In this document: piece after piece, positions 1-64,000 of the stretch
Position numbering within the stretch: position 1 is the stretch's first letter
Layout of the letters: each line of letters begins with the position of its first letter
Assembly: GCA_000708835.1 (NCBI GenBank)
Contig: DF237258.1
Location: forward strand, 1 to 64,000
Reading direction: 5' to 3'
Source: Klebsormidium nitens
Taxonomy: Eukaryota; Plantae; Klebsormidiophyceae
DNA length: 64,000 bases
Notes under the pieces: model-generated
What the model saw: the letters and a program-made list of their open reading frames with translations, nothing else
What the model was told of the DNA's origin: nothing
The model's database searches: none
Made by a program: the position numbers and the translations under genes

Positions 1-900
1 AGGTTGCTAGTGCATCAAAGTACCTACCGTAATCGGGCGCTACGAAAGAGCTGCGGGCGGCCGCCCTGCCCGAAACCAATGAACTTGCATGCAAGAGTAT
101 GAGGGGCAAGAGAAGTAGGAACAGGTACACCTCCGATGAAGATCCAAACAGTGCATGCCATCAGAAGCTTATGGTGGCCCTGGCTACGGCGTTGCAAAAG
201 GTGAATCAACCTACTTGTGCGCCCAATGATTTTGGAACCTGTAAAGTACTTTTGGGTAAATCAATTGCCATCAGCCTTCATTACATGGATCTAGGAGGGG
301 GCCGCAGTCACACATACCAGTACATTGTCGATACAACGTGATGGCTTGCGAAATGAGAATGAGCGTCCAAATCAATGGACTCATCGATGTAGCGCGTGCG
401 TGGAAGACAATCTGAACTCACAGTTGCCCGCACAAATAACTCGATCAAGATAGAAGAAGTACGGATATAAGTACCGACTTAGACGTGGGTCAAAACGGTA
501 CTCACCGCTTTTGACAGTCTACATTTACCGTTTTCAACTGAAGCGCACTCCTTTGAAAGACCAGCAAGCTTTGCCTTCAAGTGCTGTTTTCGGTCTATAT
601 TTGAACACACGAGCTTCAACATGTGTTCTCAAACACGCTAATTGGTACATCTTTGAAGACACCAACTCGGAAGAATCCACTCATGTCTATGCCATAGTTG
701 AAAAGTCTGGTAACAAATGTTTGTTATTCCGTCCAAAGCAAGAAATAGTCTGTCCTGCATACAAAGAATGTTTGTCCTAAAGGTGCCCTTTCGCGCCACG
801 ACCATAACCGTCCACGAAATCGCAACCTACTTTTCCTAAGCGAATGGGCGACAGTGAATCGTTACAGTACGTCTGGAAGGCACCAGCGCCGTCGGTGCCT

Positions 901-3900
901 CTACCAGACATCCCGGTGGTACCGCCCTTCACTCTGCAGCTGCTTCACGAATTCCTCGGCCTCCGTCCCTCCGCAGCACTCTTGCTGCTGCACAATCTGG
1001 TGCAGCGCACGGTGCACGTCCTTCGCCATGTGCTTGGCATCCCCGCACACGTACAGCACACCGTTCGCTCCCCCCTTTTTGGAAGAAGCCAGAACGTTCC
1101 ACACTGAAGTCGCCTGAACAGCGAAACGAGCAGATGCTCAGAAATGATTCAACTGCACTGCACATTCAAGCACCCATCCCACTGGGTCCGACAGGCAACG
1201 ACAACCCAGCAGGGTGGCTGCACGCCAAGGAGAGAAGCGAATACCTGACCATGCAGGCACAACATCATGTGCTAATCCGATGATCCGCAACAAGATGGTC
1301 TCTTTCCACTCTGCGCTCTTGCAACGACACAACGACGGGAACTGTCCCTCTTCGCCCACACCAATGCTTCAGGGACATTCCCAAGGCCAATCTTCGAGAC
1401 ACTCCAGGTTTCTGGTCCCGCCAGAGCCATCGCGCCGTGCCGGTCTCACCTGCTGTTGCATGAGGTGCTGGACGTAGACCTTGGTCGGACCCTCGCGAGA
1501 TACTGCGACGTGGAGGCCGTTCAGGGCACCACTGGCAACAAATGCGTCCAATTCCTCTTTATACAAGTAGTCCTGTGAAAGTGAAAGACATGGGTGAGAA
1601 TCATCGTAGGTCCCCATGCACGAGTAAAGGAGCCCTTTGACTTCGGTTCTAGAAGACACTGGGCTGATCAGACAAAACCATGGCAGACATGAGAACAAGA
1701 GTGGCCTGACGACAAACGCGCACTGCCTGCGCTTCTTTCCTCTTGGAAGCGTTCTTGTTGGTGTCTTTCGATACTCGTATCCAGTGCGTACAAATGCAAG
1801 ATCGAACTTGACATGGCGTTCAAGATTCTGCGACCAACGCACTCGAACCGTGCTCGCAACCATGTGCGCTCACCTTGTCCCGGTGTCGGCAGCCATAGAA
1901 GAGCAGGGCAGGCCCCAGCTTCTCCCCCTTTTGTATCCGCGCGTGCCGCTCTTGCAAGAAGCCTCGGAAGGGCGCCAGGCCAGTGCCAGGCCCCACCATG
2001 ACGACCGGGGTGAGGGGGTCGCGCGGCAGCTTGAAGCTGGAGGAGCGCACGAAGATGGGAGCCCAGCTGGCGTGACCGGGCCCTGGCAGGACGGAGGACA
2101 GGGAGGGGATGGCGCGCTGCACCGCAAGGGAAGGCTATCAGAAGGGCTGACCCGGCAGCAGGTGTAGTGCGATATGCAGCCGAGTGAAACGCAGCCAAAA
2201 GTAAAGTGAAAGCCGAGCAAGAGGGGACAGAACGAGAAAACCTGGCAACGGCGATGATTATGAGAGCCCCATACGCACAGATTGTGGGGGAACACGGAAG
2301 AAGAAATGGCAAGATACATGTTGCTACTATGAAGGCTACAAAATCTTCTTCATTGAGACACGCCCTGTATGTGTCCTGACCCACAGCACAGTCTGGCTGC
2401 TTGTGCCAGTTCGATGTTTCAGTGATTGGTCAACGAATTAAACGACCCTCGAAGTTGGGGGGGCCACAGCAGGGGTCAGTGCTGTGGGTTGCGGGCCTCA
2501 CCTTCATCCAGGAGGAAGCGACCCCGTGGTGGACACGACCTGTGGGGGTGGGCTCCTGCACGACTGCACACGTGACGTGGATGCGCGAGGGGTGCAGCGC
2601 GGGGGAGGACGAGATGGAGTAGTAGCGTGGCTGCAGGCGGGGGGCTACCGCCGCAAAGAAGACGCCCAGCGGGGGTCGCGCCGAGGGGAACGCAGCCAGG
2701 ACCTCCAGCAGGCTGCGCTGTGCGGCCACCACCCACTCTGCATACTCGTCCTGCAAAACAGGGGGCGCATGCCTTGTTTAAACCCATGGCTCCTTGACTG
2801 GCTTTCAACAATGGAGTCTGTGACAAGGCCTTTGCTCAACGCAGTCCTCACTTGCTTAACCATGTTGACCCTTCTGACACCAGGTCAAAGACGCCACATC
2901 AAGACAGCGATTCTGTGCGATCTCTGCGCCAACTATGACACCGGCGCAATTCTAGCACACAATTGGTAAATGATGCAATATCGCATTTGATTGATTGATC
3001 AGTACCATCAACAGGCTCGCCCCGTACAGAATCCGCCTATGAAGCGGCTTGCCCCAGGCCCTGCTCTATATCCCCCCCCGACTAGCTGCTTGCCTCACCT
3101 TGCCCCGTGGGCCTGCCAGGTGGCGGAGCCGCTCCGCCTCCTGCGCGCTGGCGGCGTGCTCTGCCAGCGCCAGGAGCGCCGCCTTCTTGGGCGAGCTCAG
3201 GAGGTCCGTGTAGCGGGCCAGCGCCACGCGCACACTGATGGGGCACGGGAATGGTTCGGGCAAGCTGGCATGATGCCCCGCATCCGACTCCAGCGAGAAC
3301 ACGGTATCCAGCGCTACCCCCAGCAGCTGCGCCGCCTCACCCACCACTTCATCGCTGTTCTCGGCAAACACGCCCACGTGATCCCCCGCCTCGTAGGAAA
3401 GGGCCCGGCCTGGCACCTCAAATTCCAGGTGCACACACGAGCGATCCGAACCTGCAGCGTGCAGCTCACGCTGCAGGGCGACCACGCCTCGCACAGGCTT
3501 GTGGATGTCGTGGCCCGCCCCAGGAATAGCCGCCAGCTCTGGCTCGGCGGCGGGGGTTGCTTCGTCAGCGGAGTGTATCCGGACACGGTACTCAGGAATC
3601 CCAGCATTGTAAGGGACCGCACTGGTCGACAGATCTTGATCCGAGGAGGAGAGCAGCGGGTCAAGGGCTGGCCAGAGGCTCTCCTTCCTGCAGAATCAAC
3701 TGATGGTCGTAAGGAAAGTTCAAATGTCAAATCTGTAAGCTTCAAACTGACCCTCTGAGGTCGTTGTCCACAGAATCCATAGTCCAGTCCACACAAGCAG
3801 AGCGGAGAAAGTTTTGATGTTTGTCAAGGACAACCCTGATCGTCTTTAAGCTTGTAAAGCAGCAAAAGCAGCAACTATGTCAATCACACCTCAAGAGTTG

Positions 3901-4589
3901 ATCGGCGTCTAGGCCCTGTTTTTTACTCACCACGCCGCGAAGTCGTCCTCAATGCAGGCATCATCATCCCCAAAGCCTGTCCTGAGGATTCTGATGGCCC
4001 CCAGGCTGGCCATGACCTTATCCAACTGCTTGGCAACGCTGTTGAAGTTCTCATACTGCCGGTTGCCCAGCCCAAAGATGCCATACTGCACCTTGGCCAA
4101 CAACTCCCTGCTTGCGTCCTCCTCTCCTTCACTGAGCTCTGCAATCCACTTCATGAAACGGGCTGCGTTATCAGTGGGCTCCCCGTCCCCATATGTAGCT
4201 GTGAAGAAGAGTGCGTGCGCTTCTCGCGGCAGCTTGTCTGCATACTCGTCATCATCCGCCGCGTACTCATCCAGATCTATCACATCCACAGCCACGGCAT
4301 CCCCATACCGCGCCCGCGCCTCCTCAGCCACTGCCTTGGCAAAGCCTTCAGCGGTGCCCGTCTGCGTCCCAAAGAAGACCGCCAGCCGCTTGCGGTGGTC
4401 CTCTTCCTCCGGCTGCGCCGCTGCAATCCGCTCAACTTTGACCACCTTGGGCACTGCTTGGCCCGCTGGCTTGCGCCGCAGCCACAGCAGCGTCACTGAC
4501 ACCACAATCAGCAGCAGCGAGCCCAGGCCCAGCGCGGGCAGAGATCCAGAGGCAGGCGCAGCGGAGGCTGCACTGGCATCGACCCCCAT
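901..4589 (-). CDS. CPR: NADPH-cytochrome P450 reductase (multi-exon; span includes introns)
   Basis: N-terminal membrane anchor ([18 protein letters not shown]), FMN domain ([40 protein letters not shown]), FAD/NADPH domain ([40 protein letters not shown]) and canonical C-terminus [11 protein letters not shown] at 4589 in frame with ORF 3927..4664; GT-AG introns link the ORF fragments. Confidence 0.96.
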
Positions 4590-4668
4590 GACTGCCGGCC
4601 TTGTGCTGCCCCTCCGAAGCCCGTCACTACACGTTCTGATGCCAGTTATGGGAGTGATGCTCACCTAA

Positions 4669-5194
4669 GGGTAGAGTCATTTTGTAAGTGGTACCCCCCC
4701 ATAATTCTATGGGGGTGGAGGGCCCTGGACCGAGATGCAGAACCAGGGTCGGAGGGGGGGGGGGGCCAGCACAGTTTTTGAGAGTGAGGGTCCCTGGGGG
4801 GTACCACCTAGGACCCCAAGAGGCCAGGACTTCAGTCTCTAAAGTTCCCATTTAGCCCCTTATAAACAGACTTTGTTCACATATCTTGATCATATTCGTA
4901 CGAAGTCTGTCCCAAAATGGGCCGAATATGCTGAAAAGCGACTCTGCGAGGCTCTACAGCGTGCACGAACTTAGCGAAATATGCGGCTTTTTCAAAAAAA
5001 TCCCTACGAAAGCCCTTGCAAAAACCTGCGTCCACTTTTGGCCGGACGACCCGCTTATGCCGCCGGGTGGAAGGGGGGGGGGGGCTTGGGACCCCTCGGC
5101 GAAGCCGAGGCCCCCCTGGGCCTTAAGAAAGCACCCCCTTGAAAAATGGTCGATAGAATTATGGGGGGGTACCAGTTACAAAATGACGGTACCC
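4669..5194. mobile_element. PIF/Harbinger (Tourist-like) MITE, 526 bp
   Basis: 42-bp terminal inverted repeats at 4669-4710 (GGGTAGAGTCATTTTGTAAGTGGTACCCCCCCATAATTCTAT) and 5153-5194, 39/42 identical. TAA target-site duplication at 4666-4668 and 5195-5197. No coding capacity. Confidence 0.88.
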
Positions 5195-6580
5195 TAATAC
5201 GTTAGGTCACCTCCTTCCTCAGGTCACCATGATGCATTGACGGTCGAAGAGTTCTGTTTCTGAACACGTCTGCTGCACTTATAAGTCATACGTGACATTG
5301 TAGTAATAGGCTATCAAAGTTGACCAAGGAAGTTGTTAGCGCTAAACTAGGCGTGCCGGGGGCTCTTGGGCCCCCGGATGCTTTGTAGTGCAGTAGTGTC
5401 AACCGAGGCAATTCCCGCATCTAGGTACCCACACTTCCAATCGGTCACCGACTGTCGAACCGGGTGCAAACGACCTCAACGTGCACGGCGGCGCCACTGC
5501 ACGCTCAACTTGACTGCTTGACACCAGTTGTAATATCGGTGCGAGCTCGGCGAACAGGCCTCCAGGCGTGCGTTTCTGCACCGAACGCGTTGCTCATACG
5601 GTAGTCTCACTTTCAATACAGCTTCTCCCGATCAACCGGCCAGTTATAGTATTCAAGACTAACTTAGTCAGTCTGTTGTCGAGTGAAATTAGTCTAAAAT
5701 AGATGACACTAAAACTGGCCGGTTGATCGGGAGAAGCTGTAAAACGCTGCTGTGCTGGGATATTGACACAAAAACAATAAAATTGGTGCGACCACTCACA
5801 GTGCTGCCTGCGAATCACTACCGAAAACCCGGAGGAAGTGCCAACCAATTCAGACTGCAGCTCGGCGCGGAGCCTTGACACCATATCATAGTCTGCCTCG
5901 GTCCTTGTCATTAACACCAACCCAGCTGCAATGTACATGTGGAGTCTGAAACCTCGGTGACGGCGTTAAGCTTACGTCACTCGACCAATCAGATCGCCGG
6001 GATGGGTCCTGAAGACTCTGTAAGAGCCCCCTAACCAATTAGGAGGCGTGGAGCGGTACGGGTACCGGGAGGGGCCCAGGGCTTGGACAGGTTAATGTTC
6101 AACCCAAAACATGAGTACCCGAACCCGTCCGATTGGATTCTTCAAAACCCCAACATTTCGGTATCTGTTTACGAGAAAACCAACCCGGCAGACCCGGGTC
6201 CTTCCTCCGATCCCTATTAAGATCCTCGCTCTACTTTTACAATTAGGCAAGAGCAGAAGTCAAACCCGGGTTCGGAGTCATGGGGGACCATCCACGATTC
6301 CGGCCAGAGTTCGAACTCCACCATGATGGCCCCTGGGACCAAAAGTTCTGCCAGACTCGAGCGCTTGCCAGCGTCCCTGCATGAACGAATGCAGTCTGAC
6401 TCTCAGCTGTTTTCTCCGGAAAACCCCTGATTGATTCGTGCGGCTCTTTTCAACAGAGGCAGTTGGCGCACTTTCTGCTTGTGTTCCTTGGCTGCACCGC
6501 AGCGGGAGAATTTCTCCTTGAAGGGTGGTGGGAACGCCAATTGTCCAATTTCCGGCTGTGAAAGTCTTTCTAGAACAACG

Positions 6581-9500
6581 ATGGCAGCAGAGGAGGGGAC
6601 AGATATGGAGGCTATCCTTGATTTGACGGGAAGCCAGCTGCGCAGCTGGGAGGACATTCTGTTGACGCCCCACCTCACGGTGAGGCAACCACCAGGGAAT
6701 GTAAAAAGTCCTCTAAGATCACGTGGTGGTCCTGGTGGTATGCGTGTTTGCAACAATTGTGGAGCAATGCTGAGGTGTGCGAGAGGTTGCCCTCATGGAT
6801 TGATCAAGGGTTGCCTTTGCTTTTGCCGTTGGGTAAATTGGCAGGACCCTTGCCTTCGTACATTGCCTTCGACCATGTGCACCACTCAGTGCGGCCATGT
6901 CCTGCGGTTCACTGGGGCTGTTCTGATTGTCCACGCAGGAGTTGGACCTAACCACCAACCGGCTTACAACCATCGACCCTGCAATTGGCACATTGACCAG
7001 TAAGCCCACCATATGCTGCGCCCATCACTGCTTCTATGTCTCTGCATGCATGCCCGTGCGCTTGCTGCCTTGCCCATGTCTGGATGTGTCTGCGGCTCTA
7101 ACTTCGTTGTGTGTATGGTTGCAGGCCTTCGCAAGCTGTCTCTGCGCCAGAACCTGCTGACCACAGAAGCGGTGGCGCCCTTGGGCCAGTACACCGCACT
7201 GCACAACTTGACCGAGCTGGTCCTCCATGACAACAAGATCACACAGGTGGACACCTGGCCATTTGCACACCTGGGCATTTGCACACCTGGCCAGGCAGTG
7301 TCCAAGGGGCACCTCCAATTGTTGCTCGAGACCTGATGAAGACACTACTAACAATCCTCCTTGTCTGCTATCTTGTATCCAGCTTTTACATTTCATTGGG
7401 AATAAGGTGGTCTTAGCTACTTCTGACAGTGCCTTCCTCATGCCGCAGTTGCCCGACTTGCGCCACTTTACGGCGCTAACCAGCCTGGATGTCTCTTTCA
7501 ATGAGGTGACTTCTTACGATAACAATCGCCCCCTACTTCAATGTTGTACCAGACCACTCCTTCCGCTCGTTGATATCAGGCCTTGTTCGCACTGCAGTCT
7601 CTATGTTCACCCCAACAGCATTGAAATGTTGCCGCATCTTTTCTGGTGCTTCTCTCACCTTGGCTGATTGCTCAATGTGTGCTTGCAGTTGAGTGAGCTT
7701 GCTGGAGTTGAGCATCTGCCCTCATCGTTGAAACAGCTCTACTTTGCCAAAAACGAGGTGAGCCGGACTGTGGTTTCTGCAAAAGTTTCGACTCAAAAGT
7801 TTTGATTCACCACAATTGGACGACAATTATAGAAACAGGAAATTTGAGCCCTTCTGATGCTGTTGCCAGACATGGAGTAGTGCCCTCGTTTCTTCTTCCC
7901 ACCCTCTCAATCACGTGTTCCCACCCTCTCTGCTTTGTGACGCGCAACATGGCAGGAATGACTTGACACGAGGTTGTATATCCATTTGCCAGATCGGTAC
8001 CCTCCCCTCGCTTTCACACCTCTCCCACCTCGAGATCCTGGAGCTGGGGTCCAACAAGATCAAGGTCAGCCCCACGGCCCTATCCCCCCTTGCTTTTGCA
8101 TCTAGTCACAGCAGTTCTCAAGTGAGACCCGTGTGCTTTGAGATAGATTCTGGACACAGGCACTGGGCGTCTGGGAGGCGAGAGCGCTTAGGCTGTGGCT
8201 AGTGGTACAGGTGATGAGCGGGCTGGGCGGTTTGCCGGCGCTCCGAGAGCTGTGGTTGGGGCGCAACAAGATCCGCGAGATCGACCTGGGCGGCCTGACA
8301 GGCCTGGTGCGACTCAGCCTGCAGAGCAACCGCCTCACCCACATTGCGGGTTTGGAGGTGAGGGCAACTCAACGCAAAATTTCCCCAGCATGAGTGGTCG
8401 TAAATGTTTTTGGTAAGGAGGAGTCGGTACTCATGTCGATGTCAATTGAGTCTGGCCTGCCTGCTTCAACACTTTGTTGAAGCTCTCTATCACAGACGTG
8501 ATTCTGGAGGTGAAGCCCAAAGAGATGTTCCCAATCATGCGTCTAAATCGGGAGAGAGGCAGCGCAGAGTGCCGAGAAGCACGGAGAAACAGTTGCAGAG
8601 CTTACTTCAACATGAAAAGTTGCGTCCGTGATCACAAACAGTCCCTTATACCCAACCGAAAACTTAGGCTTGTTATTTTACTGCGAGCCATTGCCATCTA
8701 TGTATGTAGTGTGGCTGTCTCAAGAGCGAGAGCAGATAGGAACGCGAATCCTGCTCATTGTCCATCGAACGAGTTCTGCTGGCTGTGCAGCCTACTAGTA
8801 GAAATTCTGGACCCCTGAAAGCACAACCGACTTGCATTTAGATTCTTGTCAGTACTTTGGTGATATAATTGACGACCCGATGTTCGTCTTGGAGACCACT
8901 AGCTTCCTTGGTACGAACACAATACAACAGTCCGTGCTTAATCACGGCCGATAGAAGTCAGATCGAACTTGCTTACTCCCATCCCCCGTTGAGAAAGGGT
9001 GAGGCTATCCAGCCTGCGTGATCCCCGATCTCGTGCAGGGCTGCGCAGGCCTGGAGGAACTGTACCTCTCCCACAACGGCATCAACACTCTCGAGGTCAG
9101 CTTCCCTTGTCCCCGTCAACTCCTTCCCTCCATCTATGACCGAAAGCTGCATGCTCGTCATCGTGCCAGCTTCGGTTGGTGCCTGCGCCTCGCCCCCTTG
9201 CGTAAGACACCTTACTGTGCCATGCCATTTACCCTGCAATTTAGCAGTGCTCAGTCGACATGCGGTGTGCGTGCAGGGTCTGGACGGGCTGGCCCGCCTG
9301 CGGATCCTTGACGTGAGCGCCAACAGGGTGGACCGAGTGCAGGGACTCGAACATCTCACCAGGTACGCCCCGGGCCTTTGTTTGCAGCTGGCGGTGCAGC
9401 TTTGTGTGGCGAAGATGCTGCCATGCGCAGTGGTCGTCATGGATCACAAGCTTAAGGGACTTTGCACGAGAGACGTTTTTGACAACGCCTTCGAATCGAA

Positions 9501-10411
9501 GCGGGTGCGACCACTTTAGTGAAACCTCGTAAGATTGTGCAGGGTCAATGTCCGTTTGATCCCGAACCCGAACTAATTGTTCATGCCTGTTGCGATGCCT
9601 GTTGCGATTCTTCAGACAGACTGAAAGTCACCCCGCTTCGCTGGCGGGTCAGTATGAAAGAGATTGCGCAGTGTCAATCCGACTGCAAAACTGGCCATCT
9701 CAACCGTTAGTCTCGGTTCAGTCAGTCCTTCGGGCGTTTTTGCCACACACTTCGCAGCATCTTGCTGAGAAAGATTATGTTCGTTTTGTCGTTTTACTTG
9801 GTTCTGAAGCCCTGAAGAACCGAGAACGTACCCAAACAAAAATCGACACAAGATCTGTACTGCAACCTCCAGGTTGGAGGACCTGTGGCTGAACGACAAC
9901 CAGATCCCAAGCCTAGCCGGCCTGGGCGTAGCGCTCGTCGGGTGCACCGGCACGCTGACCACGCTCTACCTCGAGAACAACCCAGCGGTGAGCACGCAGA
10001 CGGATTGAAGAGCCACTTCTGCCATGCATCTTGTCGGCATTCCCCCTCTTGCATCACACGCTCTTTTACGAACGACCATTAGGTCGACTTTGCGCCTTCC
10101 AAACGCGTGTGCCGCCTGGTAGTCCGGCCTGCTCGTTTGGAGCGGCCGCCGAGCTTGGTCGCCCTCGACCCAAAAGGGCGTTGAGAAAGGCTGCTAAGAG
10201 TTACCCTTTTCTTGTCATGGCACTGGTAAGGACCACGATTATGCCGGCGAAATCTTTGTCAAGACGTTGATGACAACGTTGAGAAGCTTTGCAGATGCTT
10301 TTGTGTGTGCTGACGTAGCAGTATCTGGTGCAGGCGAAGGACCCGCAGTACGTACTGAAGCTGCGGGAGCAGCTGCCCAACCTGCGTCAGCTGGATGCAA
10401 TCATGCTGTAA
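6581..10411 (+). CDS. SDS22: Protein phosphatase 1 regulatory subunit SDS22/PPP1R7-like LRR protein (multi-exon)
   Basis: Successive exons encode SDS22-type LRRs: LDLTTNRL, LRKLSLRQNLL, LTELVLHDNKI, LTSLDVSFNE, LEILELGSNKI, LRELWLGRNKI, LVRLSLQSNRL, LEELYLSHNGI, LRILDVSANRV, LEDLWLNDNQI, LTTLYLENNP. These end in the LRR cap YVLKLREQLPNLRQLDA and TAA at 10409-10411. Confidence 0.92.
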
Positions 10412-12438
10412 CTGGAACCCGGGGGAGGAGGTGGTCCACATGGCAGCGGCTGTGGACTCAGCCACCACTGATTTACGGCGCTCTCGATGCACGCGTGCTT
10501 GCTATGGGCTAGAGATCCTTAATCTTGTCAAACCGTTGAAGATTCGAGCTGCTAATTCGATATCGGCGCATGCCAATGATTGAGCATTTGATCCGATGTC
10601 CTCGCAGATTCGGCTTTTGATCTGCCTGCGTCGTAGTCATTTGCGAATTCGCCCAGGACAGGCTTCTACTCAAAATCGTCAATGAGTAGCGAATTGCTTC
10701 TCTGTATCCTCTGATACGCTCCGAAGCAGCAGCCTGGCAGACACGCACTCGATTGCCAGGAGGTACATTGAACTGGGATCAAGCTCGCACTATTTGACCG
10801 CAGAAGATGCAGTTATAGGCACGATTTAGATCACGATGAACGTTGTGGAGGTACTAGTCGAATCATGGACCTTGAATTAAGTAAAGAGGCAACCCCAGCC
10901 TTCATGCGGTACGTCACTGGCTGCAAGCTTGACCATATGTCGCGCAGAAGTTGACCGAAGTCCCTATTTGAAATTTCAGAGCGGTTTAACTAGGCCGACT
11001 GTTAGACATATGCGTGATGCGTGATTATCTCCAAAGCCCGGAGTGGAGCCTCCAACGGGGCTGCTCACAAGCCCAAAGATGCAGCAGGTGTGTCAAGTGG
11101 ATACAGTACGATCAATTTGACTGCGCGGCTTTCAATTTTGATGCACATGTAGGGTCCGCGACCAGCCATACTGCCTGGCAACTTGCAAACCTATCCAAGC
11201 GTTACGCAAGCTTTTATGGTCTTAACTGCTTAGAAAGAGTCACGTGCATAAGCTGACCTCTTTCAAAAAAGGGCCGATCCCTGCCTCTCGACTAGCTCTA
11301 GTTGGCCCGCCAATGATTTGTGTCCCCGATCGCAATCACGTTCATGGACAGCCGGTGAGTCTGTCAAGGGCGGAGAACGTCAAGACCCCTTGATCACACT
11401 ACGCGCGCTACGTGACATGTACCAACGTCAACCGGATTTCCCACGAAAGATTGACATGGTGGCCTACTATACACTTACTGTAGATCGTAAGAATGGAAAG
11501 CTCCGGTCCCATTCAAAAAAGTTGGACACTCAGCCTGCGAACACTAGGTTTACCCACTTATCAGCTGTACCGCAATGATTTCAAAGATGATGTACTCCGA
11601 ATTAAGATAACGAGGATATGAAAATCGAGACCGCTGCATCCATGTCAATGAAGAGCAGGACGATGGGATTCAAGAACAAGGACGCCGCGCATTCGCAGAA
11701 GCTAGACTGAAATCATGGGTAGCCGTCTGTGCAACGGCAAGGGCTTCCCTCTTCCCTTCGTTATGATTTGGTGCAACCAACGATTGTCGTTTCTGAAGCG
11801 GCTCTACCATTTCGAGCGGTGTCGATGTGGTTTGTCATCAGGCCCAGCAGGCGGCCTAGCTGGCCCAGGATAAGGCCTGACCGTATAAAGTGCGCTCACA
11901 AAGTACACTTGACATTAGAGATAAGACAGCCGACCGAGCCAACACGAACTAGCGATGTCGCAGACTGCAACATGCGCGAACTTCGACACTAGGAGAAGCA
12001 CCATGCAGGCAAGATGTTTGCTTTGTAAGGTGTTGACCGCGCCACAAGTACTAGTCGACAAGGAGTCTCGCGCCGCATGGGACCGGCTTACCGTACGTCG
12101 TATCGTCGAGGGCTGCCAATTGCGAGCACCTCGAGCAGGTCGAATGGCGGGCCCGCGCCGCGACGACGTACAGCGCGGGAGATACCAATCACTACAGTTT
12201 GCCTCTTGCCAATATAGGGAATCGCTCCAAGCGATGCTGCATGAATCGAGGGTTTCCGCCGCGCAACCACCCTTGTGGATTGGAATGGAGGACTCCAGCT
12301 GCAAACACTAGCAGGAATCTCTGAGCAGCTCACGGTGATTTGTTGTTCTCCTAAAACTTTGAACGGCTTCAGCGCATGCAGGTCTAGCTACATCTGAAAG
12401 CATATCGTATTCTTTTCAAGAGCACCAGAAGGCGCAAC

Positions 12439-14202
12439 ATGGCGACAGAGGAAGATTCGACAGAGGAGATCGTTGAAAGGTGCGCTCGTCTCCTGTTGTC
12501 TGACAGCTCTAAGGCGCTGATCGGCACCACAAACTTCTTTGAGAAGCTGTCCAATAATCGCAACCCGCGGAGTCCCTCGTCGGAAAACAGACTCTCCTGT
12601 CTGCTTCAGGAGCTCCTGGCGTTCAAGCGGGGCGCGGTTGTCGACCACCTTCTGCAACAGATTGAATTATCATCTCCAGATTTGGATGGCAGTAAAGACG
12701 TTGGACTTAGAAGGTTATACTTGTGCAAGATGATCGTGGCTCTCAGCGAGAATGAGGCCGTTGCAAAGTACTGCGTGAAAGAGAAGCAGAAAGCTCGCAA
12801 TATTGCTAGGGCGCTTCTGGACGCTCAAGCTCATCTCTTGCAAGTGATTCCGGGTCAACTGCGGGGAAAAGGTTGCCCACTCGATCAATCGCTGGGAGTC
12901 AATGAACAAGGCGGAGAAAAGTACGTGTACCTGAACCTAGCAGTGGAGAACATCAAGGGTTTTGCGAACTTCTGCTATGCTTCGAAGACCTTCCGCCTGG
13001 CACTGCAAGCATCCGATGACTTCTTCCCTGGTCTCGAAAGGCTCCTTGCTCGCAGTACAACAAAGCACGCGAGCGCGCAGCTTCTGGAAAAGACGGTGAA
13101 GAGCTTTCTGAGTCTGATGCAGGCCGTTTGCCGCTTTGAAGATAGCCAGGACTGGGCTGTCGACAAAAGGATAATCAGAATCCACGCAGAGCTCAATAGA
13201 CTTCTGATGATGGACGGGGTGACTGAAAGTTTTGTCGGGGACTTCCAAACAGTCGCGGAAGTCGTGGGCGGGTTGCAGTGTCCAACCAGCAGGGATATGC
13301 GCAAACGTCTTGCTGCATCTGGCGATGAGCTTCGGCAGTTCGACAGGCGGATAAGAGATACAAGGGATCCGCGAAGCGCAAAGAAGCTGCGCGAGCAGTG
13401 GCTGGAGACGGCCAAAGCAGACGTGCTGCCAGCCATGACGCCGCTGCTGGGAGCGAGCCTGGGGAGAATGCCCGGCTTACCGCCAGGTCTGGTCCAAGAT
13501 GCTGTCGAAGAGGCAGCGAAAGCCCTCAGATGCAAAAAGGGCGGCTCCGGGTCCGCGCCAATTGTGTGCTCCTGGGAGCGGTGCAACATTGGCTCGGTCG
13601 TCCAGGCAGGCAGGCCGTTCAGCAAGTGCGCCAACTGCTCGCTCGCTTTCTACTGCAGGTGAGACAAACGACCGGACTCGGTTGCTTCTAAACCCAGACC
13701 ACCCCCATGATAAGTGCCCGTTGCGCGTTTCCACACCTTTTGATGTCAGAAAGTACGAATCTTTTTCCTGCAAAGTCGTTGTAGCCTCTTCCTTTCTGTT
13801 CCATCTTTCCTTCGGCCCTGCATCTCAAACTCCCACGACTATTGTGTTTGCTTGTTTGTTTCTCAACCTTAGGTTGCTCTTCCAAATGCACCGCCGACGT
13901 ACGCTCGCTTGACTGTCAGAAGAGATCTATTCATCATACCTCATTATCTGATGCCTTTTCTTGCATTCCTTACCGAATCGTTTCCAGATTAACTGAATCT
14001 GCCCACTCCCGAAATGGTGCATTCGGTGGTCGAAATGCAGATTCTTCGTAGTTCGTGCCACTTGCGGCTTCAGCTAACGTGGGCCCTCCGTTTTGAGAGG
14101 CTTCTAGAATTGAATTCGTTGTTGTAATTTTCCAGCAAGGAGCACCAAAAGCTCCACTGGGGGATCCACAAGAAGCAGTGCAGGGCCCAAACGTCCGATT
14201 GA
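12439..14202 (+). CDS. MYND-type zinc finger protein (large first exon plus short last exon)
   Basis: 407-aa ORF ends CSWERC...KCANCSLAFYC at a GT donor (~13659). It splices at ttttccag (~14135) to SKEHQKLHWGIHKKQC, completing the MYND C/H pattern. TGA at 14200-14202. Confidence 0.82.
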
Positions 14203-14274
14203 ATGACGCTCACAAAGATTCTCCCGGTGAGGTCCGTCCACCAACTATAGTTCTAGCCATGGGATGATGTGTGA

Positions 14275-15230
14275 CGTCCTTGTTTTGTAAATCCTTACCA
14301 TTCGAGTTTGCCACCTTTAATGATCTCGGACGCCAGCGGGAAAAGCGATGGATACAACGAATCAAATTTTAGTCGTAGCTGAGTTGTCAACGCAGCAAAA
14401 AACATTTTCTAGCATGTTGAGAAGCTTCGTTAGGCTGTTCCGATTTATCGTCGGGCGGATTCGACTGAGGTCATGTGTGACAGAAACCGTTCCAGTCGCC
14501 CCACCAAATGGATGCTGAAATGACTGGAGGGGAAGGCATGGAACCTTTCTTTGTCCAATGTTTGATGTTGTGCCTGTTGAAGTCGTAGTGCCAGCGTGGA
14601 TTAGATCAAGCGGAGATGATTAGCATCCATCTGGACGGTATCCACTTGCTTTCAGCACTCGAAGTTGACAAGTGAAAGCTGCATCTCTTGACATTGACTG
14701 ATTGAAAGCTGCATCTATTGACCCTTGATCAAGACAAAATTCTCAAGGTTGAGGTTTCCATATGACCCAAGCTGGTGACCTCATGCTCGCGATGTGAATT
14801 GCTGCAGGCACGCGCGGGTAGCGGGCAGTATATCTCTTGCCGTTTTCAGGAAGTCGTGATGGAGGCGATTGCTTTAGATGAAGCGCCTTTAAACTGGCAA
14901 ATCCACAAGGGGCGCGAAAGCGAATAGAAATGCTTGTAAGAATCCAAATGACTCCCGCACTAGGCAGACGACGTTACAGAACTCAATCTACCTGAAATCT
15001 CTTCTCCGGCTGACACATTCAATCAATGTCAACCGGATCTTGCCGCTCGCATGGTCCGCTTTTAATCTTCGTCTTATTCCTAATATAGTGATGAGAATCT
15101 ACAAGACGAGCACTACAACGGACAGTCGTATGCAGCATTCATTCATATGATCAGGTGTTTCTTGGAAAGAGAATACGTTTAAACATGGTAAACACGCTAT
15201 CAGCTCGTACTGAGCGGCCTCTGGTAGCAT
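14275..15230 (-). pseudogene. Decayed gene relic, possibly F-box/LRR-like
   Basis: Minus-strand reading starts MLPEAAQYELIACLPCLNVF (weakly F-box-like). Protein-like stretches follow (e.g. LLNMLENVFAALTTQLRLKFDSLYPSLFPLASEIIKGGKLEW), broken by several stops. Identity is uncertain. Confidence 0.3.
14673..14722. repeat. 30-bp period imperfect tandem duplication
   Basis: TGAAAGCTGCATCTCTTGAC at 14673 and TGAAAGCTGCATCTATTGAC at 14703. The period is a multiple of 3. Confidence 0.85.
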
Positions 15231-16617
15231 AGCTGCTTTCTTTCAATTGTTTTTGAAGGCATTCCATGCGGAGAGCCTTTAAGCAGCCCTCAAAAAAAAC
15301 AGCTGCCCATGGCTGCTCTGTAGCACAGATGGACTAGGGCTGGCCACCTGCTCTACAAAATGTCTCGAGCATTGAATGAATGCATCTTCCAGCTGTGCAT
15401 GGGTGCTCGTGCAGGCAGTCAAAGGTTTTGGGAGCTCTTGGAATCATTCCGGCACGCGCACGCTGGTATGATCGCACAGAGTCAATGATACCAAGGATAG
15501 GGTTCCGACGTACCATATCTCTGTACTTGCGCTTGATAAATTCAGTACGCTGGAGTTGGTGTTGTATGCATCACATGGCTTTCATGCGGCATGCGCGGCC
15601 GCCGCGCTCAAGTGTGACAAGTGCGCTCATGCATGTGACTTGGCCTATGTAATCGAGTTAGAGGCCTTGCTCCACGGAGAAACATCTGGAAGCAGATAAG
15701 CGGTCAGCAAACGGCACTACTTCGAATGAAGTCCAGGGACCCGTGCCGATCAAAGTCGGTTGTCGACTTGATCAAGAGTCAGTTACGTTGTGGCCTCTCT
15801 TTTCTGCTTAGATCATGGAAGTAGGTAAAGGAGCTAGGACATTGCAGGGAGAAACATGAAAGGCTTGACAAACCGCAGAAACGTTGAGCCCATCGCCATG
15901 CGCTACTCAGTATGCATTTGTTTTCGACGATCACAGAACCGTATGAAATCGGATGAAGGCATATTACAAGCTTGCCGAGTTCACTCCTAAGCTGCGAGTT
16001 CACACCTTTCAACGAGCTCGCGCTAGCTTGTACGTTAGATCCACCTCATCCCGCCACCTTTCTCATGCTAGTTTTGTTAGAGTCAAATGCACGTATTTGC
16101 GTAGCACTGTGCGAATGGAAAAAATGATGCACCGTGAGAGACATGCGTCACGCAGGTAACTACAGAGAGACCGGAACAATACGAGGTTTCGTGAGCTTAG
16201 ATGGTTTGCAGTACTGAAGGCTGAATCATGCATATATCCAACGAATTTGGCACATGCTCTTGTAAGTCTGACTCGATCGTCACTGTTTCCATTTGCAATT
16301 GTACCTGATACTCAATAATGCATTTATTATGTCCTCATTTACTGTTGGACAGCGCAGTCAAAAGAATCTCCAAACGATTTGAATAAACTGCCGTCTGGTT
16401 TATTTGAATCAAGGTCCTACTCGATCTATCGCTTTTCAATTTTCTACCACTTATCCGCAGCTGCCACTCCTGTAACTCAGATTGACTCAATAAATCTTCA
16501 AAATTGGATCCAGCTTCAAGGTCGGATCTGCAGCAGTCAGCTTTGCCCTCTTGTCCTGGACCCCCGAGCTGCAGGTGCTGCGCGGCCTGACAGCAAGGCC
16601 TGCTCCAGTCTGCCCTC

Positions 16618-19600
16618 TCAGAGCACTTGATGAGCTTTGCCGAAATACCGGTTGATGAAGGGAGACTGCAACCGAGGACGATAAGAGAGCTTCTGACGAT
16701 CGAAAGAGGGCACAACTTCCAATCAATCAAGCATCTGCTGAGTCGTGCAAGTAGCCGGATGCCCAACTTCTCTGAAGACCAAACTACGGTGATCATTTCA
16801 GAAGGGCTTTTGCCTCATTCATAACTGCGGCTTCTCATTGACGCGATCGACACCAAGACCACGATGTCTTGCAACTCCAACATACAATTCAATTTTCAAG
16901 TCGAGACTCTTTTTCGAGGTGTTCGAGCACCTCATCTTGTCCTCACTGCCGCAATCGATGGCGCCCAAGCACTTAGCAACGAGGGCAAGCACCAAAAACG
17001 TAGCATAACTCTCTCCCTGAAATCCGAACGGGCTGCTAATGGAAGCTACTGCAATCAGATCGGCAAACCGGACTTTGTCGAGAATGTAGAAACTCAGACG
17101 GACGATCGGCAAACCCAGTTCTCGAACTGCACTTCAGACCCATCCCTCGGAATGAAGTATCTCGCCTGGTGGGACAGTTTCCTTTGAACCCCTTGAGGGG
17201 TTGCCCTGCCAGCCGCCTTCCAGAACGAGCAGTGCCCCATTTGCGGCATATGCCCCGCCGGTGGCTCACCTTGTATTGTTCAATGTCGGGCGTGTCGTCG
17301 GAGGGCGTGGGGTAGAACTTGAAGAACCGCATGTTCTCCATGGCCGCCCGCGTCTCCGCCGGCATCTCCGCAATCACGCGCTGCCGCTCCGCCTTGGCCT
17401 GCACAACGCGCCCGTTAATATATCCGATCAGTGGCAGTGCCGCAAGCAGACGAACGGATTGGCAGTGAAGTGTTCGTTTATTACGAGAACGTAAGCAGCG
17501 CTGCGCAAAGTGGCCTGCTGACGCATTTCAAAAGGCACGCCATGTGCTACTTCATGTGTGTCACCGGGGACCTTGGGCACGGAGGCTTAGGGGAAACGGG
17601 TAATCTCACCTCCCGGACTTTCCGCTTGGCCTCGTTCACCTCCCCCACGAGATACGTCTGCAAACGATTGCTCGATGAGTGTGAGATACAGGCCGTTTGA
17701 GGGTGGAAGACTTTAATTGCAACGATGTCAGGCGTCGATGAATGGAGCCAGTGCAAATAAGGGACAGACGAGGAAACGCGTTTGGCAGTGTACGCAACAG
17801 TCCAAGCATGCAGTGACCGGTTGGTGCCGGGAGGGGGCAAGTGACGCACCCGGAACCCCTGACGCTCGTCCTTGGGCAGAGCCTCCTCTTTGATAAGGTC
17901 GTCCACGAACTCCTGCAGGAGTCAGGCAACACTCATAGGGTTGTTACACTTGACATTCTGCGCTCGAAAAGCAGCGCGAGACCCATCAGCCGGACTTCCG
18001 GCTGACCTCAGGCTGTAACGAATCTCGTTCGGACTGCACGGAACCTGATGCTCCTCGACTCGGGTACTTTGCAACCGGACCCGACTTTTGCGTGAGACCC
18101 TGATCGATATCGGCACTTTCGGCAGCCGCTGAATTTGAGTAACCAATAGCGCATTTGCCCGAGCCTGATCTCGGGCTCGGGTTGTCTCGGTTGACCCGTT
18201 CACGCTCAAGTGTAACAACACTGATCAGCGCAACCTCAGGGGCAAATCCAAATAGAACTTCGAGTATGCTAAGACACCTGCAGAAGCGCTAGAAACGCGA
18301 GCACGGCAACCTTCAACGACAAAAACCCAGTGCAGCAGGAACGGGGTTGCAGGGTGTTCGGCATAGAGCGTTACGTTGGCGTTACTCACATCGGCCTCGT
18401 CCATTGTCCAGTCGAATTCGCACACCACCTGCAAATCATAATCAGACCGCATTAGGTCACCACAGAACATCGGACCAATATGAGGATGCATGAACGAAGG
18501 TTGCCACAGTGCGCACACCTTTTGATTGTGTACGAAGCTAGGCAGGCTACTCACAGGTGGTGTGGTCTTCTCGTCGCCGTACGTGTACATGAGGTTGACC
18601 GTGGTGTCGTCCTCAGTCGCCTCTTCCTTCCAGGGCATCGAGATGTCTGGAGAACAAGGGGAGGACGGTCTAAAACACCATCTCTCCGAATCAAGGAAGG
18701 AGTTACAGAAATGATGTTCACCCTCGTTTCTATGTTGACCAGTAATTAATCGAAGCCGAAAAGCGCTGCACGCTCCAGGATTCAATCTGTTCTGATCACA
18801 GGAAAGAAGGAGCTGCCTTGAATCAGAAAGAAGAATACTGGAAGAGAGAGAGTGAAACGGAGATTTTGACCAGCGACATACGGTCTTCAGCTTGAGGAGA
18901 AATGCGCCGATCAAGAGAGTCGGTGCAGACCCCAAGATGGGGGGATGGATCTGGAACGAGGAGAGAACTTACACGGGAGGCAGTACTCGTACTTTTTAAT
19001 GCGCTCCGTCTTAAGCTGCTTCAGTGCCGCCCTGCAAAGGGGGGCCAGCAGGTTGTGAGACAAAAATGCGACAGCGCTGCTACATCCTAGGAGGTGGCAC
19101 TAGGCATCAACAACGATACCATGTGAGAAGCAGATACAACCAGGACGGGCCAACTTGTTTGCCGACTTTCGTGAGCGGGCGTCCATCACAGGCGTAGTGA
19201 ACCTCACCTCCTTTGGACACACTTGAGCACATAGACTTGAGAGTGCAGCCGCTCCAGAGTACGGTACCTGCAGCAAGAGAATGACAAGCAGGTCGCAAAC
19301 TCGTCCTGAAGATAGACCCGGGGGCAGGCTCCAGTCACCAGCATGCAGAAGTAGGCATCTTAGGACTTGCTTACGACAGGGGCGAAAAGTGAGCACAATC
19401 TCAGCGGCCTCTCCAGAAAGAAACGTTGTTGTCAGTGCATCAGGAGCAGTGAAAGCAAAGACAAGCATACAAGGCCAGAGGGCTGGAGATGACTAGTCTC
19501 TTACTCGTCTTCGTCGGGGATAAAGGGCACCCAGTCCATCTTCATCTCCTGCAGCGCACAAAGGACAGGCTGAGCCGGCCAGTGCCAGACACAACAAGAA

Positions 19601-20495
19601 CGTCGCCTACAGCATTTATCATTACAAGCGTCCACAAGAGGTGGATCCCTTCGATTGTGATGCAGGGCCAATGAAAGGATCCTTGGGGGCTCAAAAAGGG
19701 CAGGCGCGCACCTTAAGGTTCACAATGTTCTCCTGCTCCATCTGGACCGATTTAATGCCCAATTTGGTGGTGGGGGGGAATGGCGCCGTCACCTGCACAG
19801 CAAACAGTGGTCTTCATGTTCGCCACTAACCTCACTCACTTTCACCGTGGTTAAGAAAGAACAAGCACGCCTCACAACTTGGGCAATACGACTACCCAAA
19901 GCCAGCGGACCATCAAATGCAAATGGCCCTCAGATTCAACAGTGCCAGAGGTGGTACATGTCCCAGACAGTCGCGCTGACTCCCGGGGATCAATCACAAA
20001 TTTCTGGTCACTGCCGCTTCGATGCTGAGGTGCCTCACCGCGACCACCGCCGGAATCTGCACGACGCGGTGCATCCCCTTCCACTCCACGAGCTGCGGCT
20101 CCGTTGCTCCAAACACCCACACCTTCTGCCCATGCAGGACGCCACCTTCCTCAAATGCTGCCTCAAGGGTGTCGAATTGCCAGTCCAGTGCAAACACGCC
20201 GTCATACTGATCCCACTCCGTGCCCACCATGTACGCCTCACGCGCCAGGCGCTCCATCGCGCACCCTCGGCGGCGTGTGTCTTCTTAAAAACAACTTATT
20301 TCAAATTTGCACCATCCCTAGAACAATTTTTGTTCGAGAAAGGCGTGAGATAATTGTCTGCCCTCTCAAGCCAAGATTGACAATGAAGTGTCCAGCTCCT
20401 TCTTGCAAACTGCAGCAGGCTCCTGCAGGTTTCGGTTTGTGCATGGGTGGTGAGTGACGAGAGGCACACCGAATCGAATCGGTGGCGGTTGCCAT
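16618..20495 (-). CDS. HIT4: HEAT INTOLERANT 4 (HIT4)-like protein (multi-exon; start codon uncertain)
   Basis: Exons match plant HIT4 motifs: VGTEWDQYD...FDTLEAAFEEGGVLHGQKVWVFGATEPQLV, EMKMDWVPFIP, RIKKYEYCLP, VVCEFDW, EFVDDLIKEEALP, MRFFKFYPTPSDDTPD and terminal SPFINRYFGKAHQVL* (TGA 16618-16620). Confidence 0.88.
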
Positions 20496-21013
20496 ATTGC
20501 GGGCCGGACGTTAGCGGGCCCAGTGAATGCTCCATACGGTTTGTGACCGGTAACAATCTACCGGGGCAGGTGGAAGCAGACGTACTCATCTGAGCACAAA
20601 CAGAAAGTACCGTGCTGGCAAAGTCCATTTGCCCGGCTACTCTAATATTAAGGCGTGGCGCCGTTGGTTTATGTTAACCGGATGGCTACCAACTTACGGT
20701 GCGATTTTTTGAGGTTTTCAGCTTGGAAATATATGAAGCTGAGACTCAGAGAGCCTGAGACCAGAAAAGATCCAGAAGAGGACGAGTCAGAGGAGGCAGG
20801 AAGATTGCTTGGTCACAGCACGTCTGGCTCGTTGTGTGTAGCACTCGCCAATGTTTCAGGACGTGAGGCTCTCCTGATTCATCAGATGACGGGGCGCCTG
20901 CTATTCTATCCCCAGCCCGTTGTCTCATAAGCGGATTGTTGAGTCTGCTCGTCGATTCGAGATCTGCGATACAGGCGCATGTTTTAAAGAGTGGTCGTCA
21001 AGAGAAGTCCACC

Positions 21014-24000
21014 ATGATGACTGTAGCGCTGGTGGAGTTGTCCAGCGCCAGTCTGTTTGGCGCTGCCCATCATGTGGACCTCCGAGCTAGCAGTCAGGAC
21101 TATACCACACCGTCAGGGCGTCCAGCTCTCCCTTACCTTGCCCCAAAATCCTCTCTCCTTACAGCCTCATCTTTTCAATCTGGCAGAAGATTACCCCCAG
21201 CGCAAAGTTTGAGACCAGTACATTTCTCAAGAAAGCGACGGCGATGGCAAGCTCCACGGAATGAACTGCTAGCAGAACGACCACTGAGTCAGAGCACAAA
21301 GAGTGCTGGCGGCTTAGCGGTGGCAGAGGCGCACCCCGTCGACTCCGCAAAGCAGTTGCTGACGGTTGTCATGAAGTTTGGGGGCTCATCAGTAGCAACG
21401 GCGGAGAGGATGAGGGAGGTGGCGAAGCTAGTCCTCTCGTTTCCTCAGGAGAACCCGATCATCGTGATGTCAGCCATGGGCAAAACAACGAACCTGCTTC
21501 TGGCGGTGAGTTCAAGTGTATAGACTTGGTTGCTGTGCACTGCAGGCCTCAAATTTGCCTCATTGTTAACGGTCTGGTAAACAACTTTCTAGGTCGATTG
21601 GATGATGGCGTTTCTGGCTCCCACTCTCTCACACGCTGGCGCTATCAATAAGGGAACTGTTTGAGGAGCACGTTCGATGGTCACAACGAAGGTGGTGGTT
21701 GCATCTCGAGGCGCAGATCTTCTGGCAAAAGATCGTTGGTAGGCTGAAGACAATTATGATCTGAAGCGGTGAGTCATTGGTGCAGGGTGGGGAGACTGCA
21801 ACAACCTGCGGGGTTAAGAGAGCTCCCGAGATTGAAGAACTTCGGCGAATAGCGGACCTGCACAACAGGTCTGAACATCAACTGAAGGCCTTTCCTCAAT
21901 TTCTACACCTTTTCCTACTTTGATTGGTGTGCTTCGGGGCTTGGTTTAACGGCTTACATTTAACGGATCTGCGAGAATTTCAAATGCGATTGCGTTTACA
22001 TAACAGCATTATGGCCCCTAAGTACCGCTGTACAGCATACAGACTCTGCACTCCGCACTCCGCACATAGTTCTACTGTTTGATGATCTGTCGCTATTTCT
22101 ACTACTTGAAATTGAGATGCTCAGCCTCGAAGGAATATGTGTGGGCTTTTGTGTCCTTTAGGCCCTATCTCCGCTATGGCTTGTTGATGTGCGCCCATTT
22201 TATCTAATATAGGTGGCTATCGATCTTCTGACTTCTCTGACTAAATGGTACGATCGCTGCCCCCGTTTTGGCTGGTCCAACGAGATGGTATGTCACAGGG
22301 TAATGCGCGCATACATTTCATCTACCGCTCTCATCCCCAGCGCTTTGTTTGCAGGACATGCGATGAGCTGGGCATTCCTAGGGAAACTGTTGCGGGTAAG
22401 CAAGTCTGTGGCTCTTTCCTGTAGCTCTGATTCATTTGAAATCTGAGCCCTCCATGTAGCATCCGGCATGTGAGCTGAAGCCAGCGGCTCATCCTGCGTT
22501 GCGACATAGACCAGTAATGCTTCTGAAGAATGATTCGTTTGATCCTGTTTTCGCAGAACTGTTGGAGGAGCTGTCTCAGCTGCTCACGGGGATCTCGCTG
22601 ATGAAAGAGTTGACGCTGCGGACCAAGGACTACCTCGTCTCGTTTGGGGAGCGCATGTCCACCCGCATCTTTGCGGCATACCTCAATAGGATAGGCACGC
22701 TAGCACGACAGGTCAGTCACTGGCCCACCTCCAAACAAAACATGCCGTACCCACTGCCTCCATAACCTGAAGGAGACAGATTGATCCACTGCGATCCCAA
22801 AACTTGGGACCGCAGATCCTGGCAGATAGTCAGTTTTGTCCATAGTTTGTCAGAAGCCCCTTGTGACTATCCTCTCTTCGTCTGTCACCCTGAAGTTCGT
22901 CGATGCTTCTCGTGCAGTACGATGCTTTTGACCTGGGCTTTGTCACCACGGACGACTTCACGAATGGGGAGATCTTGGACGCCACATATCCCGCCGTACG
23001 GAAGAAGCTCGAGGACGACTTCCGGGAACGCCCTGCCATGCCGATCGTCACCGGTTTCCTCGCTAGGGTGAGCGCCCCACCTTTCATAGTTGGACCTGGG
23101 AGACCAGCCGCTGTTTCTCCGTACTTTGTAAGTATTCCAAGGCCCGAGTCCTGAAGTGGGTTTTGCGGTTTTCGAGATTCCTAAGGGCTCGCAGCCCAGA
23201 TGTTGAAAGTCCCTCAACGAATCTTCTGATTGAAGCTCGGGTCCCGACACACACCAGGCAGAACCTTTGAAGGGGACGTCCGATGTTATGTTCATCTTCT
23301 TCCTTCAGGGCGAGAAGACGGGTGCCACGACGACGCTGGGCCGCGGCGGCAGCGACCTGACGGCGACCGTGATCGGCAAGGCGCTGCGGCTGCGCGAGGT
23401 GCAGGTGTGGAAGGACGTGGACGGCGTGCTCACCACGGACCCGCGCCTGGTGGAGCGGGCTATCCCCGTGCCCTTCCTCACCTACGAGGAGGCCACCGAG
23501 CTGGCATATTTTGGGGCGCAGGTCAGCCCGCAGATTCGGCGGTTTGGGCCGGTCAAGTCTGAGGCAGAATGACTAGACGGCGACCAGTGTGAGCAGGCAC
23601 TCGAAGGCAGTGTGGAGGTCGAGAAAGTGAAGAGGATGCAATTCCCACTCCAATGTCTCTAATTAAGAGGCATGGGAATGCGTTTCTGGGTCTGCCAGCC
23701 GCAGTGCTTGCTTGGGTGGTTTGCTTCTCAAGATTGTCGACATCGGGGTCCGGCAACTTGCAGAATGATTCATCCGTTATGTTTGCCAGTCCTTCGCCAA
23801 CTGCTTGTCATCATTATGGGGATTCTGAATCTTTTCGGCGGTCCAGAACCAGCGCGTCAGCCCTGGCTGCCACGGAGACGGAGGCCCCCTGATTTCTGTT
23901 GATGACTTTCTTCTGCTGCAGAAGTATTCTCGCCGCATCTCCCTTCTCATAAAGTTAGAAAATTGTGGCAGGGCCGTAGTCAGCCAGCAATGCAATTCAA

Positions 24001-25685
24001 CATGTAATCTGAAGGTCCGCTCGCGTGTAGCAGGCCATCTAGCGACCGTTCCTGGCGACCCTCTGCCTCTTTCCTGGCCGTGACCGGTCGCCCTCCGACC
24101 TCTTTTCCCCAGGTGCTGCACCCGCAGTCGATGCGGCCAACGCGCGACGCGGACATTCCGGTGCGCGTCAAGAACTCGTACAACCCGACCGCGCCGGGCA
24201 CGCTGATCACGGCTCAGCGCGACATGAGCAAAGCCCTGCTGACGAGCATCGTGTGCAAGCGCAACGTGACGATGCTGGACATCGTGAGCACGCGCATGCT
24301 CGGCCAGTACGGCTTCCTCGCGAAGCTGTTCCAGATCTTCGAGGAGCTGCAGATCAGCGTCGACGTCGTGGCCACCTCCGAGGTCTCGGTGTCCATCACG
24401 CTCGACCCCGCGAAAATGTGGTCCCGCGAGCTCATCAAGCAGGCAAGCGCCCGCCGCGTCTCTGCATCGTTTCCCCTCATTCTTCTCCTTTGCCTCCTTT
24501 GGTTGGCTGATGGTCTTGGCGGGCTCGTTCAAAGCTGCCGAGGTCAACCGCTGGAGGGCGTTCGTGTGGTGCGAACAAACGCACTGAGAGGCGGTCTGAC
24601 TGTGCCACGAGTCGTCGGCACCCGTTAACCTGCAGCTCGATGTACTTTGCAAGGGCCAGCTCAGAGTCTCTCGCAGGCAACTCAAAGCTATCTCGCGTGT
24701 AGTTGATTGGTTATTGAAGCTTCGAGAGGAGGTATAGGATCTGTACTCCCAACTTTCAGCGCCTGTCCCGCTCACCAGAGTGCTGAGACTTGCAAACGAG
24801 CAAGAATCGCCACATTTTGCTGCCAGTAGTTGTCTGGCTCGATTATGACGAATTGCTGCCGCTCACCTTCAGGAGGTGGACCGCATGACGGAGAGTCTGC
24901 GCAGCGTGGCGCACGTCAAGGTCCTGCCGCGGCGCGCCATTCTGAGCCTCATCGGCAACGTCCAGCGCTCCAGCCTTATCCTCGAAAAGGTGACTCGCCC
25001 ACATCCTGATATGTCTGCCGAGCTTTCACAGTCCAATACTCTGCTCCGTGCAACTGACGACGAAAAGCGTTCTGGATTCTCTGTGGGAAACCCCTGTGAA
25101 AACATTCTCGTATGTATTTACGTTGGGTTTTAGGAACGCAGTGGAGCCATTGGTCGTGCAGCGGTCTGATCCTTTGTGCGCTTGCAGGTCTTCCGCGTGT
25201 TCCGGACTACGTGTACCAATGTCCAAATGATTTCACAAGGAGCATCCAAGGTGAGCTAGGATCGACCCTCCGCTCTGTCAACACCTCTCTCTCGTTGGCC
25301 ACCCTACAGCTGCTTTCTGCAATATCTCTGCTTGAGAACTTACCCAAGTGATGCTGTCCTGGCTGTACACAGTATCAAAAGTTGTTGCTATCAAAGTCAC
25401 AAGCCACTGTAAGAGAGGTGAATCCGTGTTCGGTATAAGACGTTACTAAGGAAGCGGTCCAGGTAAATTATTCAGGATGCGACGGAGTCGTATCAATCTT
25501 GGATGCCAGCCCGTTTTGAACCTTTTTCCGTATATTTTACCCGGCTCGCTCGTCTTGTTTAGGTGAACATCTCTTTGGTGGTCGACGATGAGGAAGCTCA
25601 TACGTGCGTCAGAGCCTTGCATCAAGAGTTCTTCGAACAGGATTACGACGTACTTGTCGAAGGAGACACTCATTGTGAACACTGA
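21014..25685 (+). CDS. AK: Monofunctional (lysine-sensitive type) aspartate kinase with probable plastid transit peptide (multi-exon)
   Basis: VMKFGGSSV, DYLVSFGERMSTRIF, TTTLGRGGSDLTA, VWKDVDGVLTTDP, LHPQSMRP, two ACT domains (STRMLGQYGFLAK...VDVVATSEVSVS; LSLIGNVQRSS...MISQGASKVNISLVV). Ser/Arg-rich N-terminal extension. TGA at 25683-25685. Confidence 0.95.
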
Positions 25686-26475
25686 TGGTGGGAATATGTT
25701 TGGAGGTCATGGCAACTGTGTTTGGCTGCGAAGAGGCGTTCTAGACACCCTTCGCTCAAGGCATAGTCACACAGTCACATTGATCAAGGATTTACTCAGC
25801 TTTTGAAAGTTTTTTCCAAAAATATCGTGAAGGATGGATTGTGCGCCACATTGGGGCACAACACAGCCGCACAGAATGCTGGTTCTAATCACACTCAAAT
25901 TCGACCCATATTCGAAACTGGTCATTCTTTGACGCGAGGAGAAAACGTCGAAAAGCTCCATATGTTCTTCGGCTTCTGAGTCTCGAGAAAAAGGGCGATG
26001 AAATCATGCAACATTTCGAAAGTGAACGTTGATACATTGCATAAGGTTAAGGGCGCGCTCGAAACTCAAACATTGATCCACATGTATGCGGTGGAAGCTT
26101 ATGGTCCATGCATGCATGTGACTACAGCGTTTTGAAAAAAGAACATAAAGCAGCTTAGTCGAGAGTACATTTAGCGACTTATGTACTTGGAGCTTCTTTT
26201 GAAGGCCAGCCTGGCCTTCAGTGCTCATGCAGTGTTATAATAATCCGATGATCTATATGATTGGCGGTGCTTATGCCGTCCATCTATATTGCACCAATGA
26301 TGTACGCGCGGCCGGGCACGTCCATGTTAGAATTTTGTAAGACGTTCTATTTTGAGCGGACGTTTTGCATTGCAAGTCGAGTGGGCACGAGATAGAAATC
26401 GATCGTTTGAACGTGAGAAAGGGCGTATCTGACTTGTTCTTGGAATAGTACCATTCTTGCTATCTTGAGAATTGC

Positions 26476-26546
26476 AGGTGGTGAGAATGCTTCCCGGGCT
26501 GCGGGAAGCGGGGGGGCACGGGGGGGCGCAGCCCCCCCGTTTCTCA
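26476..26546. repeat. GC-rich hairpin repeat, left copy of an inverted pair flanking the tRNA gene
   Basis: AGGTGGTG...GCGGGGGGGC...GCAGCCCCCCCGT(TT)CTCA matches the reverse complement of 26822-26863. Contains hairpins GCTTCCCG/CGGGAAGC and GGGGGGC/GCCCCCC. Confidence 0.65.
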
Positions 26547-26652
26547 AGGCCAGAAGAGAAGGCGTGTGCTACGGAGGAACCAAGTCCGACTGACGTTGAA
26601 TAGCTGTCGAATGTGGCCCGTGCATTGAAGGTGAACGAAAAGGAGAACAGGC

Positions 26653-26657
26653 AAAAA
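26653..26657 (-). terminator. Pol III terminator (T5) of the tRNA-Gly gene
   Basis: TTTTT on the minus strand about 14 nt downstream of the tRNA 3' end. Confidence 0.7.
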
Positions 26658-26670
26658 TAGGATGTTCGAT

Positions 26671-26769
26671 TGCACCGGCCGGGAATCGAACCCGGGTCTG
26701 TACCGAGCTCGCTTGCGTCGTGGTGACGCTAGTTGGCAGGGTACTATTCTACCACTAGACCACCGGTGC
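26671..26769 (-). tRNA. tRNA-Gly(GCC) with a 28-nt intron (26706-26733) at the canonical 37/38 position
   Basis: Minus strand reads GCACCGGTGGTCTAGTGGTAGAATAGTACCCTGCCA[ACTAGCGTCACCACGACGCAAGCGAGCT]CGGTACAGACCCGGGTTCGATTCCCGGCCGGTGCA. Removing the bracket gives a 71-nt cloverleaf with intact acceptor stem, anticodon stem GTACC/GGTAC, and A and B boxes. Confidence 0.94.
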
Positions 26770-26821
26770 TGGTTGGAGATGCGATAAAGGCAACTTGTAA
26801 AAACCTAAGGGTAACTCTAAG

Positions 26822-26863
26822 TGAGACGGGGGGGCTGCCGCCCCCCCGCACCCAGCACCACCT
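26822..26863. repeat. GC-rich hairpin repeat, right copy of the inverted pair
   Basis: TGAGACGGGGGGGCTGCCGCCCCCCCGCACCCAGCACCACCT, an inverted copy of 26476-26546. Confidence 0.65.
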
Positions 26864-26923
26864 TTCAGCATTGTACAGACGAGGAAGCCCTCAAAGGACC
26901 GCTTCAAAGGGCCTCTGTTCAGC

Positions 26924-29900
26924 ATGGAGTCCGTGGGAGTCGGCTACATGACACATTACTTGGGCTATGCTGAATTATCAGCTGCAGAGTGGAATGCACA
27001 GATCGATGCATTTGATGTGGAGGTGAGTTCCATTGAACGTGAGGAACACCAAGTCATACATGCAATGCTGTGTCCCGAGCCACACCTCCTGAGCTCGATC
27101 CCGGTCAAAACGGACCGGCGGAGACTTTTCGGTGGGCTTTCCTGTGGGCATCGCCGTTGTAGCTACAGTCTGGGAAGATTCTTCAATGGGTGCAAGATGT
27201 TGCTTTCACTAGAAACATGATGATGGGTGTATTCAAGATCACATCCCGCATCCACGTGAAGCTCACGACACAACACCACCCCTCCTTGAGTTGTCAATGA
27301 ATACAATCATAGTTGGGTCAATACTGGTCCTTTGGGCTGCCGGTCCTGGTGACTCTTTCTAGAGCAGCGCTTTTCTCTGCGCAGAAGCTGCCCAGGTCTC
27401 TTCTCAGAGAGATCAATGCAAGATAGTGGGCGCCCACAACGTGTAAGTGAAGGGGCTGGCACGGTGGTGGTGGTTGCGATGGTGGTGGTGATCACAATTG
27501 GGCAGGCGCCCACAACTACCCCACCCTTGTTACAAATTCAGGCAGAGCCATGATTCATCTGCCCTGCCCATGCGGGCAGTGGTTGAATGCGGTAGCAGCG
27601 TTCCACCAATGAAATTGCCCCTGCAAATCGAGCATCCAATCTGCCCCCACCTTGCCCCACCCATCACCTTTAGTGATTACTCCAACCGGCCCAAAATTTC
27701 TGCACCCTGCTGCCTTCCAGGGCCTGGCGGAGCAGCTGGAAGAGGCGGGCGCCTCCCACTTTCTCTTCACGCTGGGACAGAACAGCGGGCGCTATGCGGC
27801 CCCCAACGCCACCTACGACCGCATCGTGGGGCGCCAGCCCAGCGTCTTATCCAATCGCGATCTGATGAGCGACTTGTACGAGGCCCTGTCGCGGCGCGGC
27901 ATTGCGCTGCTGGCGTACCTGCCCAGCAAGTGCCCTGAGCAGGACCCCCTAGCGATGGAGAAATTCCGGTGGGAGGAGGATGCGCCCCTGAGGCGCCCCT
28001 TCCAGCAGCTGTGGGAGGCGGTTATCCGAGAGTGGTCGCTCCGGTGAGGGGGGGCGCTTATGGGCAGCCTGATTTGTTGATATTTGTTAGGATGTTGGAG
28101 TTGTCTTCTGAGTACGCATGTGGGCAAAGCTCATGTAGATAAGATCGACAAGCGTGGGTTCATGTGGATTACAGGTGTCCTCTCTTTGCCACCTAGGGCC
28201 CCATGTTGAAAAATCGAGCTGCCAGCTCTTTTGGGTCCTTGTTTTGAGATCAAGGAGCGTTAGGGTATGGAATGAATATCCATCTTAAAGGATATGAGTT
28301 GGCGCTAAAGCCCCTGCCATTGTTCCTGCATTTCTGTCAGTAACTGATCAGCAAGTGTAGTCTAGTAATTGGAAGTCACGCATCAGTTGGGGGAGTCGGA
28401 TGAACGGCTTTGAGTACAACAAGGTCTTCGTAGGCAGGCAGCGTCGACAAACCAAGCATTGCCGAGCAATGGCAGAACGCAGTGCATCCTTCCTTGACAT
28501 TCGACTTTTGAGAAAGGCTAGCAACTGACGATAATCAAAAGGAGTTCCGCCTCTCACTCATTCAAACTTAGGAACCCAGTTCGGTGACGCGAGGCCGGTT
28601 ACTTCGTGTTCTGTGCCTGAACGGGCCAGCTTCTCTCCGCCAGGTGGGGCTCCAAGGTGGTGGGCTGGTTCTTCGACGGCTGCTACAACACCGACATGTA
28701 CTCGTCTCCCGAGCCGCCCAACATGGCCAGCTTTGTCGCGGCCGCGCGGGCGGGGAACCCCAACGTGGTCCTCATGTTCAACAACGGGGCGGGGCCGGGC
28801 CAGTCGCTCAGCAGCTTTGAGGACCTGACGGCCGGGGAGATCTGGCAGCAGGCCAGGGTGAGAAGGCGTCGAGCTCCTCCTAGAGTTCGTTGATAGTCCG
28901 CTGTCATGACAATGAGAGTTCAGTCTGCAATATTAAGTTCAACTGTGGAGTATGGGCGCCGTCAGTTTTTTTGGAAGGTACTGCATCTCGAAACCATTCA
29001 CCTGATCCAAGTGCTTGGTTTTACAGACGGATCCTATATGAGAACCATCTGCTTCGAAAAGCGGATCCTGAATCCAAGCACAGCGTATCTATCATACTCT
29101 AGTTTCGTATGTAAGTTGGGCGGTCCATATGGCCTCAAGCAAAGACTCATTCTGAGCTGCCTGGACGTGAAAATTCACGGACGCAATTTTCTCTGCCCGT
29201 AGGTCCTCCCAGAGTGCTCTACCGACGGGCGGTGTCACAGCCGGTGCGCCATGAGCGGCCGCCCCACGGCCCCCCGCTGGCACCTCAACACGTACCTGGC
29301 GGGCAACTTCGGGGGCTTCGGAGTGCCGGACGCGCCCCGCTTCAGCGACCAATACGTGCAGGTGGGGCGGCCAGAATTGTCACCAAGCTGCTGCTAGAGT
29401 GAATTGTTGCGCACAGTTGACTCATCTCGTTCGCCTCTACTTTACAAAGATGCGAGGTGACTCCCACCTCACTCGAAGCTGAAAACCTGTCGTAATCTTG
29501 ATAGACCGTCTATGTCGGTGCGGACTCTATTTGAAGCTTCCCTCCTCCTACCAGTGCGCTGTGTATCAGTGACTGTCGCCCAGGCTCAGTGCATGTCCGC
29601 AGCCACGGCTGGCTGAAATTCTCTCTCGGCTGCCAGGCATACACGATGCGGGCAATGGAGCGCGGCGGAGCCATCACGTGGGACGTGCCGATCCGATTGC
29701 ACGGCACTGAGAACGGGCACATGAGCCGGGCGCTCATGCCGCAGGTCAGCCACCGCTTTATGTCTCTGGGCTCCGGTAATCTAGACACTGCTGCCAACAC
29801 CCTTTACACTGCCGATTATTTCGTTCGAGCTGCGACTGAAAAGAAGTCGTGCCGATACTAATCGGGATTTCTCAATAGCCGTTGTCTTAATACATGTTTA

Positions 29901-32900
29901 GAATCAAGTTTGGCAGCTGCGAGCCGCTAAAGCCCGTCAAGTTCTTCGCATCAGCTTTTTGGCACATGCCTTTGATTTGCAGTTGCGTCAGCTGAAGAAC
30001 GTGCTCCACCCAGACAGCGACCTCGCTTTCAAGCGGCCCGTGCTGGCGTCCTCCGGCCACGTGTCCGCGTCTTTCGGCAATGACGGGAGGGCCGACACGT
30101 GCTGGACAGCCGCCGCGGATGACGAAGACGCCTTCTGGCAGGTGAGGTCTCCCGGAAACGTCGAGGAGTCATACATACCCGACATTTGACGACTGACATC
30201 TCGAATTATGTGAAGCTTTATCCAAGCCCGGGACACTGGAGACCCGTCGGTTCGCGTCAGCCGATGAGCACCGACCCTAGCAGTCAATCCTTTCGTTGTG
30301 AGTGTACATTAGATCCAAATGGACCCCCTAAAGGACAGGCAAGCATGCGCCATTTGCCCTGCGCTTCGGCACAAGCACAGGTTATTGGGAGGGATCGTCG
30401 AGTGCGTCTTCCTCGTAATCATTCTGCCGCACTATCTACTTGAGTCCACCTTTCCGTGTTGGCGGAGCCATTGTTGCTACAGCACGTTGTCTTCGTCTAT
30501 CGAGTGTTCACCAAGAGCTTTTCAATAGACCGTGCCTTCCTTCTGGGAGCCTCAAAGCAGCTTCTCCGCTGGTCAGATCTTCGCTGATCTGGTGATTCGC
30601 CGCAGGTCGACCTGGGCATGCCGTACTTCATTACGTCTGTCGACGTCACCCTCCCTCCCGGCAGCCCTCGCAGCGGCTTCGAGGTGTGGGGATCCCCCGA
30701 CCCCGAGAGCCGCACCTTCACAATCCTCGGCCGCCAACCCGACGACCAGCCACTGCCCGGGGACACCTTCCCGGTCGCTCACCCTCCCGGCAATCCTTGG
30801 GGGCCGTTCCGCTACCTGCGCTTGGTTAAGAGCGGCCGGCAACCGGGGTCGCTTGGCGTGAGTGCTTTTAAAGTGAGGGGCCGGTGGGTTCCCCCGGTCA
30901 ACCTGGCGGTTGGGAAGCCGGCGGTGGCGTCCTCGGGGCAGTCTAGCGTGAGCCTGGGGAATGACGGCCACCGGGAAACGGCGTGGAGCTCCGATGCGGG
31001 GGACGGCAGCCCCTGGTGGCAGGTGGACCTGGGGCAGCCAGTCGAGGTGAGGTTAATCTCCGATTTCATCAAGGGTAAACGCTATGAGGGGTGACAGCAG
31101 CACGTAAAGCAGAAACCAGTGGTCTACACGCTCCGCACCCGTACCCACCCCAACCTCCAAGCCAATCCCATCCGTCCCAATTACCCTTCTTAGCCCTTAC
31201 CTTTCACAAACTATATCGAAGTGAGGTGAGGGACCGACGGTTCGCGAAGCATCACTCGCTCTGATTGCTCAATGTGGGCGATAAAAGTTGGTAAAAACGA
31301 GCCGTTGCAAGCATGCCACTCGATCGACTTGTGCAAATGTCGCAGAAATTCGATTCTCGAGAAGGAGCGGGCGGGCTGGTCTGCGAGCTGGTATGCCTGA
31401 CGATCCGTTCACCTCCTCGTGGACCACAAATGTGGTCCCTGGCCCGATTTTTCGTCCAACACGCACAAATATTGCTGATTCTGGCTGAAGAATTCTGCTC
31501 TTGGAACCATAGTCTGGGTCAGCAGCGAGGGCCTTTCTGCTGCGGCTGACCCTGCCGTTGCGCCGGTACCTGCAGATCTCCATATTGGAGTTTCTGCCCC
31601 CACTTGGCTCCCAAGACGAGCGCTTCCGGCGTGCCTTCGAGTTCCGGGCGTCCAACTCCGCGGACGGAACGGACGCAGTGGTGCTGGGCAGCCAGCCCGC
31701 GGACATGGTGTGTCCCCCGGACACGCTCTGGTCGTGCGGGCCCAGGGACGACAACGGCTACCGATACGTGCGCGTTGCAAAGACGGACGGCCAGCCGTTC
31801 GCGTTCCAGGAGGTGAAAGCAAACTCTCTTTGAGATTACACTTCGTCAGATCCTTGCTTTCTGAGGAAACGACCGATCAGCAGGAAGGAGGTACCTGTTG
31901 AAGGATGTTTCTTGCTTCCAATTGAGCTTTGCCTCTAGCGCAGCTCTGCTCGCAGCGTGCACACGAATCTCCCAGCCTGCTGCTGTAGCCGTGGTCGGGA
32001 AGCCGGCAGTGGCCCTTCGAGGAACCTACCTTTCATTCCTTGACTGATTGCTCCCCTCTCTCGCACTCATGATCGCACCGCATCTGGACGCCCTGCCGCA
32101 CTCTCAGTCTCAAAACAGTGACCAATGTACCGTTTATTGCTTGCATTGGGATTGGGGGGCACAAAGTGGAAAAACAAGACGCAAAATGAGAACGCAACAG
32201 CTTCTACTTTATGTCAGAATTGCCGCCATCTTCCTCTTCCTATTCTGAGAACAGTATCACTGGAGACTGTTACGCAGTCATTCTCTTTCACGCCCTGCGG
32301 TCGCCAAGCGCTCATCGCTCCTTCGTTCCTTCTCCCCAGCTGCGCGTGTACGGCTCCCCCGTGTCCTCGTACCGGAACGCGGTCCCCGGTCGTCCCGTGA
32401 GCGCGTCTTCCGTCTGGTCCGACGCTCTGAACGCGGACCAAGCGGCGGACGAGCTGCTGAACCACATGTGGAGCACGGCCGAAACGGACCCGCAACCATT
32501 TTGGCAGCTAGACCTGGGGGCGGCCCGCCGAGTGACGGCGGTGGAACTGGTGGCGCGCCAGGACGACTGCGACCAGCCGGACTGCAGGAGGTGCGAAATT
32601 TCAACGACGCTTTAATAGGCGATAAGCCATTCGTCTGATTAAGATCAAAGTTTACGTGCTCCGCACAGCCACCCTAAAACCCCATCTAACCCACCGTCCC
32701 GGCACCATTTTCTAATGTACACTACATTGGTGCGTACCACAGGAGCAAGAGTTGCGCTTTGCGAGGAGTCCGAGCGTTGGGAAGGTAACATCGTGTGCCG
32801 GCTAAAGTAATGATATTCGACGTTGGGCAGTGCGAGTCTAGACAAAGCCGAGATCTTATGGACCCTTTCTTGTACTTGGCATCAGAGCTGACGTCCCTGA

Positions 32901-35176
32901 GGGGTTGAGTTGGCAGTTTGAGGGGCTCTCACACCTCTCCATTGTCCAGAGCAAGGAAGGACGCTGGTGACGGATTGGCAACAACCTGGGTTCTGAAAGG
33001 ATTGTGTGACTGATGGAGTTACATGCAGCCGGCAGTAGTACCTTCCAACAACTTTTTCTTTTGCCAGGAATGCTATTGATCACACAAAGTGCTACACTAG
33101 TCAATGACACTTAGTGACACTTCTCCCTTCGCACTTGCAGAGACTTCGAGTTCCGCGGCTCTGACCAAGAAGACGGGTCCGCGTATACGGTCCTGGCCAG
33201 GCAGGGTGGCGAACCATTTCCACACAAGGTAAGAGTAGCATCGCTTCAGCATTCTGGCGGTCGTGTCTCACTGCTGACGCTTGCTTTGCCAGCTGCCTAG
33301 AACGTTCTGTACTTCCGTCAGAGCATCACTCTAGCTTGGAAACTTTCATTGGCGTCGTTTGCAATCGTCTCTATCTGGCCTTTTGTATGCTTACACGTCA
33401 GCGGCCGTAATGAGCAAGGTCGAAGCTTTGCTTTAGCTGACTCCACAACCTGTCTTCCAATCGCCATTTCACCTCAGTGTTTCAGCCCTGCCGTTGCTTC
33501 TTTCAACGTAGCCCGCTCGCAAGTTTTCCATCCTCGTTCAATCACCTCTTCATTGCCGCCTTTTCAGGGCACATGGGCCGCTCCGGTCTCTTGCATGCTT
33601 CTGTTCCGCTACATCCGCGTGGCCAAGGTGCACGGGAATTACTTCAACGCGTGCACCGTCCGAGTCATCACCGGCCCCCCCGCCAGCCCGGATCTGGCTC
33701 TCGGGAAGCCCGCCGTTGCATCGTCGCACTTTGATGAGTACACGGCAGCTGCCAATGGCAACGACGGAGACCTGGGCTCTATCTGGGCCTCTAACGCGGG
33801 AGACCCAGCACCGTGGTGGCAGGTGAGGCCGCTGGGTGCCTGAGAACCGGGATGGAAAGAAGGAGAGCGGGGCAAGCTGCTGCTACAAGCCGAATGTGCG
33901 ACTGAATAAGACGCCTGGTGGGCCGTTTGTTCACTGTTGTTGGCCCTCATTTGCGGTCTTTCATGACTGGAGTAGCGACGAGAAGCAGAAATAAGAAGTG
34001 CCCCGCCGCCCTGACAAATGGATGGACACCATGCTACCCAGGCAGAGCCAGTTTCAACGCTTGAAAACACAAAGCACATGTTTTGCGAACTGGCAGTCGG
34101 AACATTGACATGCAAGAGAGATGGAACGGTTAGAGAGAAAATCAAGAGTGATTAGGAAGAAAAGGGCCGAGAGAGGCAGCTCAGTAAAGGCACAATGGTT
34201 CAATGGTTTTTTCTTGCTCCCAGGTCGACCTCGGCCGTACGTGCCACGTCACCTCTGTGTCCCTCACCCCCCGGCAAGACGGCGACCAGGACTTCACCCG
34301 GCGCAACTTCGTGGTCGCCGGACTGGCCTCCCCCGACGACCCCAATCCCACCACTCTCGCCGAAGTCGGCGAGGATCCCTTTCCGTCCCTACACACGTGG
34401 AACGCCCCGGTGGTAAACCCCGGGCGGTTCCGCTACCTCAGAGTTTCCAAAACTGACGGCTCGCACTTTAACTTCGCGGCTTTTAGTGCACTTGGAACGG
34501 CAGGCCCGCCGGAAAACTTGGCCTTCGGGGCGCGCGCGAGCGCTTCGTCTGAGTTTAGTGACGGCACCCCTGCGTCAGCCGCGCTGGACGGGAGCGTTGC
34601 CACCCTTTGGGCGTCCGCTGCAGAGGACCCCGCGGGGCCGTGGTGGCAGGTACGTCAGCGGGTGCTCACGCTTACGTCATGCTTATGTTGGATGCGCGGG
34701 GAGGAACGAAGCACAATACTCTCAGTCTTAGGGACCTTCGTCTTGCTCTTCTCAATGTTTTCACCCTGTCCCGTCACCAGAGCAAGAAAACAGCCATAGT
34801 GTCGGGATCGAGTATGCAACCCCAACAGATCGCAAAAAGTGGCATTGTCCGAAGCTCAATTCCGTGACGAGCAGACTATTGTCCCCCGCAGGTGGACCTG
34901 GGCGGGCCGTGCCACGTAACGCGCATCGAGCTGACTGCGCGCCAGGATGAGGGCCAGGATCTAGCGCGCACCAACTTCGAAGTGCGCGGCTCCGATGTTG
35001 CAGACAACAGCGACTTCGCCGTGCTTGGTGGGCTAACGGGGCCGCCGTTTGAGGACAAGGGCACGTGGCAAAGCGTACTGGCGGACGGAACAAAGTGCCG
35101 GTACTTGAGAGTTGTCAAGTTGGACGGTGCGCACTTCAACTTTGTCCAGTTTCGAGCGTTTGGGTATAAGTTATGA
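26924..35176 (+). CDS. Bacterial-type GH29-like (putative alpha-L-fucosidase-like) glycoside hydrolase fused to five F5/8-type C (CBM32/CBM47-like) domains; 13 exons, about 1,010 aa
   Basis: All 12 introns are GT-AG and phase-consistent with no internal stops. Catalytic part: GYMTHYL...FDVEGLAEQLEEAGASHFLFTLGQNSGRYAAPNATYD...RDLMSDLYEAL...WEAVIREWSLRWGSKVVGWFFDGCY...AAARAGNP...EDLTAGE...GGAITWDVP. Five repeats of N/DLAxGKPAxASS...NDG...W...WWQVDLG...FRY(L/I/V)R(V/L)xK. Confidence 0.82.
31130..31178 (+). repeat. Dispersed C-rich repeat (other copies 32658-32700 and 63488-63536)
   Basis: GCTCCGCACCCGTACCCACCCCAACCTCCAAGCCAATCCCATCCGTCCC is 41/49 identical to 63488-63536. A shorter related copy lies in another intron at 32658. 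Confidence 0.7.
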
Positions 35177-35498
35177 GCAGCAGTCGGGCTTTTGTGTCCA
35201 AGTTGCAGGGACCAAATGCGTTGTGCTCGACAACAGCGCCAAATTTTGCCATCACTTCGCGGAATCGTCATCGTGGGCTGCGACCAGTCATGTAAGATAT
35301 GATTTATTCTGGTAGGAATCAATGCCAATCTATGCACATAGTATCATTCAGCATGATTGGAGGCCAGGTGTTTAATGCCCAAGCAAGTGGATTTGATGGA
35401 AAGTGCTTGCTGAAAAGGGCACAAACGGTACGTATGTTCTGCAGAATGTTAACAATGGCACGTTGAAAAGGTTATCAAAAGACAGACAGCTTCGCGCG

Positions 35499-35703
35499 CA
35501 TGCATGCGCAGCGCTCATGCATGTGCCGGCGTGAAGAATTTACATGCATGTCTATGATCGACGGGTCAAGTTAGAAATGCTGCAGATCGATCCACGATCA
35601 GAGGCGTCCGGATGGCATAATTGCTTGTTCCTGTATGTGCTTTGGAATCTTGCGTTAATTTTGTATACTAGAGAGCTTCGGTCCGGCCTCAAGTTCATGC
35701 ATG
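35499..35703. promoter_or_regulatory. Cluster of four perfect RY motifs (CATGCATG)
   Basis: CATGCATG at 35499, 35516, 35543 and 35696, 0.7-0.9 kb upstream of the F-box gene. Function is inferred only. Confidence 0.35.
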
Positions 35704-36423
35704 TTGTCGTTATGCACATCTTCTTGCAGATGCATGATTGAGCAGCTGCAGCGAGTAGCTCTCAGTGCAATCACTAAAGCGTGACATGCCAGCCTCAACG
35801 TGGGGTGACTGATGGACAGATTGACTGATTATGAATAATGGATGACGCAAATCTGTACGATCGTCTACACACTGCGAGCTGGCGTTCAGTGATGCAAGCT
35901 GACCTCGCAGACTACCGTTCGTCAGGCCTGGGCCTTGGAGAAGAACGTGGCTACACCGCTGCAGCCTGAATCTGCTATACCACAAACCCGCGAGTGGCAG
36001 ATTGCATGCTGCCCGTCATGTCGCTGGACGGCCGCGGCAGAGATCACGCACAAGTCGTAAGGTTGCGCGTCGACCGAAAACCTACTTGGCTTCCAGTGTT
36101 AGCTTTGTTGTACCGACAGGTAGAAGGTACGGTACCCTTCCAGCCATATTACATCTCTGGTATGTACCTTGGCATACCACGTGGATCTGAAAAGCCATCC
36201 GATTGGCTGAGTAATCTGGAAAGCTTTTTGAGGCTTTTCGTTCGACGCGCACCCTAAGACTCAGGTCGCTGAAGCTTGGGGGCTATCAAGCCGACTGCTC
36301 CAGCAAGGCTCCACTGGGACGAGGGCATGCGCGCGCTTTGGCTACGTCGAGACCATAAAGCACGAGACCCGATCGGTCTTGAAAATCGCTCAAAGTGGGG
36401 TTACTTTAGTTGTGTTGCGCACG

Positions 36424-38553
36424 ATGGCGCTCGCTGATCCCTCTCCTGCTGCGGCGGCGCGCGCGCTGTCCGGCTTGCCCCTGGACGTGCTCCGCCTCAT
36501 TGTGGCCAAGCTGGACCTGCAGGACCGCCTACGCCTAGAGGCGCTGGACAGGAGTCACCGGGAGATCATGAGGGAGCCGGAGCTGTGGCAGGATATCAGG
36601 CTGGGAGGTGGGAGGGCATTGGAGATTAAAGAGGAGCAGCTTCTCATTCTCATTTCCAGAATCGATCACCGCATGCAGGCTGCGTCTCACATAGCCGGCA
36701 TGACAGCTGCCCTTCAAGACATTACGCAGAGTTACCTGGGGCATGATCCGCTGCGCAACCCGAAACTGGACTCCCGACTGAGCACTCCTGGAGCAACCTT
36801 AGGCTCACCCTTCTCCTTCATTGAAATAAGAGTGTTATACCAAGCAGTGCCCGAGACCTGGGGCCCTCTCAGGCTCATCGCAGAAACGTGCACAGTCTGG
36901 GTGGTCGAGCAAGTCAACCGGATTCCGAAAGCCGCTCGGAAGCTCTTTTCGGCCTGCCAGAAGATCGTCAGGGATCCTGCTGCGATCGTAGGGACCCTGA
37001 AGGCAAAATTGACCGGTCAGGTGAAGCTTGAGGGCAAACCGTCAGCGAAGAAGGCAGTGTCTCTCAACGTCACAGGGGGCACCAAGTTGTCTCCAGCCTT
37101 TCTCGCAGCGTGCACCATTGCCCTCTCGGCGGCAGGGTACCACGTGGACCTCACGATGGACGGAGAAAGCGACCCTGGCTTTCTGGTCAACCACCCTGTG
37201 CATGACGTCATCCGGAGCCTGGCCCTCGACTGCTCGCTGCACGTAAACCTGCTAGTGTCCGGAAAATTTCCTTGGACGGCGGACTGTCTCGAGGGCTTCG
37301 GTCAAGGCGGGCAGTTGCAAGCAGCGGTGCAGCCCGAAACGGTGGAGGCGAAAGTGGAGCGCGTGGCTGCCTCGATAGCGCCCCATTACAAAGGCTCAAG
37401 CGCGGCATGCCAAAACTTCCTTGACAAAGTCTGGTCGCTGGTGGAATTCAGAGCTGCAGTCGCGGGAAAATCAGGCTCGGCCAAAGGCGCGACAGCCAAA
37501 GTCGTAAGCGAGACCGTCGTTTTGGAGCATCTCGTCGAAGTGGAGCCCCTTCTCCTCGAAGCACTGCGCAGGTGCTCGTCGCCGGAAAAGCTCCAGCTGG
37601 CGTTCCGGAACTGCCTGCTTCCGGCCAACGGATTCCGCTCGCTCTTTGCGGTACTCGGGGAGCGCGGAACCGGCCGCGTGGCCCTTCAGCAGCACTCTCC
37701 GTTTGAGAATCCTCAGGTGGCAGCGCTCCTTTTAGCGTGCGCAGAGCTGCAAAGCAGCACGGGGCTCAAGGTTCTCGAGCTCGACCTTCCGCTCTCTCCG
37801 GCGGACCTCGATTCCGTCGCCCTGTTCCTGGACCGGAACCTGAACGGCGCCGAGGTTGTCATCCACTTGCGGCCGGCCTTCTACTTCAAAAGCGGCCAGC
37901 TATCGCAGCGCTTCTTCTCGCAGCTCAGGGGGCTGTGCTTGTCAGAGCGGAGTGCCCGGCTGAGGATTGTGCGCTACCGGGGAGGGGCTCCGCTTTCGAA
38001 AGGGAGAGCCGCTGAAGACCCAGGAAGCCTCGACGCCTTCCTTTCGCCAGTCCAGCAGGAAATACGGTCCAAGCTCCGGATCCGCAAAATCGTCGGCTTC
38101 GTGGACCGTTCGATCTCCTTCTTACTCGTCGGAGATTTGCTCGTCGTCTTGGCTACTCTCGTGGACTGGCTCCTCGGTTTAGGCTGGCTTAGCTTTATGA
38201 CAAAACGGGCCAAGGTGATGGCCTACCAGCTGGCCATGGCCATGACCTTCTTGTGGCCGTCGATACAAGCGTCGCTGCTGGGGAGGTTGGATCTGACGGG
38301 CACGGTTTACGGGCTTTGCGTCAGCGGCTTCCTGCCCATGACGTGGATCGACTTGGCCATCAGGTCCTTGCCCGCGTACCTGGGCGCTTGTCTCGTGTGG
38401 ACGATCGCGAGGTGCCTGCTCAAGGCTGCTGCGGGGTGTTTCCGCCACTTCGCTGCCAAGGTGAGGGAACCACAAGAACGTCCGTTCTGTTCTAGGCAGC
38501 TGGCCCGTTCCTTTACTGAGTATTGGGTGCTTGTCTTTGACGGATGGGGTTGA
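36424..38553 (+). CDS. Intronless F-box protein with degenerate LRR-like middle and about 4 C-terminal transmembrane helices (709 aa)
   Basis: Uninterrupted ORF from ATG 36424. F-box motif LSGLPLDVLRLIVAKLDLQDRLRLEALDRSHREIM...W. Hydrophobic segments FLLVGDLLVVLATLVDWLLGLGWLSF, VMAYQLAMAMTFLWPSI, VYGLCVSGFLPMTWIDLAI, AYLGACLVWTIARCLL. A paralogue lies at 52467-54607. Confidence 0.82.
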   Translation: MALADPSPAAAARALSGLPLDVLRLIVAKLDLQDRLRLEALDRSHREIMREPELWQDIRLGGGRALEIKEEQLLILISRIDHRMQAASHIAGMTAALQDITQSYLGHDPLRNPKLDSRLSTPGATLGSPFSFIEIRVLYQAVPETWGPLRLIAETCTVWVVEQVNRIPKAARKLFSACQKIVRDPAAIVGTLKAKLTGQVKLEGKPSAKKAVSLNVTGGTKLSPAFLAACTIALSAAGYHVDLTMDGESDPGFLVNHPVHDVIRSLALDCSLHVNLLVSGKFPWTADCLEGFGQGGQLQAAVQPETVEAKVERVAASIAPHYKGSSAACQNFLDKVWSLVEFRAAVAGKSGSAKGATAKVVSETVVLEHLVEVEPLLLEALRRCSSPEKLQLAFRNCLLPANGFRSLFAVLGERGTGRVALQQHSPFENPQVAALLLACAELQSSTGLKVLELDLPLSPADLDSVALFLDRNLNGAEVVIHLRPAFYFKSGQLSQRFFSQLRGLCLSERSARLRIVRYRGGAPLSKGRAAEDPGSLDAFLSPVQQEIRSKLRIRKIVGFVDRSISFLLVGDLLVVLATLVDWLLGLGWLSFMTKRAKVMAYQLAMAMTFLWPSIQASLLGRLDLTGTVYGLCVSGFLPMTWIDLAIRSLPAYLGACLVWTIARCLLKAAAGCFRHFAAKVREPQERPFCSRQLARSFTEYWVLVFDGWG

Positions 38554-38591
38554 TGATTGCAGGACTCTACCGGTTTGCGGTAGCGAAACTT

Positions 38592-38667
38592 CGTACAGGA
38601 GAAGCAGCAGTCCAAAGCGTTGGGGGCTACGTACAGGAGAAGCAGCAGTCCAAAGCGTTGGGGGCTA
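38592..38667 (+). repeat. Perfect 38-bp tandem duplication
   Basis: CGTACAGGAGAAGCAGCAGTCCAAAGCGTTGGGGGCTA occurs twice (38592-38629, 38630-38667), just 3' of the F-box stop codon. Confidence 0.95.
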
Positions 38668-39077
38668 ATACTGATCCTGTTTAGAGCAGTGGCAGTAAAG
38701 CGTCTGGAGGTTGGACGTTTGTATTTGTTGTGAAGTAGCACATACATCTCTTTTAGATCGTCTCGATAAGTCGGACTTTCCGAGATTACAGGACTCGTGC
38801 CATTTCTTACCGGCAATGAATTTCCCTATGAATCTCTCCTTTGAGCACAAAGTCAAAGCGGTACCTTCTGGACTTCAGAGCCGTGATTGCTGATCAAAGC
38901 CGATTGCAACTGGCATAGCTGAACAGCTTGTGTCATACCCTTTCGCGTGGGACCGAAACTGGAGGATAAGGAGATTGAAAATCAATCAGAACGGATTCGT
39001 ATAGCAGAATCAAGAACGCCCGACTCATTGTGCTGCTAGGAATCAAACCTTCCGCACTTGCTGGTTGTCACAAAGTT

Positions 39078-40724
39078 CTATGTTCCGATTCTCATAACAT
39101 TTCCGACCTGTGCAGTCCACGACTTCGGGGCCGAGAAGCAACCCGAGGCCGTAGATCTCTTTCCTGCCACGGAAAAGGAAGCGGAGGGTAAGACTCGCTC
39201 GGCGCTGGTCCTAATGGCAGATCTGGGTTCGACCATCTTAGGAAGCCTTCCTGGTTCGAGACGCCACCAGAAGTCCTGACGACACTTTATATAATCATCT
39301 TCTCGCAGCTCGGCGTACTGCCGCGCTTGCCGGGCAGTGCTCATTGATCTGAGTACCTGAAAACTCTTTTCAGTTCCCATCTGTGGCCTTATGAAAGGGT
39401 TTTGGTGGTCGAATCAAGACCTTCTGCTCGAGCTCGTTTCTTTGTCAACCTTCATGCCTAAGCCAAATTTCAATTTCTTGCGAAGCAGACGCTTACCTTT
39501 CGTCTAACAAGAGATAATTGCTTGTAAGAGCCATCGACCGCCATGAAAACGCGTTTGCTTTTGACGACCAGAGCCGCTTCTGTAAGTTTACAAGAATAGT
39601 TGCGGATCAACGCGTCCTTCCTTGCTTACCTTTTACAGGTCTTTGTAGAATCTGGAACCTTGTACTATAGCCGGGTAGACCTGTTAGTCGGCGGAAATCT
39701 CTCAGGAACCGCGCGGTCGGTTCATCTTGGAAGAGACCGATGACTTAGCGGCTGCGTTGGAGCTCCCGGAAAGATTTGCGAATGTCTGCCAAAAAGTAAG
39801 AAGCGCTAACCCAGAATAGCAAAACCTGCCGCAAGATTGTTAGGCAGGTCAAAGCACCACGGAAATTTGAGATGAACGGTTCAAAGGAGGGTCCTTAGCT
39901 TGTTTGCTTGTTGTCGAGATCCATTTGTAAGAGTTTCTAGGACTTTCGACGACATAATGAGATGGTAGCCGCGGATACGTTTCAGTCGTTAGAGAAGATG
40001 CTCACGGCTCGTCCTTGACGAACTAGATGATCCCTCTCGATTTGCACACAAACCCTTCTCAACACCCCGGGTTCAATATGTGAGGATGCTGTTCAATATC
40101 GAGACTGGTTGTCGTGGCAGTGCCTCTCGTTAGGCCAACACACAAAGACTTTCAACTACATACAACTAGTATTTGCTACATATATTCAAGCAAGATTCGT
40201 GCCAAGAGGTGCTGATGATGCGTGCACATGAAAGAACACAAAGTGACGTTCTTAGCTCTGAAGTCTATCGAATGCCAGGAGGTACCATGGTTTATTTGTA
40301 AAAAGTGAAGCACAGTTCAAGTGGAGCACGGTTCTTGTCAGATTTGTATGTTACGACTAGTGAGCCGTGTGACAGGCCGGAAATGACGAGTCTGCCGCCT
40401 TAAGGATCGTCGTATAGAAGGTTTTCAATGTTCTAGCGCGGCACAATGCATCACGAGTATACATGCCATGAGTGTGATACCTATCCTGTCGGTCTCCAGT
40501 AGACCGTATCAGGTGTGAGTAGTGATGAATAATCCACCGGTGAGTGGCCGCTTGCCGCTCGAAGAAGGCGGTCAGAGGCCAGAGAGCCCACTGCATTTGT
40601 TTTCATTCGTCCTGGCTGGCAAGTGGAGAGTCCGCATTATCGGTCAAGTGCAAAACTTACTTGTTCCTCGCAGGCATATTGTGCTGGGTCTGCCAGGCAC
40701 TAGAGCCCGAAGGTTCAGTGCCAT
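39078..40724 (-). pseudogene. Decayed multi-exon gene of unknown family
   Basis: ATG 40724 (MALNLRALVPGRPSTICLRGT, transit-peptide-like) followed by GT-AG exons. The last three are phase-consistent (...TRFQILQRPVK / EAALVVKSKRVFMAVDGSYKQLSLVRRK / MGTEKSFQVLRS...). In-frame TAA stops at 40400, 39989 and 39745. Confidence 0.45.
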
Positions 40725-40899
40725 ATCTCGCTGGCCCCTGATTGCGGCTGGTTCAACAATGGGGGCCGCCGCAAGAGCCAGCCCGGCGCTAGCTGACAAT
40801 CTAGCTGACTAGCTATATTGGGCTATAAAGCTAAGATAGACGCCTCGGCTGGGCCTCTGCTCAGCTCTAGCGGCTCAGTGTGTCGGAAGTTTCGACGGT

Positions 40900-41050
40900 C
40901 GATCATTCGCGGCAGTGGCGGCCGTCCGATCGCCGTGTGAACGAACGGCGGCCGGCGCGGCCGCCGGCCGTGGATTTTCTGGCCGCGGCCGGCCGCGGGC
41001 CGGGCCTTAAACGCGGCCGCGGCGCGCAAAATTTTTCTAAACCCTGGCCT
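40900..41050. promoter_or_regulatory. CpG/GC-rich island (probable promoter region)
   Basis: Dense GGCC/CGCG repeats ending in TAAACCCT (telo-box-like), upstream of the minus-strand relic. A similar island lies at 59840-59990, upstream of DEG9. Confidence 0.3.
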
Positions 41051-41230
41051 TGCACCATGGAAAGGATTGAAACCGTTCGATCGACATGCTGCCTCACGCT
41101 CTGACGTCGATAAATCACATGATGTGCAACTACCTGCTAACTACTTACGTCACTTTGAGTGTCTCGGCACTCAAAAGCAAGTTGCAACGGTTTTCGAAAA
41201 CTGTATCGACTCTACCTACTACGGTAGGTA

Positions 41231-41553
41231 CAGCATTTTCGGGGCAGGCTTCCCGGTTGCGTTCGATAGATAGGGTGTATTTAGTCTAACTTACGCTAAA
41301 TTTAGTCTAAGTTTAGTTGCGTTACCAGACCAATTGACGTCATAGATGAGACCAATATTGATACGTGGCAAAGACTCGGCGCGTCAGATGGGCCCTGAGC
41401 AGCGGATCTACGGCTCGGTGCTCACCTTGGTTTTAAATGACGTCAAAGCAAAAGGTAAAACTTAGACTAAATAGCCTAAACACAGACTAGATTTAGACCC
41501 TAAATACACCCTATCTATCGAACGCAACCGGGAAGCCTGCCCCGAAACTGCTG
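41231..41553. mobile_element. Tc1/mariner-type MITE, 323 bp
   Basis: 54-bp TIRs (CAGCATTTTCGGGGCAGGCTTCCCGGTTGCGTTCGATAGATAGGGTGTATTTAG; 53/54 identical), with TA duplicated at 41229-41230 and 41554-41555. Subterminal TTTAGTCTAAGTTT inverted motifs. Confidence 0.88.
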
Positions 41554-42320
41554 TACCTCGAATCCTTGAAGTTGAGGCCCTTGTTGGAAAATTGCAACAT
41601 GGGCCAGCCTTGGATCTCCTCAGGCTCAAGTTCCAGTGCTTTACGTCTATTAAACCATCTTCAGTGTAGCATACTAACATTTTCAAAGTGCATGAGGCGG
41701 GTGAATCTTGTTTCACCTGAAGGTAGCCGCACTTTTTAAGGTCGGCAGAACGTACCACCGCGCTGGGAAAGATCATCACAGCGATGCTTTACCTGGCCAG
41801 CTTGAGTGTCTTTCCAGTGCTGATCTGTAAGGCCAGGCTCTCCGCGGACGTTAGCAAAAGATAAGGAGGGGAAAGGCCACAATTTAACGTGGGTGGCGGT
41901 AAGTCTTGAGTTCCTCTTTTCCAGAAATGGTGCTTGATCACTTACTCAAGCACCACCTGCTTTGCCTGCTTGTGACCGCGAGCTGGTGCACTTTCATGTA
42001 GTACCACTCCTGTTGCTTCTATGAAGAAAAGGCTGGTGCTTAAAGTGCCCCTCAAATCAAGTCAAGTTTGCCGTGCCCTTCTTTGAGAATCAAGCACGTG
42101 GGTAAGGACAGGAAAAAGGCACTTGAGAATTGTTCTCGTGTCCAAATTTGCTCGCTTGGTCTTGGTAGCTTTTGGACGTCATGTGCGCCTTGAGCTCACA
42201 AACCCTGGTGAAATGCAAATTTTCCCATCAAGAGCTGTGAGATTCCTTCGAACAAAAAGCTAACACCTCTGCTCAATGCCAACAGGAATTGAGGCTGGTT
42301 GCTGCAACATCAGCACCACC

Positions 42321-45300
42321 ATGGCCAAGTTGTGGCTTGGCCTGGCTTTGCTGCTTTTTGCCTGCGTGGCTCAGACAGAGGCAGTCACGGAGCCCACAGA
42401 AGGTGAGAAGACGTACTTAGTATCTCCTCTTATCCCCCAATTAATGCGCCCCATCAGCATTTCTGTGCAGAGGTGCAAAGAAGCTAGCTTGGGACAAAAA
42501 CAGGCAGGTAACCGGCCAACTCTGGAGGAGGAGAAGTCATCAACTTGCTATTCCTTTCAAAAAGTGCTGCGTTTTGTACCAATGACAGTTGGATAACAGC
42601 TGTGAGGAAGGCCCTGTTGGACTGTCTGTATCTTGACTCTTGATTAGGTCCTTTTAGAATTGGAATTATATACCAAAGTCTATGGTTGTTGTGCTGGCAA
42701 TCCTGAAATTTTCCTGATTTCAAGTCCTCTCCGCTCTGCAGTGGCGGCCCTCCTGACGATGAAGGCTGCCTGGAACAACGTGACGCGGCTGACCAGCTGG
42801 AACGACACCTCAGACCCCTGCGACAATGGATGGAGGGGCATCATCTGCTCGCTGACGTCGGTGCCTGGAAACAGGCACGTCACCGGCATGTAAGTGGCAG
42901 CGCTCTAGAGCTGTTTCTCCTGATGAGTGTTGTCCAGGATGACCTCTCCTGCGACACTTACCACTTACTTTATGAAAATCTGCCAAGATGATAGAACAAA
43001 ACCTGCCTCTCAAAGTGGTGCACTTTGAGGATTCTTTTTGAGAACGTCTTCCCCGGGAATTCTGGGCAGTCGGCTGAACAACACACTATTCTGGTTGACA
43101 ACCATGGCATTCTGAAGCGCAAACCTGATATGATGGTAACTTTGTGTGTGCAGCCAGTTACCAGGCTTCTGGGTGGGGGGCATTCTCTCTCCTGCGGTGG
43201 GGAAGCTGACATACCTCACTCTGCTGGACCTCAACAGCAACAACATGACGGGGCCCATGCCAGCAGAGATTGTCAACCTCAACCAAGTGCAGGTACGGAT
43301 TCTGTTCCGGTCAATCTGATGCACTGTAAAGCCTCAGCATGTCATGACCAGGCAACTGGGATGACACAGGCCTGTGAGATTTGCCACAGAAAGAGCTGCT
43401 GTTAGTGCTCCATACTTACATTTGACCTCCAGGCATTTTGACTCTCTTTCAAAAAAGGTGCACAGCAGACATTGCCAGGAAGCACGCCATATGGTCATGA
43501 CCGATCTGGACTAATATAACTAAGTCATTGGGCATGCCACTGGCAATGACTGCTCTGTACCTTTTGCGGTACACCAGACAGAAAGCATGGGCATCCAAGT
43601 TGCTTCAACACAATCCCGATCCACAGATAGCCTGGCCAGACTTCATCCCGCCAGCTATGCTTCAAGTTAGGGGCGTGGACTCGTTTCTGTGACTCAAAGC
43701 TGACACTGTATGTGCCATTTCCTGCAGCGGCTTGTGTTCCGGCAGAGCAGCCTGACTGGCGAGCTAGGCACGTGGCTGCCCAAGCTGTCTACGCTGCGCA
43801 TTGTGGATATGGGCAGCAACAAGTTTACAGGGCCCATCCCCGACGAACTTGGAACCTCCCTCAGCACGCTGCAAGTATTGTAAGCAGTCCCGCCGTTGAG
43901 GCTCTGGCAATTTTTCAAATCTTGAATCATACTGGACAAGGTCATTCTCGTGTTTGGTAAAATTGCACGCCCGAATGACAAACAGTTGCTATTCTTCTCC
44001 CTTAATGCGAAGTGGCTGCAGACAACGAAGTCGATCTCCGAGAAGAGATATTTTCTGGCTTCTACGGCGCATCTTTGCTGCAACCTAGCCTAGAAAGCCA
44101 GGGATCCGTCATTGCCCCTCTCGTGTGCTGACAGCTACCCCGCCCCATGTGTATATACAGCGACTGTTCGTTCTGCCAGCTGTCTGGCCCCATCCCCGCC
44201 AGCGTCGGCAGCTTAGGCAGCCTGCAGCTGCTGCAGTTGCCCCGCAACAACCTCACAGGGCCCATTCCTCCGGAGCTGGGCAAGCTGGGGAGTCTGCAGG
44301 GAATGTAAGTCATACCATGCGTACAGCAGTCACGTGACTCCCATGCTTGATGTGACAAAGAAAGAAGCTCGTGTGCCGCTTGCCAAGCACTTTGGGATAG
44401 CCCAACAAACGGTTTCTGGTGACGAGTCTGCCTTTAGGATTGAATCAGAGTGCGTGAGACCCCACTGAATCCTGTGGTAGATGATGAGAGCCATGGAGAG
44501 CCTGCCGAGGAACAAGACGCTCTCAGTCGGCTTGAGTCGATTCAGACCGGAATCAACGCTGATGTGGCGGCGTGCTGAGAGCCTATGCGCTTTGCTCTAT
44601 TTCAGGAACTTGCAGAACAACAGCCTTACAGGACCGGTGCCGGAGTCGATTGCCGGCTTGACCAACTTGAACCAGCTGTAAGTGCCACCACCTTTGAGTG
44701 CACGATAGGAGGTGCTAGATGGCCCTCTTGTGCTCCGGTTTACCAGATCTGCCCCCTCGGAATAGCTCGACGAGACAGTGCTCCCAGATTGATCTGAGTG
44801 GGCCGGGGATTTTCAGAAGTCCAGATCTTTCACATGTAGATCTTCCCTCGTAAAAACTTTCCCGCATTCTATGATCAAACTTACCCGCCGTTGCAAGAAG
44901 TCGCTTCAGCAACTGACAATACTGGAGTAACGTAAACCAAGAAGGTCAGGTGTGCGTTCTGTCATCTCATATTACGGTTCCCTTCGCCTCAACACCAAGC
45001 GGACTTCGGTTCTCTCGCGTGTTCAGTGGTCCTTATTGCAGCCCCCTTGGTGTGCAGTGTTTTGGCGTACAACCAGCTGACCGGGGAGCTGCCAGGCGGC
45101 ATCCTGACCAACGCGAACGCGCTCATGAGGTACGCCTCTCCTGCTTCTGACGAGCATCTCTGCAACCAAACCTGGTGCATCGGAGTGCCGTTGACGGTTT
45201 GGCCGGATCCTAGCTATTCGAAGCCAGGCTAATGTCAAAGATGGGCTCTTTGTGGACAACAAAGCGCTTCCTTGTCCGAACTCTTCAAGCTAGAGCCGAT

Positions 45301-48300
45301 GACAGGGACAAGCTGACCCAATAACTGTCGTGCAGGTTCGACGGCAATCCTCTGTGCGACATCGCGGCCAACGCGCCGTTCTGCACGGGCGCTCCGCTGC
45401 CCTCCACGGGTGGCCCCGGGGGACCGGTCGGCGGGGGCCCCAACGGCCTGGGGACAGCACCAGGGCAGGTGCCCGGAGCAGCCGGGACGGCAGGGAACGC
45501 GACAGCAAACGCAACGGTCCCTGCAAATGCAACGGTAAGCGCGACGCCATGTTGCATAGCTGTGAGTGAGAAAATTGATCGCAGCGGATGGTGGCCTCAT
45601 CTGAGCATATGCTAGTGGGACCTTCTGAGTTGTCGGCATGCGAGAGTAGTATGGCGTCAGAAGTCATTCTCAGCAGAGCGTCGGGTTTTTTTGTCAAGGT
45701 CTCGGGGCCAGGAGAAAGGGAGTCCGCTTTGGAGGTCGAGGCGAAAAAGTTCCTGCCAGTGTGAACACAACAGTACAATCGTTTGTGGCTGCATTGGAAT
45801 GGGCAAGCCTGTCCATCGTAAGGACGCGCTCAAAACGCTTCCGGTACAAAGCTGCTTTCGTAGCCCTAAAGTTTCTTCTTCGTGCACAGACGCCGGCGGC
45901 TGCCCCCTCTGGTGCCGCTCAAACCCCCGCCGCTGGCCCCGCACCCGAGCCCGTTGCCGTAGCCCCAGTGCAAAACCCTGTTGCCACGACTAACGCAACC
46001 ACTAACCAGAGCTCGCCCGCTAACCAAACCGGCGCTGCCAGCCTGACGGGGCCTGTCGGCGCCTCCGGGCCGACGACCGTGAACCAAGGTCAGCGACTTA
46101 CGCAGTCTTAACGCGCGACACTTGGTCGCCTTCTCGTGCCTCTTCTTCACGAAGACATGGTAGACCGCCCGGGAGGGCGGCGGAGGCTTGCCTCTTAGAG
46201 CCGGGACTGGGCAGATTTTATAAAGGGCTCCTTAACGTGTGTAAGTGTGACCTGATGGACGAAGGTATGTGTGCAGGGGCCAGGCCGACTACTTGGCTCT
46301 GATTATCTTGTGTGAATTAGATTTCGGTTTCGTTCCGTACTATTTAAATGCTGAAGTCTGTGCGCGAGCGTGCGCGCAAGGGACACGGAAGCCGTACAGC
46401 GTCCTGTGGTCTGAACTGTTGGCAGTACGTACCAGAATTTCGGTCACTGTTCCCTCCGGGGACTTTGACCCATCCTTGCAAATCTTCAGCAGCAATACTG
46501 GATGAGTCTATCGCATATAAGGGTGATCTGAATTTTGATCTATGTGATCGTGGGCCGGGGTACGCCACAGTGTCAGGTGCTTGAATGAGGTACAAACCGA
46601 AACGTGGCAGCTTCACAGCCTTCGGCATGCAACGTGGCAGGCCTGTATTAAATCTATTCGGAGATCTCGAGGTCAAGCGTTACAATGTTTCGTTTTTGCG
46701 CGTCGGCACACTCGCGTCCGCGTTCGATTTCGTAGCAATAATCGGCGAAGGCGCGCGGGGCAGTCTAGGCTTGGTGGCGTTTGAGGTATGGATGTTTTGG
46801 GGGATTTTGCGTATGTTTTCGTATCGAACTCCGGGCAAGTGAAAAACAGCGGCAGACTCAGCTTCCTTATCTTCCGCAGAGCGGCGCCGTACAGCGTCGC
46901 AAGAACGCGGTTGACACGAAAGCAATAGTCCGCATATTTTACTGCGTAAAAGAGGCAAGCCAATATCCGAGTGGGAATCGCACCGAATACCTGTCAAGCT
47001 TGCTGACAAGACGCCCATGTTCAGTTGGTATTGAATGCCTCTTTGCGGTCACCATTTGCCGGCAGTCCACACTTCACCCATAGCCAAAGCAGAAGCGGTC
47101 AGATAACTTCACTTTGACGGCCGAAATTCGACATCCCGCAAGACGAGGTTCAGGACAACTCAAATCCTCACATGCTTCAAGCTGTTGCTTCTCCTAAATT
47201 ACTGTCCCTCGTTCACTCCAGGCTCCAGCGGTGGCGGCTCCTCGGTGGGCCTCATCGTCGGGGTGGTGGTCGGCGCGGCCGGCTTCCTGCTGCTGGTGGC
47301 GCTCATTGCCGCGGCCATCGCCCGCAACCGCCGCGCGCGGCGCCAGTCCAAGGGCCTGCTGGGCGACGGGTACCACTCCAAAACCACCTCGACAAACGGT
47401 GAGAAGCAGAAACGTGCAGCGCAGCTTTTCCTTGTCGCATCTTGCCGCTTTGCTTCCGGAGAATTTCTTCGTTTGTCACGTGTGGTCAGGAGGCTCCCCA
47501 AAGACTGGTTTCGAATGGCCTTCTTTCTTCTTTTTGTGCCCTTGCAAGCTTACCCGGGCACCAGGACGTGATTGCTCAGAAATTGAAGACTTCAAAAGAG
47601 GTGCGAGGATGACTGAAGACGTTGTGATTCAAACGCCTTCTCTCAAGCGATGAAGGCCCCCTGTGACGTAAGTGGCAACTCCTTCTGACGTGCCGTTTCC
47701 CCCTTTGTGCAGGCTCTGACGCTGCCACCCGGTCCGTCAAGTCCCAAATTTTGCGCGCGCTCCACCTGGCCAGCCCCAAGACGCTGCCCGTCACCGGGCC
47801 GGGGGGCGCCGGTCCCACCTACTTCGCCCCCCCCGGCGCGGTGGAGGGCATGGAGGCGCCGCTGCTGTTCACGTTCCGCGAGCTGCAGGTCATTACGAAC
47901 GGCTTCAGCGATGAGTTATTGATCGGCGAGGGGGGCTTCGGCAAGGTGTACCGGGCGGGGATCAAGGACCAGGCCGTCGCAATCAAGCGGCTCGAGAAGC
48001 AGGCCGCCTTCCCGGGGAAGCACGTAAGCGGGAACAAGAAACTTTTGCTCGCGGTTGGTACTATCAGTGGGTGATAATCCTAGGGAGAGCGACGCACATA
48101 CAAGCTCCCATAAATCTCGATCGATGAACGCGCAGGCTTACAAGCTGTCTTTCGCTCGGTCCCCCATGGGAAGACCTTGTTCTGAGAAGACGGTTGCCCA
48201 GGTGACGAATGAATCCGCGTTTCGTGGGCGCTAATTTGTCTCTCTTTTTGTGTGCGCGCGCAGGGCGAGAAGCAGTTCCGCACGGAGGTGGACGTGCTGA

Positions 48301-51146
48301 GCCGCATCCGGCACCCCAACCTGCTGGGCCTCATCGGCTACTGCGCCGACGGCGGCGAGCGCGCGCTCGTGTACCCGCTCATGGCCAACCAGTCGCTGCA
48401 CACACAGCTGCACGGTGAGGCGACCATTGTTCTGTTTGGAAAACCTACCCTATACCCTCTGTTCCGGCTGCAAACCATCTTCCAGATCGCGTTCTCGCCC
48501 GTCCCTCAACATGGGGATGACTGGCGTATGCAACATTAGCTCTTGATCTTTCAAATATTCCAACGCGTTGCTGAGATCGAACTGTAGGCGCCGATTAACT
48601 TTGGGCGCTGACTACACGGCCTGTTGAACGAAGCAGGTTCATTTCTTCAGTAGATTCTCTTGAAGCCTCTTTATGAAAAGGCCTCAGAAAGAAAAAGCAA
48701 GTCGGACTCGGATTTCAGGAGCCAGACTCCTGAAATCATTTTCAGGAGACTCGACGAGCCGAAAGCCCATGAAAAACCAAAGATTTGAATCTGGTTGCAC
48801 AAGGTTTTGGTTCATTACGCCGACTCCGAAGCCGTGAGTCAGCTTCTGATCCCTTCTGAAATTGCCTCCGCAGAGCGGCGAGCGGCGCACACCCTGGGCA
48901 GCTGGCGCACGCGGCTGACGATCGCGGTCCAGAGCGCGCGCGCGCTCGCGTACCTGCACGACGAGGCGTCCCCGCCAGTGATCCACCGCGACTTCACTAG
49001 CAGCAACGTGCTGCTGGACGGCGACTGGACGGCCGTCGTGTCCGACTTCGGCCTGGCCAAGCTGCTGCCACAGGCCGGCGTGCCCAACGCCACGCAGTCC
49101 ACGCGCCTGCACGGCACTCTGGGCTACCTCGCGCCAGAGTGAGTCGACGCGGCGGGGAGAAGCTCCTCAGGACTTTGTTTTGCTGGAGGTATCTTCCGGG
49201 GAACACGTCAAGCTTACGATCAGTTGGTTGAATGCAAACACTTACTTTGCGTCCATAAGAACCAATTTTCGGAAACTTGAGAGTTGTTCTTGTCGATGAT
49301 TTTAACGTGTCGAGTCGGCTCCACGACTTCCTTTGCAAGAGGGAGAGCTCCTCTCCGTAGATTGAAAAGCTTCGCAACGTTGGCGCGTCCTTCGTCGCTG
49401 CACCGCCTACCGCGTTCAAACAACCGTGGCAAGCAAGCCTCTTGACAGCACTGCCGGCATTTGCTGACGTGGCCCCGCTCCGCAGGTACTTGCGTGGTCA
49501 GGTGACGGAGAAGAACGACGTGTACAGCTTTGGCGTGGTGTTGCTGGAGCTGCTGTCGGGGCGGCGCGCGCTGGTGAGCGAGCAGTTCGACCTGGTGCAG
49601 TGGGCCACCGCCATCATCCGGGGGCCGCCGCCCATCCTCGACAAAATCCTGGACCTCTCCATCAAGGTAAACTTTGCACTCCTTAACAATCATTTCTCCC
49701 CAGGTTCATGTAATTTCTCTGACAACTCGATCCGCAGTTCTGGCAGCCGCATGCTCCACTCTTGAGGAGTTTGCTGCGGGGTTCTTGAGCACTTGAACAG
49801 CTCTGTCTTTTCCTTGCTCTTGTAAGATTTTGGACCTCTCCATTAAAGTTAAACGAACAGGGGTTTTTGCGGTTTACCGTGGTTGGTTACGGGCTGGTTA
49901 TGTGTTCTGTGACCAGACCCGAGCAGTAACAAGACTTGAAAAAATGGTGAGGGCCGGTCATTGGTCGACGCAAGGTCTCATTACCCAGCCTGATTGGCAT
50001 TCCGATTCTGTCCGGTTTTGCGCGCACTCGTCAGCTTCGAGTCATAGTCACCCTCTTATCAGCTCTCGCGGCAGCTCAATTGCCCTCTTGAATCGTCCGC
50101 GTGCGCTTGATTCCAAGTTGAATATGTATTCCCTTTCGTTGTGTTTCCTTGCGTGACGATTGGAGAAGGCCCCGGTCAGATGGCAGATTTTCCAAGCAAC
50201 TTTTGTGGACGGTGGTTTGTGAAAGTGCTGACTTGAGCACCCTGTTCGTAGACGAAATCCGAAATAGGACGTGTTGTATCTGAGGGGACGGGATTGCTCG
50301 TGGGTGATATTGTGAAGCGAATTGGTTCTATCGTCGACGTTCCAGTAGGCAAAGAACAATTTCCTTAAAGTCGTGTTGAGATTGGAGATGTTTTTGTCCC
50401 ATATTGCTTACTTACAAAAAATTTTAGTCTCACAACGGTTCACTGAACCTTTTTTGTTTCTCACAAAAAAGTGTAGCAAAGCAAAAAAAAGACAGTGTTC
50501 TTGGCACACGCTCATCTTAATTCACTCGCTTTGTGTGCAGACGGACATTCCGCTGGCCGCGCTTCAAACTGCCATTCGCGTCGCCGCCAGCTGCGTAGAG
50601 ACGGACCCCAAGCGCCGGCCCAGGATGGCGGACGTCGTGAGGACGCTGGGGGCCGCGCTCGAGGTACGGGGCTTGCCACATCGCCTCTCTTCTTGCTTCT
50701 TCTCATTTTCTTCTTGTGAATATTACAGTGGCAAGAAGAGGACTCGTCTTCCTTGGAACTCCAATGCGGGGGATTGCAAGAACATCTGAAACTAGAAGAA
50801 AAGCAAGTCAGGATTGACTCCCCTGAACCTGATGCTTTCGTGCCGCGGTTGCTACGGGACACCTTTGACGGCACCAATTATTGGTCAGCCAGTTTCGCTG
50901 ACCGTCTCCCCCGCCCTTTCTCCGCAGGAGGCGTATGGGCCCGACGCAAACCCCGCGCGCGCGGACCGCGCGATGTCGGCTGTCGGCCCCGTGGCCGCGA
51001 TCGCGGGCGTGCCTGAGGATGCGGCGGTGCATGATGATGACGCGCGCAGCACGGGCAGCTTCGATTATCGCCTCGCGGAGGGCACCGGCTCGCAGCCCTC
51101 AACAGGCAGCATCGACGTGTCCGGAGAGGAGCGCACCAGCGCGTGA
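42321..51146 (+). CDS. Leucine-rich-repeat receptor-like kinase (RLK/Pelle), multi-exon
   Basis: Signal peptide [25 protein letters not shown]-cap ([17 protein letters not shown]), about 8 plant-type LRRs ([26 protein letters not shown]), Pro/Ala/Gly/Thr-rich linker, TM ([26 protein letters not shown]) and a kinase domain ([64 protein letters not shown]). Confidence 0.94.
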
Positions 51147-52466
51147 GAGCGCGCGCGCGCCACGTGGTCATGTGACTAACTTAGGACGGGGGGATCATTC
51201 TCCAGCGCAAACGTTGAAAGGTAGTGTTGCTTGCAGAGAGATGGCAATGGCGGGGCAATGGCGAGGGATTGTTGGAATAAGGAAGCATGGGTCTGGGAAA
51301 GAAGAAAGGGACGAGGTCTGGCGAGCGAGAAGAGGAGGTTGCTCTAGGACAGCTATGCTTGCATACCTTGCAGTTAGGACTGCTATGACCAACTCTCACC
51401 GTAAGGTAGATCTTGACTCCTAACGCCGTTAATTGGGAGATTTGGCCTGCGAGGCAGGTTATAGTTTGGACGCTGGAGGGGCAAGGATGAGCTTCGACTT
51501 TGAAGAATGTCGTTCTTGTTCCTTCGGTTAGGATCGGGGCTTGGTGGGCAGATTAACTTTGTAGGTAGATGAACGGTAATCGTTTGACCAAGGATCAACA
51601 ATGTATATTAGTTTAGGTGTCCAAAACTGAGCCGCGGGGGTACAGCAGCCAGTAAAGATTCGAGCGACAGGGCGACACGTAGACAGGGCACGGAGCTTGT
51701 TCCTGCCCCGTGTATTATAAGACAGTACATAGCTCGAAACGATTAAGAAAGTTGGGGCGTGCCCCGATTTGACGGTATGGGCGCACCGTCATTGTACCAT
51801 CCTCTGACCAAGCCTTGTTGATCTAGTTCTCTTCAAAGGATTGTGCTGGTTCCTGTCATTTCATGCTGCATATGACTACGGATCGACGCTTTTCTTTAAG
51901 ATATGCAGCTGTGTTTGATCCCAGATTTGCTACGTGAGGTGACTGCACTATATGTTACCTATTCTGCATGGACGATGATAAATTTTATATAGCGAGCAAC
52001 CAACATGGAGCACGATTCGGATGGTAAATCAAATCTTGTTTCGAGAGAACTGTAAGAAGGCGGCTGTATGCTTTCGCTAGAACATACAAAGAGACCATGA
52101 GCATAGGTACTGGACTCATGCAATATTCCAAACGCTGTCATGGAGTAAGGTGCCACTGCAAAAGCATGTTAGGCCAAGACGAAGCATGCCGCGGCGTGGC
52201 GCTTTCATGGCAGTTTGTCCTTGAGGGTGGATCTGATCCCGGCCCTTCGAAATAATGCAGAGAGTTGCCAGCAAAATATCCAGGACAGTTACAAAAGCAG
52301 GGAACTTCGGATTGGAAAACGACAACAACGTCGTTTGCAACTTTCTTCAGACTGCAAATTCATATCGGACCTTAGTCCTGCGGCTAGTCTGGTTCAAGCT
52401 GGATCTTTGGCGACCGCATGACTAACTCCTAAGTCGACGTTCTATTACCTTACTGGTCCGAGCTAC

Positions 52467-54607
52467 TCAGGCTAGAAGCGGTTCGTCCCTGGGCCCCCTT
52501 AATCTGGCCGCTACCAGACGGCACCCCGCCGCAGCGGCCTTGCCCACCTGCCTCACGACCGTCCACACGAGACACGCGCCAAGGTACGCGAAGAAGGCAC
52601 CCAGTGCTAGGACTGCCCACGTTTTCACAAAGCCGCAGACGAACAGGCCAGCAAAGATACCCATTGGATCCGGCCTGCCTTGCAGCGTGGCCTCAAGCGG
52701 GGGCCACACGAAGATCCCTGCCCAAAACAGCTGGATAGTCATCCACTTGGCGTCGGTGGACATGAAGGCGAACACTCCCCAGACAAACAGGTAGTCGAGC
52801 AGCACGGCCAGGCAGAGGATGAGGTCCGCGAGCTGGAAAAAAGCAACTGCCCTATCCAACTCCTGGAGAGCTCTTTGGAACCGATACGCGGACTGAACTT
52901 CCTCTTCCACAAGGGCCAGGAAGGCGTCGTCAAAAGCTTCGTCTCTTTCCGTTCCGCCCTCTGCCCCTTCCGTTTGCAGCGGAGCCCCTCCGCGGTACCG
53001 CATGCGCACGAGCCTCACCCGGGCGCCCCGCTCCGAAGCGCACAGCTCTTTGAGTTTGGAGAGAACCTGCTGAAATCCGCCCGCGCTTTTGGAGTAAAAG
53101 GCTGGCCGCAAGTGGATTGCGACCTCCGAGACATGTTCGTTCCGGTCTAAGAACAGCGCAACGGACTCGAGGTCCGTCACAGACAGCGGAAAGTCGAGCT
53201 CTAGAGTGTGAAGGCCCGTGCTCCTCTGCAGCTCTGCGCAACCCAAAATGGCCCGCGCCATGTCCGGCTTCTCGAACGGAAAGTGCTGTTCGAAGACCAC
53301 GCAGCCGATACCGCAATCCCCGATCAAACCGCAGAGGAAGCGGAATCGATCCCCCTTCAGCAGGCAGTTCCGGAAGACCAAGCGGAGCTTGTCGGGCGAC
53401 TCTTGGAGATATTGCCGCAGCTCTTCGAGGAGTGGGGGCTTGGCTTCTTCTAGAAGCTCGAAGACTACAGTCTCACTGACGACTTTGGCCGTTGCACCTC
53501 TCATGCCCGACGCAGACCTGCCTGAGATCGCTTCCACCTTTTCTCTGAGCTCGACTAGCGAAAAGATTTTGTCGACGAACATTTGGTAGGCAGCTTTTGA
53601 ACCCTCAAACTCAGGCGCCGTGGAAGCAGCCACACGCTCCAGCTTGGATTCAATCGCTTCGTATTCAGGGGCTGCGTCTTGGCCTTGCGCATAAGAGTTG
53701 AAGCGGCTCAGGCATTCCGGCCTCCAGGGATGGACTCCGGTCACTAACAGGTTCACGTGCAGCGAGCAGTCGAGGGCCAGGCTGCGGATGACGTCAAGCA
53801 CAGGGTGGTTGGAGACAAAGCCAGGGTCGCTTTCTCCGTCCATCTTTAGGTCCACGTGATACCCTCAGGCCGCTGAAAGAGCGATGATGCAGGCTGCCAG
53901 GAAGTTTGGGTACAAGTTCACTGCTCCAGAGACGTCAAGGCAGACTGCCCGCTTTGATGACCCCTTGCCTGCAGGCTGCTTTACGCCTCGGAGGCGGGCC
54001 AGCACCTTCCTTGCGAAAGCAGCAGGACTGTGGGCCAGCTTTGGGCAGGCCAGAAGGAGATTCCATGCTGCTGTAGCTATTCTCGGGATGCGGTTGTATT
54101 GCTCAAAGAACCAGAGGGAGCACGTCTCCTCAGCAAACTTAAGTCGGCCCCACTCCTCAGGCACTGCCGTGTAATGGACCCTAAGCGGCACTATCAGGCC
54201 GAGATTGAGAAAGGTCTTGGCAAATGAACCTGAAGCTCGCGACTCTGCCCTTCCGATCTCGCTGGAATATTCCACTTTGTGTTCCAAATAGCTTGTGGTG
54301 ACGTCAGCCAGGGTCGCGGCCATGCGTCTGATCTGCGGTGCAGCTGCCTGCATGCCTGGGTCAATCCGGCCCAGCAGACACAAGATCTGCTCTTCCGTGC
54401 ATTCAAAAACATCATGTCACCGAGCTCGATGTCCCGCCACAGCTCCGGCACCCTCAGCGTGTCCCGATGGGCTTTGTTCAACAGCTCCAGCGGCAACCGG
54501 TCCTTGAGATCAACTTTCTGCAGTATGATGCGGAGGACGTCAAGGGGGAGGGCACAGAACGCCCCTGCTTCGCCTGCACGAGTTGATTGGGCGTGACCTT
54601 GCGCCAT
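52467..54607 (-). pseudogene. Disrupted paralogue of the F-box/4TM gene
   Basis: Aligns end to end with 36424-38553 (F-box LPLDVLRIILQKVDLKDRL; GESDPGFVSNHPV.DVIRSLALDCSLHVNLLV; TM tail). It has a 1-nt frameshift near 54405 and an extra in-frame TGA at 53865-53867. Confidence 0.82.
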
Positions 54608-55337
54608 CTCTGCCAAGTAAGCAGCCAGATCAAGTCCTTTGCGGGCCGCCTTGTGTACGACAGTGTTTTGTCTGGGCGCGCAGGTCTCGCGCCGCGCCCA
54701 AGCGGCAGTGGATACTCAGCAAATTTCAAACCCTGGGGCAGGGTTTAAGTCCTGCCGCCGCTTGCAAACCCCCGCGCGCGATGGCAGCGAAGTCCGATCA
54801 TGAACTTCATTCGGCCAGCTGCGTGCCAGTCTCGGGTCGCAACTCGCGCGTACAGCTTTCTCAGAAACTTTCTGGCTGCTGATGCTGATCAGGGCCAAGA
54901 GCCAAACCTCCAAGCGCCACACCGGAGTCAGCATCTCCTGGCCTATGAAGGCTGATGGCGCATCAGTGTGCAAAAATGTGACAGGACAAACCAGGACAGA
55001 CTCGAGGCAAAGGTGAAAGTGGGCTCTTTCAAGGATAAGTCCATCTCATGATGAATGCAGGCTTTCTCAAAACAAAGGAACATCATGATGAAAACGTCAC
55101 GAAAACGTCTCTGCTAGCTGAGTGACACCATGAGAGGAAGTGACATGCCTGCGCCAAAACAGATGGACAGCGGGCTGCACGTGATGATAAAAGCGACTCT
55201 TTCAGCACCACGAATTCAGGGAACTTGGAGAACAGGTTGAAGTCCCGTTTCATGCACGCTCTGTGGGACAGTTATCATGTAAGGAAGCACGCATGCATAT
55301 TTGACTCTCTCTAGGCAAGTCCTCACGCAAGTCCCCA

Positions 55338-58300
55338 CTATGCGTTCAAATCCTCTGATCTCGCCGAGGGTATCCTGTGCGTTTTGAGGATGGAGGGAGT
55401 GGCGGCTTTGGCCGCGGCCGTCTCGAGCACCATGACCTGGTCGTACTCGAGGTCGAAGCGCAGGAAGGGCGCCGTCGCGGCCTCGACCATGGCGGCCAGG
55501 TGCTTCAGATTGTTGACGCGCGTGCCGTTGAAGCGCAGCACCTGCGTGTTCACGATTTCCTCGTATCCGATGTTGATGTCCGCTACCAGCACCTGGGGAA
55601 CACGGACGGCAATCAAAGCGTAAGCGTCTACTGGATACAGTGTTGGCACCACAAAGACACAAAGAGCAGCGAGCTTCGACAATATTCCACGACCAGGAGG
55701 TGTTATTAGTGCGTCGATACGTCGCGAGAAGCGAGAGGGCACGGCTCAATTCATGCGATCAGCACGTCGTTAAAGATTGGATTGAGTCTTTCGTCAGCAG
55801 AGAGAAAGGGGAGCCTTGGCCTTAACAGCTCGCACCAATCCCACGAGACGTGCTGCTTCCCTTAACCAGACTCAACGGGTTGCCCGACCTCTTGTAAACT
55901 GCCGTTCTCTCAACATCCGAACATGGCGGGGATACGGCAGGCATTCGGGTCTTGGAAAAGCCCTCCTCGATCCATCCGTAAACTTCAAAGAATTCCGGGA
56001 ACAATACCAGATTCAGACAACACGCATTTCAAGCTCCAAGACAAATGGCTGGCAGCTTTGTGACCGGCTTGACTGCCGGTCACAAATCTGCTGCACACGG
56101 TGTGCGATGCTGACCTGCGAGACGACGACGACCTGCTGGTCGGGCGCGTCGGCCATGACGTGCATCATCTTGTCCAGCAGCTTCACGGGCGCGTCGAACT
56201 CGAAGTTCTTGCCGTACTCGGACGCCAGGTACGGCACCGACACCGGTGTGAACACCAGGCCTGCGGAGCAGTGTAAAGCCTTCTTTTTTCCGAAGCAAGT
56301 GTGGAGGGAAAGGCGACAAAAGCTGTGGGCATTTCTGGGGCGACAACTGCGAACTGAATGGAGCAATGCCGTTCGAAGGAACCCAGAATCGCTCAAAAAA
56401 GCGGCCCTCTTCCTCAATGGCGGCGACACACCACAAGCTTCGTATCGAGCTCTGTTGGCAGCTTGAAGTCCTCGGCTTTGCGCGATCCTCCTTAGAAGCC
56501 CGCTTTGACCACCGTCTTGTTTATTCCAAAAGCAACGCCACACTTCCTACTCCCCTTCTCTCTCAGCACCACAACACTCTCCCCCGCGTCTCACCTGCGA
56601 CGATGTAGTAGCTGGGCGGCTTCCCCCCGGTGTGAACTGGCACCAGCCGGTTGTGGCTGCCCAGCTTGACCTGCACCTGGTGCTCGCGCCCCTCGCGCAG
56701 GATGGTCAGCCGCGCCGTCTCGCCCGTGTACCGCTGTGACACCAGGTACGAGAACGCGATGCGCTCGCCGCGCCGGAACGGGACGGTGCCGTCGTTGGCC
56801 ACGTCAACGCCGTCGAAACTGCGGAGCAAACACGGGCGCTGGAGCGAGAATCCGAAAGAAAAGCTTTCTTAAAGTTCGCTATCTGATTCGACGTACCTTT
56901 GCGCAGAAGGTAACTGTCGTGTGTCAGCAAACGAGATCGGTAAAGCAGACTCGCTTGATGATTACACCAACGGATCAACAAACGCAAATTGCACCCTTCC
57001 TCCTCCGATCGACTCCGTTCATGCTGCTATCTACCTACTCAGACACTTGTAGTCGGACCTTGACTGGAATTCTTACCTGAGCAGAATGTCCGATGCCTGG
57101 AGCTGCTCGGCCGAGGGTGCCGTGGGCTCAACTCGGCGGACTCGAACACCCTTCTGATGATCCTGCAGTACACAAGAGATGGCACATTCAGACTCAGGGA
57201 GCGGGATTGACAACAGACAAGAGCTGACGATGCAATGTACAACCACCATGTGAGATATGTGGAAACACAGAGACTATCGGCAAGAAGAAAGGTCACGCAA
57301 TACATTCTGAAATATGGACCAAGCACAGGCTGTAACGATCCGATCGGTTTATCCCTCAAAAGTTCAGAAACACTGCTTTCAGCAAACAAGAACCTTCAAG
57401 CCCTCGTTTGCGACCTCAGGCGAAAAGTGAGGTGCACGACGAGCCCGGCAGAGCAGATGAGAGCGGTTCAAGTGACTATATTGAAGTATTGAACGTTTCG
57501 AAAATGAGCTTTCGGTTGGTTTGATGTGTCTCACCGTCATCCCCAGGGCTTTTCGCAGCTGCGGGTTCTCCATCTTCTGCCACTCAATCCCCAGGATGGG
57601 GAACCCGGTGTAGCCCCCCGTGCGCTCAAAGTCGGTGATGAAGTGGTTGATCACGGGCGTCGGGATCACATACCCGATGTTCTCTGCGTCCTCGTTTTTC
57701 AGCGACTGGAATGCGATGCCCACGCAGTTCCCCGACTCATTAAATGCGGGCCCCCCGGAGTTGCCAGCATTGATTGCCGCATCGATTTGCACGCCTAGCA
57801 GCTCGCTGCTCCCATGGGCGTACGACGTGACCTCAATCCGCGAGACGACCCCGCTCGTCACGGAGATGGTGTCGCCCCCAATCGGATACCCAACGACAGT
57901 CACAGAGTCCTGGCGGCGAGGTAGTCTAGAATCAGGTGAAGCACTTGAAAGTAATTGATGCATATACTGCTGTGATCGGCCAAAGCCTATTGCAGAACGT
58001 ACAGATGGAATCTGAGAGTCAGATTATGAAATCCAGTCGAAAATGGACCATCTCAAGGCACCCTTTTGCCAATACATGCTGATGTTTGCGAAGAACCTCT
58101 ACATGTGTGGACAGGAGAGATCAATCAGGAGGAACAGCAAGAAGTTTGCAAAAGTAGCATACCAACCGCAAGCAGCAAAAGCTGAACGGGCGAGGCCTGG
58201 ACTGACCTGCAACCGGGGGAGGCTTCCAAACTCGAGCGGCGTCACCCCTTCCCAGAAATCGTCGTCCTCCACCGTGAGCATGGCAATGTCGCACTCGGTC

Positions 58301-59649
58301 CCAATCGCCAGAACGGTGGCCAGAAACTTGGTGTCGGAGCCCCGCTTTTTGACTTTGACCTGGACCACAACAGGACAACATTAAAGTGTTCTAGAAATAG
58401 GTGGAATTGAGATACAAGTATTGGCATAAAGGTCTTGCCGAAGGAGACCTTCGGCACCGGATCAGGGTAGGTTTGCCGACCATGGAGTCAAAGCCCTAAC
58501 TGAAGTTGGCATAGAGTTGTCTTCGCGTCCGCAGAAAGTCCTTGCTGTGTATTGGCGGCCCACAAGCAGCAAGCAGAGAACCGATAGCACACAGCCCGTC
58601 AATCGGACTTTCCCACCAGTCAGAAACTACGTCTCTAGGGATTTCGCATCCAGCGCAAGCCGACAAGCAAAGGACGAGCCTTTCTAATCCCGATTATCAC
58701 GTCCCTAGCATCTCCCCCTCACCTGTGTGTGATGCTCGACACTGTGAGCGTTGGTTAGCACGCGCCGCCCTCCGATGATGAAACCGCTCGAGTTGGAGCT
58801 GAACTGGCGCTTGCGTTGCCATGGAAGCGAGTAATTGGGCTCTGTATGAGTGCAGAACACCTTCACCACCGCGTCCATGAACGGCGCATCCTCTTCCTCC
58901 AAGCCGCCATCGTCATGGCCCTGAACTTGGGCGGGTGGTGGTGATCGGCGGCTGCGGCCAGTCTTCCGCTGCGGAGTTTCTCGGGGTGGCAACTCATAGC
59001 CTGGGACAAAGAGAGAGTCAAACAAAGTATGAATGATGACCAAAGCGCGGCATTGAAAGGCAGAACTGATCCCTATGCTCCAGAAGCAAAGCAGCAGTGC
59101 ACACAAAGGGTTTATCTTCTAATTGCAACTTTTCTACTTCCGACACAACCACCACCACCACCACCATTACCAAAACCAGATTTTACAGTCCCCAGAGCAG
59201 ATAGTAATCATCAGAAATGCACCTGGCGCTGGCAAACCCTTGTCCGCCCGGCGACCCCTGGTGCCTGGCCCTCCCCCAGTGGCGCCGCTTCTGCCTTTCC
59301 GCCCGTCTTGGTCTTTCCTCACACCGCCTTTATTGTTCTTGCGTGCCGGTCCAACCGGAACGTCATCGGAGCTGGTCTCTGCATGCTGCCCGCTGGCGCC
59401 AGGTTTATTGTCATTGACCGCTGCTTTCCCGGCCCGCCTGCGCAAGGAAGGTGGCGTGGCAGTGTCCACTATGTCCTCCTCAACGTTTGGGGCAGGTTCG
59501 GTCACATGCATGCGCTCTGGTTCTGGAAGCACCTCCCGTTCAAGGACTATTTCAGGGCCGTCCAAGGAAGGGAGGCCAGCTAGAGCAGCATCTTCGCCCG
59601 CCGGATTCAATTTTGCCTTCTTCCGACCACGCGTTTCCCTGCTGGCCAT
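55338..59649 (-). CDS. DEG9: Deg/HtrA serine protease, DEG9-like (multi-exon)
   Basis: [24 protein letters not shown]; catalytic triad in [14 protein letters not shown] and GNSGGP; PDZ regions ([34 protein letters not shown]). Basic N-terminal extension with NLS-like RGRKKAK. Confidence 0.94.
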
Positions 59650-60549
59650 CGCAGAAGGCGGTCTTGACGCCTGAGGAGAAGCTGAGTGCGCAAATGGGCG
59701 TTCTTGTGCGCCCAAAGACAATGTCAGCTCACAACTGCATACCGTGACGCTGACCTATTTTGCTGAGGCGTAATAAAGTCCTAAAGTCCTATAATAATAT
59801 CATGCAGCTAGCTCATTGCAGGCATTTTAGCCTCGAGCCGACGGACGTGCTGTCGGGGCCCTGGGCCGACCGTACGCGACGAGCGCCGCCGCCCGCTCGC
59901 GCGGCCGCCGTCGCTCGACATGATCAAATTGCAATGCCGCGGCCAGTGGCCGCGCAGCGTGGACCAAATACGCAGCTGCGAAGCAGGCATGCAGTGAGAT
60001 GGCGTCGGACTGAAGCGTGAAAGATACCCGTTAAGGATCAAGGCATGGCATTGAAAACTTTGAAAATGGTGTAAGTTCACTAAAGCATACTTTCCTAAAT
60101 AATATTCAAGACGAAAACGTCCAAGTGTTATCCTGACAAAAGTTGGCGTAACGACTGTAACGAGTCAGTCCTCTAGTCTGAATGCCACGTCAAGGTTGCA
60201 TCTGGAAAACAAGGTATCCGGCTTGTCCCTGGCTGCTTGATGAGTGTGCAACTGTATTCAAACCGTATATTGCGCACCTTAGAAACATCGATGATATTTC
60301 TATGCAGTATCAGCTAATACAAGGTTCTAACAGACACCAACGCTACAATCCGTTCATTTTGCTTCGACGTCCCTTCGTGTGCAACTACTGCGACGAAGCC
60401 TTTTCATTGACAACGACGAACCATGCTAGTACGTACAGGCGCTACAGTTGGTGCCTCCAATCCATCCTGTCAAAAAGCCGCTCGAGATGACACCATTTGC
60501 ACAGCTCACACCGTCATGAAACTCCAACCAAGCCCGCTCAATGTCAAAA

Positions 60550-62710
60550 ATTTCCGAAAAGCATACCTCATTTTCAGTATCGCTTCTACGCTTGCTTCCG
60601 GCATCTTTTATTGAGAACAGGAAATTTGAAAGGACTTCTGATCTCACATGATTCAAGAATTAGCTACTTGACTTGGCTATTTTAGCGTCTTGCGTCCTTG
60701 AACTTCTTCTCTTCCTCCTGACGCATGAAAATCTTACAGCGGAAGCTTGCAATGAAGCGAGGGCTGCCAAATCCTATGCAAGCATCTGATTGAGCTTGAG
60801 AATGTGATCGTCAAGATCGTTGCATATCCTGCAAGAGCAACAAATTTTGATCAGTCCGTATGGATACACCAAAATGCCACACAGAAATGAGATTCTTGAC
60901 TCACGTAGCTCACTGCTCAACAATCGTTTAGCTTTCGACAAAAGGATGGCATGCAACAGCGCGCGACAGTAACTTCCCAGCTTTCGAGATGCTCACCGTC
61001 GCTTTTCATCTCTTTCTTGGGTCGCCGCGTACAATTGAGCCTCCACCCTCTGGCTCTCTTCAGAAGCAGAGTTCAAGTCCGACTTTCTACTCTTCAGTTT
61101 GCTCTCCAGGTCTTTTGCTTCTTTGAGGTGTCGAAGTTTTGTCTCCTTCAGCTTCTGTTCAAGTTCGTCCGATGATGCCTCAGTGTCTCCGACCTGTTTC
61201 ACAACTTCCTTCTGTCTTCGCTCGAGATCTGCACGTCAAGAAAGGTCTATTAGGTCCGTACGAAGGAGTTCAAGCTTTGAACACCTAGATAGTAAGAATG
61301 ACCTCTACTAAACGTGATCGTTCTATTGCAAACTCGTCTTTCAGGCCAGCACACTTGTTCAATCGATCGCTCGAAGCATCGAAGATCTCAACCAGGCGTA
61401 TGTATCGCCACCGCTTGTGGATTTTCAATTGCAGAGTACGTCGATTGATGTGCAAGGCATGTTCGCAGAGCGCACGTACCTTCAATCGCTCTATTCAGCT
61501 CCTTCTCCTTTCCATCGAGGTTGTCAATGACGGTGACAGTTTGGGACCGCTGGTGGTCTAGCTCGTTCTGTAGCTGTACAACAAGATCGTAACCTGTAGA
61601 TTAGTTTGAAAGAAAGCCAAATCGATGATGGAACTCATTTCGACAATCCACAAAACTAGACAAAGAGGGGCTGCGCCATTTGGCGCACAACATAGTCCAT
61701 GTCTTTGCGGTCATGATATGCTCCAGAAGTGCATACGAATTCACTTGCCGTCGACTTGTCGTTCACAACACTTACTGCTTGCAGCTTGCGTGATAGTTCG
61801 TCGATGATCGTCTGCTGTTTCACTTGCGTATCAGCAATCAACTTCTCGTGGTGCTGTATCTGCTCTATCTGCTCCCTGTAGACCGCCGATGTCTCTCCTT
61901 CTTTCGTCTCGAGATTCTCATGAATCGTCTGGAGCTCTCTGTAAGGATTTGCAAGATTTCAAGTGTTCTGGTCGACTTACATAGACCTTTTCAAAGCTCA
62001 AAGATTGGTTGAATGGAACACATGAGGCAACCGCAACAGCGTGGCTTTTCTGGGTGTTTATTTGGCGGGGTACAAAGTAATCAAGACAGTGCAAGCTCGG
62101 CGAACCGAAGACCTTTCGAAAACGCTCACTTGATCTCGTCCCTTTGCTTTTCCAAGTTCTGACGAAGGCTGCTGGTCTCTCGTCGTGTAAGCAGCAGACG
62201 ACGTTCTTGATGCTTTGATTCCTCAATCTGCAATAAGCACCGCTGCTGGACTTCGTCCCTTTGCTCCTGGAGCTGAACCAGAAGCTGAGCCTTGGAGTCC
62301 TGGAGCTGCACTTCCACCTGGCAATGCAGCGCATCGCCGAAAGTCATGGACGGTCTTGAAACAGCTCCCCAAGGGCGACGATTTTCTTGTGAGATAGAGT
62401 ACTCAGCAAAGGCGATCTTTCAAAATGAGATTGCTCCGCGTGCTTCAGAATGCCAATAGTGGCAAGGTCTTCAGTAGACCTCCTCACCTGCAACCGCGTT
62501 TTCTGCTCCTCTAGCGTCCTTGCCATCTGCAACAGCCTTAAATGGAAGCTTGATTGGACCTCCATCTCAACGGACACAAGTTTCCACCTTGGCAAAGAGC
62601 CTGATACTCACAAGCAAGCTCAAGCTACTGAAAGCTCTCCAACTATGTCATACCTCCTTACTTCCAATTCCTGATATTCGTGCTTTCTTTTTAAGGTCAC
62701 GAGCTAATTA
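60550..62710 (-). pseudogene. Coiled-coil protein gene, multi-exon, probably degenerate
   Basis: GT-AG exons encode heptad-rich E/K/Q/L sequence (VEVQLQDSKAQLLVQLQEQRDEV..., ELQTIHENLETKEG..., LERRQKEVVKQVGDTEASSDELEQKLKE...). In-frame TAG at 60774-60776 and some phase inconsistencies. Confidence 0.45.
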
Positions 62711-63409
62711 GTCCTGTAGCATACAAGCTGAAGTCAGGTTTCATAGATGGGGGAGCTGTGCCAAAACTCCGGGGAATTGACGGCATTGTTCAACTTATCA
62801 ATATGATCAGTTCTCTTGTGCGCTGTGTTCAATCTGCAACCTTTCTCAGCAGAAAGTGAATGCTTCTTGTTGAAACATCGGTGGTCAGCATGCACAGCGG
62901 ATCACGTGAGACGTCGTCTTCGTCATACGAATCTAGGATACTCGACACCTAGTATCTAGAAGAAAGTCCCCGACGCATTGCCTTAAGAGAAAGACCTGGC
63001 CTACAAACACGATCATCTGTGCACCCAAACCACCATACCTATCCCACCCGTTCTGGGAGCGTGTCCTAGAAGTAAGTTTAACATGAGGTCCTCAAAAGCG
63101 CGCAAACAAACGTTGCTTTCATACTCTGGCCTTACGACTACAAAATGTACGCTTTTACTGATGATGCAAACGCTGAATCACCTTCAATGAACAAAAGAAG
63201 AACCAGGTTCCAGAAATTTTGACAACTTTCTTGTCTCCGAAGGGGCCTGTCTGGGCCTGTCTCCTAAGGTGCACAGCCCGCATGGGACGCGTAGGATTTA
63301 TTTGGTGGTTATTATAGAGAGTCACCGCTTTTTACAAAAGTGCTTCAAGATCGCGCCACTAAGTTCAGGTTATATCGCGATGTCACCAACACAACGTGAC
63401 GAAATGTCT

Positions 63410-63584
63410 CTTCAATTTAGGTAAAGTAAGCTCGAGGTATAGTAAGCTCCCAGCCTAACACTGAAAACCTAACCCTTGAAATCACCCGCTCCGCACCCGA
63501 ACCCACCCTATCCCCCAAACTAACCCCACCCGTCCCAGGCTGCTTGGCTTACTTTACCTGAAGCTTACTTTACCTAAATTGAAG
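63410..63584. mobile_element. Small MITE-like foldback element, 175 bp
   Basis: About 47-bp imperfect TIRs whose first 23 bp (CTTCAATTTAGGTAAAGTAAGCT) are perfect. TCT flanks both ends (possible 3-bp TSD). The interior is the C-rich dispersed repeat. Confidence 0.6.
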
Positions 63585-64000
63585 TCTTATCGTGACGAAT
63601 GCCTGCAGCCTAGACCGAGGTGTAAAGCTAGAGCCAGAATCAAAGTCGGCTAGCTCGTTATGATTGGCCCGGAAGATCCTGATGTCATATCATATACTAT
63701 GTTCGGCCATTGTCACCATGGGAATTTTGTGCTCAGATACAAGTCACGGCGCGAGTGCACAGCTCAGTGCCAACTCAATAACGTTGAGCACAAATGAAAA
63801 TGTGGTTTGCCGCGTGTATGATCAAAATCTTGTAGATTCTTACATGTCTGGCATGCGCACAACTCTCAGCCTCCGCGGCCGCTAGACAGCAGGCCCAGAT
63901 CATGCACCTAGTGCAAGATTCAGCGAAGGTGTACACGCATTTTATACGCCTAGCTAAAGCTCTTTGCGCTTCTTTATAATGCGGTCACGCGAACACAATA

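Follow-up and report, generated by a model that had tools for sequence, protein, structure and literature searches.

The window analysed here, 64,000 nucleotides of the Klebsormidium nitens contig DF237258.1, carries at positions 26,924 to 35,176 on the plus strand a gene of 13 exons and 12 introns, every intron having GT-AG borders. The reading frame opens with an ATG at 26,924 and closes with a TGA at 35,174–35,176; the coding sequence of 3,045 nt comprises 1,014 codons plus the stop and specifies a protein of 1,014 aa. The initial annotation had described an intact gene of ~1,010 aa with 12 spliceosomal introns, certain barrel motifs, and a series of lectin modules, and each of these statements was found again in the sequence. 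The algal gene was analysed exon by exon, with single exons used for searches, Pfam scans, and trees.

Exon structure and domain organization

The first ~310 residues form a (β/α)8 glycosidase domain, and exons 1 to 5 align collinearly, junction by junction, with its bacterial counterpart. Exon 1 (26,924–27,022; 33 codons) supplies the start codon, the first barrel strand, and a WN..FDVE motif, and exon 2 (27,721–28,043; 107 codons plus 2 nt) contains TLGQNSG, NRDL, YLPS, and REWSL. Exon 3 (28,644–28,857) carries GWFFDG with the putative nucleophile Asp, AGNP, and EDLTAGE with the putative acid/base Glu. Exon 4 (29,203–29,361) encodes a divergent stretch of the barrel, in which a Cys-rich insertion of ~16 aa is specific to the alga; GGAITWDVP, the last conserved barrel strand, follows in exon 5 (29,637–29,744). 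The end of the barrel's last helix lies in exon 6 (29,983–30,141), which then enters the N-terminal part of the first discoidin module. The alignment with intronless bacterial homologues runs without a break across junctions 1/2 and 2/3, which confirms both.

Behind the barrel stand five F5/8C (CBM32-like) modules, which were scanned as exon pieces because introns split each of them. Exon 7 (30,606–31,046) completes module 1 and begins module 2, and exon 8 (31,576–31,812) holds the remainder of the latter. Module 3 starts in exon 9 (32,340–32,590), has its middle part in exon 10 (33,141–33,228; 29 codons), and ends in exon 11 (33,568–33,822), where module 4 begins; exon 12 (34,224–34,649) completes module 4 and supplies the N-terminal portion of module 5, and exon 13 (34,892–35,176) finishes module 5 and includes the stop codon. 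A Pfam F5_F8_type_C or NedA-like model reached or exceeded its threshold on the pieces from exon 7 (PF22633, 31.9 bits; PF00754, 27.9 bits), exon 9 (PF00754, 34.0 bits), and exon 12 (PF00754, 40.2 bits), while exon 11, which also shows internal repeats, scored below threshold (PF00754, 17.8 bits, E 0.004). The remaining pieces are linked by internal similarity of 38–47% (E 1e-5 to 1e-22), and exon 13 shares 45% identity (E 6e-22) with the opening part of exon 12. Together, the Pfam scores and the repeat similarity bear out the five lectin modules initially proposed, which are mutually 35–55% identical; module 1 no longer carries the RQD motif. In the PDB, exon 12 comes closest to 2v72, a CBM32 domain, and to 8ayr, an Akkermansia F5/8C protein.

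The protein begins MESVGVGYMTHYLG, which is already the first barrel strand; a signal peptide is therefore absent, as had been noted, and both the ATG and exon 1 are kept in two relatives (L001 and L002, below). Neither tblastx nor DNA alignment against the relatives revealed a conserved coding sequence, exon, or shared acceptor upstream of the ATG, which makes an upstream signal-peptide exon unlikely, though a short divergent one is conceivable. With a signal peptide missing in all three taxa, a simple secreted function is disfavoured, and the protein would instead be cytosolic; the part in wall remodelling or on microbial or biofilm glycans that the initial annotation proposed is conjectural. 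For a glycosidase with five lectin modules the missing signal peptide is the one truly odd feature of the gene.

The same 13 exons, including the short exon 10 in both L001 and L002, recur in three metagenome or read-assembly contigs that represent two distinct relatives, with pooled dN/dS values of 0.144 (L001) and 0.148 (L002). Ordinary eukaryotic genes flank the locus: a P450-reductase-like gene, represented by its flavodoxin domain, an aspartate kinase, and a Deg-type protease. These data support a native, intron-bearing nuclear gene under purifying selection. A bacterial contaminant or assembly artefact might be suspected from the bacterial-type sequence and from a GC3 of 0.81, above the 0.64–0.72 of the neighbouring genes; against this stand the GT-AG introns, the eukaryotic neighbours, and the identical exon–intron structure in independent assemblies, and we consider such an origin ruled out by intron structure and synteny. 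Rfam also identified an intron-containing tRNA in the window, in which ARAGORN had detected nothing.

Bacterial relatives and origin of the gene

Exon 2 retrieved 654 homologues at E ≤ 1e-3 among cluster representatives, and the domain is present in the genomes of at least 580 bacterial species from Planctomycetota, Hydrogenedentota, Acidobacteriota, Verrucomicrobiota, and other phyla, a clade marked by T-x-GQNSG, GW-x-x-DG, and EDYTAGE. Within the best 150 of the 654 representatives the closest relatives are bacterial (55–61% identity). Exons 1–3 and 5 match 24–80 of 80 bacterial loci at 48–65% identity; exon 4 had no tblastn match in these loci. A metagenome scan with exon 2 returned only two loci, at 53–54% identity.

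No Pfam or NCBIfam glycosidase model matched the single exons, PF01120 giving no hit at E ≤ 1; single exons are too short for family models, and full-length bacterial homologues, 50–60% identical to the algal exons, therefore served as proxies. These score 22.6–75.9 bits with PF01120 (Alpha_L_fucos, GH29), whose cut-off is 25.2, and many bacterial relatives carry precomputed hits to PF26376 "Mef1", a GH107-type model. Among PDB entries, the family profile matches FucWf4 (9pnj) best, at 1.4e-25 over the whole barrel, then the GH107 enzyme MfFcnA at 1.5e-11 and classical GH29 enzymes at 1e-8 to 1e-3. The AlphaFold model of a bacterial proxy (pLDDT 93) likewise has FucWf4 as its best Foldseek match (TM 0.74–0.76), followed by GH29 and GH107 structures. 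Bacterial members also adjoin, or are fused to, GH95-like modules, which we count as a link to fucose. Based on these profile and fold matches, the clade is assigned to the GH29/GH107 fucosidase superfamily, in agreement with the earlier description of a GH29-like barrel resembling bacterial proteins. The suggestion that the locus encodes an undescribed system does not hold, since Pfam already gives the bacterial relatives the label alpha-L-fucosidase, and both enzyme assays and a structure exist for a more distant one, FucWf4. For the GQNSG clade itself the searches made turned up no characterised member, and Klebsormidium literature mentioning fucosidase or GH29 contained nothing on this gene; literature text for 9PNJ, 9PNK, and 8Z63 yielded nothing relevant, and FucWf4 is named from Foldseek titles.

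Eukaryotic orthologues beyond the close relatives were absent from the best 150 of the 654 representatives. Two profile searches (in the first of which matches to an unrelated C-terminal domain, DUF5696, prevailed) gave, among the best 120 matches each, only bacterial or metagenomic proteins and a single Picozoa entry (EukProt Picozoa sp. COSAG02, P0313). In a tree built on the 107 aa of exon 2 alone, the eukaryotic (algal) clade receives 99% SH-aLRT support and sits on a long stem; its bacterial sister group differs between two exon-2 trees, so we name no donor. Because the representatives and profile matches examined yielded no orthologue from eukaryotes other than the close relatives, horizontal gain from bacteria, as initially proposed, is the best reading and on these sequence comparisons the most likely one; it is well supported, with the donor unnamed. 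Bacteria-derived gene gain is an event type well known in this algal group.

An ancient gene inherited vertically in eukaryotes and lost from most lineages, with no bacterial transfer, could account for the Picozoa entry, the only eukaryote-labelled member, and for the long algal stem with its unsettled sister, the more so as eukaryote coverage of the searches was not exhaustive. We nevertheless regard it as quite improbable: the family spans the many bacterial phyla and species given above; the Picozoa protein has a different architecture, falls outside the algal clade, and comes from single-cell assemblies in which contamination is possible; and a classical eukaryotic GH29 such as human FUCA1 (7pls) matches the family profile only at 7e-5.

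Horizontal gain need not apply to the entire protein. Both the barrel and the RQD-type F5/8C repeats had been called bacterial-like; this is correct for the barrel, but no link from the discoidin modules to the bacterial relatives could be established, as tblastn of the discoidin exons against the flanks of the 80 bacterial homologues gave no hits. Given the lack of a match beside the bacterial homologues, the whole architecture may not have moved as one piece.

Catalytic residues and proposed function

Both catalytic motifs of the initial annotation, the GH29-like nucleophile motif GWFFDG and the TAGE Glu, are encoded by exon 3 and align with catalytic positions. Exon arithmetic places the GWFFDG Asp (codon 28,675–28,677) at ~residue 152. 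This Asp is near-invariant, occurring in 19 of 20 clade sequences, and, in the profile alignment against PDB, corresponds to Asp226 of GH107 MfFcnA. The EDLTAGE Glu (codon 28,837–28,839; ~residue 206, likewise by exon arithmetic) aligns with MfFcnA H294, the position of E217 in BiAfcB, an assignment whose basis is alignment rather than structural geometry. In MfFcnA, D226 acts as nucleophile and H294 as acid/base (PMC11943901).

Could the barrel be catalytically dead and the protein a multivalent lectin only? Several near-invariant positions deviate from the bacterial consensus (Y to H, W to F in GWWxDG, Q to R, and W to F), exon 4 is divergent with its Cys-rich insertion, and there is no signal peptide. 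Against loss of activity, both putative catalytic residues and 50 of the 57 near-invariant family positions are retained, and constraint on the catalytic exons equals that on the lectin exons (pN 0.04–0.10); we judge a dead barrel very improbable.

The replacement of the GH29 His-His fucose-binding motif after β-strand 2 (T-x-K-H-H-D-G) bears on substrate. The reported substitution by TLGQNSG is present; it is not an algal peculiarity, however, but a hallmark of the whole bacterial clade, which reads T-x-G-Q-N-S-G throughout. Because GQNSG stands in for the classical HH motif, the sugar may differ from fucose. This leads to a reading that keeps family and origin and has the enzyme act other than as an exo-alpha-L-fucosidase, i.e., in endo mode on fucans, on a different L-sugar (e.g., alpha-L-galactose), or on sulfated or methylated fucose. 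In its favour, the family profile scores GH107 endo-fucoidanases equal to or above classical GH29, bacterial relatives have the "Mef1" hits, and GH29 includes an exo-alpha-L-galactosidase (PDB 7lnp; PMC11189522), in addition to the GQNSG replacement. On the other hand, the acid/base position is a Glu as in GH29-B, versus the His of GH107, and FucWf4, the nearest relative with a solved structure, acts as an exo-fucosidase and was crystallised with fucose. We therefore treat this alternative as somewhat unlikely, yet worth serious consideration.

Our preferred explanation, to which we assign a probability of about 0.65, is that the locus is a functional nuclear gene of bacterial derivation encoding a putative GH29/GH107-superfamily glycosidase with five lectin modules. 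The barrel domain would have entered an ancestor of the algal lineage from bacteria by horizontal transfer, whose direction and age we infer; the 12 introns would have been gained afterwards, in a gene that now bears five tandem F5/8C (CBM32-like) modules. Catalysis is predicted to follow a retaining double displacement, with the GWFFDG Asp as nucleophile and the TAGE Glu as acid/base, and the enzyme would act in exo mode, cleaving an alpha-L-fucose-like sugar off a glycan that the lectin array holds. A bolder proposal, which we find doubtful, is that the GQNSG clade constitutes a family or subfamily in its own right within the GH29/GH107 clan, its sugar specificity unlike that of any characterised fucosidase, and that the alga's version is an intracellular pentavalent lectin-enzyme with a role new for plants; it might, for example, trim cytosolic or nucleocytoplasmic glycoconjugates or attack glycans of invading microbes.

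Carbohydrate-active genes of bacterial type in early-diverging streptophyte algae belong to the history of how plants came by their cell-wall and environmental glycan chemistry, and this gene is a clean example of such an acquisition maintained by selection. It also draws attention to an extensive bacterial clade that is automatically annotated as alpha-L-fucosidase yet does not have the fucose-binding motif of classical enzymes; to define the substrate of this clade, one could reasonably turn to the algal protein or to a bacterial relative that is easier to handle.

Comparison with known systems

The best PDB match, FucWf4 of Wenyingzhuangia fucanilytica (9pnj/9pnk, "GH29-like fucosidase"), shares the W..FDV, RDL, Y..P, and AGNP motifs of the barrel and frees terminal alpha-1,3/4-fucose from sulfated fuco-oligosaccharides (PMC11189522). 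It is only ~19% identical, however, has an extra N-terminal domain of ~200 aa, reads AHGTQH at the place of GQNSG, and lacks a Glu where the clade has TAGE; moreover, it is bacterial and carries no discoidin array. The GH107 endo-fucoidanases (MfFcnA, PDB 6dlh/6dms/6dns; PF26376 Mef1) align at the catalytic positions, but they use His where the algal protein has a Glu acid/base, the algal barrel is much shorter, and nothing points to endo action. Classical GH29 enzymes (PF01120: Thermotoga TmFuc, BiAfcB, human FUCA1, plant FUC1) differ in having (K)HHDG instead of GQNSG and a C-terminal β-sandwich that is missing from the algal protein. They nonetheless have the same fold, with the nucleophile likewise after β-strand 4 and, in BiAfcB, the acid/base at the position of the algal TAGE Glu, and GH29 proteins with C-terminal F5/8C modules are common (e.g., 8ayr, 4zrx, and 6tr3).

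Gene structure, conservation and surroundings

Short open frames at 26924-35176 (+) read together as one gene of 13 exons, each intron of which runs from GT to AG (read in the DNA and then checked by script); the coding sequence of 3,045 nt comprises 1,014 codons followed by a TGA at 35174-35176, in agreement with the intact gene of 12 introns and ~1,010 aa proposed in the initial annotation. The introns are 238-698 nt long and contain 51% G+C, versus 66% in the exons. Exon 2 encodes TLGQNSG, and exon 3 both GWFFDG and LTAGE, so all three barrel motifs reported earlier are present. Searches, scans, alignments and trees used single exons, or bacterial proteins as proxies. The adjoining genes are ordinary eukaryotic ones, and the window contains no second copy.

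The same gene occurs on three contigs from other samples, one in a Logan assembly (L001) and two in JGI metagenomes (L002 and L003), which represent two distinct relatives and keep all 13 exons open and full-length. Pooled Nei-Gojobori estimates give dS 0.40 and dN/dS 0.144 against L001, and dS 1.23 and dN/dS 0.148 against L002, with constraint seen in each exon. The predicted N-terminus, MESVGVGYMTHYLG, has no hydrophobic leader, matching the earlier remark that no signal peptide is visible. The relatives keep the start codon but not the sequence immediately before it, where candidate acceptor sites lie in different phases from one relative to another. Translation therefore probably begins at the ATG at 26924, and the leaderless state appears to be a conserved trait of the gene.

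Several other features lie nearby. An intron-containing tRNA gene at 26671-26769 (-), 155 bp upstream of the ATG, matches Rfam RF00005 (51.3 bits, E 4.7e-10), carries a ~30-nt insertion 3' of the anticodon, reads by eye as Gly-GCC and was missed by ARAGORN. It is flanked by G/C-rich runs (GGGGGCTGCCGCCCCCCC-like) at 26480-26540 and 26826-26850, in the putative promoter region, which could be copies of one short repeat. The window also has two large open frames without introns, 36379-38553 (+) and 52467-53855 (-). They share 53% identity across 459 aa (E 7e-152), have C-terminal hydrophobic segments and no Pfam match, and resemble a pair of lineage-specific paralogs that flanks the region.

Catalytic barrel and lectin modules

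Neither Pfam nor NCBIfam has a match for any individual catalytic exon. With the exon 2 frame as query, an exhaustive HMMER search returned 654 cluster representatives at E ≤ 1e-3, of which 269 reach E ≤ 1e-10. At the top are two fragments of exon size predicted on eukaryotic contigs, 86% and 82% identical to the query, and the remaining matches listed reach at most 61% identity. Those of the other matches that were read full-length look bacterial: they are unbroken where the alga has its exon 1/2 junction, and bacterial leader peptides are present in several. In GTDB, this clade is found in at least 580 species genomes, mostly Planctomycetota, Hydrogenedentota, Acidobacteriota and Verrucomicrobiota among the matches listed. 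Full-length members score 22.6-75.9 bits with the Pfam GH29 model Alpha_L_fucos (cut-off 25.2), and their precomputed annotations also include PF26376, named "Mef1" in the Atlas; Mef1 is a GH107 endo-fucoidanase (PMC11943901).

Alignment with twelve bacterial members places exons 1, 2, 3 and 5 and most of exon 4 collinearly along one domain, with seamless joins (FDVE|GLAEQL; REWSL-R-WGSKV, in which intron 2 divides the Arg codon). Exon 4 also carries a Cys-rich insertion of ~16 residues within the barrel, PECSTDGRCHSRC (29203-29261), which is kept with changes in L001 and L002 and missing in the bacterial homologues. In the bacterial set, 57 positions reach 90% conservation or more, and the window gene retains 50 of them. 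TLGQNSG thus marks the bacterial clade as a whole and is no peculiarity of the alga.

The five lectin modules claimed previously are borne out by Pfam, which places F5_F8_type_C and/or a NedA-like galactose-binding model on exon pieces 7, 9, 11 and 12, and by the mutual identity (35-55%) of the ~135-aa units obtained by cutting at the recurring pattern G-K-P-A-x-A-S-S ... W-W-Q | V-D-L-G. An (R/S)QD motif is present in modules 2 to 5 and lost in module 1. An intron separates WWQ from VDLG precisely in modules 1, 4 and 5, whereas it is displaced in modules 2 and 3. The DNA at this site, CAG|GT, makes a good proto-splice site, so the common position could reflect either duplication after intron gain or parallel insertion. 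Nearest among solved structures are a clostridial CBM32 (2v72) and an F5/8C module in an Akkermansia protein (8ayr), a protein that was also matched by the fucosidase-family profile. The discoidin exons had no tblastn match within the 3-kb flanks of 80 bacterial homologues, so the lectin array and the barrel may have separate histories.

Phylogenetic origin

Trees built from the exon-2 region unite the three eukaryotic sequences in a single clade (99% SH-aLRT), which sits on a long stem within the bacterial sequences. Its nearest bacterial neighbor differs between two such trees, and we therefore name no donor lineage. Two profile searches of a 5.8-billion-cluster collection, one with its profile weighted to the algal exons, yielded only bacterial or unlabeled metagenomic proteins among the best 120 of each, with a sole exception, P0313 (EukProt EP01043, Picozoa sp. 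COSAG02). This 984-aa protein has a leader peptide and two tandem barrels of the same clade, the second interrupted by a long Cys-rich insertion; it has no discoidin module and no match in a local copy of Pfam. In the tree it falls outside the algal clade, and its gene could have been transferred independently or could be contamination in the single-cell assembly. No full-length protein corresponding to the algal gene appeared among the best 120 of either search, either because the collection lacks the gene or because the gene lay outside the scored candidates. The best reading is horizontal transfer into an ancestor of the alga and its relatives, with absence from other eukaryotes sampled and unproven.

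Relation to known fucosidases

Among bacterial proteins, P0171 joins the barrel to a GH95-like module, and P0177 and P0187 join it to DUF5696. A GH95-like gene lies directly downstream of the clade gene in two of five loci inspected; the other neighbors seen in the five are genes for a GH88 enzyme, for DUF5696 and for an outer-membrane beta-barrel that matches a TonB-dependent receptor. Because of these fusions and neighbors, a putative role in degrading complex glycans bearing fucose or L-galactose fits, the exact substrate not being fixed by context. Separately, the recurrence of the barrel beside or fused to a GH95-like module (with DUF5703_N) and DUF5696, at bacterial loci L066 (3979-6480) and L035 (3953-6811) and in P0171, P0177 and P0187, suggests an undescribed glycan-degrading gene set in bacteria.

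Searched against the sequences in PDB, a profile built from 20 bacterial members (A3) matched 9pnj, an "alpha-L-fucosidase" (FucWf4), at E 1.4e-25, followed by GH107 MfFcnA (6dns, 6dlh, 6dms; E 1.5-1.9e-11), a Pontiella sulfatireligans fucosidase (8z63; E 2.2e-11) and classical GH29 enzymes (E 1e-8 to 1e-3). The AlphaFold model of a bacterial proxy, P0004:40-370, is confident (pLDDT 93.2, pTM 0.91), and with it Foldseek ranks 9pnk/9pnj, "GH29-like fucosidase FucWf4", first (TM 0.74-0.76), and then GH29 AlfB, GH29A and GH107 structures. A similarity-network study left FucWf4 as a GH29 sequence outside any cluster; the enzyme acts on sulfated fuco-oligosaccharides, from which it frees terminal alpha-1,3/4-fucose (PMC11189522). 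When the profile is aligned with MfFcnA, the Asp of GW-x-x-DG corresponds to D226 and the Glu of TAGE to H294, which are the nucleophile and acid/base of MfFcnA, H294 sitting at the position of Glu217 in the GH29 enzyme BiAfcB (PMC11943901). Both putative catalytic residues are present in the window gene.

The bacterial ancestry and domestication put forward in the initial annotation hold up; its extracellular role and "undescribed system" overreach. We class the gene as a new eukaryotic representative of an already known kind, a putative glycosidase in the GH29/GH107 clan that was most likely acquired horizontally.
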